64,000 nucleotides of DNA, from NCBI GenBank assembly GCA_963815195.1, contig CAWFGE010000012.1, forward strand, positions 576,001 through 640,000, in the 5' to 3' direction. The notes beneath the pieces are model-generated. The model did not search any database, was not told where the DNA came from, and was given only the letters and a program-made list of their open reading frames with translations. This DNA comes from an uncultured Planctomycetaceae bacterium (GTDB lineage Bacteria > Planctomycetota > Planctomycetia > Planctomycetales > Planctomycetaceae). A program made the translations under genes and the position numbers. Below are positions 1 to 64,000 of this stretch, piece after piece (the first letter of the stretch is position 1; every line of letters begins with the position of its first letter).

Positions 1-93
1 GCGATGCTATTTACAGGCGGCCACTGATCGTCGTCTGCATCGCGTGAATCGTACCACGACCATTCCATCCTTTTTGACTCAAGCGTGAGAACT

Positions 94-462
94 ATGAACA
101 CCACGACAGAAATCTGCCCTGAAACGACGGTCGCTGCGCGGATCGCGGGTGAGGACATCGCCTGCGGTGACTTTGTCAGCGTCCTCAACGAGGTCATCGA
201 GTTGCCTTCGTTCCTATGGAACGGCTCTGCGGTTTCGCTCACAGCGGAAGAACCCGTTCGCATCCGTTACGCGGCGAGCGACGCCGGCCAGCCTTACCAG
301 GTGATCGGCATTTGCCTGCCCTTCGTCTATGCCAAGACGCCGGGCGGGTCTGTTGCGACCATCGACACGCGCCAGCGCCAGTTGGTGCGACTCGACGAAA
401 ACTGCGCCCGCAGGGTTTGGCAAGAACTGACGAAACCGCGTTCCGAGAAGAAGCGAAAATAG
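94..462 (+). CDS. Hypothetical protein (~122 aa) directly upstream of the Y-RNA-like array and rsr
   Basis: ORF 85..462 with ATG at 94; protein-like composition; its stop is 12 nt before RNA unit 1; no recognised motif. Confidence 0.65.
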   Translation: MNTTTEICPETTVAARIAGEDIACGDFVSVLNEVIELPSFLWNGSAVSLTAEEPVRIRYAASDAGQPYQVIGICLPFVYAKTPGGSVATIDTRQRQLVRLDENCARRVWQELTKPRSEKKRK

Positions 463-474
463 ATTTTGAAAACA

Positions 475-620
475 CCCGACTGCTTGCTGGAGTCCATAAA
501 ACTGTTGTTTTCGAAAACGAAGACCGTGGGTTCGAATCCCACCAAACACTTTCCATCGAAAGTTGTTTGTGGCGGAGCGGCCAAACGCGACAGAAAACCT
601 CTGACATACTCTTCGTCGGG
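475..620 (+). ncRNA. Y RNA-like unit 1 (YrlA-type circularly permuted tRNA mimic)
   Basis: Closing stem CCCGAC(475-480)/GTCGGG(615-620); CTGT(502-505)/ACAG(590-593) stem; variable-arm hairpin 506-519; T arm GTGGG-TTCGAAT-CCCAC (526-542); loop-closed acceptor-like stem 543-569; D arm TG-GCG-GAGCGGCCAAA-CGC (570-588); lies upstream of a Ro60 gene. Confidence 0.85.
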
Positions 621-637
621 ATTTTGAAACGAAAACC

Positions 638-759
638 CACTCGACTGCCGGTGTGGAGTACATGGCAAAGGATCGAAAGATCTAGCGGGTTCAAATCCCG
701 CCCCGTCCGCTCCAAGAAAACGAACGGACGGGTTCTCTGTCCCAAAACTTCGTCGAGTG
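638..759 (+). ncRNA. Y RNA-like unit 2 (T arm plus closed acceptor stem, no D arm)
   Basis: CACTCGAC(638-645)/GTCGAGTG(752-759); GGAGT(655-659)/ACTTC(747-751); GATC-GAAA-GATC hairpin 671-682; T arm GCGGG-TTCAAAT-CCCGC (685-701); CCCGTCCG(702-709)/CGGACGGG(725-732); T run follows. Confidence 0.8.
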
Positions 760-774
760 TTTTTTTAAGAAAAC

Positions 775-832
775 GATCCGACTGCCGGTGTGGAGTCGGA
801 TCATTCCCTTCGTCGAGTTCGTGCTCGACTGC
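775..832 (+). promoter_or_regulatory. Minimal third Y-like unit or structured leader of rsr
   Basis: CGACTGCCGGTGTGGAGT (779-796) is identical to unit 2 (642-659); CTTCGTCGA at 808-816; hairpins GATCCGAC/GTCGGATC and GTCGAG/CTCGAC; ends ~10 nt before the AAGGAAAG RBS. Confidence 0.55.
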
Positions 833-852
833 ATTTAAGAAAGGAAAGAAAG

Positions 853-2463
853 ATGGCCAACAAGACTTTGTTTTCCAGCAGCAAGAATTCTCTGCCGCGG
901 ACGGATACCTATAACGAGGCCGGAGGCCAGGCTTACCAGTTTTCGCCGAAGCATGCGCTGGCGCAGATGGCGGCGACCGGCTGCTTCAATGGGGTTTTCT
1001 ACGCGAGCGCCAAGAGCCAACTGGATGAGACGCGGAAGCTGATCGACCAGGTGGATGACAACGTCTTCCTGGCGAAGCTGGCGGTTTACGCGCGTGAGCG
1101 AGCCTACATGAAGGACATGCCGGCGGCGCTGTTGGTCGTTCTGTCCAAGCGGGACACCGAACTGTTGCACCGCGTGTTCGATCGGGTGGTGGACAACGGC
1201 CGCGTGCTGCGAACCATGTTTCAGATGATCCGTTCGGGACAGTTCGGCCGCACCAGCCTGTCGTCCAGTTTGCAGCGGGCGTTCCAGCGGTGGTTGAACG
1301 AGGCGTCGGTCGGGAAGCTCTTGTCGGCTTCGATCGGAAACGATCCGAGTCTGCGGGACGTGCTGCGGATGGCTCGACCAACGCCGAAAGATAACGAACG
1401 GCGTGCGCTGTTCGGTTGGCTGACGGACAAGGAGACCGAGAAGTGGGCTCCCGCCACCCAAGCCGACCTGCCGGCGCAGGTCCAGTCGCTGATCGCGTAC
1501 CGCCAGGCGGAAACCGCCGAGATGCAGGCGCTCATCCTGGGCGATCTGTCGGTGCGTTGGGATCTCTTGGCGGATGCGGCCAAGGGTCCGCTGGTCTGGA
1601 AGGGCATCGCCCGCCAGATGGGACCGCAGGCCCTGCGGATGAACCTCAACACGCTTCTGCGTCACGAGGTTCTGAAGGATGCCGAGATGGTGGATTACGT
1701 GGCCAGCCGCCTGGCGGATGCGAATGAAATCCATCGCTCGCGGCAGTTTCCGTACCAGTTCCTGGCGGCATACCTGAACGCCTCGGCTGAGGTTCCGCAA
1801 AAGATCAAGGCCGCTTTGCATCAGGCGGCTGAGATTGCTTGCGGCAACGTGCCAGAATTGCCGGGTCCGGTCGTCATCGGTCTGGACACGTCCGGTTCGA
1901 TGTCCATGCCGGCCACGGGTTGGCGGGGCCGCGGTGCGACCAGCAAGATGCGGTGCGTCGATGTGGCGGCTTTGTTCGCCGCGGCGATTCTCCGCCGCAA
2001 CCCAGACAGCGTGATCGTTCCATTCGACACGCAAGCGTACGACGTCCGCATCGATCCGGCCGACTCGATCCTGAGCCTGTCGGAGCGGCTGGCGAAGTAC
2101 GGCGGCGGGGGAACGGACTGTTCGATTCCCCTCCGCACGGCCAACACAAAGTTCAATAGGCAAGCGTTTGCGGGCTGCGTGCTGGTCAGCGACAACGAGA
2201 GTTGGGTCGGCACGGGCCGCTACGGCTCGACCGGCGTGATGACCGAGTGGCAGACGTTCGTCAAGAACCAGACGCTCTTGGGCATCGCCGATCCAAAGCT
2301 GGTTTGCATCGACATCCAGCCCTATGGTTCGACGCAGGCTCCCGAGCGAGACAACATCCTGAACATCGGCGGCTTCAGTGACGCGGTGTTCCACGTCGTC
2401 GCCTCGTACCTCGCAGGCGACGCCGCCCGGTTCGTCGCCGAGGTGGAGTCGATCGAGCTGTAA
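853..2463 (+). CDS. rsr: Ro60/Rsr RNA-binding protein (TROVE domain plus vWA domain)
   Basis: N-terminal NEAGGx[22 protein letters not shown]; vWA MIDAS motif DTSGSM, GGGTDCS, VSDNESW, IGGFSD; ATG at 853 after purine-rich RBS. Confidence 0.93.
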
Positions 2464-2479
2464 TGGCTCTGTTGAATGG

Positions 2480-2520
2480 AAACGCCCCTGGTCTGAGCGA
2501 TCGGACCCGGGGCGTTTTTC
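2480..2520 (+). terminator. Intrinsic terminator after rsr
   Basis: AAACGCCCC...GGGGCGTTT stem with internal GGTC/GACC pairing, followed by a T run. Confidence 0.75.
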
Positions 2521-2592
2521 GTTCTGACAAGGAGTAAAAGGCCTTTTTTGACGGCCCTGGCGATTATTTCCAAAAATATTTCAGATATATTA

Positions 2593-2619
2593 TTGACATG
2601 ACAATAGATTATATGTCAA
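2593..2619. promoter_or_regulatory. Candidate promoter/operator of the MarR gene
   Basis: TTGACAT-N13-ATGTCAA inverted repeat including a consensus -35 TTGACA in an AT-rich tract. Confidence 0.5.
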
Positions 2620-2648
2620 GTTATTGCGAAGGAGGTGACTCAGAACCC

Positions 2649-3131
2649 ATGGCGCGCAGCAGACTTCAAGATGAGCTGAAAAAGAAACGATCGTTCGATT
2701 CGCTGGAGCAGCCGGCGATTTTGAACATCCTGCGGACGAGCGATCAGTTTCAGAATCGTTTCGGGCGATTGTTTCGGGAATACGGTCTGACCTCATCCCA
2801 GTACAACGTGCTGCGAATCCTCCGGGGCGAAGGCCGGCCGATGCCTTGCCTGGAAATTGCCGAGCGGATGATACAAGTGGTTCCGGCCATGACGGGGCTC
2901 TTGGATCGGTTGGAGAAGCAGGGACTCGTGTCGCGGGAACGCTGCACGGAAGACCGCCGCGTGGTTTACGTGGACCTGACAAAGAAGGCGAAGGAATTGC
3001 TCAAGGAGATGGACGCTCCCGTGAGCGAACTCCACCACGAACTTGTCGGCCATCTCACGCGGGCGGAACTGAAAGAACTCAGCCGCCTGTTGGAAAAGGC
3101 GCGAACGGCTCTTGATGAAAGCCAAGGTTGA
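2649..3131 (+). CDS. MarR-family transcriptional regulator
   Basis: GLTSSQYNVLRIL, LLDRLEKQGLVSR, DRRVVYVDLT wHTH signature; GGAGG RBS at 2631. Confidence 0.92.
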   Translation: MARSRLQDELKKKRSFDSLEQPAILNILRTSDQFQNRFGRLFREYGLTSSQYNVLRILRGEGRPMPCLEIAERMIQVVPAMTGLLDRLEKQGLVSRERCTEDRRVVYVDLTKKAKELLKEMDAPVSELHHELVGHLTRAELKELSRLLEKARTALDESQG

Positions 3132-3144
3132 TCTTTTTTTGGCC

Positions 3145-3163
3145 GTTTACATTATATGTAAAC
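3145..3163. promoter_or_regulatory. Palindromic operator upstream of the SDR gene (probable MarR site)
   Basis: Perfect GTTTACAT-TAT-ATGTAAAC; resembles TAGATTATATGTCAA upstream of the MarR gene. Confidence 0.6.
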
Positions 3164-3199
3164 TGACTATATAAAATCTAATTAAAGAAAGGCGAAACG

Positions 3200-3955
3200 A
3201 TGAGCTTAAGGGGAAAAGTGGCTTTGGTGACAGGCGGAACGTCCGGCATTGGCAAGGAAACGGCACTTGAGCTTGCAAAGGCGGGGGCAAAGGTTGTCCT
3301 GGCGGGCCGCCGGGCGGAGGAGGGGAATGCCGTGGCGGCCGAGATCGCCTCGGCGGGCGGGGAGGCGATTTTCGTCGAAACCGACGTGACGAAAGAGGAT
3401 CAGGTCCGGCGCCTGGTGGAGGAAGCCGTCCGGCATTTTGGCCGTTTGGACATTGCCTTCAACAATGCCGGGGTCGAACAGACCGGACCGATCGCGGAGT
3501 TTACCGAACAGGACTACCGCAGGGTGTTTGACATCAACGTCCTCGGCGTGTTCCTCAGCTTGAAATACGAGATTCCCGCCATGCTCCAAACCGGGGGCGG
3601 CTCGATCATCAATACGTCGAGCATCCTCGGCCGCGTCGCCGTCCCGGGGGCCGGCATCTACAACGCCTCGAAGCACGCCGTGGAAGGCATCACCAAGACG
3701 GCCGCCCTCGAACTGGCGGGGCAAGGCATTCGGGTCAATGCCGTCGCTCCCGGTGCCGTCGCCACGGATATGATCGATCGTTTCGCCGGTGAAGAGGGCA
3801 GCGAACATCGGGAACAGCTCGCTTCGCAGCATCCGATGGGACGGCTCGGACATTCCCGGGAAATCGCCGCGGCCGTGCTCTATTTGGCGTCGGATGCCGC
3901 GTCGTTCACGACGGGGATGTCGCTGCCCGTCGATGGCGGGTACCTGGCGAAATAA
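3200..3955 (+). CDS. Short-chain dehydrogenase/reductase
   Basis: TGGTSGIG, NNAG, YNASK (YxxxK), VDGG. Confidence 0.95.
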   Translation: MSLRGKVALVTGGTSGIGKETALELAKAGAKVVLAGRRAEEGNAVAAEIASAGGEAIFVETDVTKEDQVRRLVEEAVRHFGRLDIAFNNAGVEQTGPIAEFTEQDYRRVFDINVLGVFLSLKYEIPAMLQTGGGSIINTSSILGRVAVPGAGIYNASKHAVEGITKTAALELAGQGIRVNAVAPGAVATDMIDRFAGEEGSEHREQLASQHPMGRLGHSREIAAAVLYLASDAASFTTGMSLPVDGGYLAK

Positions 3956-3988
3956 TCACACACAACAAACCGATTTCGAGGTGATGAC

Positions 3989-4687
3989 ATGATTCAAGTT
4001 CGCAAAGCGCACGAGCGCGGCCATGCCGACCACGGCTGGCTCGAGACGTACCACACATTTTCATTTTCAACCTACCACGACCCGAACCACATGCGGTTTC
4101 GGTCGCTACGGGTGATGAACGAGGACTTTGTCGCCCCGGGGCAAGGCTTCGGGACGCATCCCCATCATGACATGGAGATCGTCACGTACGTGCTCGAAGG
4201 GGCGCTCGAACACAAGGACTCGATGGGCCACGGCGAAGTCCTGCGGCCCGGAGAGTTTCAGCGAATGTCCGCGGGAACCGGAATCACGCACAGCGAATTC
4301 AACCCTTCCCCCACCGAGCCGGTTCATCTCTACCAGATTTGGCTGTTTCCCGAACGCAAAGGGATCGAGCCCAGTTACGAGCAGAAGCGATTTCCCGAGG
4401 AACAGCGGCACAATCGGCTGCAGCTGGTGGCTTCTCGGGAGGGAGTTGACGGCTCATTGCTCATCCACCAGGATGCCCGCATCTATTTGTCGAGCCTTGA
4501 TGAAGGCCGGGCCGTTTCCCACGAACTTTCGCCGGGCCGGCACGCGTGGCTGCAAGTGCTCCGAGGCGATGTTTCCCTCAATGGCCTCGAACTTATGACA
4601 GGCGACGCCGCCGGCGTCAGCGGCGAAAGCACGCTGGAGATCCTGGCGAACCGGCCGGCCGAGATCATGCTCTTCGATCTGAATTAG
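3989..4687 (+). CDS. Pirin-family protein (YhhW/quercetin 2,3-dioxygenase-like)
   Basis: HGWL..HTFSF, GFGTHPHHDMEI, MSAGTGITHSE, QIW. Confidence 0.93.
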   Translation: MIQVRKAHERGHADHGWLETYHTFSFSTYHDPNHMRFRSLRVMNEDFVAPGQGFGTHPHHDMEIVTYVLEGALEHKDSMGHGEVLRPGEFQRMSAGTGITHSEFNPSPTEPVHLYQIWLFPERKGIEPSYEQKRFPEEQRHNRLQLVASREGVDGSLLIHQDARIYLSSLDEGRAVSHELSPGRHAWLQVLRGDVSLNGLELMTGDAAGVSGESTLEILANRPAEIMLFDLN

Positions 4688-4922
4688 ACCCGGGTCTTGC
4701 GGTTTTTCGTGTGCATGATTCTATTCCTTCTGCACAATCTCCGAAGGGGAGGTAAGATCCGTGGTTGATCATCACACAAAAAGATCATCAGCGTCCGCCC
4801 CCGATTCGCCGGAAGACCCCCTTTTCTCATGTTGTCACCTATCCAGGGGATCGCTATGATGCGAAACGGGGACGGAATCTGTTTCGATCAACGGCAGTCG
4901 TAAAGGAGGCACGTCAGTTCCT

Positions 4923-5405
4923 ATGCGAATCGGATTGGGACACGATGTGCACCGGCTGGTCGAGGGCCGCACGCTGGTTTTGGGCGGCGTGGCGATTGAA
5001 TACCACCTGGGGCCCGACGGACACAGCGATGGCGATGTGCTTTTGCATGCCCTGACCGATGCCGTGTTGGGAGCCGCCGGCCTGGGCGACATCGGCACGT
5101 GGTTCCCGGACACCGACCCGAAGTGGAAAGATGCCGATTCCGCGCAGTTTCTCGAAGCCGCGGTCGCGCTGGTTCGCGAACGGGGCTGGAGAATTGGCAA
5201 TGTCGATTGCACAATTTTCGCCGAACAGCCGAAACTGAAAGAAGATAAACCCAGAATTCGCGGCCGGGTGGCGGAGATTCTGGGCATAAGCGCGGACGCG
5301 GTGAACATCAAAGCCAAGACCGGCGAGAAGGTCGGCCCCATCGGCCGCGGAGAAGCCATCGCCGCCGACGCCGTGGTTTTGTTGTTGCCTATGACATCAG
5401 AGTGA
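4923..5405 (+). CDS. ispF: 2-C-methyl-D-erythritol 2,4-cyclodiphosphate synthase
   Basis: MRIGLGHDVH, GHSDGDVLLHA, GDIG, NIKAKTGEK. Confidence 0.96.
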   Translation: MRIGLGHDVHRLVEGRTLVLGGVAIEYHLGPDGHSDGDVLLHALTDAVLGAAGLGDIGTWFPDTDPKWKDADSAQFLEAAVALVRERGWRIGNVDCTIFAEQPKLKEDKPRIRGRVAEILGISADAVNIKAKTGEKVGPIGRGEAIAADAVVLLLPMTSE

Positions 5406-5410
5406 TTCGA

Positions 5411-5528
5411 AAGTCGCCGATCGCTCCGCGATCGTAGCGCGGACGTGAGTAAAGGTGCAATTTCAATAGTTGATTCGATAGGGTATCGAACTGTCGAAAC
5501 GCTACGTTCGCGGAGCGAACGGCGACTT
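5411..5528. repeat. REP-like inverted repeat
   Basis: AAGTCGCCGATCGCTCCGCGATCGTAGCG (5411-5439) and near-perfect complement at 5500-5528 (2 mismatches). Confidence 0.8.
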
Positions 5529-5579
5529 ACCTTGCCGCAGACAAAACCATCACCAACACGAGACGGATTTCTCACCACA

Positions 5580-7137
5580 ATGACACTTCGCGTTTACAAC
5601 ACGTTGACTCGCCAGAAGGAAGATTTTCAGACCGTCCAGCCGGGCAAGGTTACGATGTATCTGTGCGGGCCGACGGTGTATAAGCCCGCCCACATCGGGC
5701 ATCTGGTGGGGCCGGTGATTTTCGATACGATCAAACGTTATCTCACCTACAACGGCTATCAGGTGACGTGGGTCATCAACATCACCGATGTGGACGATAA
5801 ACTCATTGCCGGGGCGAAAAAAAACGGCACCACCGTGGAAGCCCTCGCCAAGCAAATGACCGACGACTACTTCGACAACCTGGGGACAATGGGCGTCGAC
5901 ACCGTCGATCATTTCCCCTACGCCACGGCGCACATCGGCGACATGCTGGAGATGATTGGCTCGTTAGTCGAACAGGGCTATGCCTACCCGCTCGATGGCG
6001 ACGTGTATTTTGAAGTCTCCAAGGATGAGGACTACGGCAAGCTCAGCCGGCGGAACATCGAGGAAATGCTCGCCGGCACGCGGGCCGAGACCAACGAGAA
6101 AAAACGCAATCCCGCCGACTTCGCCCTCTGGAAAAAATCGAAGCCCGGCGAACCGGCGTGGAACAGCCCCTGGGGACCGGGCCGGCCCGGTTGGCATATC
6201 GAATGCTCCGCCATGAGCCAAAAACTCCTGGGCGAATCCATCGACATTCACGGCGGCGGGTTGGATTTGATGTTCCCCCACCACGAGAACGAACTTGCCC
6301 AGTCCGAATGCTGCTCCGGCAAGCCCTTCGCCCGGTATTGGATGCACAACGGCCTGATGCAAGCCGGCAGCCAATCCGGAAAACTCGGCGGCCAGCACAG
6401 CCGCGCAGGCGATAAGATTCCCGACCAGGCCGCGCAAGAAGCGGGCAAGCTCGCCGGTTCCGCGGGGGCGGAGTCGGTCAAGACGGCGGTGTTCGCGAAA
6501 CATCACCCCGAAACCGTGCGGTTCTTTTTGCTCTCGACCCATTACCGCAGCCCGATCGACTTCAGCGATGAAAACATCGCAGGCACCGGCAAGAGCCTCG
6601 AAGGGTTTTACCGGCTGTTTGGAACTTTCGGACGCATCACCGGACAGGTTTTTTATGCCCTCAAAGCTCCAGAGGTTCGAAGCGATTCGAAACCGATCGC
6701 GGGGAACGATGCGGAGTTCGCGGAGGAGATGAACCATCTCCACGCCCGGTTTTTGGAAGCGATGGATGACGACTTCAACACCGGCGGGGCCGTGGGCAAT
6801 TTGTTCGAGATGCGAAAGGCCTTAAACGGTTACATCGCCCGGCACAACCTGGAAACGGGCAAAACCCAGCCGGCCGACGTGGAAACGCTGACGGCCGGGA
6901 TGACGATGCTCAAGGAACTGGCGAACCTGTTGGGCGTGTTCCGCAAACCGATCGAGAAATCGGCCGGCGGGGACGATGAGTTCGTGGGCGGCTTGATGCA
7001 GCTCATCATCCGCCTCAGGGCGGATGCGCAAAACCAAGAACTGGGACATGGCCGACAAAATCCGCGACGGCCTCGCCGCCCTCAAAGTCACCTTGGAAGA
7101 CCGCCCCGAAGAAACGGTTTGGCGGCGAGACGGATAG
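5580..7137 (+). CDS. cysS: Cysteine--tRNA ligase (frameshift near 7027, probably a sequence error)
   Basis: [54 protein letters not shown]-terminus [15 protein letters not shown]...WRRDG continues in another frame to TAG 7137. Confidence 0.95.
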
Positions 7138-7141
7138 AAGA

Positions 7142-7320
7142 AAATCCGAAATCCGAATCTCGAAATCCGAAATAAATCCGAATGTTCGAAATTCGAAATT
7201 CCAATCTCAAAACGGAGGGTGACGTTCACGAAACAAAAATCGGCCTCGCTGCAAGGTTTGAGACATTGGAGTTTGAGATTTTGAATTTGTTTCGGATTTC
7301 GATATTCGAGATTCGAATTT
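7142..7320. repeat. Inverted arms built of degenerate heptamers (AAATCCG/CGAAAT type)
   Basis: Left arm AAATCCGAAATCCGAATCTCGAAATCCGAAATAAATCC..., right arm ...GAATTTGTTTCGGATTTCGATATTCGAGATTCGAATTT; a related left arm is at 62071-62106. Confidence 0.75.
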
Positions 7321-7359
7321 GAACCCAAAACGTGTTCAATCATCTGAGGGCGGAAATCG

Positions 7360-7893
7360 ATGGCATTTGCAGAGCCGATGAGCCAAAAGACGCCCGCCCG
7401 ACCGGTGGATCGCTACCTGGGCGTCGATCCCGGTTTGAACCGCACGGGGTATGCCTTGATCGAACGCACGCCCGGTGGTCCCGTTTTGCGGGAAGGCGGC
7501 ATCGTGCGGTCTTCGCGGTCCGATTCGCTCGCCCAGCGGGTTCTGGAAATCGGCCGCGGCGTCCGGGAGATGATCGAAGAATACCGCCCGCAACTCATGG
7601 CGGTCGAGCAGGTGTTTTCCTACGGCCGAAATCCGAAGACGGCGCTTTTGATGGCGCACGCCCGCGGTGCGATTTTGTTGGTGGCCGCCGAAAAGCAGAT
7701 TCCAGTGCTCCATTACACGCCCACGCACGTCAAGAAGCTCCTCACGGGCAACGGGCGGGCTTCCAAAGAGCAGATTCAATACGCGATCAAAAGCGAATTG
7801 GGTTTGGCGGAGATTCTCGAACCCAACGACGTGGCCGACGCGTCTGCGGTCGCCTTGTGTCTGTATCACAGCATCCGCCACGCCGTGACTTAA
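7360..7893 (+). CDS. ruvC: Holliday junction resolvase RuvC
   Basis: LGVDPG..TGY, AVEQVF, AHARG, VKK..TGNGRASKEQ, DVADASAVA. Confidence 0.95.
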   Translation: MAFAEPMSQKTPARPVDRYLGVDPGLNRTGYALIERTPGGPVLREGGIVRSSRSDSLAQRVLEIGRGVREMIEEYRPQLMAVEQVFSYGRNPKTALLMAHARGAILLVAAEKQIPVLHYTPTHVKKLLTGNGRASKEQIQYAIKSELGLAEILEPNDVADASAVALCLYHSIRHAVT

Positions 7894-10800
7894 ACGGCCG
7901 ACTCACCGACCGGCGAGATGTCCGCGGTGGGTTGCGAATCCTGGACGAGTTTCAAATCGTACGCGGCTTCGCATGCTGTGAAGCGTCTCTCGGCGGCCTC
8001 GCGGTGCGCGTGTTGCGAGTGGGGATCGGACACATGTTGGGCCAAACGCCAATGGGCGAGGCCTTGCTCGTAGAGCATATTCAATCCCTCCGCGGCGGCG
8101 AGGCTTTCTTTCCAACGGCCGATCGCTTTTTCACGCTGACCTTCGAGCCTCGCCCGTTCGCCTTGCCAGAGATGAAAGCGAGGTTTGCCGATCGGGAAAA
8201 CGTGGGCGTAGGTTTTCATCGCCTTGAGCGCGGACCGCACGGCCGCCCGGTTTTTCTTGTCGGATGGTTCGCGGGTTTCGGATTCCCAGCGGGCAAGATA
8301 GATTTCCACGACGGCCGAGTAGCCTTCGAGCAAGACATAACTCGTGGGCCGGCCCAGGCGGCGGATTCTCTCGAACACCGCGTCGGCTTCGGACAGGGCG
8401 GCGAGCAAATCGTGTTCCCGCAGCCTCGCCACCGCCAACACGCCTTGCACCATGATCTCGGAAATCCGGTCGGTGTTGACCTTGAACATCGCGAGGGCGG
8501 CCTCGGCGTGCGCGATGGTTTCCGCAAAATCGCCCAGCCGGAGTTGATTGAGCGCGGACCCCCCGTGCCCCCACGCCTGATGCAGCACATCGTCCCGGCG
8601 GAGCGATCGCTCGTGATGTTCCGACCAGATCCGAAAACCCTCGCGGAAGTTCCCCGCGAAATAATACGAGCCCCCCAAGACGGTGGAGGTCGTGGCGTAT
8701 TTCCGGTAGTCGCCAAGCTGCTTGTAGAGGTCCATCGCCCGCGTGAGGTTGTCCCGGGCGACGACCCAATTTCCGACCCCCACGTGATAGATGCCCGTCG
8801 TGAGCGACACCCACGCCGAGGACGGCAAGTGCTCGACCTGATCGACGGTCGCCCGCGCCTGCCGCATGTACGAAGCCGCCAAAGTCCGGCACGGGATGGC
8901 CGCGGCGGTCAGGCCCATGTTGGCGAACGCCCGCGCGAGTTCGGGCGTGGGGCCGGCCTGTTCCGCCAGGTTGAGCATCCGCAAGCAGGCGTACAAAAAC
9001 CGCAGCGTATCGTTGCCCAGGTAATGGATTTCGGCAAGCTGCTCCCAAACGTGGACGGTTTCGAGCAGGGCCTCTTCTTTTGAGGGCTTTCTCACTTGGC
9101 CTTTCCGCAGCCGATGCCAAACCTGCCTCGCGGACTGCTGCAAGAGCCGGCCGGCGCAGCTTGCGGGCCGGACGGGGGCCGGTTCGCCGATCCATTGGAG
9201 AGCCGCGACGCATTCGTCCCGGCTGTCCTCCAGTCGTCCGAGCCCCATCAGTGAAGCGGCGAAGCGGCGGTGCAGGCTCGCCCGGTGCAATCGCTCCGCC
9301 GGACCGAAGTCCGCCGGTGCCCCCGGCTCCAAGCGGTGGAGGACCGACTGAAAGAACTCGGTGGCTTCCTGATAGGCCCCGTTTTTGAGCGCATGATCGC
9401 CGGCCTGCTCCTGATACAGCCGGGCTTTGTTCTCGACGCCCGCCTGATTCCAATGGTGGGCCAGGAGCGCGAAGGTCGCGGCGGGCCGGCGCTCCGCGGA
9501 GGCTTCGTACCATTCCGCAATTGCCCGGTGCAACTCGCGGCGCTGTTGGAAAAGCATCAGATGATAGGCCACCTCTTGGATGATGATGTGCTTGAAGGCA
9601 TAACTCAATTCCGGCGTTTGGGCCGTTCGCAGGATGAGGTCCCGCTGGCAGACCGTGTCGATGTGAATGGGCAATTCATCCCGGTCGTCCGGAACCGGAT
9701 ACGCGTGGTAGAGCACCGGAAACTCGAAGCTCCGCCCGATGACGCTCGCGGTCTTCATCGTCAACAGCTCCGGCGGCCTGAGCCGGTCGAACCGGCTGCG
9801 GATCACCCCGTGCAGCGCATTGGGAAAATCCAAAGCGGCCAGTTCGGAGGGCGGGCACGCCAGCACCGCCTGGTCCTCTTCCACGCGGACCTTCTTCGAG
9901 TCCCGAAGCACGAACACGAGTTCTTCCGAGTAGAGCGGATTGCCCTCGGCACGATTGTAGATCCAATCCGCAACTTCCGCGGGAACGTCGGCGACGCCCA
10001 GGCGTTCGCAAATCAATTGGCGGACTTCCTGCGCGGAAAGGGGCGTGAGCAGGATCGCGATCGTTTGATCCAACTCTTTCAAAGCCGAATAGTCGGCGGG
10101 CACGGGATCGTCAAGGGGCCGCGTGGCCACGGCGAGCATCAGCGAAGGCACCTGCCGGGCCACTTGCCGGGCGATGGCCCAGGACGCCGAGTCAAACCAC
10201 TGCCCGTCGTCGAGCACGATCAACAGCGGGTTTTCGCTCGATTTTTTCCGCAACAGTCGCACGATCAACTTCTGCAGGTTGTCGGCCCGGACCTGGCCCA
10301 CCATGTCCCGCGTCGTGGGATTTTCCGGCAGGTCCAAAGGCAGAATGCTGTTGAGCAACGGAGCCAGCGTGATCAGCTGATCTTCCGATTCGAGCCACGC
10401 AAGGAGCCGATCCCGGGGAGCCGCCGGGGCCGCCGCCTCGAGGCCGAGTTCTTCCAAAAGCCCGGCCATCACCGGCCGCCAGACGTGGTACGGGGACGAT
10501 TCCTCAATCGAATCCCCCCGGCCGGCGAGCACGCTGAAGCCCCGGCTTCGGGCGGCGTCGGTCAGGTGTTGCACCAGCCGCGATTTCCCGATGCCCGCAT
10601 CGCCTTCGATGAGGAGCACGCAGGCCGAGTTCCGTCCGCGGCAGTCGTCCAGAATCTTCTGGATCATCTCGCGCTGCTGGTCGTGGCCGAACGTGGCGGA
10701 ATGCGAGGCTTGCGAGGTTTGCCGCTGCTTGATGGGTTCAAAGATCGCGACCTGCTTGCCGGCCTTCCCTTTGACCTGGATGGATTTATGAACCACAAAC

Positions 10801-12008
10801 CAGAACCGGTGATGCGTCAGATTGTGAGTCAAATCGTCGCAGAGAATACGATTTTCGGCGTGCTGCATCAGCCGGGCCGCGAGATTGACCGTGTCGCCGA
10901 TCATCGTGTACTCCCGGCGCTGGCCGCTGCCCACGGAACCGCAAAAACAGTCGCCCGTGGTGATGCCGATTTGCGGGGCGTGGGTCTCGTCCGTCAACGC
11001 GTCTTTCAGATCCCGCGCGGCGAGCACGGCGCGCACGGCGTCGTCTTCGTGCGTCAAGGGCGGCAAACCGAAGGCGACCACCGCCGTGACGCCTTTGTCG
11101 TCCATGCTGAGCTTGTTCAGACTCCCCTGGTACTGCGTGACGGTGCGTTCGAGGACTTCCACGACGGACTGCGCGGTCGCCAAGGGGATTTGCGATTTGA
11201 GCCAGGACAAATTCACGAACATCACCGTAATCCGGCGCAGCTCGGCCATCCAATCGTGTTGGCCCGCGGAGATCCGCCCAAACACGACCGCGGGAAGCGC
11301 TCCACAGAGGCCGGCTTCCATTTCGGGCTTCAATTGAACCGGTGGCCGCGGCGAGATGGAGACGGGCTTGCCGACGCGCCCGAGAATCACGCAGCCGCCT
11401 TGGACCGTTTGGCCTTCGCAATGACTTTCCAGCGATTTCCACGCCTGGGGGCTGACGACGACTTTGCCCACTTCGGCCGCCTTGCCTGCGGATTGCAATT
11501 CGATGATCGGGTCGCCCGCGAGCAGCAATTCCCACCGCCCCTCCACGCCGCCCAATTCCAGGATGCGAAAGTCGCCCGCGGCGAGGCTGATTCTGAGCTT
11601 CAGCGGCTTATTGCCGGCCTGGTAGTTTGCGAGCTGCTTTTGAATCGTCAAGGCGCACTGGGCGGCTTGGAGCGTCGCGGTTTCCGGCGTTTTCCCGGAG
11701 TCGCCCGCGATCCAAACGGCGAGGAGCGCGTCCCCCGCGAACTTGACCACGTCCCCGCCGTGATGATGAACCAGCCGGATCAAGTGGCCGAAATAATCGT
11801 TGAGCAGCCCGGTCAGTTCCTCGGCCCCGGCGGGATTGTCTTGCGCAAGCTGATCGGCCAACCGCGAGAAGCCCGCAATGTCGGCAAACAACACCGCTCC
11901 CGTGAGATGCTCTTCGCGCGGCTGCGAAAGCGGCGCGGGATCCTTCTCCAACCGCTCGATCACCAAGCGCGGAACATAGCTGGCCAACGTGTCGAGCGGA
12001 ACCGTCAT
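7890..12008 (-). CDS. Tandem class III nucleotidyl cyclase plus STAND-type AAA ATPase plus TPR-like repeats (soluble adenylyl cyclase-like)
   Basis: C1 FADIAGFS and VKFAGDA; C2 NKLSMDDKG and EYTMIGDTVNLAARLM; Walker A GDAGIGKS; Walker B LDDGQWFD; EGNPLY; helical C-terminus; likely start MTVPL at 12008. Confidence 0.88.
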   Translation of the reverse strand: MTVPLDTLASYVPRLVIERLEKDPAPLSQPREEHLTGAVLFADIAGFSRLADQLAQDNPAGAEELTGLLNDYFGHLIRLVHHHGGDVVKFAGDALLAVWIAGDSGKTPETATLQAAQCALTIQKQLANYQAGNKPLKLRISLAAGDFRILELGGVEGRWELLLAGDPIIELQSAGKAAEVGKVVVSPQAWKSLESHCEGQTVQGGCVILGRVGKPVSISPRPPVQLKPEMEAGLCGALPAVVFGRISAGQHDWMAELRRITVMFVNLSWLKSQIPLATAQSVVEVLERTVTQYQGSLNKLSMDDKGVTAVVAFGLPPLTHEDDAVRAVLAARDLKDALTDETHAPQIGITTGDCFCGSVGSGQRREYTMIGDTVNLAARLMQHAENRILCDDLTHNLTHHRFWFVVHKSIQVKGKAGKQVAIFEPIKQRQTSQASHSATFGHDQQREMIQKILDDCRGRNSACVLLIEGDAGIGKSRLVQHLTDAARSRGFSVLAGRGDSIEESSPYHVWRPVMAGLLEELGLEAAAPAAPRDRLLAWLESEDQLITLAPLLNSILPLDLPENPTTRDMVGQVRADNLQKLIVRLLRKKSSENPLLIVLDDGQWFDSASWAIARQVARQVPSLMLAVATRPLDDPVPADYSALKELDQTIAILLTPLSAQEVRQLICERLGVADVPAEVADWIYNRAEGNPLYSEELVFVLRDSKKVRVEEDQAVLACPPSELAALDFPNALHGVIRSRFDRLRPPELLTMKTASVIGRSFEFPVLYHAYPVPDDRDELPIHIDTVCQRDLILRTAQTPELSYAFKHIIIQEVAYHLMLFQQRRELHRAIAEWYEASAERRPAATFALLAHHWNQAGVENKARLYQEQAGDHALKNGAYQEATEFFQSVLHRLEPGAPADFGPAERLHRASLHRRFAASLMGLGRLEDSRDECVAALQWIGEPAPVRPASCAGRLLQQSARQVWHRLRKGQVRKPSKEEALLETVHVWEQLAEIHYLGNDTLRFLYACLRMLNLAEQAGPTPELARAFANMGLTAAAIPCRTLAASYMRQARATVDQVEHLPSSAWVSLTTGIYHVGVGNWVVARDNLTRAMDLYKQLGDYRKYATTSTVLGGSYYFAGNFREGFRIWSEHHERSLRRDDVLHQAWGHGGSALNQLRLGDFAETIAHAEAALAMFKVNTDRISEIMVQGVLAVARLREHDLLAALSEADAVFERIRRLGRPTSYVLLEGYSAVVEIYLARWESETREPSDKKNRAAVRSALKAMKTYAHVFPIGKPRFHLWQGERARLEGQREKAIGRWKESLAAAEGLNMLYEQGLAHWRLAQHVSDPHSQHAHREAAERRFTACEAAYDLKLVQDSQPTADISPVGESAV

Positions 12009-12200
12009 CGCATAGAGCTCGCGGCGGGATTCTCCGAGACCGGGAATCACAAAAGGGCTGCCGGCGCATTTCCCGGCAAGCCGAAATGGAAGAAATGTTT
12101 GGCCCTCCAAATTTCTTGTAGTTCTCCCTTCTGGGAAAGTCAAGAATTGCCGTCGATGCGTTGGCTCGCGTGCGTGTCTCGTCGAAAAAAGTGTGAACCT

Positions 12201-12277
12201 GGGTGGCACGCCCTGAGGAACGAAGGGCGTGGTCCTAAGGATCGCCCCGCTCTTCGCTCCTCAAGGACGTGCCACCC
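12201..12277. repeat. REP-like inverted repeat (second copy at 41049-41082)
   Basis: GGGTGGCACGCCCTGAGGAACGAAGGGCGTGGT paired with a degenerate complement ending GACGTGCCACCC. Confidence 0.75.
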
Positions 12278-12457
12278 GTGCCACCCAATCCACTGAAAAA
12301 TAGCGCGAAAGATTTTCCGCCTTTTTTGTGAGACACACGCTCCGTTCTCCGTTGACGGCCGGGTTGTTTCCAGTTTCCGCCGGGAACTTTTATAGTGGGA
12401 TTCCTTGGAACGACCGATGTCTGTTGAACCGTGCATCCAACGACCGGAGGATTTGAA

Positions 12458-14284
12458 ATGGGCCAGCGCTTGTGTGGATTGATCATCGGGGCGGGTGCGT
12501 GGATTTCTGTTTTAGGAAATCCGGTTTGGGCGGGGGAGGCGACCATTCGGATCGACACGCCTCTGCCGCCGCCGGCGTGGGCCGTGCTCGAGCGCGAGTT
12601 GCTGCGGGCCAACACGCGGGCGTGCCGGGAGTTCTTTGAAAAGTACTTCGACGAGCGGGGCTATCTGCGGTGCGTCGAGCGGTGGGGCGGGGACGACGGG
12701 CCCGACGATGCCATCGAAAACTGTGCCGACTGGCCGATCCTCCACGCCCTCGGTGCGCCGGACAGCGTTCTGGAAATGTACAAGAAAGCCTGGGAAGGGC
12801 ACCTTCGGCAATACACCGAGGCCAAGACGGTGGAGGTCCCCTTCGCCCGTGATGGGATGTACTACAAAGAGTTCCCCTGCATGATGGATTGGATGCACAA
12901 CGGCGAGGGCTTGAGGGTGTTCAATCTGCAAGGGCTCTCGGATCCCAATGACCGAAGCTTCGCCCGGCGGGTGCGTCGGTTTGCGGGGTTCTATATGAAC
13001 GAGGATCACGGAGCGCCCAATTACGATCCAAAGCACAAGATCATCCGCAGCCTGTTCAACGGCAGCCGGGGACCGCTATTGCGAAAAGCCACCGGACTCG
13101 ATTGGGCGGGCGATCCCATCGAGATCGAAAACCGCTTCCAACTCGGCCACGGCGAGCGGAATTACGAGGAAATGCTCGCCCACTTCAAAGACTATAACGA
13201 CATCTTAGGCGACCATCCGCAAAACCTCTCCGCCACCACGCTCGCCGCGAATGCGTTCCTGCTCACCGGCGAAGCGAAATACAAAACATGGCTGCTCGAA
13301 TACGTGGATGCCTGGCTCGAGCGGACCCAGGCCAACGGCGGCATCATTCCCAGCAACATCGGCTTGGATGGAACGATCGGCGGAGCCACCGGCGGGAAAT
13401 GGTACGGCGGCGTTTACGGATGGGGCTTTTCGGTCAAAGTCCCGCAAACCGGTGCCATCGCCCACCGCAGCCGGGTCGATCGCGGTTTGATCGGCTTTGG
13501 GAATGCCTACCTCCTCACCGGCGATCGGCGGTACATCGATGCGTGGACCCGCATGATCGATCAGATCAGCTCCCATCAAAAGACGATCGATGGAAAGACG
13601 ATGTATCCCCACATGTTCGGGGATCAAGGCTGGTATGCTTATGCCCCGGCCCCTTGGTCCGCGGGGGCTTTGGAATGTTATTTTTGGACCTGCGATCCGA
13701 AAGACAAATCCCGTGTCAAAGACAACGCCTGGCTGAAGTTTCTGGATGGGGACGATCCCGATTATCCCGTCCGCGCCTTGCAGCGGGATTTCGAAACGAT
13801 CCGAAAGAAAGTCGCCGGGATGCGGAACGATCCCACCACGCCGGACACGCGGTTGGCGGATGATCCTATGGAATACAACCCCGCCACCGTCGAGTCGCTT
13901 CGCCAACTGATGCTGGCGGGACTCGATCCGGGACGCGGGGGCGGCCCGTTTCATTGCCGATTGCGATATTTCGATCCGTTCCATCGCCGGGCCGGTCTTC
14001 CCGACGATGTGGCCGCCCTCGTGGACCGAATGACCGGCACAGAGGTCGCGGTGACGCTTGTCAACTTGAACCAGTCAGAACCGCGGACACTCGTCGTGCA
14101 AATGGGAGCCTACGCCGAGCACACATGTCAAAGCGTGGAGTGGGACGGGAAGAGAGTTGAGGTCGAAAACTCGAGATTCCGCGTGCAGTTGCAGCCGGGC
14201 TCAGGCGGCCGGTTGGTGATCGAAAACCGGCGCTACGCCAACGTGCCCACCCTGAAATTCCCCTGGGATCGCACTTCCGAATGA
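12458..14284 (+). CDS. Exported hypothetical protein (~608 aa), possibly a helical-barrel carbohydrate-active fold
   Basis: Long ORF with genome-like codon use, GGAGG RBS, N-terminal signal-like segment, W/G/D-rich motifs (RWGGDDGPDD, WYGGVYGW); fold is a guess. Confidence 0.75.
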   Translation: MGQRLCGLIIGAGAWISVLGNPVWAGEATIRIDTPLPPPAWAVLERELLRANTRACREFFEKYFDERGYLRCVERWGGDDGPDDAIENCADWPILHALGAPDSVLEMYKKAWEGHLRQYTEAKTVEVPFARDGMYYKEFPCMMDWMHNGEGLRVFNLQGLSDPNDRSFARRVRRFAGFYMNEDHGAPNYDPKHKIIRSLFNGSRGPLLRKATGLDWAGDPIEIENRFQLGHGERNYEEMLAHFKDYNDILGDHPQNLSATTLAANAFLLTGEAKYKTWLLEYVDAWLERTQANGGIIPSNIGLDGTIGGATGGKWYGGVYGWGFSVKVPQTGAIAHRSRVDRGLIGFGNAYLLTGDRRYIDAWTRMIDQISSHQKTIDGKTMYPHMFGDQGWYAYAPAPWSAGALECYFWTCDPKDKSRVKDNAWLKFLDGDDPDYPVRALQRDFETIRKKVAGMRNDPTTPDTRLADDPMEYNPATVESLRQLMLAGLDPGRGGGPFHCRLRYFDPFHRRAGLPDDVAALVDRMTGTEVAVTLVNLNQSEPRTLVVQMGAYAEHTCQSVEWDGKRVEVENSRFRVQLQPGSGGRLVIENRRYANVPTLKFPWDRTSE

Positions 14285-14348
14285 ATCGATCTCGCGGCTC
14301 GAAGCCGCCGCTACGAAAAACGAGGCGTCCGGCCCTCGATGGCTGTTC

Positions 14349-14711
14349 TCACGATTCGCCCTTCAGCCGGATCGGCAGGTCGTTGATTTTGGCGGCCATC
14401 ACGAAGTCGTTTTCCGAAAGGCCGCCGATCGCGTGGGTCGTCAATTCGACCGAAAGATGCCGGTAGCCCGTCAGATGCAGATCGGGATGATGGCCTTCGT
14501 CCTCGGCCAGTTGCGCAACGCGCTGGATAAAGTCCACGCCGGCCATAAAGTCTTTCACGACCCATTCCCGGCAGATTCGCTTGCCGTCGCCGTCCAATTC
14601 CCAACCGGGCAATTCCTTGAGCCAGCGGGAGGCATCTTCCAGGCCCACTTCGGGAACGCCGCCTTCGCAGGGCACGCATTTTTTGGATTTGAGTTCTTGC
14701 ACATCGACCAT
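14349..14711 (-). CDS. phhB: Pterin-4-alpha-carbinolamine dehydratase
   Basis: CVPCEGG, AEDEGHHPDL, THAIGGLSENDFVMAAKI. Confidence 0.92.
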   Translation of the reverse strand: MVDVQELKSKKCVPCEGGVPEVGLEDASRWLKELPGWELDGDGKRICREWVVKDFMAGVDFIQRVAQLAEDEGHHPDLHLTGYRHLSVELTTHAIGGLSENDFVMAAKINDLPIRLKGES

Positions 14712-14794
14712 GGTTAAACCTCCGCGGAAGTGCTATTGAATCCCCGTGAGCCGAGTCCACGGGCCTAACGGTTTTTTTGACCTTCACGATCAGT

Positions 14795-15985
14795 TTACGC
14801 GTTCATGCCCGGCATTGCGATCGCCGAGGTTGGGCCGCGGAGAATCGCGGCGGCGGGGGACCGGTCGGGAAGATTTCCCGGGGGAACGGCGACGACGTTT
14901 GCTCCCGTGCGGAGGGCAAACACGGCCGCCAGATTCAGCAGATCGACCGAGCGGGCCGACTCCCGCCCCATCCGAATCTGGCCGGTCTCCGTGTTGAAGG
15001 TCCCCGCCAGCCGAGCCCCGTCCGCGAGCAGCAAGGTCTCCACCATCCCGTCCCGGCAAGCGGGCACGATCATCGCCAAGGCGTTGGTTGCCCGATCGAG
15101 GGTCTTCGCTCCGTGATATTCCTCCCACAGGCGGTCGATTTCCCGTTTGTGGTACGCTTCCACAAGCGGCCAGGCCTGTTGATGCAGTTGGCGTCCCGAC
15201 AATTTGTCCGGATTGCCGGCGATGTGCTCGGGAATCAGGCCCACGGATCCATACACCTTCTGAAAGATCGGAAACAATTCGTCCACGCCCGCAAACACCA
15301 GCGACTCCGGCTGGTTATACAACATCGACTCCAAAGGCTCCGCGACTTTTCGAAGATAAGCGGTCAGATCGATGGATTTGGCATCCTCTTGATGCCCGTG
15401 AAACAGCGCGGCATCGGCCTGGCCTCTCCGCTGGCCGTGGAAGCTCAATTCCCGTTCCCGCCACCAGCCCAAGGCCGATTCCAAATCTTTCGGCAGGTCG
15501 GACGACTCGACCTCCTCCAGTTGGAATTGATTTCCCCGAAACACCCGGCACGACTTCTGGCTGACCGCCAACAGATAAAACGATTGGCCCGGCCGCAACA
15601 GCGAGACGATCGGCGTGACCAGGAAATGTTCCCCGACTTCGATCGTTTGATCGAACGGGGCCGGCAGGCGGAACGTGTGATGGGACCCGTCCCCAAGGAA
15701 CAGGGCCAGCCCCTCGCTTTGGTGGGTCCAGAAAAACTCGTCCCCCACCAGGTCCCGGGCCGGCTGGAGCCGATGCGCCACCTCGGGCCGGCGGAGTCCG
15801 TTCCGTTTGAGCAACGACTCCTCCGCCTCGTCGAGCATGTTTCTCAAGCGAACCGGATCCTGGCGGGATTCCGGCGCGGAGGGATGCGTCGGCAAGTAAA
15901 ACGAAACGCAAACGTCCTCTTTGATCTCCGCGAGTTCCCGCAGGTCCGCCTCGGCGATCATATCGTGCGATTGAACAGTCTTCAT
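14795..15985 (-). CDS. Bacterial archaeo-eukaryotic release factor-like (baeRF family 3/7-type) protein
   Basis: CVSFYLPTH...QDPVRLRN, FWTHQSEGLALF, YLLAVSQ, LVFAG, GNPD, G.VETLLL, DLLN.AAV.AL..GA.V; AGGAGG RBS. Confidence 0.8.
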   Translation of the reverse strand: MKTVQSHDMIAEADLRELAEIKEDVCVSFYLPTHPSAPESRQDPVRLRNMLDEAEESLLKRNGLRRPEVAHRLQPARDLVGDEFFWTHQSEGLALFLGDGSHHTFRLPAPFDQTIEVGEHFLVTPIVSLLRPGQSFYLLAVSQKSCRVFRGNQFQLEEVESSDLPKDLESALGWWRERELSFHGQRRGQADAALFHGHQEDAKSIDLTAYLRKVAEPLESMLYNQPESLVFAGVDELFPIFQKVYGSVGLIPEHIAGNPDKLSGRQLHQQAWPLVEAYHKREIDRLWEEYHGAKTLDRATNALAMIVPACRDGMVETLLLADGARLAGTFNTETGQIRMGRESARSVDLLNLAAVFALRTGANVVAVPPGNLPDRSPAAAILRGPTSAIAMPGMNA

Positions 15986-16012
15986 TGGTGAAAGCCTCCT
16001 GATCTCGGCGAT

Positions 16013-16028
16013 TGGAATGCGGATTGCA
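16013..16028 (+). promoter_or_regulatory. Candidate sigma-54 (-24/-12) promoter
   Basis: TGGAATGCGGATTGCA = GG-N10-GC with TTGCA, facing the ORF at 16196. Confidence 0.4.
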
Positions 16029-16058
16029 TTTGAGAGACCGTGCAGAGGGAAATACTTG

Positions 16059-16074
16059 GGCAAATCATGTTCCG
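16059..16074 (-). promoter_or_regulatory. Candidate sigma-54 (-24/-12) promoter for the baeRF gene
   Basis: Minus strand CGGAACATGATTTGCC = GG-N10-GC with TTGC, ~75 nt upstream of ATG 15985. Confidence 0.45.
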
Positions 16075-16195
16075 CTCGTTGGGAGTTCTCCGGGAATCTT
16101 CTCAGGCTCCCATGGTTCCCTCGGAATGTCGGATGATCGGGCAATCCGCCCGCTCAAGCCGCAATTGTTGTCCGCATCTTCCTATCGGGGAGCAA

Positions 16196-16681
16196 ATGAT
16201 GTCCGTCGAACAAGAAAAGCGTCGGTTTTGGAAATCCCATCAAGCGCAGCTCCACGGAGCGCTCGACCGATTTGAAGAATGCGCGGAAACGCCGTTCGTT
16301 CCCGGGGAATTGGAGAGCTGGCTCCAAGCGACCGAGGAGGCGCTTTATATTTTGATCCCGTTGCTGAAGGAACAGGCCGACTCGATTCATGCCGGCGAAT
16401 TTGAGGAGATTGCCGAAGCAAATCCGGGGCTTCTCTCGCGCGTGGAGGAAATGCGGGCCGAAGACCGGGCGATTAGGGAGCAGAAAGACAAAATCGTGGA
16501 TTGGTTATACGGTCTTGGGGCCCGGTTGAAACACGGGGCCAGCGAGACCGACCTCAAAAGCGACCTCGATCTGTTTGTCTCGGCCGCGCTGGAACTCGTG
16601 ATGCGGATCCACAAACAGGAGGTCGTCGTGCGGACCTGGCTGGTCGAGGCGTTCGATCGGGACCGCGGGACGGTCGATTAA
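16196..16681 (+). CDS. Hypothetical helical protein (possibly hemerythrin-like bundle)
   Basis: Amphipathic helical ORF with PGELESW, H...EEIA...PGL..RVEEM, RIHKQE...TWL.EAF.RDRG. Confidence 0.65.
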   Translation: MMSVEQEKRRFWKSHQAQLHGALDRFEECAETPFVPGELESWLQATEEALYILIPLLKEQADSIHAGEFEEIAEANPGLLSRVEEMRAEDRAIREQKDKIVDWLYGLGARLKHGASETDLKSDLDLFVSAALELVMRIHKQEVVVRTWLVEAFDRDRGTVD

Positions 16682-16724
16682 AACCCGGCTTGCGGTTGCG
16701 ACTCCTTCAGGGATTTCATCCGGC

Positions 16725-18223
16725 CTAGTCCTTGGCTTTCTGGGCGTCCGCGAGCCGGACTTCCTGTTCGAGCTCGATTCCGAAGGCATGAATGCGGTCC
16801 GCGACCTTGCCGCGCCCGATGCCGAGAATTTCCGCGGCTTGCGATTGGTTGCCGTGCGTTTCCCGCAGGACGCGGGTCAACAGGTAGCGTTCCATGCGTT
16901 CCACGACGGCGGCATACAAATCGTGCGCCCCTCTTTCAAAGCTTGTTCGACGAAGGGGGACAGATCGGCGGTGGGCAGATCGGGACCCTCCGCCAGGCCT
17001 CCGTTTTGCGACCCATCGCCGCGAGACGTCGCCGACGCCGCTTGGGAGGCCTTGCGGATTTCGTCCGGCAGGCAATCGGGCACGATGACCGGTCCCGTCA
17101 CGCTCAACAGGGCTTTGCGAATGACGCTCTGCAGCTCGCGGACGTTCCCCGGCCACGTGTAGTTCAATAAAAGCTCCACGGCGTCGGGCGAAATGCCTTC
17201 GACAAACTGCCGGTTCAGATCGTGCCCCAGCCGGCCCAGAAAATACTCGAGCAGATGAATCACGTCGCTGCCCCGTTCGCGGAGCGGCGGAAGCTGGATC
17301 GTAAACCCATTGAGGCGATAGAACAAATCTTCGCGGTACGCTCCCTTGGAGACCATGTTTTCCAGATCGCGATTGGTCGCCGCCAGGATTCGCACGTTGG
17401 TGCGGATCGTCTCGTTGCCTCCCACGCGCTCGAACTCCTGCTGCTGCAAGAGCCGGAGCACTTTGCCCTGCGTGGGGGGCGACATGTCGCCGATCTCGTC
17501 GAGAAAGATGGTCCCGTTGTGGCATTGCTCGAACTTGCCGATCCGCCGGCGGTCGGCTCCGGTGAAGGCGCCTTTCTCGTGGCCGAAGAGTTCGCTTTCG
17601 AGCAGCGTATCCGGGAGGGCCGCGCAGTTGACCGCCAGAAACGGGCCGTCTTTGCGCGGGCTGTGGTGATAGATCGCGCGGGCGACCAGTTCCTTTCCGG
17701 TGCCGCTTTCTCCGCGGATCAACACGGTCACATTTTGCGTGGCGACCCGGCCCACGGCTTTGTAGACATCCAACATCCGCGGGCTGCGTCCCACGAGCCG
17801 ATCCGCGGGGGACACCTCGCGCTCCAGGGGAATCTCGACGGGCGTTTGCATCATCACCCGCGTCGCAATCGCCCGGTCCACCAGGGCCGACAGATTCTTC
17901 AGATCCAAAGGCTTGATGAGATAGTCGTACGCCCCCAGCATCATGGCGTCGATGGCCGTGTCGCTTTCGGTATCGGCCGTGATGAAGATCACCGGCAGCC
18001 GGGAATCGAAGGCGGAAATCTGTCGAAAGACATCCAGTCCCGAATCGTGCGGCAGGACAATATCCAAAAGCACCACGTCCGGCGGATGCCGCCGCATCGC
18101 GGCCAGGCCTTCCTCCGCCGAACTCGCTTCGATCACCTCAATGGGAGGCGTGCGGTCCTCGAACGCCCCCCGCACGATGCGGCGAATACTGCGGTCATCG
18201 TCAATGACAAGCAATCTGGCCAT
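16725..18223 (-). CDS. Sigma-54-dependent response regulator (NtrC family; frameshift near 16929)
   Basis: Receiver VIDDD/LLDI/KP; GESGTGKE, ESELFGHEKGAFTGA, FLDEIG, WPGNVREL; Fis-type HTH GNQSQAAEILGI is in the alternate frame (ORF 16725..17525). Confidence 0.93.
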
Positions 18224-18290
18224 AAACACAAACTCTCAATGCAAACGACATCCGATAAGAACGCGTTTGAGAATATATTCCTCCGCAAAC

Positions 18291-18372
18291 GTGAGCGGTA
18301 CGCCGCTAGCCGCCGGCGTTGATTTTGTGAGCATCCTTTCATCGAAGCCGGAGGCTAGCGCCTACCGCTCAC
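18291..18372. repeat. REP-like inverted repeat (TGAGCGG..GCTAGCC family; also 39005-39073 and 43002-43147)
   Basis: GTGAGCGGTACGCCGCTAGCCGCCGG ... CCGGAGGCTAGCGCCTACCGCTCAC. Confidence 0.8.
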
Positions 18373-18411
18373 GTTTTCAAGTTCGCGTCGATTATAGCCG
18401 ATTTCGCCGGG

Positions 18412-19530
18412 TCATGCTGCGTGGGCCACGTCTTTCGCGGGAGGTTTTGCGTGCTTCCCTTGTGTTGCCGAGCGGATCATCACGTATTCCCCGACGTTTT
18501 CCATCGTAAGAACCCCTACAAGCTCGCCGTCGCCGAACACGGGCAGGGATTGCAGCCCCAAATGCCGCATCAATTCCAGCGCGTTCCGCAAGAGTTCGTT
18601 TTCGTCCGGGATGGTCTCGACGGGAGTGATGACCGAGTCGATTGGCGACTCGGCCCCGTCCCGGCGGATCGCTTCGACCAGGTCCTGCCGCCGCAAGATT
18701 CCGCGAAAACCCGACTCGTCCACCACCGGGAAATCGTGCTGCGCTCCGGCGAGCAATTCATCGACGGCTTTTTGCAGCGTATCGCCGGGAGCGAGCGTGC
18801 GAAAGCGGGTCATCATGGCGGATCGTACCGGCGCATCGCCCAGGACGTCGCGGAGTTCGACGGTCTGGCTCTCGGCTTCGGCCCCGATATACACGAACAA
18901 CGCGATAAACAGCAGCCAGAAATCATAAAACAGCCCCGCAATGCCGAAGAGAATCGCCATGAATTGCCCGATGCCCGCGGCGATCTGAGTGGCGCGGACA
19001 TAGGGCATCCGCGTGGCCAGGAGTGCCCGCAGGATCCGGCCGCCGTCCATCGGAAACGCCGGCAGCACGTTGAAGGCGACGAGCAGCACGTTCACCCACA
19101 TCAAATTCACCAGGAACGACTTGGTGAAGGAGAATTCGTTCCCGAATGCCCCCAAGCCCCGCTCGGCATAGACGAATAGAAACAGACCCAGCGCAATCAC
19201 CACATTCACCGCCGGCCCCGCCACCGCGATCCAAAACTCCTGCCAGGGTTGCGACGGGATCCGCTGCATGCGGGCCATTCCGCCGATGGGCAGGAGGGTG
19301 ATGTCTTCGGTTTCGACGCCGTACCGTCGGGCGGTGAGGGCGTGTCCCGTTTCGTGCAGAATGATGCACGCAAAAATCGCCAGCACAAAGACGACGCCCT
19401 CCACGGCCGCTTTAAGACCCCCGCCGGCCATCGAATAGCTCACCGCAACCCACGCCAGGAGCAGCAGAAACGTCCAGTGCATCCGAATGCGAATACCGGC
19501 GATGCGTCCGACGGTCCAAGACCATTTCAT
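18412..19530 (-). CDS. Site-2 protease (M50) with tandem CBS domains
   Basis: HETGH (HExxH), LLPIGG, AGPAVN, FNVLPAFPMDGGR, C-terminal CBS pair. Confidence 0.94.
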   Translation of the reverse strand: MKWSWTVGRIAGIRIRMHWTFLLLLAWVAVSYSMAGGGLKAAVEGVVFVLAIFACIILHETGHALTARRYGVETEDITLLPIGGMARMQRIPSQPWQEFWIAVAGPAVNVVIALGLFLFVYAERGLGAFGNEFSFTKSFLVNLMWVNVLLVAFNVLPAFPMDGGRILRALLATRMPYVRATQIAAGIGQFMAILFGIAGLFYDFWLLFIALFVYIGAEAESQTVELRDVLGDAPVRSAMMTRFRTLAPGDTLQKAVDELLAGAQHDFPVVDESGFRGILRRQDLVEAIRRDGAESPIDSVITPVETIPDENELLRNALELMRHLGLQSLPVFGDGELVGVLTMENVGEYVMIRSATQGKHAKPPAKDVAHAA

Positions 19531-19727
19531 GGGGTTCTCCTTTGGGTTGGGGATGCCGACTTGTTCAGGAAGGAAAGCAGCACGTTCCATGCCCGGGCAT
19601 TATCCGCAGTGCTCCCCGTGGTCATTGTACGATCGTCGCGCAATCTGGTGGGCCGGGAATCACCCATTTTAGACCAAAATGCCATTCCTGCGTTGTCAAC
19701 CAGGAAAGGTTCTTCGGACCGGACAGT

Positions 19728-19743
19728 CGGCACATAAGTTGCG
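19728..19743 (+). promoter_or_regulatory. Candidate sigma-54 promoter for the NarL-type regulator
   Basis: CGGCACATAAGTTGCG matches YGGCAC-N5-TTGC. Confidence 0.55.
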
Positions 19744-19883
19744 TGAAGGCCGAACAAGCATTCGTTCTTTCAATCTTTGTTTGACGTGTGACGCGGGGTT
19801 TCACAGGGGCAACCGAGGATTGTGGAAGCTTCAGGGGAGCCGGTTCCCCCCGCCCGATTGACTGAAAATACTTTCCCAAGGAG

Positions 19884-20588
19884 ATGAAAGAAATGGCAAT
19901 CACCACAAGCACCGAGAAAGCCACGGTTATGATCGTGGACGACCAGCCCATCGTGCGGCAGGGGTTTGCGATGCTGCTGGACATCCAGCCGGATCTCGAA
20001 ATGTGCAGCGAAGCGTCGGACCTGACCGAGGCCCTCCGGTGTTATCGGGAATTCCGGCCCGACCTCGTCGTGATCGACGTCTCCTTGAAAGAAGGAAACG
20101 GTTTGGAACTCACGAAAGACCTGGTGGCGATGGACCCCGGCTGCAAAATCCTGATGTGTTCCATCCACGACGAGACGCTTTACGCCGAGCGGGCGCTCAG
20201 GGCCGGCGCGAAAGGCTACGTCAGCAAAGACGCCGAGTCGCAAGTGCTGCTCGCGGCGATGCGGCGCGTCCTCGACGGGCAACTCTACCTGAGCAAGCGG
20301 ATGACCGACCGCATGCTGGTCCGGGTCGTCGGCGGGAACAAAGACGAATGGAAGATTTCTCCGATGGAATCGCTCTCGGACCGGGAACTGGAAGTCTTCG
20401 AGGAAATCGGGCACGGCTTCACCACCCGCCAGATCGCCCACAAGCTCAGCTTGTCTCCCAAGACGATCGAAACCTATCGCGAGAACCTCAAGCAGAAGCT
20501 CAACTTGCGAAACGCGACCGAACTCACGCAGCATGCCGTCAAATGGATGCTGGAAAACACCGAACGCGCGGGCGTGCAGTCCGCTTGA
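19884..20588 (+). CDS. NarL/LuxR-family response regulator
   Basis: IVDDQPIVRQG, VIDVSL, GAKGYVSK, LSDRELEVF..IG.G, LSPKTIETYR. Confidence 0.94.
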   Translation: MKEMAITTSTEKATVMIVDDQPIVRQGFAMLLDIQPDLEMCSEASDLTEALRCYREFRPDLVVIDVSLKEGNGLELTKDLVAMDPGCKILMCSIHDETLYAERALRAGAKGYVSKDAESQVLLAAMRRVLDGQLYLSKRMTDRMLVRVVGGNKDEWKISPMESLSDRELEVFEEIGHGFTTRQIAHKLSLSPKTIETYRENLKQKLNLRNATELTQHAVKWMLENTERAGVQSA

Positions 20589-20638
20589 ACGATTGACAGA
20601 CAGAGATTGTCCGCGGAATGGGAAATGGGAGTCCAACC

Positions 20639-20866
20639 ATGGGAATGAGAACGCTCGTTGCAACCGCTTGTTTTTCGCTGGATGTGGCCTCGTGGATCGG
20701 CCACCATGTCTTGGGAGGCGTATTCGCCCTGATCGCCAGCCTGGTCTCCTTATGTTATGTGGGACTCACGCATCCGGGCGTGCATTCGCTGGCCGACCGC
20801 TGGACCGGCTTCAGCTTGCCGGACGCGATGGAGTCCGAGCCGGAGGCGAACGAGGCCAACGCGTGA
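20639..20866 (+). CDS. Small hypothetical membrane protein
   Basis: Fills the gap between regulator and aconitase on the same strand; hydrophobic core and acidic tail. Confidence 0.45.
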   Translation: MGMRTLVATACFSLDVASWIGHHVLGGVFALIASLVSLCYVGLTHPGVHSLADRWTGFSLPDAMESEPEANEANA

Positions 20867-20887
20867 CGAAAGGGAGCACGACCGACG

Positions 20888-22847
20888 ATGGCGAAGTCGC
20901 TGACGCACAAGCTGATCGAGTCGCACCTTGTGGATGGAGAACTGGAGCCCGGCGAGGAAATCTCGCTCCGGATCGACCAGACCCTCACCCAGGATGCCAC
21001 GGGCACGCTCGTGATGCTCGAACTGGAAGCGATGGGATTGGACCGCGTCCATACAGAGGTCTCCGCCCAATACGTCGATCACAACTTGATTCAGGAAGAT
21101 TATAAGAACCCCGACGATCATCTCTTTTTGGAAAGTGCCTGCCGGCGGTATGGGATTTGGTATTCCCGCCCAGGAAACGGCGTAAGCCATCCGGTGCATC
21201 AGGAGCGGTTCGGGCGGCCGGGGAAGACCCTGTTGGGATCGGACAGCCACACGCCCGCCGCCGGGGCCTTGGGCATGCTGGCGATTGGAGCGGGGGGACT
21301 GGAAGTGGCGCTCGCGATGGCCGGGATGCCGTTCTCCGTCAAGATGCCCCGCGTGTGGGGCGTGCATTTGACGGGCGAACTGCCGGACTGGGTCAGCGCG
21401 AAGGATGTGGTCCTCGAGATGCTGCGCCGGCACGATGTGGACGGCGGCGTGGGGTATGTCTTCGAGTATTTCGGGCCGGGACTCGAACATCTCTCGGCGA
21501 TGGATCGGCACGTCATCGCCAACATGGGCACCGAACTCGGAGCGACGTCCACCGTATTTCCCGCCGACGACGAAATCGAGCGCTATCTCGCGGCTCAACA
21601 TCGCGGCGGCGATTACGAACCCTGGTTGGCGGACGACGGGTGCGACTATGATCGTCTGGAGGAGATCGATCTTTCCACCCTGGAGCCATTGATTGCCTTG
21701 CCTTCGAGTCCTGGAAATGTCGTGCCCGTGGCCGAGGTCGCGGGCCGCGAGATTTACCAGGCCTACATCGGTTCCTCCGCCAATCCGGGGTATCGCGACT
21801 TCGCCGTCGCCGCCCGGATTCTCCAAGGCCGGACCGCGGACGTTCGCGTTTCGCTCGATGTGAACCCCACGTCCCGGCAGTTGTTGATTCAGCTCATCCG
21901 CGACGGCCATTTGTCTTCGTTGATCGAATCCGGCGCGGATCCATCAAGCCGGCTGCAACGGCTGCATCGGCATGGGGCAGGCCCCCGCCACCGGCAAGTT
22001 TAGTGTGCGGACCGTGCCCCGCAACTTTCCGGGACGCTCGGGAACCCCGGACGACCAGGTGGCCCTCGTCAGCCCCGAAACGGCCGCCGCGTCCGCGCTC
22101 TCGGGAAAGATCACCGATCCCCGCACGCTGGAAATCGATTATCCCCAAATCGAAGAACCCGAACCGGCGGGCGATCAAAATGCGCTTATGGAGCCGCCGC
22201 TGCCCGAAGACCAGGCTCGAGATGTCGAGCTGCGAAAAGGCCCGAACATCGCCAGCTTGCCGGTGCTCGAGCCGCTTCCCGATGCGTGCGAATTGCCCGT
22301 GCTGCTCAAAGTTCACGACGACATTTCCACAGATGAGATCCTGCCCGCCGGGACGCGCGTGCTGCCTTATCGCAGCAACATCCCCAAAATCGCGGAGTTC
22401 GCCTTCGACATCGTCGATTCGAGCTACGCGGACCGGGCCAAACAATGCCAGGCGTCCAACGGCACGGGCCATGTCGTCGTGGGGGGCGAGAATTACGGCC
22501 AAGGCTCCAGCCGGGAACACGCGGCCTTGGCCCCCCGATATTTGGGTTTGCGGATCGTCTTGGCGAAAAGCTTCGCCCGCATCCATTGGCAAAACCTGAT
22601 CAACTTCGGCATTCTTCCGTTGACCTTCCAGCGCGGCGAAGACTACGATGTCCTCGAACCCGATGACGAGTTGTCCTTCGAGGGACTGCACAGACTCTCG
22701 CACGATCGAACCGAGATCGCCGTTCGCAACAAAACCCAGGGCCGCCAATTCACGGTCGCGCACACCCTGTCTCCCCGCCAAGTCGAGGTACTGCGGAAAG
22801 GCGGGCTTATCAATTGGGCGAGGGCCCATACGGCGGCCGCGAAATAA
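20888..22847 (+). CDS. Aconitate hydratase (short ~650-aa type; frameshift near 21935)
   Basis: TLTQDATGT, YVDHN, GSDSHT, IGSSAN, (GARIHQAG)CNGCIGMGQ across the frameshift, RNFPGRSG, ISTDEI, NYGQGSSREHA. Confidence 0.9.
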
Positions 22848-22914
22848 CCGCCGAACCGCCCTGAGGCAAAGACAGACCATCAAACCCGCCAATTGGCTCC
22901 CGCAGGATTCCCGC

Positions 22915-23289
22915 TTGGAAAAGGTCCCCTATTCCACATTGTTGCGCCGCGCCGCCGGATTGCGCTGCCCGCGGTGCGGCGGCGGGAAGCTCTTTCAGGG
23001 CTGGTTTCGCATGTACGAGCGCTGCCCCAACTGCAAGCTGAAGTACGAACGGGGCCCCGGCTACTTTCTCGGCTCGGCCTATTTGAACTACGGCCTCACC
23101 GCGGTGATTATCACGGCCAGCTATATCACGCTGCGGTTCGCCGCCGGCGTTCCCAGCCGGTATCTGCTTTGGGGCCTGGGCGCGTTTTGTGTGGTCTTCC
23201 CGCTGTTTTTCTTCCGCTACGCCCGCGCCTGGTGGCTGGCCCTGGATTGCCACTTCGACACCGAAGGCTTCGATCCCAAACACGATTGA
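22915..23289 (+). CDS. DUF983-like Zn-finger membrane protein
   Basis: RCPRCGGGKLF...CPNC..YERGPGYFLG followed by two hydrophobic helices; TTG start inferred. Confidence 0.75.
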   Translation: MEKVPYSTLLRRAAGLRCPRCGGGKLFQGWFRMYERCPNCKLKYERGPGYFLGSAYLNYGLTAVIITASYITLRFAAGVPSRYLLWGLGAFCVVFPLFFFRYARAWWLALDCHFDTEGFDPKHD

Positions 23290-23308
23290 TTCGAACCGGG
23301 CCCGCCCC

Positions 23309-24872
23309 GTGTCTGGCCGTTTTCTATGGCGCGAACTGGGTAGAGTGTGTAAAGTAGGCAATCCTGTCGTCCGCGATGTGCGGGGGCGAGTTGATTTCAC
23401 TTCCAGTGGAGGGATTGCGATGCAGGAACCCCGAGTTGCCAAAGAGGTTTATATTGAGTCGATGCGGTCGGAACTGGAGGGGTTGTTGGGCGAAGTGATG
23501 GAGGTCGTGAATGAGGCACCGGGCGGTCGCGTGATTGCCGACAGTGAGGAGGAGGTGCGGCAGTTGATGCACGAGTTTCGCCGCCGGGCTTACGAGCGGG
23601 CCGTGCAGATGCGAGCGGACTCAGCCGAGTCCGCTTTTCCCCCCTCCGGAGAACGAAGCGACGGGAACACCCATGCGCAACAAAGGTCGCCAGAAGCACA
23701 CCGTGATGACGGTCAACGGGCGGGTTAAGCTTCGCCGGATTCGCTGGCAACCAGCCGGCGGCGGCAGCGTGACGCCGCTGGATGAGTGGTTGGACGAAGC
23801 CTGCCAGCAGTTCACGCAAGGCGTCGTCGAATTGGCCTGCCGATTGAACCGTTGCGAAAGCAGTTTTCTGGAACTGTCCGTGACCCTGAAGCGTGCGGCG
23901 GGGCTTTCGATCGGCAAGGAAACGCTCCGGCAATTGATCGAAGCCGAAGGCCAAACGGTCTTGGAACAAACGCGTCGCAACGAACTGAGGCCCGACTGGG
24001 AGGCGTCGGATTGCCAAACCCCTGAGGGCGAAACTCGCGTGTATTTCGGTTGTGACGGCGTGAAGGTTCCCGTGATCACGGAGACGGAAAAGAAGCAGCG
24101 GCGGGCTCAGGTCGTCGAGAAACGGAAAGAACGCAAATCCGAGGGCCGCTCTCTCAATCCGTTGGAACGATTGAAGCCGGGCGCCGACGGCCCGTACAAG
24201 GAATTTCGTCTGGTGCAGTTTTATTCGGAAGACCAGGAAAACCGCTGGATCAGCGTCAGCCGGGGCGACCATGAAGTGGTCGGGCGGGTGATGCGCCGGG
24301 ACGCCTCGCGGATTCAGTTGGATCAGGCGGACGCTTCGATCGGGATTTATGACGGGGCCGTGTGGATCGATCGCCAAGCGGAGAAACAAGGCCTGCGGTT
24401 GACCGCCCGCGGACTCGACTTCTGGCATCTTCGGGATTATGCGCAAAAGACGCGGCGGTCGCTTTACGGAGACGACGAAGCCGGCAAAAGCTGGCTGGAC
24501 GAATTGATGCACACCTTCAAGCATGAAGGTTACGAAACGGCGTGGGATCAGCTGACGACCCAGCGGGCCCAACTGGAAAACGAAACGAAAAAGCAAGCCC
24601 TGGATGGACTCTTGCACTACATGGCCGAACGCAGCCATCTGATTAAATACCCCGAGTTCCGCGCGAACGGGTGGCAAATCGGCAGCGGTCCAACCGAAGC
24701 CCAATGCCGCACGACCACCAGCCGCATCAAAGGCAAAGGCCGCCGCTGGGATCCCGACAACGCCCTGGCCGTAATGGCCTTGGAAGCCCTCCACCAAAGC
24801 CACGCCTGGGACTCTCACTGGAACCTCAATTGACCAACCAACTTAACCCCGCCAGAATTTCCGGCCACACAC
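23309..24872 (+). mobile_element. Insertion sequence, ISKra4-like (1,564 bp)
   Basis: Imperfect terminal IRs GTGTCTGGCCG..TGGCG and (reverse complement) GTGTGTGGCCG..TGGCG; 9-bp direct repeat GCCCGCCCC at 23300-23308 and 24873-24881. Confidence 0.85.
23420..24833 (+). CDS. DDE transposase, ISKra4/UPF0236-like, in two frames joined at TTTTCCCCCC
   Basis: orfA MQEPRV..ESAF then +1 frame PPENEATGTPMRNKG; motifs FGCDG, YDGAVWI, LDFWH, IGSGPTEA, RIKGKGRRW. Confidence 0.85.
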
Positions 24873-24985
24873 GCCCGCCCCGGCGGCCCGCGCTTTCCTT
24901 TTCAGCCCGGCGGGACTGGGTTACATTGGGGGAACCTGATGTTACCGGAATTCCACCCAGCGGATTTGATGAAAAGGGGATCGGC

Positions 24986-26302
24986 ATGAGTTTCCAACGT
25001 CGCGATTTTTTGAAAAGCAGCATCGTCCTGGCGGCGGGCGGCGTGTGCCCCCGGTTCGCTTATTCGGCACTCGCCAACGGCAAACTGCGGACGGCCCACA
25101 TCGGCGTCGGCGGCATGGGCGCGGGGGACTTGGGGTCCGTCTCGTCGCATAAGCAGGTCGAAGTCGCAGCGCTCTGCGATGTGGATGCCAACCGCCTGGA
25201 GGAAGCCCGCAAGAAACATCCCGGCGCCAAAACCTTTGCCGACTTTCGCGAGATGTTCGATCGGATGGGTGATTCCCTCGATGCCGTCGTCGTCTCCACG
25301 CCCGACCACACCCACGCCCCCGCCGCGATGTCGGCCCTCAACTTAGGCAAGCCCGTCTATTGCCAAAAACCGTTGACCCACGAAGTCTTTGAAGCCCGCC
25401 AGCTTCGCCTCGCCGCCGAGAAAAAAGCCCTGCCCACGCAGATGGGGATTCAAGTGCATTCGAGTTCGACCTACCGCCGGGCCGTGGCGATGATTCAAAG
25501 CGGCGTCATCGGCAAAGTCAGCCAGGTGCATGCCTGGTCCGGAAAGAACTGGGGCTACGACGGCGGACCGTTCACAAAGACCGCCCAGCCGCCCGAATCT
25601 CTCTCCTGGAACCTCTGGCTCGGAACCGCCGAAGACCGGCCCTTCGTGCCCAAGGTGTATCATCCCGCGCAGTGGCGAAAGCTGATCGACTTCGGCACCG
25701 GCACGTTGGGCGACATGGGCGTGCATATTTTCGATACGCCCTACGCGGCCCTCGAACTCACCGCCCCCAAGTGGGCCAAAACCACCTGCCGAAAGCCCAC
25801 CGGCATCGGCCATCCGGAAAAGAACATCGTCCAATACGAGTTCCCCGGCACGAAACACACGACCCAATCGCTGATCTGGACCTGGTACGACGGGGGCTAT
25901 GCTCCGCCCAAAGGCGATGAAGTCGATCTGCCCGAAGGCCTCAAACTGCCGGGCCAGGGTTCGCTGTTTATCGGCGAAGGCGGGATGATGCTGCTCCCGC
26001 ACGTCGGCGAAGCCCGGCTCTTTCCCGAAGAGAAATTCAAAGACTACAAACGCCCCGAGGTCTCCAATAACAACCATTATCACCAATGGGTCGATGCCTG
26101 CCTCGGCAAAGGCGAAACCAGTGCGAGCTTCAGCTACGGCGGCCCCTTGACGGAAGCCCTTTTATTAGGCGTCGTCGCCAATCGCTTCCCCGAACAAAAA
26201 CTGATGTGGGACGCGGAGAAGCTGAAGGTCACGAACCTCCCGGAAGCCAACGCCCTCATCAAACGCCACTACCGCAAAGATTTCCAGGTGGCGGGCCTAT
26301 AA
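24986..26302 (+). CDS. Gfo/Idh/MocA oxidoreductase with Tat signal
   Basis: RRDFLK twin-arginine motif; IGVGGMG; STPDHTH; YCQKPLTH; GDMGVH. Confidence 0.93.
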   Translation: MSFQRRDFLKSSIVLAAGGVCPRFAYSALANGKLRTAHIGVGGMGAGDLGSVSSHKQVEVAALCDVDANRLEEARKKHPGAKTFADFREMFDRMGDSLDAVVVSTPDHTHAPAAMSALNLGKPVYCQKPLTHEVFEARQLRLAAEKKALPTQMGIQVHSSSTYRRAVAMIQSGVIGKVSQVHAWSGKNWGYDGGPFTKTAQPPESLSWNLWLGTAEDRPFVPKVYHPAQWRKLIDFGTGTLGDMGVHIFDTPYAALELTAPKWAKTTCRKPTGIGHPEKNIVQYEFPGTKHTTQSLIWTWYDGGYAPPKGDEVDLPEGLKLPGQGSLFIGEGGMMLLPHVGEARLFPEEKFKDYKRPEVSNNNHYHQWVDACLGKGETSASFSYGGPLTEALLLGVVANRFPEQKLMWDAEKLKVTNLPEANALIKRHYRKDFQVAGL

Positions 26303-26328
26303 GGAAAAAACGTCGCCCATACCTCCGA

Positions 26329-26441
26329 GGCTGTGATTTTTGCCATGCATTCGTAGCGGTGGCTTCCAGCCGCCGAAAATTAGGGGATTCATGCTCTCCA
26401 GTCGGCGGCTGGAAGCCACCGCTACGAAAAAAATCACAGCC
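26329..26441. repeat. Nested palindromic element containing a GTAG-type REP pair
   Basis: Outer GGCTGTGATTTTT/AAAAATCACAGCC; inner TCGTAGCGGTGGCTTCCAGCCGCCGA/TCGGCGGCTGGAAGCCACCGCTACGA. Confidence 0.8.
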
Positions 26442-26465
26442 GCTCCGCGGAGCAATCGGGTCACG

Positions 26466-27274
26466 CTATTTGAGCCCGAGCGTGGCCTTATGCTCGACTT
26501 CGCATTCGGGGAATTGTTTTTTGAATTCCAGCGCGGCTTTGTCGCTGACTTTGGTGTCAAGGAGCGACACGTACTTCAGCTTCTTCAATTGGGCAAGCTG
26601 CTTCAGGCCTTCATCCGTGATTGGCGTATGGGCCAACCCGATCATTTCCAGGTTTTTCATCTTGGCGATGTGCACGAGATGCTGATCTGTAATGGGATTG
26701 TGATAGAGAAACAATTTCTTAAGGTGTTTCAGTTTCACAAGATGCTCGAACCCGTCTCCGTTAATTTGGTTCTTCGTTAAACTGAGACTTTCAAGATTCG
26801 ACCAGCCCTCAAGCTGTGAAAGGCCCTTGTCGGTCAGGGCATTATCCCTCAATGTGAGGATTTCAATGTTTTTCAGTACGCCGAGACGTGCGAAGTGCTT
26901 ATCAGTAAGCCCGCATGATGTCATATAGATCGTGCGCAGACTGGAATCTCCACGATGGGGACTAAATCTTTGGGTTTGATCTTTGTTTCGATGAGGCTCA
27001 AATGCGTCGGGGGCGACTCAAGGTCTTCCTCTGAGTCGTTGCGAAAAATCTTAAACCCTAGCTTTCGCAATGTTTGAATGGCCTGCTCCCGGCGCTGGAC
27101 TTTATCCAACTCAATCTTTTCAATAGGCGGCTCGGCGGACTTTTGTTTCTTTTCGGAAAGATCGTCATCCGCTTTTGCATAAGGACTCAAACCAAACAAA
27201 ATGGCAAGTCCAATAGCCGCCATTAGTCCAAGGCATCCGTGAGGCGATATTCGGTCAAGTTTCAATCGAATCAT
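26466..27274 (-). CDS. Exported leucine-rich repeat protein (frameshift near 26940)
   Basis: ORFs 26921..27310 (signal-like N-terminus) and 26466..26924 (LxxLxLxxNxITDxGL repeats) join as ..EIP-LRTIYMTSCGLTD..; lower GC than flanks. Confidence 0.75.
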
Positions 27275-27370
27275 GACGGAACCTCGTAACTCATCGTGTT
27301 GGAGAGACAACCGAAGCGGGGGGAATAAATCGTACCCGCAGCTTGTTCGGTTGTCACTCCCTTTTGAAAG

Positions 27371-28258
27371 TTACTTGGCGGCCAAAACCTCTTTGATCGG
27401 TTTGCCCTCGGCGATGCGGAAGGGGCGGCCGATGTCGGAGAGGTTTTGTTTTCGCGGATCGATGCCCAGCGCCCCGCAGAGCGTCGCCAAGAGATCACCC
27501 ACGTCGGTTTGGCCGTCGGCGACGCTCATGCCGTCGGCGCTGGTGTTCCCATAAGCCTGGCCGCCATTGATGCCGCCGCCGGCGAGCACCGTGGTCCACG
27601 CGGCGGGGAAGTGATCGCGGCCGGCGTTCCCATTGATGCGGGGCGTGCGGCCGAACTCGCCCATCCAGAGAATCGTCGTGGATTCGAGCAGGCCCCGGTC
27701 TTTGAGATCCGAAAGCAGCGAACTCCAGCCGGCGTCCAGACTTTCCGAAAGGGCTTTGACCGTCTGAAAGTTTTGCTGGTGCGTGTCCCACAAAGCCGAG
27801 TCGCCCAGCGTGACTTCCACAAACGAAACGCCCTTCTCCACCAGTCGGCGGGCGAGCAAACAGCCCTGCCCGAACACGGTGGGGCCGTAACGCTCGCGGA
27901 CCTTTGCGGGTTCTTTCGAGAGGTCGAACGCCTGGGCTTCCTTGCCGTTCATCAGCCGCACGGACCGGTTCAAGGTCGTCGTGTGGGCTTCGGAGAGCGG
28001 GCTGCCGTTCTTCTTGTTGAAATCGTCTTGCACTTTGTCCAGAAGCTTCAATCGCTCTTCGGATTGCTTGGGGCCGACACCCGCCGCGGGCTTGAGGTTA
28101 TCGACGCCGAAGTCGGGGAAGTTGCCCGGTCCGGAGGGGCCCTGTTTGGCTTTCACGATAAGCGGCGCATACCTCGGTCCCAAAAACCCCGGCGAGCCGG
28201 CCTGCGGATTGAACATCGAAGTGACGTAGGGCCGGCTGGGCCGGCCGTTGTGCAGCAT
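27371..28258 (-). pseudogene. DUF1501-family protein, apparently 5-prime truncated
   Basis: PGFLGPRYAP, AFDL..EP..VRERYG, GCLLARRLVE.GV.FVEV, WDTH, WMGEFGRTP, GRDH; no room for the usual Tat signal and N-terminal third before the amidohydrolase stop at 28284. Confidence 0.65.
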
Positions 28259-28283
28259 ATTTGTCAACGGGGCCAATGCCAAG

Positions 28284-31200
28284 CTACTCCCCCGTCGTTT
28301 TCGCTTCCTCACCCACCTTGGTTTGCTCCCCCGCGGGTTTCTTTTCTAACAGCCTTTGGCGGTAGCGGTGGTAGAAGCGGATTTGGCGGCTGTCGGGGGC
28401 GTAGGGTTTGCCGGCGATGAAGGTGCCTTTGATGTTCGACGTGTGCTGCAAGGGGCCGCCGTCGAGGATCACGAGGTTCGCGGTTTTTTCCGGCGTCAGC
28501 GAGCCGGCTTGACCCGCGATGCCCAGGATTTCCGCGGCCGAGAGGGTCACGGCTTTGAGGCCCTCTTCCGGCGGGAGGCCATACGCCACGGCCATTGCGG
28601 ATTCAAACGGCGTGTTCCGGCTGTTGGACGCGTTGTCCGAGCGTATGCAGAACTTCACGCCCGCTTCATAGAGCCGCCCCGGATTGGCATAGGGGGCGTC
28701 CGACGGATCGGAACCCGACATCGGGCGCGCATCACCGGGCCGACGATCACCGGGACCTTGCGGGCCTTGAGTTCCTCGGCGAGTTTCCAAGCGTCCGTGC
28801 CGCCGGTGAGGATGATCTTCAGTTTTTCCTTCTCGGCGAACAAGAGGGCCTCGGCGATCGCTTTCTGGGAATCCGCTTCGACGAACACCGGCTTTTGGCG
28901 GGTGACATAAGGCCTTAAGGCTTCGAGTCGCGGATCGGTGATGGGGCCGAGGCTGTTTTGTTCTTTGGCTTTCGTTTGCAGGCGGTCGTAGAGGCGGGCT
29001 TCTTCCAGAAACTCGCTGAGTTCCTCCTGCTGTTTCTTTGATGAGGGCCAGATGATTTGCAGGCCCGCTTCGTAGTTTTGCACCATTTCGGGGGCGGTCC
29101 AGCCGCTGAGTTGGGCGATCGAAGTTTGCCCGGCGATCACGCCGCCGGTGGGCCGGATCATGATCGAGGTGATCCCGCCCGCGCGGGCGACGGGGATGAG
29201 TTCGGAATCGACATTCAGCCCCACGCCGGCCCGCAGGTCGGGTTGAAATTGCCCGCCCTCGGCGTCGTCGTGCGTCTCGCGGACCTTCCCGATTTCGACG
29301 AGGCCCAGCTGCGTGCCGGCGTCGATAAAGCCGGGGGCGATGTGCATCCCGCTGCAATCGATGATCTTCACGCCGGCGGGGATTTCGAGGTTCCTTCCGA
29401 TCCCGGCGATTTTGCCGTCTTCGATCAACAGCGTGCCCTCGGCAATCACCGGAGCGTCCACGGGATAGAGGGTTGCGTTCGTGAGAGCATAGCGGCCGTT
29501 CGCGGTTTCGCTCAAATCGAGCGTCCGATTGCGGGCTGCAAGCGATGCGAACTCGAGCTTCGGCGGCGTGGCGGAACGGGCTTTCGCTTGTTCGGACATC
29601 GCGGTCGGAGCGTGGGCGCGGTCGAAGTAAATTTCGCCTTCGATGATCGTCATCTCGCACCGCGAAAACGCATCGAGCGGGTGCCCGTTGTAGATCGCCA
29701 GATCGCCGTCTTTGCCGACTTCCAGAGAACCCATGCGGTCGTCGAGCCCCAGCTCGCGGGCGGAGTTTAAGGTGATGGTTTTGATGGCATCGTCCACGGG
29801 CATGTTGCCGTAGCGGACGGTCTTGGCGGCTTCGTGATAGAGGTGCCTGATGAGTTCCGCATCGTCGCTTTTAATGACGATGTTCGCCCCGGCTTCGTTC
29901 AGAAGCGCGGCGTTATAAGGTGTCGCATCGTAGGCTTCGACCTTGTAGGCCCACCAGTCGGCGAAGGTGCTGCAACTGGCACCGTGGGCGACGATTTCGG
30001 GGGCGATTTTATACCCTTCCAAGACATGCTGCAGCGACCACACGCGAATGCCCAAATCGTTGGCGATGCGGAGCAGCATCAAAATCTCATCCGCGCGGTA
30101 GCAGTGCGAGTGGATGAATTTTTTGTGGTTGACGATGTCCGCGAGCGCTTCGAGCCGCAGGTCGCGGCGGGGAGGCAATGTCATTTCGGACTTTTGGCGT
30201 TCGTATTCGTTCCACTTCCGGCGGTAGTCGAGGCTTTCCATGAAGGCCCGGTTGAGCGTGGCTTCGACGCCGAGCCGGGTGTTGGGAAACCGCGTGGGGC
30301 GGTACTTCACGTTTTCCCCGAGGGCGAATTTCACGCCTTGCGGGGCATTGTACAGGATGTGCTCCCGCGCGGTCTTGCCGTGCTTGAGCTTGACGACCGC
30401 ATCCTGCCCGCCGATGACGTTTGCCGACCCGTGCAGGATCCGCGCGGCCGTCACGCCGCCGGCGAGGGCGCGGTATTCGGAAGGATCATCGGTGTTGATC
30501 ACATCTTTAATCCGCACCTCGGGCACGATCGACTGCGTGTATTCGTTGATCCCGTCGGTGATCATGATGTGGCTGTGCGTATCGATGATGCCCGGCATCA
30601 CATACCGCCCGGCGGCATCGATCACCCGCATCCCCGCATCGGGTTTGAGATTCTTTCCGATCGCCGCCACTTTGCCATTGCGAATGAGAACCGAACCCCC
30701 TTCCAATGTTTCGCCCGTGCCGGTGATGATGGTGCCGTTATGAATCAGCACATTCCCGCTGGTGTGGAAAGGACGCGAGGAAACGCGGTCGGAATCGAGT
30801 TCGGTCGGTAACTGATCGGCCGGCAATCGCTCAGCGACGGCGGGCGACGGGTTGGGCTCTTTGACAGAAGAATCATCTCGGACGGCGGTCCACTCCGAGC
30901 CGCCGCCGAAGGGATATTTCATTTCGCCGGCAAGTTTGCTGTCTTCGAGCTTGCCGGTGAATTGGAACTGCACCGCATCCTCGTTCGTCTTGCCGAACCG
31001 CACGGCGAACTCGATTTTTTCCTGGTTGATCTGGCCCGACGTGATGCTGCCGTTGCCCTGGGAACTTTTGAACGTGCCGCCGAGTTTCTTGCCGTCGCGT
31101 GTGAGTTGGAGCGTGGCCTTGGTGGGGGCGGGTTGGTTTTGAATCGTGAGTTTCCAGGTCCCGATCACAGGACTTTCCGCGATGGCGGGTTGGAATTGTT

Positions 31201-32632
31201 CGTTCTTGCTCTTCTCGGCGATGGTGGGTTTTTCGTTCTGGTTGTATTCGAACTGCCGGCCATCGACGAACAGATGCCGCACTTTGGTGTTTTTATCGTC
31301 GAACGGTTTCGTGAGGACCACCACGCTGCCGAGCTTGCCGGCTTCCAGAGTTCCCAGGCGATCGGCGACCCCCAGGATCTCGGCGGGTGAAGTCGTCAGC
31401 GCGGCGAGGGCGGCGTCTTTTGGCAAACCAGTCTCGATGAGCGTTCGCACCGCCGCGAGCACGTCGGCGTGGGTTTTCATTTCGCGGGAAGTCAGGCCGA
31501 ACCGCAGGCCGCGTTCGTGGAGTTCCGCAAAGCCCTGCAGGCGCTTGAGCCATTTCGCTTGCCGATCGTGCTCCAGGCGGAGCGGATCTTTGATGTTGGC
31601 GGAGAGTTTTTTGTCGTCCGCTGGTTTTTCGAGCTTGGGCATTTCGCCGAAGTCGAGCTGCAGGATCAGGTCGGTTTTGTTTTTTGTTAATCGATCGAGG
31701 CAGCGGTGCGCATCGCGGCCGCCCCAGATCACGGGCTTCAGATGCTGCTCCTCGCAAAAGTCCAAGGCCCGGTGGATGTCGTCCCGGCTCTCGGCGAGAA
31801 ACACCGACCGGCGTTTGCCGATCTGCACTTGATGCAAAGTTTCCAAAGCCGCATCGACCGGCGGGCGGGCGATCGCGGTTTTCGATTCGCGGTAGAGCTT
31901 CCAATGGTCGGCGTAATGCCCGGCGTCCAAAAACGCCTGCCGCAAGTGGGCCGTCGTTCCCATGAGCGTGGAAGGATAGGTGTCCCCGCCCAGCCGGTTG
32001 AGGGAAAACGAATTGAAGGTGCTTTCCACGATCACCGAGTCCCGCGGCGTTTGGCCGCCGGTGGAAACCAAACTGCCCTGGCCGCTGGCGATTCCCGCAT
32101 CGGGCAGGACGTGGATCGCCGCGAAGCCGGCTTTCCGCAGATCTTCGAGCTTGGCGGTGTCGAGTTTCAGGTTTTGGGCGGTTTGATATTCGGGCGTCAA
32201 ACCTTTGCGGTTGTCGGGCCGCGTCGCCGCGAGGACGTAGCGGGACGTGTCCCATTTGCGGCCCGGTGCCGGCTGCGGTTTCTTTTCGGTATCTAAGAAT
32301 TGGTTGCCGCCGGCATCGATGAAGGCGGCGTACACGAAAAGTCCTTCACCCGGAATGATTTGAGCCTCCGCCGGCGGGGTGATATTTTTGCCGACGGCTT
32401 CGATGACTCCGTTTTGGATCACCACGGTCGCCCCTTCGATTGTTTCGCCGGGGCGGACGATGACGGTTGCGTTTTGGATGGCGAACGCCTGCGGATGAAA
32501 CCCGGTGAGCCGGCCGTCCTCCGCCCGCGACATCCCGCCGAAGAACAGCAGGAAACACAGAGCGCACAAACCGCACGTCGTCAAAAACGTGGAAAATCGA
32601 TGGGTTCCCAGGAGGGCGTGGCGATGCGGCAT
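28284..32632 (-). CDS. Large exported protein with three fused amidohydrolase modules (frameshift near 28725)
   Basis: Three AxxNAT/PGxID/GxLxxGKxAxxxI units; the central unit has DTHSH, KFALGEN, HCY, QHVLEGY, SDD; C-terminus continues in ORF 28284..29660. Confidence 0.85.
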
Positions 32633-32798
32633 GATGGAATCTCCGAGGTTGGAAAAATCGGGCAGGAGCGGATTTTTCAGGGCGGCAAGAGGCCGGCGAG
32701 GAAATCGCCGGGATCCACCAGCCTATCCCGGCGGGAGGCGAATTCCTAGTTTCCGGCGAGAAACTCGATAAAATGTGTGGAAAGGATGCAGAGAAGAA

Positions 32799-32826
32799 TT
32801 GACACAATTCGATAAGACGTTATGAT
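32799..32826 (+). promoter_or_regulatory. Sigma-70-type promoter ~700 nt upstream of rho
   Basis: TTGACA-N16-TATGAT. Confidence 0.6.
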
Positions 32827-33529
32827 TAAGTTGCTTTGGAGCCAAATCCGCGTCGATTAGAGTCTGTTCCCCTCCACGGAACACAACCAGCATGGGATTG
32901 GCTCACCCCCCATTGAAACTGCGAAGGCGAGAAAATCAGGTTTCTGCTTTCATGGGCAGGGTTGCTTCTGAAATCAATCTCTCCCTAATGGCGAATCAAT
33001 GGGATTGTTGAGTTCCACCTCATGGCACGTGGAATTCAGACAAGCGGGGTCCCAAACGGGTGAAATCTGTTGACCTCAGGCGTTGTGACTTGTCAACGCA
33101 CTTCTCACCCAAGTTCAGGCCCCATAATCGGTTCGGCCGATATTTTCGCAATGCGGCCACTCAGTTTGGGTGCTATCCCAGCATTTTGGATTCCGAAACT
33201 CACGGCGAAGTTCGCACTCATCCTCGGATGACACGTGGCCTATTTTGAAGGGTCAACCACTCCAACTCGCTTTCCCCGCGACCATTCGTGGTTGAAATGA
33301 GGAGCTCTCCCCTCTCCGCGTACAAGGAATGAAACTCAAGCGAGGAATCGTAACTTATTGAAAGCCAATCCATTGGCTTCACTTTCTTCATCAGAGTCTA
33401 TGGCTGGTTTTCGGGAGCCCCTTGGAGGCGCTCCCGCCCCAGGCCGCTGCTGTTCCCCCCCAATCATTGTCCCTGTTAGTTGTTATTGTGAATTCACATC
33501 CCGAAAGGAACGAGGTACGGAAACGGTTT

Positions 33530-35348
33530 ATGGCTGCTAAGAGTTCTCCTTCCACCGCGAAATCGACCCCCAAACGCACCACCCGCCGGAAAAAAGAACC
33601 GGAAGTGGACGAATTGGAATTGGAAATGGAAATCTTTGGGGAAGACCTGACCGACGAGGATGCGGACGACGTGACCGAAAAGAAAAAGCCGGTCCGCAAG
33701 CCTCGCCGCAAGAAATCGGAACCGGCGGAAGAGGCCGCCCCCGAAATGGAATCTCCCTCCGCAGAGGATGCCCCCGTGTCTGAAGAGACTCCCAAACGCC
33801 GACCCCGCCGCCGAAAATCCGCCGAAGCCGGCGAGGAAGCGGAACCCGTCGCCGAAACCGCCTCCAACAAAAAGTCGGAATCGCTCGATCTGGAAGACTG
33901 GAATTTCGAAGAGGTCACGGACGAGGACTCTGGGAACGACGAGGCTCGATCGCGGACTCGCCCGTCGTACGCGGAAGAATCCGACGAGAACGAACGGTCC
34001 CACCGGCGAGAGCCCCCGCGCAATTCCGACGGCGGCGGAGGCGATGAAGGCTCCACCGGCCGAAAACGCCGGCGACGCCGGCGCCGCAAAGGTGGCGGAG
34101 ACAATCCGGGTTCCGGCCAGGGTCCCGTCGGGGGACGCAACCAGTCCCGCGGGCGCGACCGCAATCAAAACCATCAAAACCGCGGCCGGAGCCAGTCCCG
34201 CAAAACCCGCTCGGTCGAGTACAACGGCGAGGAAATCACGGGCACGATCGAGGGCGTTCTGGAACTGCACCCCAAGGGCTACGGCTTTCTCCGCGATCCG
34301 TCGAAGAACTACGCCGCCCAGGACAGCGACGCGTTTGTTTCCAGTTCCGTCATCGAAAAATACCGCCTGCGGGAAGGCATTTTGATCCGAGGCGAAGTCG
34401 GTCCCGGCACCCGCGGACAAGGGCCTCGGCTCAAGAATATCGACACCGTCGACGGCCGGACTCTCGACGCGTTCCAAGAACTCAAGCACTTTGAGGAACT
34501 GACGGCCACCAATCCCCACGAGCAAATCCGCCTGGAAACCGGGCCTCGGCCCATCACCATGCGGGTCATGGATCTGCTCACGCCCATTGGCAAAGGACAG
34601 CGGGCGCTCGATTGTCGCTCCGCCGCGGACGGGCAAGACGATGCTCCTCCACGACATCGCCTATGCGGTCAGCGTGAACCATCCCGAAATGCACCTGATG
34701 GTGCTGTTGATCGACGAGCGGCCGGAAGAAGTCACCGAAATGAAGCGGAACGTCAAAGGCGAAGTCATCGCCTCTTCGATGGACCGCGACGTGGAAAGCC
34801 ACGTCCGCATCAGCCAACTGATCGTCGAGCGCGGCAAACGCATCGCGGAAGCCGGCGGCGAAGTCTTCATCCTCTTGGACAGCATCACCCGCACCGCCCG
34901 GGCGTTCAACAAATGGGTCGGCAATTCCGGCCGGACCGCGACCGGCGGCTTGGACATCCGGGCACTCGACATTCCCAAAAAACTGTTCGGCACGGCTCGG
35001 CGGTTTGAGGAAGGCGGCTCGCTGACCGTCGCCGCCACCGCCCTGATCGACACCGGCAGCCGGATGGACGAAGTCATCTTCCAGGAGTTCAAAGGCACGG
35101 GCAACATGGAGCTGGTGCTCAGCCGGGATCTGGCCGACCGCCGGATCTGGCCCGCCATCGACATCACCCGTTCCGGCACCCGCCGGGAGGAAAAAATTCT
35201 CGATGCGGAGACCCTGGACACGATCACGTTGCTTCGCCGGAGTTTGATTTCCTTAAGCCCCGTGGAAGCGATGGAGCAGCTCACCCGCAAGCTGGAGATG
35301 TTCCCCTCCAACCGCGAGTTTCTCCAAAAAGTCCGCAACGTGCTCTAA
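33530..35348 (+). CDS. rho: Transcription termination factor Rho with long low-complexity N-terminus (frameshift near 34609)
   Basis: GVLELHPKGYGFLR, PIGKGQRA-LIVAPPRTGKT, LIDERPEEVT, LDSITR, TALIDTGSRMDEVIFQEFKGTGNMEL, SGTRREE. Confidence 0.95.
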
Positions 35349-35408
35349 ATCCTCAGTTGCTTGCAGCTCATTCCGGAAGGTTCGTTCCGCGACAGAAGAA
35401 CCACTGAG

Positions 35409-36284
35409 ATGACCGAACCGCCGCCGTTTCGCGTGGGGATCGCCGGGAGGAGTCCCGCGGGGCAATTCCTTGTGGAGCGTTTGAAAGTTCGGCCCGAGTA
35501 TGAGATCTCGGCGGTCTCTTTGGCGAATCCGGTTTCGAAACTGGACGCGGTGCTGTTTCTGGATGGGAACGCAGCGAGCGCCCCACAGATTCAAGAAGCC
35601 CTCGACGCCGGGCTGCCCGTCGGCGTGCTGCCGCCGCTTTTTTGGGAACCAGCTTCGTGTGAACAATTGGCCGAGCAAGCCGCGGGGCGGCTGTTCGTGC
35701 TGAATCCGCACCATGAAGATCCCGATTTCCGCGCGGCCCGCGAATTGATTCAAACCGGCGAACTGGGCTTGCTTCGGGCGATCAAACGCATTTCCTGGGT
35801 CGCGGATCTCGTGAACTCGTCCCCACAGTCCGACCAGGACACGTGGTTTTCGCAACTTCTTTGGGAAGATGTGGACCAATTGCTGCTCCTCGCGGAGGAA
35901 TTGCCTCGGTCGGTGTATGCGGCGGATTATTCGGAAAAGGCCGAGACTTATTTTCTGATCTTCCATTTTCCAAGCGGCCTCATCGGGCATGTGGAACGCC
36001 GGCGGGGATCGGTGGTTCCGCTCGACGTGGGCTGGACGATCAGCGGCCAAAACGGCAGCTACGCCAATGGCCGCCACCATATCCAAACGGAAGCGGGGGA
36101 GATTTATGATGTCCCCGCGGAAGCGGACCCGCTTTCGGGTGATGCGATTTTCGATCCACTTCGCCGGTTTGGAGAATCCTCCGCGGATTCCTCTTGGCAG
36201 CAGGCGGTGAATGTGATTAAAGTCCGCCGCGCCGCCGTTCGATCCGCCGAGACGGGTCAGGTTGTGGCGTTGCCGTTCGATTGA
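35409..36284 (+). CDS. Divergent Gfo/Idh/MocA-like oxidoreductase
   Basis: FRVGIAG N-terminus, ELIQTGELG.L, C-terminal AAVRSAETGQVV; several canonical motifs degenerate. Confidence 0.65.
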   Translation: MTEPPPFRVGIAGRSPAGQFLVERLKVRPEYEISAVSLANPVSKLDAVLFLDGNAASAPQIQEALDAGLPVGVLPPLFWEPASCEQLAEQAAGRLFVLNPHHEDPDFRAARELIQTGELGLLRAIKRISWVADLVNSSPQSDQDTWFSQLLWEDVDQLLLLAEELPRSVYAADYSEKAETYFLIFHFPSGLIGHVERRRGSVVPLDVGWTISGQNGSYANGRHHIQTEAGEIYDVPAEADPLSGDAIFDPLRRFGESSADSSWQQAVNVIKVRRAAVRSAETGQVVALPFD

Positions 36285-36403
36285 ACTCCCCTGACATTTC
36301 ACGGCCCGTCCGCTATTCTAAAAAACAGCGATTTGATTCTGCGGAAAGTCATCATGGGGCTTACGCCCCACGCGCGCCTTTTTTCTAGCTTTGATCTTTG
36401 ATT

Positions 36404-36886
36404 ATGACCAGTGCCGATCCCACATTGCGTTTGCTATTAGATGAAGTCCGCCGCAAAACGCTGAGCCGCTTGGAAGGGCTGAGCGAGGAGCAGGCCCGCT
36501 GGACGCCCAAGGGTCTTCAGAACTCGATCCTCTGGCACGCGGGGCACAGCTATGTTGTGCTCGAATGGCTGACGATGGGCGGTTTGGGAGCCGAGACGAC
36601 ATGCCCGGCCGGTTGGTTCGAGATGTTCAGTTGGACGAGCCGTCCCGCCGAGGTTCCCGCCGACCGCTGGCCGAAGCTGGAGGATGTGGTTCACGAACTG
36701 CAACTGCAGCACGGCCGCATGCACAAGCTCCTGTGCAATCTCAACGCCGACTACTTCGACAACCCCGCCCGCAACCGCCCGGACGTGACTGTCCGCGAGC
36801 GGATTATGCACGCCCTGCACGATGAAGCCAACCACAGCGGCGAAATCTGGCTGCTGCGAAAACTGCAAAACCACGTTTCCGTTTAG
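36404..36886 (+). CDS. DinB-family protein
   Basis: NSILWHAGH and HDEANHSGEI..LRK metal-binding His pattern. Confidence 0.85.
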   Translation: MTSADPTLRLLLDEVRRKTLSRLEGLSEEQARWTPKGLQNSILWHAGHSYVVLEWLTMGGLGAETTCPAGWFEMFSWTSRPAEVPADRWPKLEDVVHELQLQHGRMHKLLCNLNADYFDNPARNRPDVTVRERIMHALHDEANHSGEIWLLRKLQNHVSV

Positions 36887-36928
36887 CCGCCGATGAAACG
36901 CAGCCCGGCGATTCCCAAAACCAAACGA

Positions 36929-37020
36929 ACCACGGATAATACGGATCGTACGGATAAGACACGAAATGGAAACGGGAAACCTTTCCACTCAGAACGGATC
37001 ACGGACCAAGGATAACGGAT
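36929..37020 (+). repeat. Short degenerate tandem repeats (ACGGAT core, 9-nt then 7-nt period)
   Basis: CACGGATAA TACGGATCG TACGGATAA then ACGGATC ACGGACC AAGGATA ACGGATC. Confidence 0.6.
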
Positions 37021-37029
37021 CAACCACAC

Positions 37030-38968
37030 ATGGCCACAGCAACCGCAGCACGGAAATCGGGTAGCAGTTACGTCGGCAGCGATATTACGGTCCTTAAAGG
37101 TCTCGAAGCCGTCCGGCATCGGCCCGCGATGTATATCGGCGGGGTCGATATTCGCGGCCTGCATCATCTGGTGTGGGAGATCATCGACAACTCCGTCGAT
37201 GAATATCTCGCCGGGGCCTGCGACCGAGTCACCGTCACGCTTCACAAAGACGGCTCCTCGATCACCGTGCAAGACAACGGCCGGGGCATTCCAGTCGATA
37301 AACATCCCGAAGAGAAAAAATCCACGCTGGAAGTCATCCTCACCACCCTGCACGCCGGCGGCAAGTTCTCCAACAAGAACTACGCCCGCAGCGGCGGACT
37401 CCACGGCGTGGGGTCGTCGGTCGTCAACGCCCTCTCGTCCGAACTCGTCGCCACCGTCCACCGCGATAAATACGAATGGCAGCAAACCTACGAGCGGGGC
37501 ATCCCCTTGGGCAAGGTCCGCAAGGTCAAACCCTACCAGGGCACGACGGGCACGATCATTTTCTTCCGCCCCGATGAAAAAATCTTCCCCCGCATCCATT
37601 TCAACGCCGACACCATCCGCCAGCACCTGGAAGACATCTCCTACATCCACGGCGGCCTGAAGATCGTCTTCCAGGATGAGACCAAAAAAGAAAAATACGA
37701 GCTGCATCACCCCGACGGGATCGCGGCCTACTTGGAAAAGATCACCGAAGAGAGCCGAAAGAAGCCGATCCACGAGCAGATTTTTTCCGCCGAGAAAGAC
37801 GAAGAAGACCTCCGCGTGGAAATCGTGCTCCGCTGGACCGATGCGACCGACGAGCAGCTTCGCAGCTATGTCAACGGCATCCGCACCCACGCCGGCGGCA
37901 CGCACGAGTCGGGCCTAAGGTCCGGCGTCGCCAAGGCCGTGCGGAATTACATGCAGGTCCACGACATCAAGCAGAAGGGTGTGAGCGTCACCAACGACGA
38001 CATCCGCGAAGGCTGCGTGGGGATTCTGTCGGTGTTTCTGAGCGATCCGATGTTCCAGGGCCAGACCAAGGAGAAGCTCAACAACGCCGAGGCCCAGAAC
38101 GCGGTGGAAAGCCTCGTCCGGCCGACGTTGGAGAACTGGCTCAACAACAACCCTTCGATCGCCGATGCCGTGGTGGGGCGAATTATCCTCGCCGCCCGCG
38201 CCCGCGAAGCGAGCCGGAACGCCGTCAACGAAGTGCACCGCAAAAAAGCGGGCGGCAAGAAAACCAACCTGCCGGGCAAGCTCGTCGATTGCCGTTCCAA
38301 AAACCCCGAAGAGAGCGAAATATTCATCGTGGAAGGCGACTCCGCCGGCACCACCGCGGTCATGGGCCGGGAAAGCTACAACCAGGCGGTGCTGCCGCTC
38401 AAGGGAAAAGTTCTCAACACCGAAGCGCTCGGCATCGCGAAAATTCTAAAGAACACGGAAATCAGACTCACTCGTGGAAGCTTTGGGAACGGGCATCGGA
38501 TCGAACTTCGACATCCACCGGCTTCGCTATCATCGCATCATCCTGTTGATGGACGCGGACAGCGACGGCTATCACATCAGTACGCTTTTGTTGACGTTTT
38601 TCTTCCGCCACATGCGGGAGTTGATCACCGCGGGAAAACTGTTTATCGCCCAGCCGCCGCTTTACAAAATCAGCGTAGGCAAAGAAACCTTCTATGCCCA
38701 GGACGAGGCCCACAAGGAAGAGATCCTCGCCGGCCTTCCCGCCAACCGCAAACCGGAGATCGACCGCTTCAAAGGCTTGGGCGAAATGAACAGCGACCAG
38801 CTCAAGGAAACCACGCTCGACCCCGCGCTGCGGGTGCTGTTGCGGGTTGAGATTGAAAGCCAGGTCGATGCGGACGCGACCTTCCATCAGCTCCTGGGCA
38901 AAGACGCGTCGGAACGCTACCGCATCATCATGGATGAAGCCACATTCGCGGACGATGTCGATCTTTAA
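37030..38968 (+). CDS. Type IIA topoisomerase B subunit (GyrB/ParE-like; frameshift near 38465)
   Basis: GLEAVRHRPAMYIG, EIIDNSVDE, DNGRGIP, SGGLHGVG, VEGDSAG, PLKGKVLN, DADSDG.HI, RFKGLGEMN; no A subunit adjacent. Confidence 0.93.
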
Positions 38969-39004
38969 GTTAAGAAGGACATTTTGAGAAGGTGTTTGAA
39001 AACC

Positions 39005-39073
39005 TGAGCGGTAGGCGCTAGCCTCCGGTTTTGATCACGAAATCAAAGCCGGCGGCTAGCACCGTGCCGCTCA
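39005..39073. repeat. REP-like inverted repeat (TGAGCGG family)
   Basis: TGAGCGGTAGGCGCTAGCCTCCGG ... CCGGCGGCTAGCACCGTGCCGCTCA. Confidence 0.8.
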
Positions 39074-39201
39074 CGTTCGATTTGGCGAATCCGCGCATTT
39101 GATCGATGCGCGGATTTTTTTGTTACCTTTCCGGTCCGAAGGCGGTACGATACGGAGAGTGAAAGGATTTTCGTTTCCACCTTCACATCCAAGGAGCAAC
39201 C

Positions 39202-40923
39202 ATGTCTACGTCGAACAGCATTCGCAGAACGAGACATCTCGGAAAAGGCGCAATCATTCTGGGAGGCCTGATCCTCGCGGCCGCCACAATCAGCCAGGCG
39301 GCGGAGCGGGAAAACAAACAGCCCGCCGCCCAGAAAGCGGAGGCGGTCGCCGGGCGGGAAATCTTCATGCGGGAATGGTTGCCGAACGATCCCCGCAGCC
39401 ACGGCGGCGACGGCTTGGGGCCGGTGTATAACGACAGCTCCTGCGTCGCCTGCCATAACCAAGGGGGCGCGGGGGGCGGGGGGCCTGCCAGCAAAAATGT
39501 GAACATCGTCTCGGCCACCTTCAATGTGCCCATCCAGCAGATGGTCCGTCCCCGGCCAGGCCTCGCGGAATCGCTGGTCCGCACGATCTTCGGTCTCCAT
39601 CAACCCGCCCCATTCGGCGAACCCTTGTCCAAAGAGGACCTGCAAAAACGCCGCAAGCAGCTCGTTCAAGAAATCACGAACCTCCACCCCGGCTTCCGCA
39701 CCGCGAACAGCGTGGTGATCCATCACTTCGGCAACAACGAGCAATACGAAACCTGGAAATCCAACCTGCTCTCGTCCGACGAGGCGATTTTCGAAAGTGG
39801 CGGCTTTGAAACAGTCGCGATCCAGCGGGAAATCATCATGGCGGATCGAGCAGTCGCCGAAGCACGAGTGGCGGAGGCCGTTGCCCATTCGGAAGGTGCG
39901 GCAGAAGCCCGTCCGAATCCGATCGACATGCAGCGGGGGCGAAACCGCTTGCAGCGGGTCAAGTCGCGGGTGCAGCCTGTGGTGCTTTCTTCCGCCCGGC
40001 AGCATGGGAACTTTGGCCTGTCTCAGTCGCAGCGGAATGCGACCGCGCTGTTCGGAGCGGGCGTGATCGATGCCGTGCCCGACAAGGTCTTGGAAGAAGC
40101 CGCGAAGAAAAAGTATCAAGACTATCCTGAAGTCTCCGGCCGGGTCGCGAGATTGCCGGGCGGCAAGATCGGGCGGTTTGGGTGGAAGGCTCAGAAAGCT
40201 TCGTTGCGGGATTTCACCGTGACCGCGTGTGCCGTGGAGTTGGGCCTCCATGTCCCGGAACATCCGCAATCGGGCGATCCCAACAAACCCGAATACAAAC
40301 CCGCCGGCTTCGATTTGACCCGCGGGGAATGCGACGCGTTGGTCGAATACATCCGGGACCTGCCCGCCCCGGCGATGCGAACCGCCTCGCATCCGATGGA
40401 GAAGAAGTTCTTGGAAGAAGGCCGCACGCTGATGGCGAAAGTCGGTTGCACGGCCTGCCATACCGAAAAGCTCGGCGAGGCCCAGGGCCTCTACAGCGAC
40501 CTGTTGGTGCATGACATGGGCGGCGAACTCGGCGACACCGGCAGCTACGGCGTGTTTCTGCCCGATTCGCCCGGCGGCGACGACGGCAGTCCCGTCCCGC
40601 CGATCACCCAACTGACCAAACCGCTCGGGCACGAAGCGCCCACGCTGCTCAATCGCTCGGCCACACATCCCGAAGAGGCGAAAGATTTCATCGGCGTGAC
40701 CCGCCTGGAATGGCGGACGCCGGCTTTGTGGGGCGTGCGGGACTCGGCTCCCTACCTGCACGACGGCCGGGCGGACACGCTCGAACAAGCCATTGCCATG
40801 CACGGCGGCGAAGGTTCGAAATCGGCCCTCGGGTTCTTCGCCTTGGATCCCAAGGACCAGCAGAAAGTTGTCTTCTTCCTCAAATCGCTCTCCGCACCCG
40901 CCGCCACCGTTGCGGAACGCTGA
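39202..40923 (+). CDS. Di-haem oxidoreductase (DHOR/DUF1111-like), exported c-type cytochrome
   Basis: GDGLGPVYN..SCVACH, GRFGWKA, GCTACH, YSDLLVHDMG, EWRTPALWG, YLHDGRA..LEQAI..HGGE. Confidence 0.88.
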   Translation: MSTSNSIRRTRHLGKGAIILGGLILAAATISQAAERENKQPAAQKAEAVAGREIFMREWLPNDPRSHGGDGLGPVYNDSSCVACHNQGGAGGGGPASKNVNIVSATFNVPIQQMVRPRPGLAESLVRTIFGLHQPAPFGEPLSKEDLQKRRKQLVQEITNLHPGFRTANSVVIHHFGNNEQYETWKSNLLSSDEAIFESGGFETVAIQREIIMADRAVAEARVAEAVAHSEGAAEARPNPIDMQRGRNRLQRVKSRVQPVVLSSARQHGNFGLSQSQRNATALFGAGVIDAVPDKVLEEAAKKKYQDYPEVSGRVARLPGGKIGRFGWKAQKASLRDFTVTACAVELGLHVPEHPQSGDPNKPEYKPAGFDLTRGECDALVEYIRDLPAPAMRTASHPMEKKFLEEGRTLMAKVGCTACHTEKLGEAQGLYSDLLVHDMGGELGDTGSYGVFLPDSPGGDDGSPVPPITQLTKPLGHEAPTLLNRSATHPEEAKDFIGVTRLEWRTPALWGVRDSAPYLHDGRADTLEQAIAMHGGEGSKSALGFFALDPKDQQKVVFFLKSLSAPAATVAER

Positions 40924-40938
40924 GCGATGACGACAATG

Positions 40939-40994
40939 AAATAAAAACGTCCAAAGCCCGGTTGCTTCGCCGCAGCCGGGTTTCGTTTTTATTT
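40939..40994 (+). terminator. Intrinsic (possibly bidirectional) terminator
   Basis: AAATAAAAACG..CCCGGTTGC-loop-GCAGCCGGG..CGTTTTTATTT. Confidence 0.7.
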
Positions 40995-41119
40995 CGTAGC
41001 GTGGTAGGTTGTCCCATAGGAGTCAGATCTGGTGTGGCGATCGCATAGACCACGCCCTTCGTTCCTCAGGGACGTGCCACCCGCGCCGTTTTTCCTCAAC
41101 GACAAGAAACTTTCCGCCC

Positions 41120-42298
41120 ATGATTCGCCAAATCTTTGTTGCGCTCGTGCTTTGTGTCGGCGTCGCTTCCATTTCCGCTTCGGAGCCGGCGAAAAAACTG
41201 CCGGTGGTCGGTCCGGAAGCGGCGGGGATGATTCCCGATCGTCTCAAAGCGATCGATCGGATTGTGGAAGAAGGCCTCGAGCGAAAACGCATGCCGGGCG
41301 CGGTGGTCGTGGTCGGACATCAGGGAAAGATCGTGCACCGGAAGGCGTATGGGTTTCGCGAAATCGAGCCCGTCCAATTGCCGATGACCGTGGACACCGT
41401 GTTCGACCTGGCTTCGCTCACCAAACCGATTGCCACTGCGACCAGCGTGATGACCTTGATCGAAAAGGGCCAAATCAAACTCCACGAACCCGTCGCCACC
41501 TATCTGCCGAACTTCGCCCGGAACGGCAAAGAGAAGATCACGGTGTATCACCTCCTGACCCACCAGGGCGGTTTGATTCCCGATAATCCCATCGGCGATT
41601 ATAACGCCGGCCCCGCCAAGGCGTGGGACAACATCTGCGCCTTAAAGCCCGCCGCTTCGCCCGGCGAGCGGTTCATTTATAGCGATGTGGGATTTATCGT
41701 GCTGGGGAAGTTGATTGAAGAAGTCACCGGCAAAAGGGTGCACGAGTATTCGCAGGCAGCGATCTATGTCCCCTTGGGCATGAGCGAAACGGGCTACTTG
41801 CCGCGGGAGGAACTCAGGCAGCGGGCCGCAACGACCCAGGAACGGGACGGGCACCCGATGCGGGGCGAAGTCCATGATCCGCGGGCGTTTCTTTTGGAAG
41901 GCGTGGCCGGGCATGCGGGGCTGTTTTCCACCGCGGACGACTTGGCCGTCTATGCCCAGATGATGGTGCAGGGCGGCGAGTACCAAGGCGTGCGGATTCT
42001 GAAAACCCCAACCGCGGCGATGATGACCAAGGCCTACAACGTGCCCGGCGGCCTTCGCGGTTTGGGCTGGGACAAGAAATCGTCGTATTCGTCCAACCGC
42101 GGGGACCTGTTCACCGATGCCGCGTTCGGGCACGGCGGGTTCACGGGCACGGCGATCTGGATCGATCCCGCCCAGGAGTTGTTCGTGATTTTCTTGAGCA
42201 ACCGCGTGCACCCCGATGGCCGCGGCTCGGTGAACGCCCTCGCCGGCCGCATCGGCACCATCGCCGCCGCCGCGATCCGCCCCGCCGATTCCCGGTAG
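41120..42298 (+). CDS. Serine hydrolase, beta-lactamase class C-like
   Basis: FDLASLTK (SxxK), LLTH, YSD, GEVHDP, GHAGLFS, FGHGGFTG; signal peptide. Confidence 0.92.
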   Translation: MIRQIFVALVLCVGVASISASEPAKKLPVVGPEAAGMIPDRLKAIDRIVEEGLERKRMPGAVVVVGHQGKIVHRKAYGFREIEPVQLPMTVDTVFDLASLTKPIATATSVMTLIEKGQIKLHEPVATYLPNFARNGKEKITVYHLLTHQGGLIPDNPIGDYNAGPAKAWDNICALKPAASPGERFIYSDVGFIVLGKLIEEVTGKRVHEYSQAAIYVPLGMSETGYLPREELRQRAATTQERDGHPMRGEVHDPRAFLLEGVAGHAGLFSTADDLAVYAQMMVQGGEYQGVRILKTPTAAMMTKAYNVPGGLRGLGWDKKSSYSSNRGDLFTDAAFGHGGFTGTAIWIDPAQELFVIFLSNRVHPDGRGSVNALAGRIGTIAAAAIRPADSR

Positions 42299-42527
42299 CA
42301 AAACTCACAAAACTTTGCCCGCGGAACGAGGTAAGTGTTCCGTTCTTAACTGTCCTATCGGTTTCGACGGCGGCCGCGGGGCTGTGTTCAATCGGGCGGA
42401 CTCGATTTCTCCAAAGGAACGCTTGCGGGCGGGTTTGGTGCGGCTTTACGATAGAGTAGGAAAGCAGTCCTCCGGCGCACCGACCCGCGCGACGCCTCCC
42501 TTTTGTTCCATTCGGGAAGAAACCTCC

Positions 42528-42971
42528 GTGACGAAGTACAGCCTCTCCGCCGCCTCTTTGGTGACAGCGATTCCCGCGGCTTATCTCGCATATTTGCTGG
42601 TGATGACCTTTTTGCAGGAACCGGGCTTCAACAACCTGACTGGCCCCTTTCAAATCATCGCCGGGCTGACGTTGACCTTGGTCACGCTGATGGTGTTTAT
42701 GCCCGTGGGGATTCTGATCTTCGGCAAGAAACCGGTCAAAGCCGCCGAGCCGGAAAAATCCGCCGACGCCGAAGGCAAAGACGACGGCGAAGACCTCGCC
42801 GTGGAAGACGAGGACGACTTCGGCGAAAGCAAAGATGACTTGGAGGTGGCCGGCGAAGCGGACATGTTCGAAGACGAGGGAGCCGAGTTTGAAGACGACG
42901 GCTTGGACGAGGACCTCGACGATTTCGAAGACGACGGCTTCGATGACTTCGACGATGATGAATTCAAATAA
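42528..42971 (+). CDS. Two-helix membrane protein with highly acidic C-terminal tail
   Basis: Two hydrophobic segments then a D/E/F-rich tail; GTG start inferred. Confidence 0.7.
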   Translation: MTKYSLSAASLVTAIPAAYLAYLLVMTFLQEPGFNNLTGPFQIIAGLTLTLVTLMVFMPVGILIFGKKPVKAAEPEKSADAEGKDDGEDLAVEDEDDFGESKDDLEVAGEADMFEDEGAEFEDDGLDEDLDDFEDDGFDDFDDDEFK

Positions 42972-43001
42972 CCATCGTTTAAGGATTGTTCGAGAAACAA
43001 C

Positions 43002-43147
43002 TGAGCGGAATGGCGCTAGCCGCCGGCTTGCGGAATGGCGCTAGCCACCGGCTTGCGGAATGGCGCTAGCCACCGGCTTGTGGAATGGCGCTAGCCGCCC
43101 GGTGGTCGTGGAGCGTGAAAAGCCGGCGGCTGACGCCGTGCCGCTCA
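43002..43147. repeat. REP element whose left arm is tandemly amplified (4 x 25 bp)
   Basis: GCGGAATGGCGCTAGCC(G/A)CCGGCTT at 43005, 43030, 43055, 43080; right arm AGCCGGCGGCTGACGCCGTGCCGCTCA. Confidence 0.85.
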
Positions 43148-43179
43148 ATGAATTGGGAACCCTGATTCTCGAACAATCG

Positions 43180-44067
43180 CTAACTGCTCGCGCTGCGGTA
43201 GCTGCGAAGCGACCAATTAAAGACCGCCCGCGAGATCACGAGCGCCAAAAGCGGCGCAACAACGGCGACCCCGACCAGCCAGGCGGGATCGAGCGGTTTG
43301 GATAACAGCACCCGCGCGGGGACCGTCACCACGAGCAGAATCGGGATGATGTAGCTGAAGGAGAACTGCAATGCATCGCCCGCCCCCCATTCGGACATCC
43401 CGCCGGGCGTCTGGCCCCTTTCGCCGCTGCCGTAGATGCTCCGCGGATACCGCGCGAAGACGGTGATGTAAAACCAGAAATCATAAAGCCCCTGGTTCCG
43501 CCCGAACCAGATGCTCGTGCTCGCGAGAATGATCATCAGGCTGTAAAAAAACGTCACGCCCGCCGCAATCAAGAGCAAATACATGAAGACGTCGCCCGCG
43601 GAAATCGCCTCGGCCAACTGCCCCGTCTCCCGCATGCGGTGGATGGAATAGCTCAAAAGCCCCCCGGCGAGCACGATCTGGTTCAGGTTCGCGATGTCCA
43701 CCTTCTCGAACGAAATCAAGAACTGCGTGTCGATGGGTTTGAGGAGGGCGAAATCCAGGTTGCCGGTGCGGATCAACTCGCTGAAGTTCGCGCAGTTGGG
43801 CATGAAGAACGTTTCGACGATGGCGTTGATCAGCATGCCCGTCGCCATGAACGCGAAGTATTCCTCGCGGGTCCAATCGTTGATGGAGTTCACGTTCGAA
43901 TAAATGATCTCGAACAGCGTGAGTTGGGCCCCGAACCAGAACGCCCGCGTTAAGACGGTGATCAGAAAATTCCCCCGAAAGGTCATCTCCCGCACGAGCG
44001 CGTTCCGCAAGAACGTCCAAAACACGCGGCCGTAGTGGGGATGCGTCGTGGGTTTGTTATCGAGCAT
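43180..44067 (-). CDS. ABC-2 family permease (DUF990-like)
   Basis: [39 protein letters not shown]-terminus. Confidence 0.85.
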
Positions 44068-44151
44068 GGAATCTGAGCGAGAATAGAGGATGGAGGATTG
44101 AGGATAGAATAAACATCCCCCTTCCGTCCAGTTGCCTGCTCTTCGACTCTT

Positions 44152-45183
44152 TCACTCCGCCGCTTGGATTTCGCCGACTTGCCACACGGTTTCGCCGGCG
44201 TTCATGAGGGTCTCCCTCACGGTTTCGGCCTGTTCCGGGGCGACGATGACCCCAAAACCCACCCCGATGTTGAACACGCGGGCCATCTCCTTCGGGCTGA
44301 CCTGGCCGAGCGATGAGAACCACCGGTAAACCGCCGGCTGTGGCCAGGCGTTTTCTTCAATGTGCAATCGGCAGCTTTCGGGCAGGACGCGTTCGAGGTT
44401 CTCCACCAGCCCGCCACCCGTGATGTGGGCCATTCCGTGCACCGCCCCGGTTAGGGATTCTTCCCGCAACAGCTTGTTGACAGACTTCGCGTAAATCCGC
44501 GTGGGTGTTAAGAGCACTTCGCCCACGGTTCTCCCCAGTTCTTCGATCCGCTGGTCGATTTTTAAGCCCAGTTGATCGAACAAAACCTTGCGGAGCAGGC
44601 TGTAACCGTTGGAATGAAACCCGCTGGATGCGAGGCCGAGGACTTTATCTCCAGGGGCGATGTTTGAGCCGTCGATGAGTTGGCCCCGCTCCACGACCCC
44701 GACACAAAAACCCGCCATGTCGAAATCTTCGCCGGCGTACACGTCCGGCATGATCGCGGTTTCCCCGCCCAAAAGCGCGGCCCCGGCTTCCACGCAGCCC
44801 GTGCTCACGCCTTCCACCAGGTCGGCGATGAGATCCGGATTGTCCCGCCCGAGGGCCAGGTAATCCAAAAAGAACAACGGCTCGGCCCCGAGGCAGAGGC
44901 AATCGTTGACGCACATCGCCACCAGATCGATGCCCACGGTATTGAACTTCCTCGCTGCGAGGGCGACTTTGAGCTTTGTGCCCACGCCATCGGTGCCGGA
45001 GACGAGCACAGGATCGCGGTAACTCTTCCCGTCGCCCTGGAGCCGAAACAGCCCCGCGAAACCGCCGGGCAAATCCATGACCCGCCCGGTGTGCGTGCGG
45101 GCCATCAACCCCGGCAGCCGCTGCATCGCCTTTTGATACAGATCCAAATCGACGCCCGCATCTTTGTAACTGATCTCGCCCAT
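44152..45183 (-). CDS. purM: Phosphoribosylformylglycinamidine cyclo-ligase
   Basis: SYKDAGVD, GTDGVGTK, GIDLVAMCVND, GGETA, SSGFHSNGYSL, AHITGGG. Confidence 0.97.
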   Translation of the reverse strand: MGEISYKDAGVDLDLYQKAMQRLPGLMARTHTGRVMDLPGGFAGLFRLQGDGKSYRDPVLVSGTDGVGTKLKVALAARKFNTVGIDLVAMCVNDCLCLGAEPLFFLDYLALGRDNPDLIADLVEGVSTGCVEAGAALLGGETAIMPDVYAGEDFDMAGFCVGVVERGQLIDGSNIAPGDKVLGLASSGFHSNGYSLLRKVLFDQLGLKIDQRIEELGRTVGEVLLTPTRIYAKSVNKLLREESLTGAVHGMAHITGGGLVENLERVLPESCRLHIEENAWPQPAVYRWFSSLGQVSPKEMARVFNIGVGFGVIVAPEQAETVRETLMNAGETVWQVGEIQAAE

Positions 45184-45202
45184 CGCTTGGGACCTGTTTC
45201 CT

Positions 45203-45412
45203 TTAATGTTTTTTCGCGTCCATCAATTGATCGAGCGTCACAAAGCCATCGGTTTTATGGAGGCTCTTCGCCGGGCAACCCTGGCAGCCGCCGGCGTGGC
45301 AACCGCTGCCGGCGGGATTGCGGATCATCATCACAAACCGCCGGACCAACACCGCCACCGCGACGGCGACGCAGGTGAGTGCCAACAACGTTTGCATGTT
45401 CGCTTGATCCAT
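45203..45412 (-). CDS. FeoB-associated Cys-rich small membrane protein
   Basis: Single TM helix then GC..GGC.GC, downstream of feoB. Confidence 0.7.
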   Translation of the reverse strand: MDQANMQTLLALTCVAVAVAVLVRRFVMMIRNPAGSGCHAGGCQGCPAKSLHKTDGFVTLDQLMDAKKH

Positions 45413-45520
45413 TGGTTTTGACAATCCTGTGATTGAATTTTGCATCAGCCGCGAAATCGAGTTCGGTCGATCATTCTCTGGCGGGTGCCACTGCTGGCTC
45501 GCCCAGCAGTGCGTTTCTTG

Positions 45521-47720
45521 TCAAGTCACAAACATCATGCCGACCTGGTAGGTGACCAGCGCCGCAACATAGGCCAAAGCGGTCATGTAACCAAACGTAA
45601 ATGCCGGCCAGCGCCAACTGTTGGTTTCGCGGCGGATGGTCATCAAGGTCGCAGCGCATTGGGCGCACAACGCGAAGAACACCATGATCGACAAAGCCAC
45701 CGGTACGTTGAAGACTTTGCTGCCGTCGGGCCGGCGGGAGGCTTTTAGCTCGGCCATCAGGCTTTGGTCGGGCTCGTCGGTGGCCACATCGCTGCCCAGG
45801 CTGTAAATCGTGCCCAAGGTGGCGATGATCACTTCGCGAGCGGGAAACGAAGCGATCGCTCCCACGCCGATCCGCCAATCCCAACCCAACGGCTCCACCG
45901 CCGGCTCAATCGCCTGGCCCGCCTGCCCCAGGTAACTGTCTTTGATCAGCCGCCCGCTGAGCCGATTGTGCTCCGTGGAAAGCTCCGCGATCCTCGCTTC
46001 GGAGGTTTTGGGGTTTTCCATCTCGGCTTGGATCTCGTTGAGCTTCGCATGATCGCCGGGAAAATACCCGAGCGCCCAGACGACGACGCTCGTGGCGAAA
46101 ATCAGCGTGCCCGCGCGGGTGACGAAGGCTTTGCCGCGGTCGTATACTCGGCTCAAAACAATCCGAGGCGACGGCCATTTATAACTCGGCAATTCCATCA
46201 CAAACGGCGGCGTCTCGCCTTTGAAGAAAGTCTTTGTCAACAGCCACGCCACCGGAACCGCCACCAGCGCCCCCAGCGAAGACATCGCGAACAGCACCAA
46301 TCCCTGAAGGCCGACCAACCCGCCCAGGTAAGTCGTGCCGGGAATAAAGGCCGCGATCAGAATCAGATACACCGGCAGCCTCGCGGAGCAGCTCATCAAG
46401 GGGGCGATCAAAATGGTGACCATCCGGTCGCGGCGGTTCTCGATGACGCGGGTCGCCATCACGCCGGGGATCGCGCAGCGCGAACGAAGACATCAACGGC
46501 ACGAAGGATTTCCCGCTGAGGCCGATTTTGGTCATCAGCTTGTCCATCAAAAACGCCGCCCGCGCCATGTAGCCGCAGTCTTCCAAAAGGGCGATAAAGA
46601 AGAACAGGAACACGATCTGCGGCAGGAACACCAGGACGCCGCCCACGCCCGCGATCACGCCGTCCACGATCAAACTGCGAAACGCCCCCGGAGCGAGGTT
46701 CGCCACCACCTGGGCCGCGAGCCATTCCTGGCCGGCTTCGATCTGCTCCATAAACGGCCCGGCCCAGCGATAAATCGCCTGAAACACAATAAACATCATC
46801 ACGCAGAAAATGACGAGGCCCCACACGCGATGCGTTAAGATGCGGTCGATGCGGTCGCTGACGGTGGCGGGGCGTTCGGCGGGATGGGTGATCACGCCGC
46901 CCAAAATCTCGCGGACCCAGCCATACCGCATGCGGGCTTCCACGGCGGGAACGCGAAAGCCGGCGTCCTTGAGCCGCTGCCGGGCCGCCGAGAGATGCTC
47001 GCCCAAACCCGGCCCAATTTCGCGGGCGAATTGCAGCTCCACTTGGCCGCCGACGTCCAACAGCAACCGGTCGAGCAAATAGCTCGGCACGTCGCCCCAT
47101 TCCTTTTCTTTCAAATACGCCGCCAGGATGTCGCGCTCTTCCACGAACGGGGGCGGGAAAACTTCAAAGGTCGGCAGCGGCTTGTCTTGGGTGGTGGTGA
47201 GGATCGCGTCGCGAAGCTCCGCGAGTCCCCGCCGGCGGTGGGCTTCGGTCTTGACGACCGGGATGCCGAGCTTTTCCGAGAGCCGCCCGGCATCGATCGT
47301 GATCCCCCGCGACTCCGCCACGTCGCTCATGTTGAGCACCAACACCACCGGCTCGCCCAGGTCTAAAACCTGGCTGACGAGATACAGGTTCCGCTCCAAA
47401 TTCGCGGCATCGACGATGCAGACCACCGCATCCGGCCGCCCCACATCGTCCTGTCGGCCCAGAAGCACATCCACCGAGACCATCTCGTCCAAGGACCGCG
47501 GGGAGAGGCTGTAAGTTCCCGGCAGATCGACGAGCGAAATCCGCTGGCCTTCCCAGGTGACGTGGCCGACTTTCTTCTCGACCGTCACGCCGGGAAAGTT
47601 GCCGATGCGGGCATTCATCCCGGCGAGCGCATTAAACAGCGTGCTTTTGCCGGTGTTGGGGTTCCCGATCAAAGCCACGGTCAGCGGGCGGGTTTTGGGT
47701 TCTGGGGGAGCGAGGGACAT
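45521..47720 (-). CDS. feoB: Ferrous iron transporter B (frameshift near 46478)
   Basis: GNPNTGKS, GNFPGVTVE, DLPG.YSL, NMSD, LEDCGYMARAA, PLMSCSARLP, FVMELP, FFALCAQC. Confidence 0.95.
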
Positions 47721-47790
47721 ATGCGGTGGGCTTGTCGTGGTGGGGCGTTAGGTTTGGTCGGATTTCAGCGCTGCAGAGCGATGGAGTGAG

Positions 47791-47866
47791 GATAGAGGAT
47801 GGAGGATCGCCTGGGGGAAGATGCCGGATTGTTCTTGCTATTTCTACTCCACCCTCCATCCTCATC
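47791..47866. repeat. Heptameric GAGGAT(A/G) inverted repeat (related half-copy at 44081-44109)
   Basis: GATAGAGGATGGAGG ... CCTCCATCCTCATC. Confidence 0.6.
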
Positions 47867-47913
47867 TGGAATGCAGGGTTGTGTTCGAGGAAGAGAAATC
47901 CGCCGATGCAGAA

Positions 47914-48951
47914 TCAGGCGGCGAGGCGAGACTGGCGGAGTTGGTCCACGGTGACGGCGGAAACGATGATCAGGCCGAGGATCATGTCCTGGTAGGCATT
48001 GTCGATGCCCAACAGCGTGCAGCCGCTTTGGATCACATAAATAATGGCCGCCCCGGTAAGGGTGCCGATGACGGAGCCGCGGCCGCCGCTCAAGCTGCCG
48101 CCGCCGATGACGACCGCCGCGATGATCCGCAATTCCTCGCCGGTCCCCGAGGTCGGGTTGCCGACTTTGGTCTGGGCGAACAAATACAATCCCCCCACGC
48201 CCACGAAGAAGCCGGACAGGGTGTAAACCGCGATCTTGTTGAGGGGGATATTGATCCCGCACAGCCGGGCGGTGGATTCGTTCGATCCCAGGGCAAACAC
48301 ATACCGGCTGAACACGGAATAGCGGAGCATCAACACCATCAGCACGGCGAGCCCGAACAAAATCCAAATCCCCAGCGGAAACCCGGCGATCAAGGCTTTC
48401 GAGCGGATGCTCAAAAAATCCTGCAGCCATTCCGGGATTTGCTCCTGATGATCCAAATGGATCGTGCCGCCGGCGGCGACTTTCTTGGCGATGCCCAGGA
48501 AGATCGTCATGGTTCCCAAGGTCACGATAAACGGGACCACGCGGAGGAGGCTGATGAGGACGCCGTTCAACAGCCCGCACAAACAGCCGGCCCCGATCGC
48601 CGCGAACACCGCCAGGAAGGGATTCCAACCCAGTTTCAGACCGGCGGCGAGCACCGTGGAGCACAGCGCGATCGCCGTCCCCGCGGAGAGATCGATCCCG
48701 CCTGAGATAATCACCACGGTCATTCCGAGCGCGGCCACGCCGACCATCGCGGTGGCCACCGCAATGGACTGCACGTTCCGCTCGGAAAAAAACGTGGGCC
48801 GGGAACTCCATAAAACATCCGTCACGCCGAAGAACAGAAACACCAACCCCAGCGCCAGAAACGGGCCGAGGACATTACCTACTAGACTAATCGGCAGACG
48901 CCTCCGCGTCAATTGAGATTGAGTCTCTGTTTCAGATTTGCTTGACATCAA
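47914..48951 (-). CDS. Sugar ABC transporter permease (RbsC-like)
   Basis: [43 protein letters not shown]. Confidence 0.93.
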
Positions 48952-49040
48952 AAGGATTTCCTCGAGGAACCGCTTGCCCTTCTTGCCCCATCATAACCCG
49001 AAGCGCAAGCGACGCAATCAGTTCAGGGCTCTTCGCCCGG

Positions 49041-50528
49041 CTAATCCGCGGTGATCGCGAGTCGCATCACGGCTTCTGCGGTCCATTCGGACGCCGGTTT
49101 GACCGCCCGGAGCCGGCCGCGGGCCATCACGGCGACTCGGTCGCAAATCGCGAGCAGTTCGGTCAGATAGGAACTCACAAAGAGAATCGCCTTGCCCTCG
49201 GCCGCGAGTTCGCCCATCAGCCGGTAGATTTCGGATTTCGTGCCCACGTCGATGCCCCGGGTTGGCTCATCCAGCAGCAGAACGTCGGCGTCCTGGTGCA
49301 TCACGCGGGCGATGGCGACCTTCTGCTGATTTCCGCCGGAGAGTTCCTGGATCGACTGCTCCTGCGAATGGTACTTGACGTGCAATCGCTCAAGCCAGCG
49401 GGCGACTTCCTGCCGGCGTTTGCCGAGGTTCAGCCAACCGGCCCGGCTGTAAGGGTCCAACCGGCTGTAGGTGAGGTTATCCGCCAGCGACCGCGATTGG
49501 GCCAAGCCTTCGCCTTTGCGGTCTTCGGAGACGAGTCCCAGGCCCGCCTGGATTCGCGATTTGGGATTGGACCGCGGAGAGAACTGGGCGATTTTCACCC
49601 GGCCCTGCTCCACGGCATCGAGGCCGAACAGACACCTTAAAAGTTCCGTCCGCCCCGCACCGACCAGCCCGGAAATCCCCAGAATCTCGCCCCGGCGGAC
49701 TTCCAGGCTCACATCCCGCGGGATCCGCTGCCCGCTGAGATTTTCGACCCTCAGCAAAACGTCTCCCGGCTGATGGGGGACCTGCGGAAAGAGGTCTTCC
49801 ACCGTGCGGCCGACCATCAGCGAGACGATTTCCGCCTCGGTGGTCTGTTCCAAAAGCCCGCTGCCGACGGACTCGCCGTCCCGCAGCACCACGAAGCGGT
49901 CGCCGACCTCGCGGATCTCCTCCAGGAAATGGCTGATATAGATCACGCCCATCCCGGAGGCTTTGAGCTTCTGGATCACCTCGAACAGATGGGCCGCATC
50001 CTGCTGGGTGAGGGAACTCGTCGGTTCATCGAACACGATGACTTTCGATTCGCTGGCCAGCACGCGGGCGATCTCGACCAACTGCTGCACGCCCACCGAC
50101 AACCGCCCCACCGGGACTTCCGGTTTGAGATCGGGATGGCCCAACAGGTCCAGCGCCTCGTGCACCTTCCGGCGTTGCTCCCGGCGGTTCAAAAGCCCGA
50201 GCCGCGACCGCTCCTGGCCGAGCATGATGTTGTCTTCCACACTCAGGTCGGCGGCGAGGTTCAGTTCCTGATAGATCATCCCCACCCCGGCCTCTCGAGC
50301 CGCGTGCGGACCGGCGGGACCATAACGTTTGCCGGCCAATTCCATCCAACCGGCATCGGGAGCGTGCGCGCCGCTCAAGACCTTCATCAGCGTGCTCTTG
50401 CCCGCTCCGTTTTCGCCGATGAGCGCGAGCACCTCTCCCGCGCGGACCTCCAGCGAAACCCCGCGAAGCGCCCGCGTCGCTCCGAATCGCTTCTGGATGC
50501 CCTCCATCTTTAACAACGACGCGGTCAT
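49041..50528 (-). CDS. Sugar ABC transporter ATP-binding protein (RbsA-like, double NBD)
   Basis: GENGAGKSTL, DEPTSSL, EDRKGEGL, LSGGNQQK, LLDEPTRGIDVG. Confidence 0.95.
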   Translation of the reverse strand: MTASLLKMEGIQKRFGATRALRGVSLEVRAGEVLALIGENGAGKSTLMKVLSGAHAPDAGWMELAGKRYGPAGPHAAREAGVGMIYQELNLAADLSVEDNIMLGQERSRLGLLNRREQRRKVHEALDLLGHPDLKPEVPVGRLSVGVQQLVEIARVLASESKVIVFDEPTSSLTQQDAAHLFEVIQKLKASGMGVIYISHFLEEIREVGDRFVVLRDGESVGSGLLEQTTEAEIVSLMVGRTVEDLFPQVPHQPGDVLLRVENLSGQRIPRDVSLEVRRGEILGISGLVGAGRTELLRCLFGLDAVEQGRVKIAQFSPRSNPKSRIQAGLGLVSEDRKGEGLAQSRSLADNLTYSRLDPYSRAGWLNLGKRRQEVARWLERLHVKYHSQEQSIQELSGGNQQKVAIARVMHQDADVLLLDEPTRGIDVGTKSEIYRLMGELAAEGKAILFVSSYLTELLAICDRVAVMARGRLRAVKPASEWTAEAVMRLAITAD

Positions 50529-50664
50529 GGAATTTTCCCTATGGATCGCCAAGAATATAACTTCAGCATTTGGGATCAACAGGCGAGCGGGGGGCGTAAG
50601 CCCCCTGGTTTTGTTAAATGGTTCAAAAAACTGAAGTTGTCTTCTTGGCGGTCCCGATCCACAA

Positions 50665-51966
50665 TCAACGCTTGGCTTGGTTCCCGGCCAGTTCCACGAG
50701 TTTGTCGAACGACCAGCGGAGCGGCTCGTAACCGCCCGTGACCATCAACTTGCCATCGGGCGAAAAAGCGACGTTCCTTTCATCGACGGCGTGCTTGGGA
50801 AGGTCGACGGTCAGGCGGGGTTGCAAGCGGGGCAGCGACCAGAGCGCCAGCTTTGACATGCCGTTCGTGGAAACCAGCCAACGGCCGGACGGATGAAACA
50901 CGACTTTCGTATGACGACGACCACCCGTCAAGCGATGGTGGGTCAGCCAGCGCTTGTTTTGCAGGTCGTATAGCCGAACCACGCGGCCGAAGCCGATTGC
51001 CAATGTTTTGCCGTCCGGGGAAACATCCACGCTGCACTGGCGTTCGCGGTACTGGGGATCGTTCAGCAATTCGTCGGCTTTGAGTTGCTTCGGCAATCCA
51101 TCGTCCGCTGTGAGTTCTTTTATGAGGCTCCCATCCTCCACGTTCCAGATGCGGATCGACAAGTCGTTCGCAGTTGTTACAAGCGTTTTGCTGTCCGCTC
51201 CAAAGTCCATTCCCCAGAAAATCGGATTAGGCTGTTTGATCGTCTTAGGCTGTTTGATCGTCAGATGATGCGAAAACTCTGGGCCGGTGTTTGCCGTCCG
51301 CTCCGTGGAGGCGATTTTCCAGAGATCCACGAGGCCGGCGGATTGGTGGTTCGTCCTGCGACTTATTGGATAAGTAAACATCGGAAGAGCCAGCCAGCGC
51401 TCATCGGGCGAAATCCGTAGGGGAGCATATCCCGGCGCATTGCAAATCCCGCCGTAGGGGCCATTGGGTGACGTTGCTTCGGGATAGACCTTCGCCAGCG
51501 ACTTGGTCTTTTGAAGCAGCCATTTGGGACGAAGATTGCGGCGAGAATTTCCTTCTCTGAATAACTTTAATTCATGGTCGTCCGTCAGAACGATGAGCCA
51601 TTTTCCACGATCAAGGAAAGCGGAATTAATGGGGCGTCCATCCGGATCTGGCCAGCGGTTGGGAAGATCTTGGGTCTCCCTGATGTATTCCCAATCATTC
51701 GTCCTCCAGATGACATAAACGGCTTCTCCTCCTCTGCCTCCTCTATAGGGAGCCGGCGGTCTTCCGCGGCCTCCGCCGAAGAGCGTATGGCCGTCGGGGG
51801 AAAATGAGAGGGTATCCGCTGAGCCGTTAAAACCCTCCAAGGGCTCGGACGCTTCGCGGAGGATTTTTTCCGACTCCGACTCCCGCGGTTGGGCTTGGGC
51901 CGCGGTCGTCAACGATCCCAGCACGGCAAGCAACAATGCGCCAATATTCCGGGGGGATGCGAGCAT
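50665..51966 (-). CDS. Exported WD40-repeat protein
   Basis: Signal peptide; FSPDG, ISPD, FGADSK..IRIWN, VSPDGK, FHPSGR, FSPDGK repeats; lower GC than flanks. Confidence 0.8.
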   Translation of the reverse strand: MLASPRNIGALLLAVLGSLTTAAQAQPRESESEKILREASEPLEGFNGSADTLSFSPDGHTLFGGGRGRPPAPYRGGRGGEAVYVIWRTNDWEYIRETQDLPNRWPDPDGRPINSAFLDRGKWLIVLTDDHELKLFREGNSRRNLRPKWLLQKTKSLAKVYPEATSPNGPYGGICNAPGYAPLRISPDERWLALPMFTYPISRRTNHQSAGLVDLWKIASTERTANTGPEFSHHLTIKQPKTIKQPNPIFWGMDFGADSKTLVTTANDLSIRIWNVEDGSLIKELTADDGLPKQLKADELLNDPQYRERQCSVDVSPDGKTLAIGFGRVVRLYDLQNKRWLTHHRLTGGRRHTKVVFHPSGRWLVSTNGMSKLALWSLPRLQPRLTVDLPKHAVDERNVAFSPDGKLMVTGGYEPLRWSFDKLVELAGNQAKR

Positions 51967-52073
51967 GGGAGTCTCCTTTTGCGTGAGGGTCAGTTGCGTG
52001 ATTGCACTCGTCGACTACCCTGCCTGCCATCGCCCGGCCCCGGCGGATTTGCACTCGAAACTTTGCTCCAAAA

Positions 52074-53057
52074 CTACTCGCCGAACTTGGGCGGGTGGAG
52101 CAGGCGGGGCATTTCCTCGGTTTGGCGGTTCTCCGGGGTGGCGACGTGCTCGCCGGTGATGATGCGTTTTTCCACCTTTTCGCCTTTAAGCTTTTTGTGC
52201 ATCGCCATCACGGCTTCGTAGCCCATCTTGACCGGGTCCTGCAGCACGATTCCTTGGACCTTGTTCGCTTCCAAACCATTGACGAGATCGGCGTTTGGGT
52301 CGAAGGCCACGAATTTGACTTTGCCGGTGAGTTCGAGTTCCTGTAGGGCCAACAGCACGCCCGCGGCATTGGGTTCGCAGACGGCGAAGATGCCATCCGC
52401 CTGGTCTTTGTACTGGCCGAGGATTTGCATGGCTTTTTCCTGCGACGACTTGGGCGTGGTGCCGGCGTATTGGTTGTCGGAGAGGATGTTGACCTCGGGG
52501 AACTCTTTTTTGAGCGTGTCCAGAAAGCCTTCTTCGCGCTGCTCGGTGCTTTCGCTGCCTTCGTTGTAGCGGAGCAGGATCACGTCGCCTTGGCCGCCCA
52601 TCGCTTCGACGAGCCTGCGGGCCGCGATCTGGCCGCCGTGGTAGTTGTCGGTGGCGACGTAGGAGACGATTTTGCTTTCATCGGCGAGGCCGCTGTCGTA
52701 AATCACCACGGGGATGTTTTCCTCGACGGATTCCTCGACGAGGCTGACGAGCATGGAAGTGTCGAGCGGGGCGAGGCAGATGCCATCCACCTGTTTGGTG
52801 ATGAAGTCCCGCATCACCTGGATTTGCCCTGGTCCGTCGTTTTCTTCGAGCGGGCCTTTCCAGAGGATTTCCACGTCGCCGAGTTCCTTGGCGGCTTTCT
52901 CGGCACCGTAATGCACGGATTTCCAAAACTCGTGGGTCGTGCCTTTGGGGATCACGGCGATCCGCAGCTTGCCGCTGTCTGCGGGCCTCGTGCAACCGGC
53001 CGCGAGAGAAAACAGCACCACCGATGCCAACAGGCATCGCATCGCGTTCGAGCGCAT
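52074..53057 (-). CDS. Sugar ABC transporter substrate-binding lipoprotein (RbsB-like)
   Basis: Lipobox LAAGC, IAVIPKGTTHEFWKSV, VDGI.LAP, VATDNY.GG, LQDPVKMGY. Confidence 0.92.
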   Translation of the reverse strand: MRSNAMRCLLASVVLFSLAAGCTRPADSGKLRIAVIPKGTTHEFWKSVHYGAEKAAKELGDVEILWKGPLEENDGPGQIQVMRDFITKQVDGICLAPLDTSMLVSLVEESVEENIPVVIYDSGLADESKIVSYVATDNYHGGQIAARRLVEAMGGQGDVILLRYNEGSESTEQREEGFLDTLKKEFPEVNILSDNQYAGTTPKSSQEKAMQILGQYKDQADGIFAVCEPNAAGVLLALQELELTGKVKFVAFDPNADLVNGLEANKVQGIVLQDPVKMGYEAVMAMHKKLKGEKVEKRIITGEHVATPENRQTEEMPRLLHPPKFGE

Positions 53058-53531
53058 CTCGGCTTCGCTCCAATGTTGGGGGGTGAAAAGGAAAAAGCAT
53101 GGGAGGCGTGTGAGGGAGGCGTGCAGGTATTGTCGCATCCCTTTGTCATCGTAACAGGCGGGCAATCGCCATCCAAGCCTGCAATTGCCGCGGCGCCGGC
53201 CCGCTTCCGCCATTGTCGGGGGCCGAATTTATCTTCGCGCCGCGAAAGGCGGCGGCGGCGGCTTGCGGCAGTTCCTGTATTGCATCGGCGCGTGAATCGC
53301 CGAAACCTACTAAACTCGGCGGGGCGCGAACAACTTTCAAATGCCACCCGGGCCAGTGCTTTCTGTGCCAGTGGCACGCCAGGCGATCTGCGAATGTCAC
53401 GGCAATGTAACAATTGTACGGATTCCTGTTGCCTGGGGCCGGAGCGGGGAATATCGTGTGAGAGATCCCGATTTGGGGTCGCCTTTTTCCACACAGCCCA
53501 TGGACCCGGACAAAACACAAAGGACCCACCC

Positions 53532-56500
53532 ATGCAGACACAGCGCCAACGTTGGATGAGAAAATCGCTTTTCGCGGCCGGGCTGTTGGGCGTCCTGTGT
53601 CTTGGGGCGGCCCCCGCAAGCCGGGCGGCGGACGAGCCGGCGAAATCGAAAACCATCACGAGGCTGCCCGTCCTCCCGGCGGAGATCCACGAGGCACTCC
53701 AAGACCGCGACTTCGCGAAGGCGGTCGAGTTGATCGATGCCGCGCTCAAGGAAGCGAAGACGAACGCCAAGGATTATTTGCTGTACCTCAAAGGCCGGGC
53801 GCTGACGGACCAGAAACAATACGACCAAGCGCTCGAAACGTTTTTGAAGCTGGAAAAGGATTATCCGAAAAGCGATTGGCTTTCGCGGTCGCGGTTCGGG
53901 CGGGCGGAGGTGTTCCAGCGGAAGCGGGATTATCAGAAGGCCGGGGAGATTTATCAGGCCGAGGCCCAAAGGCTGCTCTCCGACGGCCGGCGGGATGAGC
54001 TTACCGGCATCTATCTGGAATTTGCGAAGCGGTATTTCGAAGGCGTCCCCGTGGCCGGGCCGACGAGCGAGAAGAAACCCGATTACCAGTTGGCCCTGAC
54101 CTATTATCAGGAATCCCTCAAGCTGCGGCCGAGTTTGAAACTCCGGCAGGAGATCGAACTCAAGATCGCCCGTTGCCACCAGGAGCTCGGCCAGTTCGAC
54201 CAGGCGATCGCGGCCTATGAAAAGTTCCTCAAGGACTACGCCTCGCCGAAAACCGACGACCGCCTGAACGCTCCCGCGGATTTGGAAATCGAGGCCCGCT
54301 ACCGCCTCGGCAAAACGCAGTTGGCCCAAGGGCACTCCGCGGACGCCCGCAAGACCTGGCAGGACTTTTTGAGAAGCCCGCTCGCCAAGAAAGCCGACAA
54401 AGACCGCATCGCCCAGATCACCTACGAACTCGCCCACACCTTCGGCGTGCCCAGCCCCGGTTCGGAGTCCGCGATGGAACTCGGCGTCGCAGCGCTCGAG
54501 CGGTTCCTCAAAGAGTTCCCGCAGCACAAGCTCGCGGCCAAGGCCCAACTGGAAATCGCCCAAAGCTACATCGCCTTCCGCCGCTTCGACCGGGCGATCG
54601 ATCGGCTCAAGCAACTCATCAAACAGGGCAGCACGGACGATGAGGAATCGATCGCCGGGGCCCGGCGGTTGTTGGGGGAATCGTATTTCGCGCAGAAAAA
54701 ATTCACGGAAGCCATCGCCGCCTGGCGGGAGTTCCTGGACGAGCATCCGTCGCATCCCACTTGGAGCGCGGTGCAACGGCAGGTGATCGATGCGGAGTTT
54801 CAACGGGCCGAGGAAGCCCGCGAAGCGAAGAACTACGCTGAGGCGAGAAAGCTCTGGTCCACGTTCCTTAATAAATATCCGCTCGACGACCGGGCCTCGC
54901 TGATTCTGCTCCGCTTCGGCCAGATGAAACTCGCCGAGGGCAACGCGTGCATCACAAAGGACGATGACAAAGCCAAGGCCGATCCCAAAGATCCCAAAAC
55001 ACTCCCGGCGGACTGCCAGAAGCTGTTCGACGAGGCCATCGAAGATTGGAAACGCCTGACGCAGAAATATCCCGACACGGCCAACGCTTCGCAGGCCGCG
55101 TATTTGATCGGCGTCACGCTGGAAGATCATTTGGGCCGATTGAGCGACGCCCTCGAAGCCTACAAAAAGGTCACAGGCGATTATCAAGCGAACGCCCAGC
55201 AGCGGATCGCCAACCTCACCGCCAAGCAGTTGGAAGTCGTCACCGAGCGGAAGTTCCTCACCGATGAGGCTCCGGAAATCGTGGTGACGAGCCGCAACCT
55301 GGAAAAGCTTTCCATCAAAATCTACCGCATCGACATGGCGGATTACTTCCGCAAGATGCACCTGGCGACGGGCATCGAGACCTTGGACATCGCCCTCATC
55401 GATCCCGACAAGTCCTGGGAGTACGAGGTCAAGGATTACGAGAAATACCGGCAGTTCACCAATCACATTCCCATCCCCAACAACGGGCCCGGCGTGACGG
55501 CGGTCACGGTCTCCAGCGACAAGCAGGAAGCCACGACCATGCTCATCGTGTCGGACATCGACATCATCGTGAAGACCTCGCGGAACGAGTTGTTCGTGTT
55601 CGCGGAAAACATGCGGACCAAAAAACCCGCCGCCGGCGTGAGCATCCTCGTCAGCGACGCCGAGAAAGTCTTCGCCGAGGAACTGACGGGCGCTGACGGC
55701 GTTTTGCAGAAGTCCTACGAGCCGCTCAAAACCGCGGAAGACCTCCGCGTGTTCGCGATTCACGAAGGGCACGCGGCTTCCACGGTCACCGCCTTGTCGG
55801 GGCTCCAGTTCGCCGTGGGCCTTTCGCCCCAGGGCTATCTTTACACCGACCGCCCGGCGTATCGCGCGGGGGAACTCGTGAACCTCAAAGGCGTGGTGCG
55901 CTGGGTCGCGGACGATCAATTCACCTTCAAACCCGGCGAGAAATACACGCTCGATATTTACGATTCCCGCAGCCGGGTGATCCACACCGCCAAGGTGCAG
56001 CTTTCGGAGTTCGGCACGTTCGCCCATCACGTGACGTTGCCCGAATCCGCGCCGCAGGGCGATTACCGCGTGCACCTCTACCAGCCCGGCCAGACCCAGT
56101 CTTACGAAGCCCGCTTCCAGGTCCACGAGACCCGGCTCGAACCCGTGCAGATCGTGGTCGATCTCGACGAAGACATCGTGTATCGCGGCGAGAAGATCAC
56201 CGGCAAGATCACGCTCCAGTATTACTACGGCACCCCGCTCGCCGACCGCACGCTCAGGTATCAACTCAGTGAAGGCCGCGTCCACACCGCCTCCACCGAT
56301 GCGAAGGGCCAGATCGCGTTCGAGTTCGACACGGCCGAGTTCAGCGAATCGGCGGTGCTGCCGTTATTGGTCTCGTTCCCGGAACGAAATCTGCAGACGC
56401 GGGTCTCGGTATTCCTGGCGACGCGGGGGTTTGGGATCGATGTGAGCACGCTGCGGAAGGTGTTTATCGTCGGCGAGCCGTTCGACGCTTCGCTCAAAGT

Positions 56501-59500
56501 CACCGACGCCGCGGGCAAACCCGTCTCGACGGAGTTGACCCTGGAAGTCTTCGAGCGGACCCGCGTGGAGCACCAAACCGGCGAACGCCTGATCGCCAGC
56601 TATCCCGTCAAGAGCGACGAAAAAACCGGCGAAGCCCGGCAAACGCTCAAGCTGGAAAACGCCGGGGTGTATATTTTGAGAGCCTCCGCGACCGACCGGT
56701 TTGGGAACCGCGTGGCCGGCGGCACGGCGGTGAAGATTTCCGGCGAAGACGATAACATTCGGCTGCGAATCTTCGCCGAGAAGCAGCACTACAAAGTCGG
56801 CGACGAGGCGGCCCTCACGCTGCATTGGCGCGAGAAGCCGGCGCTGGCTTTGCTCACTTATGAAGGGGCGAAGATCCTGGGCTATCGGCTCGTGAATCTG
56901 AAAACCGGAGCCAATCCGCTCAAGCTGCCTTTGGACGCCAAGCTCAGCCCGAACTTTCGGCTCTCGGCGGCGGTGATGCACGCTCATCACTTCCACGTGG
57001 CCCAGACCGATTTTCTCGTCGAACGCGAATTGAACATCGCCCTCAAACCCACCAAGACCACGCTCAAGCCCGGCGAGGAATTGGAAGTCGGAATCACCGT
57101 GACCGACCCGCAAGGCCAACCCGTCTCCGCGGAATTGTCGCTGGGCCTCATTCAAAAAAATCTCTTGGAAGCCTTTGCGGAAAACCAGCCTGCAATCCAA
57201 AAGCTGTATTCCGGCGGCATCCGCCAACCCGCCATGCGCGTGCAAACCAGCACGACCTTCGAGTATCACCCGAAGGCCCGCGGCATCAGCCAGTTCCTCC
57301 TCGCAGAAGAAGAACGCCGCGAAATCCTCAACCGCGAAATAGCGGCCTTGCGGGGATTGGCTTCCTCGGAGCAACGCAATATCTTTATCGGAGGGGGACT
57401 CGCACCAGATCAGCCCATCAGAGCATTGCTGCAAGCCCGAGAAGAATCCTTGATCACAGGAGCGACGAGCGAACGGATCCACTTCGTCCCCGATGAAGTC
57501 GAGGAAATCCACGGTCCGCTATTCGATAATACACGGCGAACGGGGGGTGGAGGGAGTTTTGCAAGACTAAGTGATGTCATCGACGCCGAAGATCTGCGTA
57601 GTGGGCGAATTTCAATATACGATGGGAAGCTAAGCCTCGTCATTCGCCAACATCAACGTGTGCTCGACGGCCAGATGGCTTCGCCAAATGGTGAAGCGGG
57701 CGACCTGGTTGTGCCATTGAACCAATCCGATCTCTCGAATCCCGAAATTCAGAAAGCCATTGCCGGCTGGAAGGCACGATTCGGGGCCCCCAATGCGCCG
57801 GTCGATGGCCCGGGACCCGGAATCGTGCCTTCGAATGGCAACGGCGTCGTGATTGGTTTAGCCACCCCAGAACGATTCCAGATGCAGGCCATGTCGCAGC
57901 AGCAAGAGCAAAAGGAGTTTTCGTTCTATTTCGGATTGAACCGTGACGGCGGCAATAATTCAGCGCCGCTCCAACATCGGTCTCTGCAACAACTCTCCCA
58001 GTTGGAAGGCACCGTGGTGGGGCTGAACAGCATGGGCGAGATGCAAGTGGTCAACGGGCTGCCGATGCAGCGACTTGAGGAACTCAACAAGGCTGGTCTC
58101 CAAATGCTGCCCGCGATGGGGGCCGCCGAGACCGGGTATTGGAACCCGGTCATCGTCACCGGCCAAGATGGCAAGGCGAAAATCACGTTCCGCCTGCCGG
58201 AGCGCTCGACGGCGTGGCGGCTCCAAAGCCGGGCTGTTACGAAAGACACCCTCACCGGGGAAAGTGATCTGGAGATTATCACCAAGAAAGACCTCTTCGG
58301 CGAGATCAAAACCCCGCTGGCGTTCATGGCCAGCGACAAAGCCCGCGTGATCGTGGAAGTTCATAACGCCGTCGTTGCGAAAGGCGAAACGATCCACGTA
58401 ATCTTCAAAGCCAAGCTGGGCGAGAAGACGACCGAACTCCGCAAGACGCTGGAATCGAAAGGCCCCGGCGTCGAGGAAGTGCAGTTCCCCATCAGCCTGG
58501 AAGCCGCGGGCGAAACGCTGCTGACGGTGAATGTCGAAAGCGGCATGCACAAAGATGAAACGACCGCGAGCGTTCCGGTGGAGCCGTTCGGCCTGCCGGT
58601 GTTCGCGACCGCATCGGGCACCGCGGCCCAGAACACGATCGCGTTCGTAGGCTTCGATAAAACCACGCCCGCCCAGAACCCGGGCCTGGAAATTGTCGTG
58701 GGGCCGACCGTCAACCGGGCCCTCATCGATGCCGTGCTCGGCAGCGAGGAATATGGTGCCGCGATGATCCTGCCCGAGAACCGTTTTGAGCGCGCGATCT
58801 CGGATGTGCTCGGCGGAACGGCCGTTTTGAAAATGCTCCAGGCCAGCCAGAACACCGACAGCCCGGAAGCCGAGGCTCTCGCGGGCCGCGTGCAATCGGG
58901 AATCGCTTCCTTGGTGTCGAGCCAGCGGGACGACGGCGGTTGGAGCTGGTCCGGAAAGCCGGGAGCCAGCGCGTCGGATCAGTATCTGTCCAGCCGCGCG
59001 GTGTGGCGCTTGCGGCGGCTCGCGACGCGGGCTTTGCCGTGCCACAGGAGACGTGGAACAAAGGCATCGGGCAACTGAAATCCGCCTTCGCCGCGAGTTC
59101 TGCGTCCGACCGCGAAGGGCAGGCGATTCTGCTCCACGGTTTGACGATGGCCGGGGCCGGCGATTTCGCCTTCGCCAATCGGCTGTACCGCGAACGCAAC
59201 AGCTTAAGCACGTCGGGCCTGTTGCATGTGGCGCTCGCGCTCATCGAGCTCGATCGCAAATCGATGGCCGAGGATCTGCTGAAGCTGGTCAAGCTCCCCG
59301 TGGAAGTCGCGAGCGCCAACTCGCGGGAGTTGGACGAGTTCGCTCTCCGCTGCATTCCGTGGATGCAATCCAACGTCGAACTGCGGGCGCTGTATTTCTT
59401 GGCATTGGAACAAGTGCCGGTGCCCGGCGCGAAACCGGAACAAGTCGCAAGCTGGCTGATGGCCGCCCGCCAGGGAACCCGCTTTACGCCGGAAAAAGCC

Positions 59501-62032
59501 AACGGCCCCGCGATCGCGGCGCTCGCCCGCTGGTACGGCCGGCAACGGCAAGCCGCCGAGAAATACCAACTCGCGGTGTTCGTCAACGACCGCCGGGTCG
59601 AGCTTCTGGACATCAAGCCCCACGAAGACGCCAGCCGCCGGCTCACCGTGCCCGCCGAGTTCCTCAACAAGGAAGGCCGGCAGCGGATCAACTTCGACAT
59701 CACCGGCCGCGGGCAGTTCAGCTATAGCGTGGTGTTGACAGGATTCGTCCCCGCCAAAGATCTCAAAAGCACCACGCAGGATTGGTGGGTCTCCAGGCGG
59801 TACGAGCCGGCCCAACTTCTTTACAACGGCCAAGTCGTGCCGCGGGGCTTCGATGTCCTCACGGGCAGCTACCGCGCCTTCCACAACCCGCTCACCCAGT
59901 TGCCTCTGGGAGATCGCGGCGACGTGACGATCGATTTCGCAAGGCGGAACCTCCAAGGCACGCCGGATGAGCGGCTGGATTACATCGTCATCACCGAACC
60001 GATCCCCGCGGGCACGATGGTGCTGCCGGAGTCCGTTTCGGGAAACTACGAGCGCTACGAGCAAACGCCGGGCGCGATTACGTTCTACCTGGGCGATCAG
60101 CCGCGTTCGACGACGATCCGCTATCAACTCGCGGGCTATCTGCCCGGCGAATACCAGGCGCTCCCCACGATCGCCCGCAGTTTTTACCGGCCGGAGCGGA
60201 TGGCGATCTCCGAAGGCAAAACACTGTCCGTGCTCGATCGCGGCGAGAAGTCCAAAGATGAATACCAGCTCAGCCCGCGGGAGCTTTATGAACTCGGCAA
60301 GCGGTCGCTCGGCGATCAAAAGTTCGCAGGCGCCGACGACCATCTCACCCGCTTGTTCCGCAACTATCGCTTGAACGGCGAGGTCTATAAGGACACCGTG
60401 GAGATGCTGTTCCGCACGTCGCTCGCGCTGAATAAGGATCAATACGTCGTCGAGTATTTCGAGATCATCAAAGAGAAATATCCCGACGTGGAGATTGAAT
60501 TCGACAACATCCTCCGCGTGGCGGCGGCGTATCGGGAACTGGGCGAATACGAGCGCAGCTTCCTCGTGTACCGGGCGACTGTGGAAGCCCGCTTTGAACG
60601 CGAAAGCCAGATCGCGGGCTTCCTCACCGCCCGGAACGAGTTTCTGCATTCGGTCGAGGTCCTGGAACGATTGCTCCGCGACTACCCGGCGGAATCTTAC
60701 ATTGCCACCGCGACCTATGCGCTCGCCGGGGAAGTCTACGGCATGGCCGAGTCCGCCAAGGACAACGAGAAGCTCAAACAGGCCGGCGTCACGCGGGTGG
60801 ATTTGATCGCAGCCAACATCCACATGCTCGATCATTTCCTGTCCACCTGGCCCAACGACCCCGCGGCGGACGTGGCGGCGTTTTCGATGGCGAACTCCTA
60901 TCTCGACCTCGAACAATACCAGCCCGCGATTTCCCGCTGCGAGAAATTCGCCGAGCGCTATCCCCAAAGCCAGCTTCTGGACAGTTTCTGGTACGTGATC
61001 GGCTTCAGCCAGTTTGCCTTGGGCAAATCACAAGAAGCCCTCAAGATGTGCGAAAAAGTCGCCGAGGCCAAACGCAAGGAGCCAAGCACCGGCGTCGAAG
61101 TCGCCGCCGCGAACAAATGGCAAGCCATCTACATCATGGGCCAGATTTACCACAGCCTAGGCGAACCGGCCAAGGCGATCGGCGAGTACAAAAAAGTCGA
61201 GGACCGCTTCCCCGACGCGGACGAGGCGATCCTTTTCTTCACCCGCAAGGAAATCTCGCTGCCGGAGGTGTCGACGATCCGCCCGAAAGATCCCAAGTCG
61301 GTGACGCTCAAGTACCGCAACATCGAGTCGGCCCAGGTCAAGGTGTACCGCATCGACCTGATGAAGTTCGGCCTGATGCAGCGAAACCTCGACCGCATCA
61401 CCGCGATCAATCTCGCGGGCATCAAGCCCTATCACGAACTCACGCTCGAATTGGGCGACGGCCGGGATTACCGCGAGCGCGAAAAACCGCTGGCCTTGCC
61501 ACTCAAGGATGAGGGGGCTTATCTCGTGGTCTGCCGGGGCGAGAACCTTTACAGCAGCGGGCTCGTGCTGATCACGCCGTTCGCCTTAGAGGTGCAGGAA
61601 GATGCGGTGAGCGGCCGGGTGCGGGTCACGGTGAAGAATGCCGTCACCGATCACTACGCCGCGGACGTGCACGTCAAAACCATCGGCAGCGCGAACGCGC
61701 AGTTCGTCTCCGGCGAGACCGACCTCCGGGGCATCTTCATCGCCGACGACATCCAAGGCACGAGCACGGTCATCGCCAAGCGGGAGCCGAATCTCTACGC
61801 TTTCTACCGCGGCGAAAAGGTCTTGGGCACTGTTCCAAATGCTCCGCCCCAAGGCGAAGCAAAACAAGCCCCGTCAACAAAGCCGGAAAGCGGCAAGCCC
61901 ATGCCAGGCCAAGGCCAGCTCCTCGAGCAACTCCGCGGCGACAACTACCGCAACAACGGCGACCAGCGTTCGCTGTATAAAGACCTGATTAACAACAGCA
62001 TCCAAGGCGTGAAAGCCAAAGGAGCCTATTGA
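53532..62032 (+). CDS. Giant TPR plus alpha-2-macroglobulin-family protein (~2,830 aa; frameshift near 59005)
   Basis: Signal peptide, N-terminal TPRs, MG2 motif YTDRPAYRAGE, ETGYWNP..LPERSTAWR, SQRDDGGWSW, receptor-binding-like ITEPIPAG, then more TPRs; ORFs 52425..59078 and 58940..62032 join at VW-ALAAAR. Confidence 0.88.
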
Positions 62033-62106
62033 CCCAAATCGGCGTGGGCACTCGGCGCGTTTTCCGGTGCAAATCCGAAGCACGAAATCCGAAACAAATC
62101 CAAAAT

Positions 62107-62238
62107 CAGTACTTCCCAAAAAGCTCAGGAAATTGGTTTGGTTTTCAAGAGCCGCGCACGAAGTAAGCGATTTTCAGGGCCTCAGACGACGCAAGACCGC
62201 TTACTTCGTGCGCGGCTCAGGCTTTTTGGGACCTACTG
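62107..62238. repeat. Nested palindromic (MITE/REP-like) element
   Basis: Outer CAGTACTTCCCAAAAAGC/GCTTTTTGGGACCTACTG; inner GAGCCGCGCACGAAGTAAGCG/CGCTTACTTCGTGCGCGGCTC. Confidence 0.8.
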
Positions 62239-62398
62239 AAAATGCAATAGCCCGAACGAGTGGCTCTCTTTTGGAAATTCAGTCGTTCCAAATGTCGTGG
62301 GATGGCGGGTGTCAACGTCCGGGCTGCATTAGCCGACGAGACGCCTCCACCAAAAGGATTGAGGGTCTTCGGCCGTTTTTCCCTGATTTGGAGCTACG

Positions 62399-62477
62399 GA
62401 ACTTGAAAAACCGCTGACGGCGTGCGCGGCTCTCTTTTAGAACTTGAGAAACCGCTGACGGCGTGCGCGGCTCTTTT
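62399..62477 (+). repeat. Two 41-bp-period direct repeats related to the inner REP arm at 62198-62218
   Basis: GAACTTGA(A/G)AAACCGCTGACGGCGTGCGCGGCTCT twice. Confidence 0.75.
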
Positions 62478-62494
62478 CGATCCTTGCGATTCCG

Positions 62495-64000
62495 TCACAG
62501 CGGCTCGGTCACCAATTCGCCGGCATCGGCGGGCTGGGGAGCGGAATTCTCTAACGCGGGATTCGGCTCTTTCGCCGCCGATTGAGCCGATGGGCCCGGG
62601 TGTTTGCGTTTCACGCCGAACAGGACCAGGCACGCCGGTAGCATCAACAAATCGCCCACGAGCGCCCCGGCCATCGTCACGATCAACAGTTCCGCAAACC
62701 GCCGGGTGGGAACGAATTGGGAAAGCAGCAGCACCGCCAGTCCGCCGACGATGAGCAAACTCGTCAAGACCATCGCCGGCCCGGTGCCTTTGAGAGCCGC
62801 TCGGGTGGCTTCGAAGGCATTCGGATGTTTGGGAAACTCCTCGCGGAAGCGGTACAGCAGGTGAATCGTATTGTCCACGGCGATGCCCAGGCTGATCGTA
62901 AACACGATCACGTTGCCCGCGTTCATGTCGTAGCCCCGCCAGCCCATGTAGCCCAACGTCAAAATCAAAGGGGTCGTGTTGGGGAGGGCCGAGAGCAAAC
63001 CCGCCCGCGGCGAGCGGAACAGGACGCCGATGATCAAAAAGATCACGCCGCACGCGGTCAGCAGAGAGACCATCAAATCGCGGATCAACTGTTCCATCGC
63101 CATCGTGATGACATAGGCGTCGCCGGTGAGTTTGAACGTCACGCCGCTGCCGGCTGGAAAGGTCTCGGCAAGTTCGCGTTCGAGACGCTCGATAAGTTGG
63201 CCGGTTTTGTGGGTGCCTTCGTCGCGGACTTTGAGGAGCAACCGGGCGCGGTGCTTGTCGGGCGTCATAAAGGCGGAGTACCCGATTTCTTCCGACACCC
63301 CGCGGAGACGCACGGCACTCCGGTCCAGCCGCTTCTGGAAGTTGGAGATCGGTTCTTTTTCCGGGGAGGCCAACAGCTCGGCGAGGGCCGGCTCGACCTC
63401 GGCATGCAAATTGAGATACGAGCGTTCGAACACCACGCCGGGCTGCCGGCTCGCGAAGCGTTGGACTTCCGCGATCTTGCGGACGACGTTTTCATCGAGG
63501 AATCGCTTGTTTTTGGCGAGATGCAGGTCGATTTCGAGCGGGAACAGACCGGACAGGCGGCGTTCCACGAGCCGAATCGTGCGGATCGTGGGGTGCGACT
63601 GGTCGTAGGTTTCGATCGTGTAAGAATTGATCTTGACGTTCCGGGCCGCGAACAACGCGAGCCCCATCAACACGAAACTCCCCGCAAGCGTGAGTTTGGG
63701 GTACTGTGTGACCAGGTTGCCGACCCCTTCGAGACTTCGCTTCAGTCCGAAGTTCCGGCCGCCAACGCGGATGCCCGGCCGGGGCGGACGCAGCCAAGGC
63801 AATAGCGCGGTCAAGGTGATGATGATCGCAAAATACAACAGCACCATGCCCATCGTGGCCTGCCAGCCGAACGCCCGGAGCACGTCCGAATGCGCCGTCG
63901 CCAGGCTCGCAAAGCCCGCCGCCGTCGTCAAAAACGTGAGCAGACACGCCATCGCCATGTGCCGCATCGTGCACTCCACGGCCTCCCGGCGGTCGAGCAC
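62495..64000 (-). CDS. MMPL/RND-family transporter (5-prime end outside window)
   Basis: LTFLTTAAGF.SL, LTGD, ISLGIAVDNTIH, TGPAMVLTS, GDLLMLPA. Confidence 0.88.
   Translation of the reverse strand: MLDRREAVECTMRHMAMACLLTFLTTAAGFASLATAHSDVLRAFGWQATMGMVLLYFAIIITLTALLPWLRPPRPGIRVGGRNFGLKRSLEGVGNLVTQYPKLTLAGSFVLMGLALFAARNVKINSYTIETYDQSHPTIRTIRLVERRLSGLFPLEIDLHLAKNKRFLDENVVRKIAEVQRFASRQPGVVFERSYLNLHAEVEPALAELLASPEKEPISNFQKRLDRSAVRLRGVSEEIGYSAFMTPDKHRARLLLKVRDEGTHKTGQLIERLERELAETFPAGSGVTFKLTGDAYVITMAMEQLIRDLMVSLLTACGVIFLIIGVLFRSPRAGLLSALPNTTPLILTLGYMGWRGYDMNAGNVIVFTISLGIAVDNTIHLLYRFREEFPKHPNAFEATRAALKGTGPAMVLTSLLIVGGLAVLLLSQFVPTRRFAELLIVTMAGALVGDLLMLPACLVLFGVKRKHPGPSAQSAAKEPNPALENSAPQPADAGELVTEPL

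Follow-up and report, generated by a model that had tools for sequence, protein, structure and literature searches.

An rsr-linked tandem array of Y-RNA-like units with differing tRNA- and rRNA-like cargo in a planctomycete

The window, meaning the whole 64,000-nucleotide stretch that was analyzed (contig C12 of genome G000, positions 576001 to 640000), carries near its left end a gene for Rsr, the ortholog of Ro60, with small-RNA units directly ahead of it (Table 1). The identification of rsr in the first-pass annotation was confirmed: its product contains TROVE (PF05731, 44.3 bits) and vWA_Ro60 (PF25045, 51.4 bits) domains and matches Deinococcus radiodurans Rsr (PDB 2nvo, E = 1.1e-19) over nearly its full length. 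The units in the window are on the rsr strand and end 51 to 233 nt ahead of its start. This region of the window is a genuine array of Y-like RNAs. An array of three units had been described; these are present, but four further units lie to the left of position 1, so that seven tandem units precede rsr, the last three inside the window. The more general proposal, that Y-RNA-like units with a common handle and differing cargo adjoin rsr, was supported.

Table 1. Features of the rsr locus and of the sequence to its left (negative numbers are C12 positions minus 576000)
Feature	Position	Strand	Remarks
dinB-like ORF	left of window, ahead of ECF-like site		identified by eye
ECF-like site, GAACC-N16-GTCT	about -2826..-2800
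23 same-strand tRNA genes	-2791..-578 (C12:573209-575422)
Short unit with anticodon-like loop	-576..-504		identified by eye
rRNA-like unit	-495..-320
Unit with tRNA arms in natural order	-311..-198
YrlA-type unit	-190..-53		best YrlA match of the genome, 31.9 bits (cut-off 69)
122-aa ORF of no known family	94..462	+	inserted in the array
Unit 1	475..620	+	handle P1 475-480/615-620, P2 488-492/599-603; predicted Leu-like class-II tRNA mimic
Unit 2	638..759	+	handle P1 638-645/752-759, P2 655-658/735-738; candidate Ser-like tRNA mimic
Unit 3	775..802	+	putative handle remnant, 775-782 pairing with 795-802
Separate inside-out hairpin	808..831 (stem 812-817/824-829)	+	ahead of the rsr ribosome-binding site; lineage-specific
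rsr (Ro60 ortholog, 536 aa)	853..2463	+	TROVE and vWA domains
Terminator-like hairpin with U-run	2480..2521	+	after rsr; -28 kcal/mol

The tRNA array runs directly into the Y-like units and then rsr. At a relaxed threshold, 24 tRNA calls were obtained left of the window, one of them on the opposite strand, and ARAGORN found no tRNA genes in the window itself. Short tRNA-Leu genes (74 to 78 nt) in the array lack the long variable arm, and the housekeeping tRNA-Leu genes differ from them. A sigma-70 promoter was sought on the plus strand and none was found. Of 80 related loci, 11 have the 122-aa ORF within the array, always on the rsr strand and 0.5 to 1.1 kb before rsr; it had no Pfam match (87 sequences searched), and 511 cluster representatives were found at E ≤ 0.001, the Atlas returning unnamed clusters only. 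Beyond the rsr terminator (window positions 2649 to 4687) lie ordinary genes for a MarR regulator, a short-chain dehydrogenase, and a pirin, which are outside the system. A second rsr on contig C10 of the same genome (about 430100 to 431400, minus strand) is frameshifted and truncated, is without Y-like units upstream, and by eye is joined to a DUF1559-like reading frame.

For comparison, the best 80 of 149 confirmed relatives of the window's rsr, all planctomycete, were used together with G000. Using a fuzzy unit finder that demanded at least six pairs in the outer stem, 305 units were identified across these 81 loci; 303 lie upstream of rsr on its strand, and the remaining two are reverse-strand matches. 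The units therefore precede other rsr genes as well, the conservation proposed as a check in the first-pass annotation. Applied genome-wide the finder is loose, with 42 matches over both strands of G000, and the strict 5′ motif occurs three times in the 8.87-Mb genome, every time inside this array. Among the 56 loci with at least 2.5 kb of upstream sequence, the number of units ranged from 0 to 11, most commonly three or four. The spacers have a median length of 11 nt and an A+T content of 65% (n = 154), bearing out the A/T-rich spacers noted ahead of the units. The order of unit types is broadly kept across loci: short, rRNA-like, at least one YrlA, T arm without D, last unit, rsr. At least five same-strand tRNAs were present in 23 of 55 loci, and the ECF-like site was found in 6 of 49 loci versus 0 of 574 background bins, many arrays beginning past the 3-kb flank. 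Cultured carriers include Stieleria and Aeoliella among the loci and Nostoc by protein cluster. The YrlA units of L073 and L079, and loci L023, L049, and L051, contain short repeat-like insertions in acceptor-stem or cargo loops, which mostly leave the handle unbroken.

The consensus of the handle, derived from 294 distinct units, is NNN-CGAC-UGC(C)-N4-6-GGAG-UACAU..cargo..CUCU-N-CYUC-GUCG-NNN, in which ACUG, GGA, U.CAU, and CYUCGU are near invariant. Its four-mer is CGAC in 191, CAAC in 62, and UGAC in 29 of these units, with the 3′ side changing to match, so that CGAC/GUCG switches jointly to CAAC/GUUG. The 5′ motifs reported at 477, 642, and 779 and the covarying outer stems of the window units are present in the sequence. 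The accompanying 3′ motif, CTTCGTCG, is also found at 611, 748, and 808, but the copy at 808 is outside unit 3, in a separate hairpin. Within a unit, 3.55 of the outer four pairs are matched, versus 1.84 between units of one locus, a difference that arises partly by construction; outer pairs that differ between neighbors would keep each unit folding on itself.

Inside the outer stem, GGAG pairs with a conserved CUCU about 12 to 17 nt ahead of CUUC. This second stem, for which the finder did not select, has 6.6 paired bases versus 4.1 with shuffled partners (maximum 4.3, 200 shuffles), and RNAalifold of unit 2 and 19 orthologs gave both stems around a two-sided internal loop, with double changes in 14 of 32 pairs. 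When units 1 and 2 are folded as single sequences, this stem is outside the minimum-energy structure. The one-sided loop reported earlier was thus a mis-pairing, as the GGAG/CUCU stem encloses a loop with two sides. A reading on the minus strand, where GACGAAG fits GNCGAAG, was ruled out, since T loops, tRNAs, and rsr are on the plus strand and G-U pairs are workable on that strand only (20 of 24 at one P2 position). The handle is likely bound by Ro60/Rsr.

Unit 1 is a predicted YrlA-type RNA, a Leu-like class-II tRNA mimic opened at the anticodon loop. Its mimic comprises an anticodon stem (502-506/589-593), a variable hairpin (507-524), a T arm (526-542), a closed acceptor stem (543-569), and a D arm (572-588), in the order T-AS-D, and the D arm resembles that of a housekeeping tRNA-Leu of the same genome. 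Unit 2 lacks an anticodon arm and a D stem; GG after UACAU is followed by a variable hairpin (670-683), a T arm (685-701), and an acceptor stem (702-709/725-732). Units of this class have GG at the start of the cargo in 41 of 43 cases, and in the subtype with a variable hairpin the acceptor strand ends in UCC in 17 of 20 and is then followed by G in 20 of 20, as in the tRNA-Ser of the genome, where five of the seven tRNAs beginning with GGA are Ser. Unit 2 may thus be a Ser-like tRNA body whose opening lies in the D arm. Unit 1 and unit 2 both have better folds than shuffled sequences (z = -2.2 and -5.0, respectively).

Relative to loci L004 and L013, unit 3 is short of about 69 nt of cargo. 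It is, as read from this comparison, the remnant of an internal deletion of about that length, and has likely lost cargo function in this genome. Its 3′ arm is formed by 795-802 and not, as first described, by the motif at 808. The intact form, a cargo type unlike the others, is seen in L004 (2854-2950), L013, L030, and L035. The hairpin at 808-831 also occurs in L004, where a U-run follows. An inside-out Rsr operator as a general feature was considered and rejected, the 12 matches in 75 loci being mostly weak pairings between neighboring units. With unit 3 a deletion remnant and the order of cargo types conserved across loci, the graded cargo series originally seen in the three units does not hold; the apparent grading is an accident of the window start cutting the array and of the one deletion in unit 3. 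The last unit before rsr often has a three-way junction and a hairpin with a GGGAG loop (L003:2875-2981, L017:2880-2981, L064:2856-2977, and 15 more); the cargo of these begins with CC in 18 of 18, which might pair with the GGGAG loop. Neither this cargo nor the short types had a significant match to the host 23S, 16S, or 5S rRNA. Taken by themselves, the three window units are nearer to the ordinary: one YrlA-type RNA, one T-arm RNA, and one remnant.

Some of the sister units appear to carry anticodon loops. Among 80 distinct short cargoes that lack a T arm, drawn from 161 loci, 36 have a 4- to 6-bp stem closing a 7-nt YU-NNN-R-N loop (300 shuffles: mean 0.57, maximum 3), counts that are inflated because the sequences are related and not independent. 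The anticodons are GUU (10), GUG (6), GCU (5), GCA (4), GUA (4), GUC (2), and one each of GAA, AUU, UUG, UGC, and CGA, giving G34 in 32 of 36; near-identical units swap the anticodon and mostly keep G34. The same test on cargoes containing a T arm was not significant (7 of 183 versus 3.9 in shuffles, maximum 10). A unit of this type is present in 31 of 55 loci, in 21 of them alongside the rRNA-like cargo, and the copy in G000 has a Tyr-type loop on a weak stem.

The cargo of the rRNA-like sister unit is, from sequence and topology, a putative circularly permuted miniature of the 23S helices that we take to be numbers 67 to 71. It is identical to the host 23S at 21 of 21 nt over H69-H70 (E = 3e-4), and profiles of both variants of the cargo had this same 23S site as their best hit outside the array in 8.9 Mb (E = 0.042 and 0.0038). 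The proposed structure is 95.2% paired in 24 units, with double changes in 23 of 44 pairs; none of 500 shuffles was as good and slid controls were 25 to 45% paired, although related sequences can beat such shuffles. RNAalifold gave the same topology, which matches the Rfam LSU consensus for the region. A weight matrix of the 3′ block of the mimic ranked first the 23S stretch just 5′ of the anchor (three overlapping windows), supporting circular permutation; the H67-5′/H68-5′ block was not top-ranked against 23S by sequence, and that part of the assignment rests on topology. Long colinear similarity to 23S was absent, with identity limited to the 21 nt and the order permuted, and the cargo is neither a 23S gene nor a fragment of one. 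In the commonest planctomycete form the handle takes the place of the H69 loop; a second form retains this loop, which the variant in G000 lacks. Of 55 rsr loci having 2.5 kb or more of upstream sequence, 33 contain the rRNA-like cargo.

Using a mimic pattern built to exclude true 23S, at least 120 metagenome stretches were obtained, 80 of which were analyzed. No 23S-like hit over 60 nt was found in these 80 loci, and L081 had no LSU match. A same-strand Ro-family gene was present in 18 of the 20 mimic loci with at least 2 kb on both sides, cyanobacterial ones included. Eight of the 20 had supplied proteins to the Ro profile and were Pfam positive on their own; 10 of the other 12 match the profile, and in five of these the match is weak (E = 1e-8 to 1e-9), the protein being a divergent vWA protein of 477 to 481 aa. 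By regular expression, the handles of the 80 loci were of planctomycete type in 42, GNCGAA type in 20, CGAAUG type in 2, and other in 16. Handle and cargo are therefore separable, as the rRNA-like cargo is found with no fewer than three kinds of handle and next to more than one Ro subfamily. In cyanobacterial carriers (Nostoc, Aphanothece, and Cyanosarcina, by protein names), cargo of the same kinds sits on a tandem handle peculiar to them. Arrays built on a different tandem handle were seen in cyanobacteria at L109 (2980-5480), L095, L107, L151, and L166, most of them ahead of the divergent 477- to 481-aa vWA protein, which is weakly similar to Ro and possibly represents an unrecognized Ro subfamily that has Y RNAs of its own. 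An RNA ligase, RtcB or another, was encoded near 4 of 24 metagenome loci chosen for a listing of their ORFs (56 of the 105 scanned); at L105 (1699-3888), an intein-bearing RtcB directly follows an rRNA-mimic unit on a Salmonella-type handle. Viral contigs gave no matches to the mimic pattern, and a plasmid blastn search with one mimic gave only 30- to 32-nt matches (best 25 of 626), likely mostly real rRNA operons.

With moderate confidence we favor the reading that the units are cut from a precursor and bound by Rsr to serve as adaptors, each cargo capturing a protein that recognizes tRNA or rRNA. One transcript, likely stress induced, would run from the ECF-like promoter through the tRNAs and units into rsr, and the A/U-rich spacers of roughly 11 nt would be cut, as for YrlA and YrlB of Mycobacterium smegmatis and Yrn2-tRNA-Yrn1 of D. 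radiodurans. Rsr would bind CGAC-UGC/CUUC-GUCG as it does the YrlA module, and the cargoes, whether tRNA elbow, Ser/Leu class-II body, G34 anticodon loop, or 23S H67-71 junction, would each capture their usual reader, which might be a nuclease, ligase, or modifying enzyme, and hold it at the Rsr ring in the way that Yrn1 holds PNPase. In favor of this reading are the position of the units ahead of rsr, the conserved and covarying handle with its second stem, the matched outer pairs within units, the A/T-rich spacers, the separability of handle and cargo, and the RNA ligases near some metagenome loci; precedents are given in PMC4201824, 10.1101/312249, and PMC8421152. Against this reading, the comparative folds of units 1 and 2 lie 7 to 11 kcal/mol above the minimum free energy (unit 1, -34 versus -45 kcal/mol); the GNCGAA motif that has been proposed as the Rsr recognition element occurs in none of the three window units (CCCGAC, CTCGAC, TCCGAC) and in only 10 of 294 distinct family units; the ECF-like site was confined to 6 of 49 loci; and the distribution is patchy, the mimic pattern being found in 3 of 401 genomes of the phylum. 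A covariance model, R1, applied to 151 phylum genomes with 18 candidates scored in each, found the mimic in G000 only. In D. radiodurans, deletion of the T arm of Yrn1 left complex assembly unchanged, according to an unpublished note in PMC4201824, which also counts against adaptors. A wider reading, offered tentatively, is that bacterial Y RNAs form a modular display in which a Ro-binding handle, exchangeable between Ro subfamilies, would present a panel of translation-RNA targets that, bound to Rsr, serves as broad bait and defense against ribotoxins. Such a panel would consist of anticodon loops with G34, tRNA bodies with any of four opening points, and the H67-71 junction from the subunit interface of 23S with either of two; spare tRNAs and RNA ligases would be encoded alongside it, in planctomycetes and cyanobacteria as well as in other phyla.

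The anticodon loops also bear on a rival in which the units are Rsr-stabilized decoys or competitive inhibitors of ribotoxins, absorbing anticodon and rRNA nucleases while spare tRNAs replace those that are cut. GUN is found in 22 of the 36 loop mimics (Asn 10, His 6, Tyr 4, Asp 2), and the arrays are linked to tRNA arrays and RNA ligases. GUN is also the queuosine/TGT set, however, another 10 loops have G34 but correspond to Ser, Cys, or Phe, and the counts are inflated by related sequences. Furthermore, the mimic lacks the segment between H70 and H71, where MazF-mt toxins cut, and the variant in G000 lacks the H69 loop. In the literature, GUN is the target set of colicin E5 (PMC6277466) and competitive inhibition has been suggested for YrlA, but an induced nuclease did not cleave Salmonella YrlA (both PMC7790460). 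Decoys are, in our view, a plausible but unlikely explanation. Less probable still is docking, in which the cargoes would bring Rsr and an exonuclease to ribosomal subunits, so that damaged ribosomes are turned over or kept from associating; anticodon loops and the H69-71 face would bind the 30S subunit, and tRNA elbows the 50S. All of the cargoes identified are surfaces that contact the ribosome, the identity to host 23S over H69-H70 is complete, and EF-Tu and L7/L12 genes adjoin two loci; against docking, the commonest planctomycete form has the handle where the H69 loop would be, a handle-bound ring of 60 kDa may collide with the ribosome, and D. radiodurans Rsr joins degrading subunits without Yrn1 (PMC4201824).

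Two further rivals are weaker. It is very unlikely that the array is an unprocessed, cis-acting rsr leader made up of successive Rsr operators, the 808-831 hairpin serving as an attenuator. The last unit in planctomycetes typically ends about 25 to 35 nt ahead of the rsr start, and the hairpin bears both handle motifs inside out, but this hairpin is clear only in G000 and L004, several metagenome loci (L089, L105, L123, L146, L153, and L163) have the same cargo on the downstream side of their Ro gene, and a cis role leaves conserved, diverse cargo unexplained. That the units are DNA-level repeats or tRNA/rRNA gene debris devoid of RNA function, to which the visibly decayed unit 3, the patchy distribution, and the frameshifted second rsr without an array would be congenial, is scarcely credible given the compensatory changes in handle and cargo, G-U pairs workable on the plus strand only, the conserved type order, and spread beyond one phylum.

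The novelty appears to lie in the range of cargo, which would include anticodon stem-loops and a miniature of a 23S junction; because the cargo is modular, the system as a whole differs from known Y RNAs. No description of anticodon-loop or rRNA-mimic Y-RNA cargo was found in the literature searched, and the claim to novelty with respect to print is provisional. Which effector the tRNA-like domain of bacterial Y RNAs engages is described as an open question in 10.1101/312249. A constant handle with several natural cargoes is a ready-made controlled experiment, in which differences in cargo only should name effectors, and with cargoes of the rRNA-junction and anticodon-loop types, Y RNAs would no longer be mimics of tRNA alone but of the translation apparatus as a whole.

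Among known systems, ribosomal-protein mRNA leaders mimic rRNA as cis-acting operators for one r-protein. The units resemble these in that a part of rRNA to which protein binds is imitated by a small RNA, and differ in presenting a permuted multi-helix junction on a Y-RNA handle that is likely trans-acting. With the L-arrays (Anabaena trn operon, PMC8421152) the locus shares spare tRNA genes in tandem, 23 of them here, and a patchy distribution; L-arrays are reported for Planctomycetes, and rtcB is co-regulated in Anabaena. The available portion of that paper contains neither "TROVE" nor "Y RNA," in contrast to the present locus, where the tRNA array continues into Y-like units and rsr. Several Y RNAs per locus are a likeness to YrlB (Salmonella, M. 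smegmatis) and to D. radiodurans Yrn1/Yrn2 and RNAs a, b, and d, some of which have only a T arm and which derive from polycistronic precursors, one including a tRNA; polycistronic Y RNAs are described in PMC4201824. Unlike in these, the cargo types here recur in a fixed order across species, and the metazoan/Yrn1-type bulged helix (GGUCCGA with a single bulged C) is absent, an uninterrupted P1 leading into the two-sided loop, with no Rfam match of that type. Cargo of rRNA-like or anticodon-loop type, or arrays with a shared handle, are not described in the portion of PMC4201824 available.

A further close relative is YrlA (Salmonella Typhimurium, Pseudomonas fulva, M. smegmatis; RF02553; Chen et al. 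2014, PMC4201824; Wang et al., 10.1101/312249), for which Table S1 of Chen et al. lists one to three predicted copies in each of eight planctomycetes. Comparison with the Rfam model, the check suggested in the first-pass annotation, gave no match at E ≤ 10 in window positions 1 to 6000, and the best scores elsewhere (the 31.9 bits of Table 1 in this genome, 40.5 in locus L045) fall below the gathering score of 69 bits. The window units nevertheless appear YrlA-like, yet depart from the formal definition in two respects. The YrlA order of T arm, closed acceptor stem, and D arm is found in unit 1 but not in units 2 and 3. In the Salmonella and P. fulva rows of supplementary text 2 of PMC4201824, the module reads CGAAUGCC..UACAU..CUUGUCG/CUCGUCG, by eye the same as the handle here with A in place of C after CGA. 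Because of this close similarity the handle is not the distinct class that had been suggested. Shared features are the position less than 400 nt from rsr on the same strand, a long closing stem, the UGCC and UACAU elements, and, in unit 1, the long variable arm with T-AS-D order. The units differ from YrlA in having CGAC for GNCGAA, with a C-G pair, and in scoring below the Rfam cut-off; in the absence of a D stem from unit 2; in unit-specific outer stems and up to 11 units per locus; and in sister units with anticodon loops or an rRNA junction.
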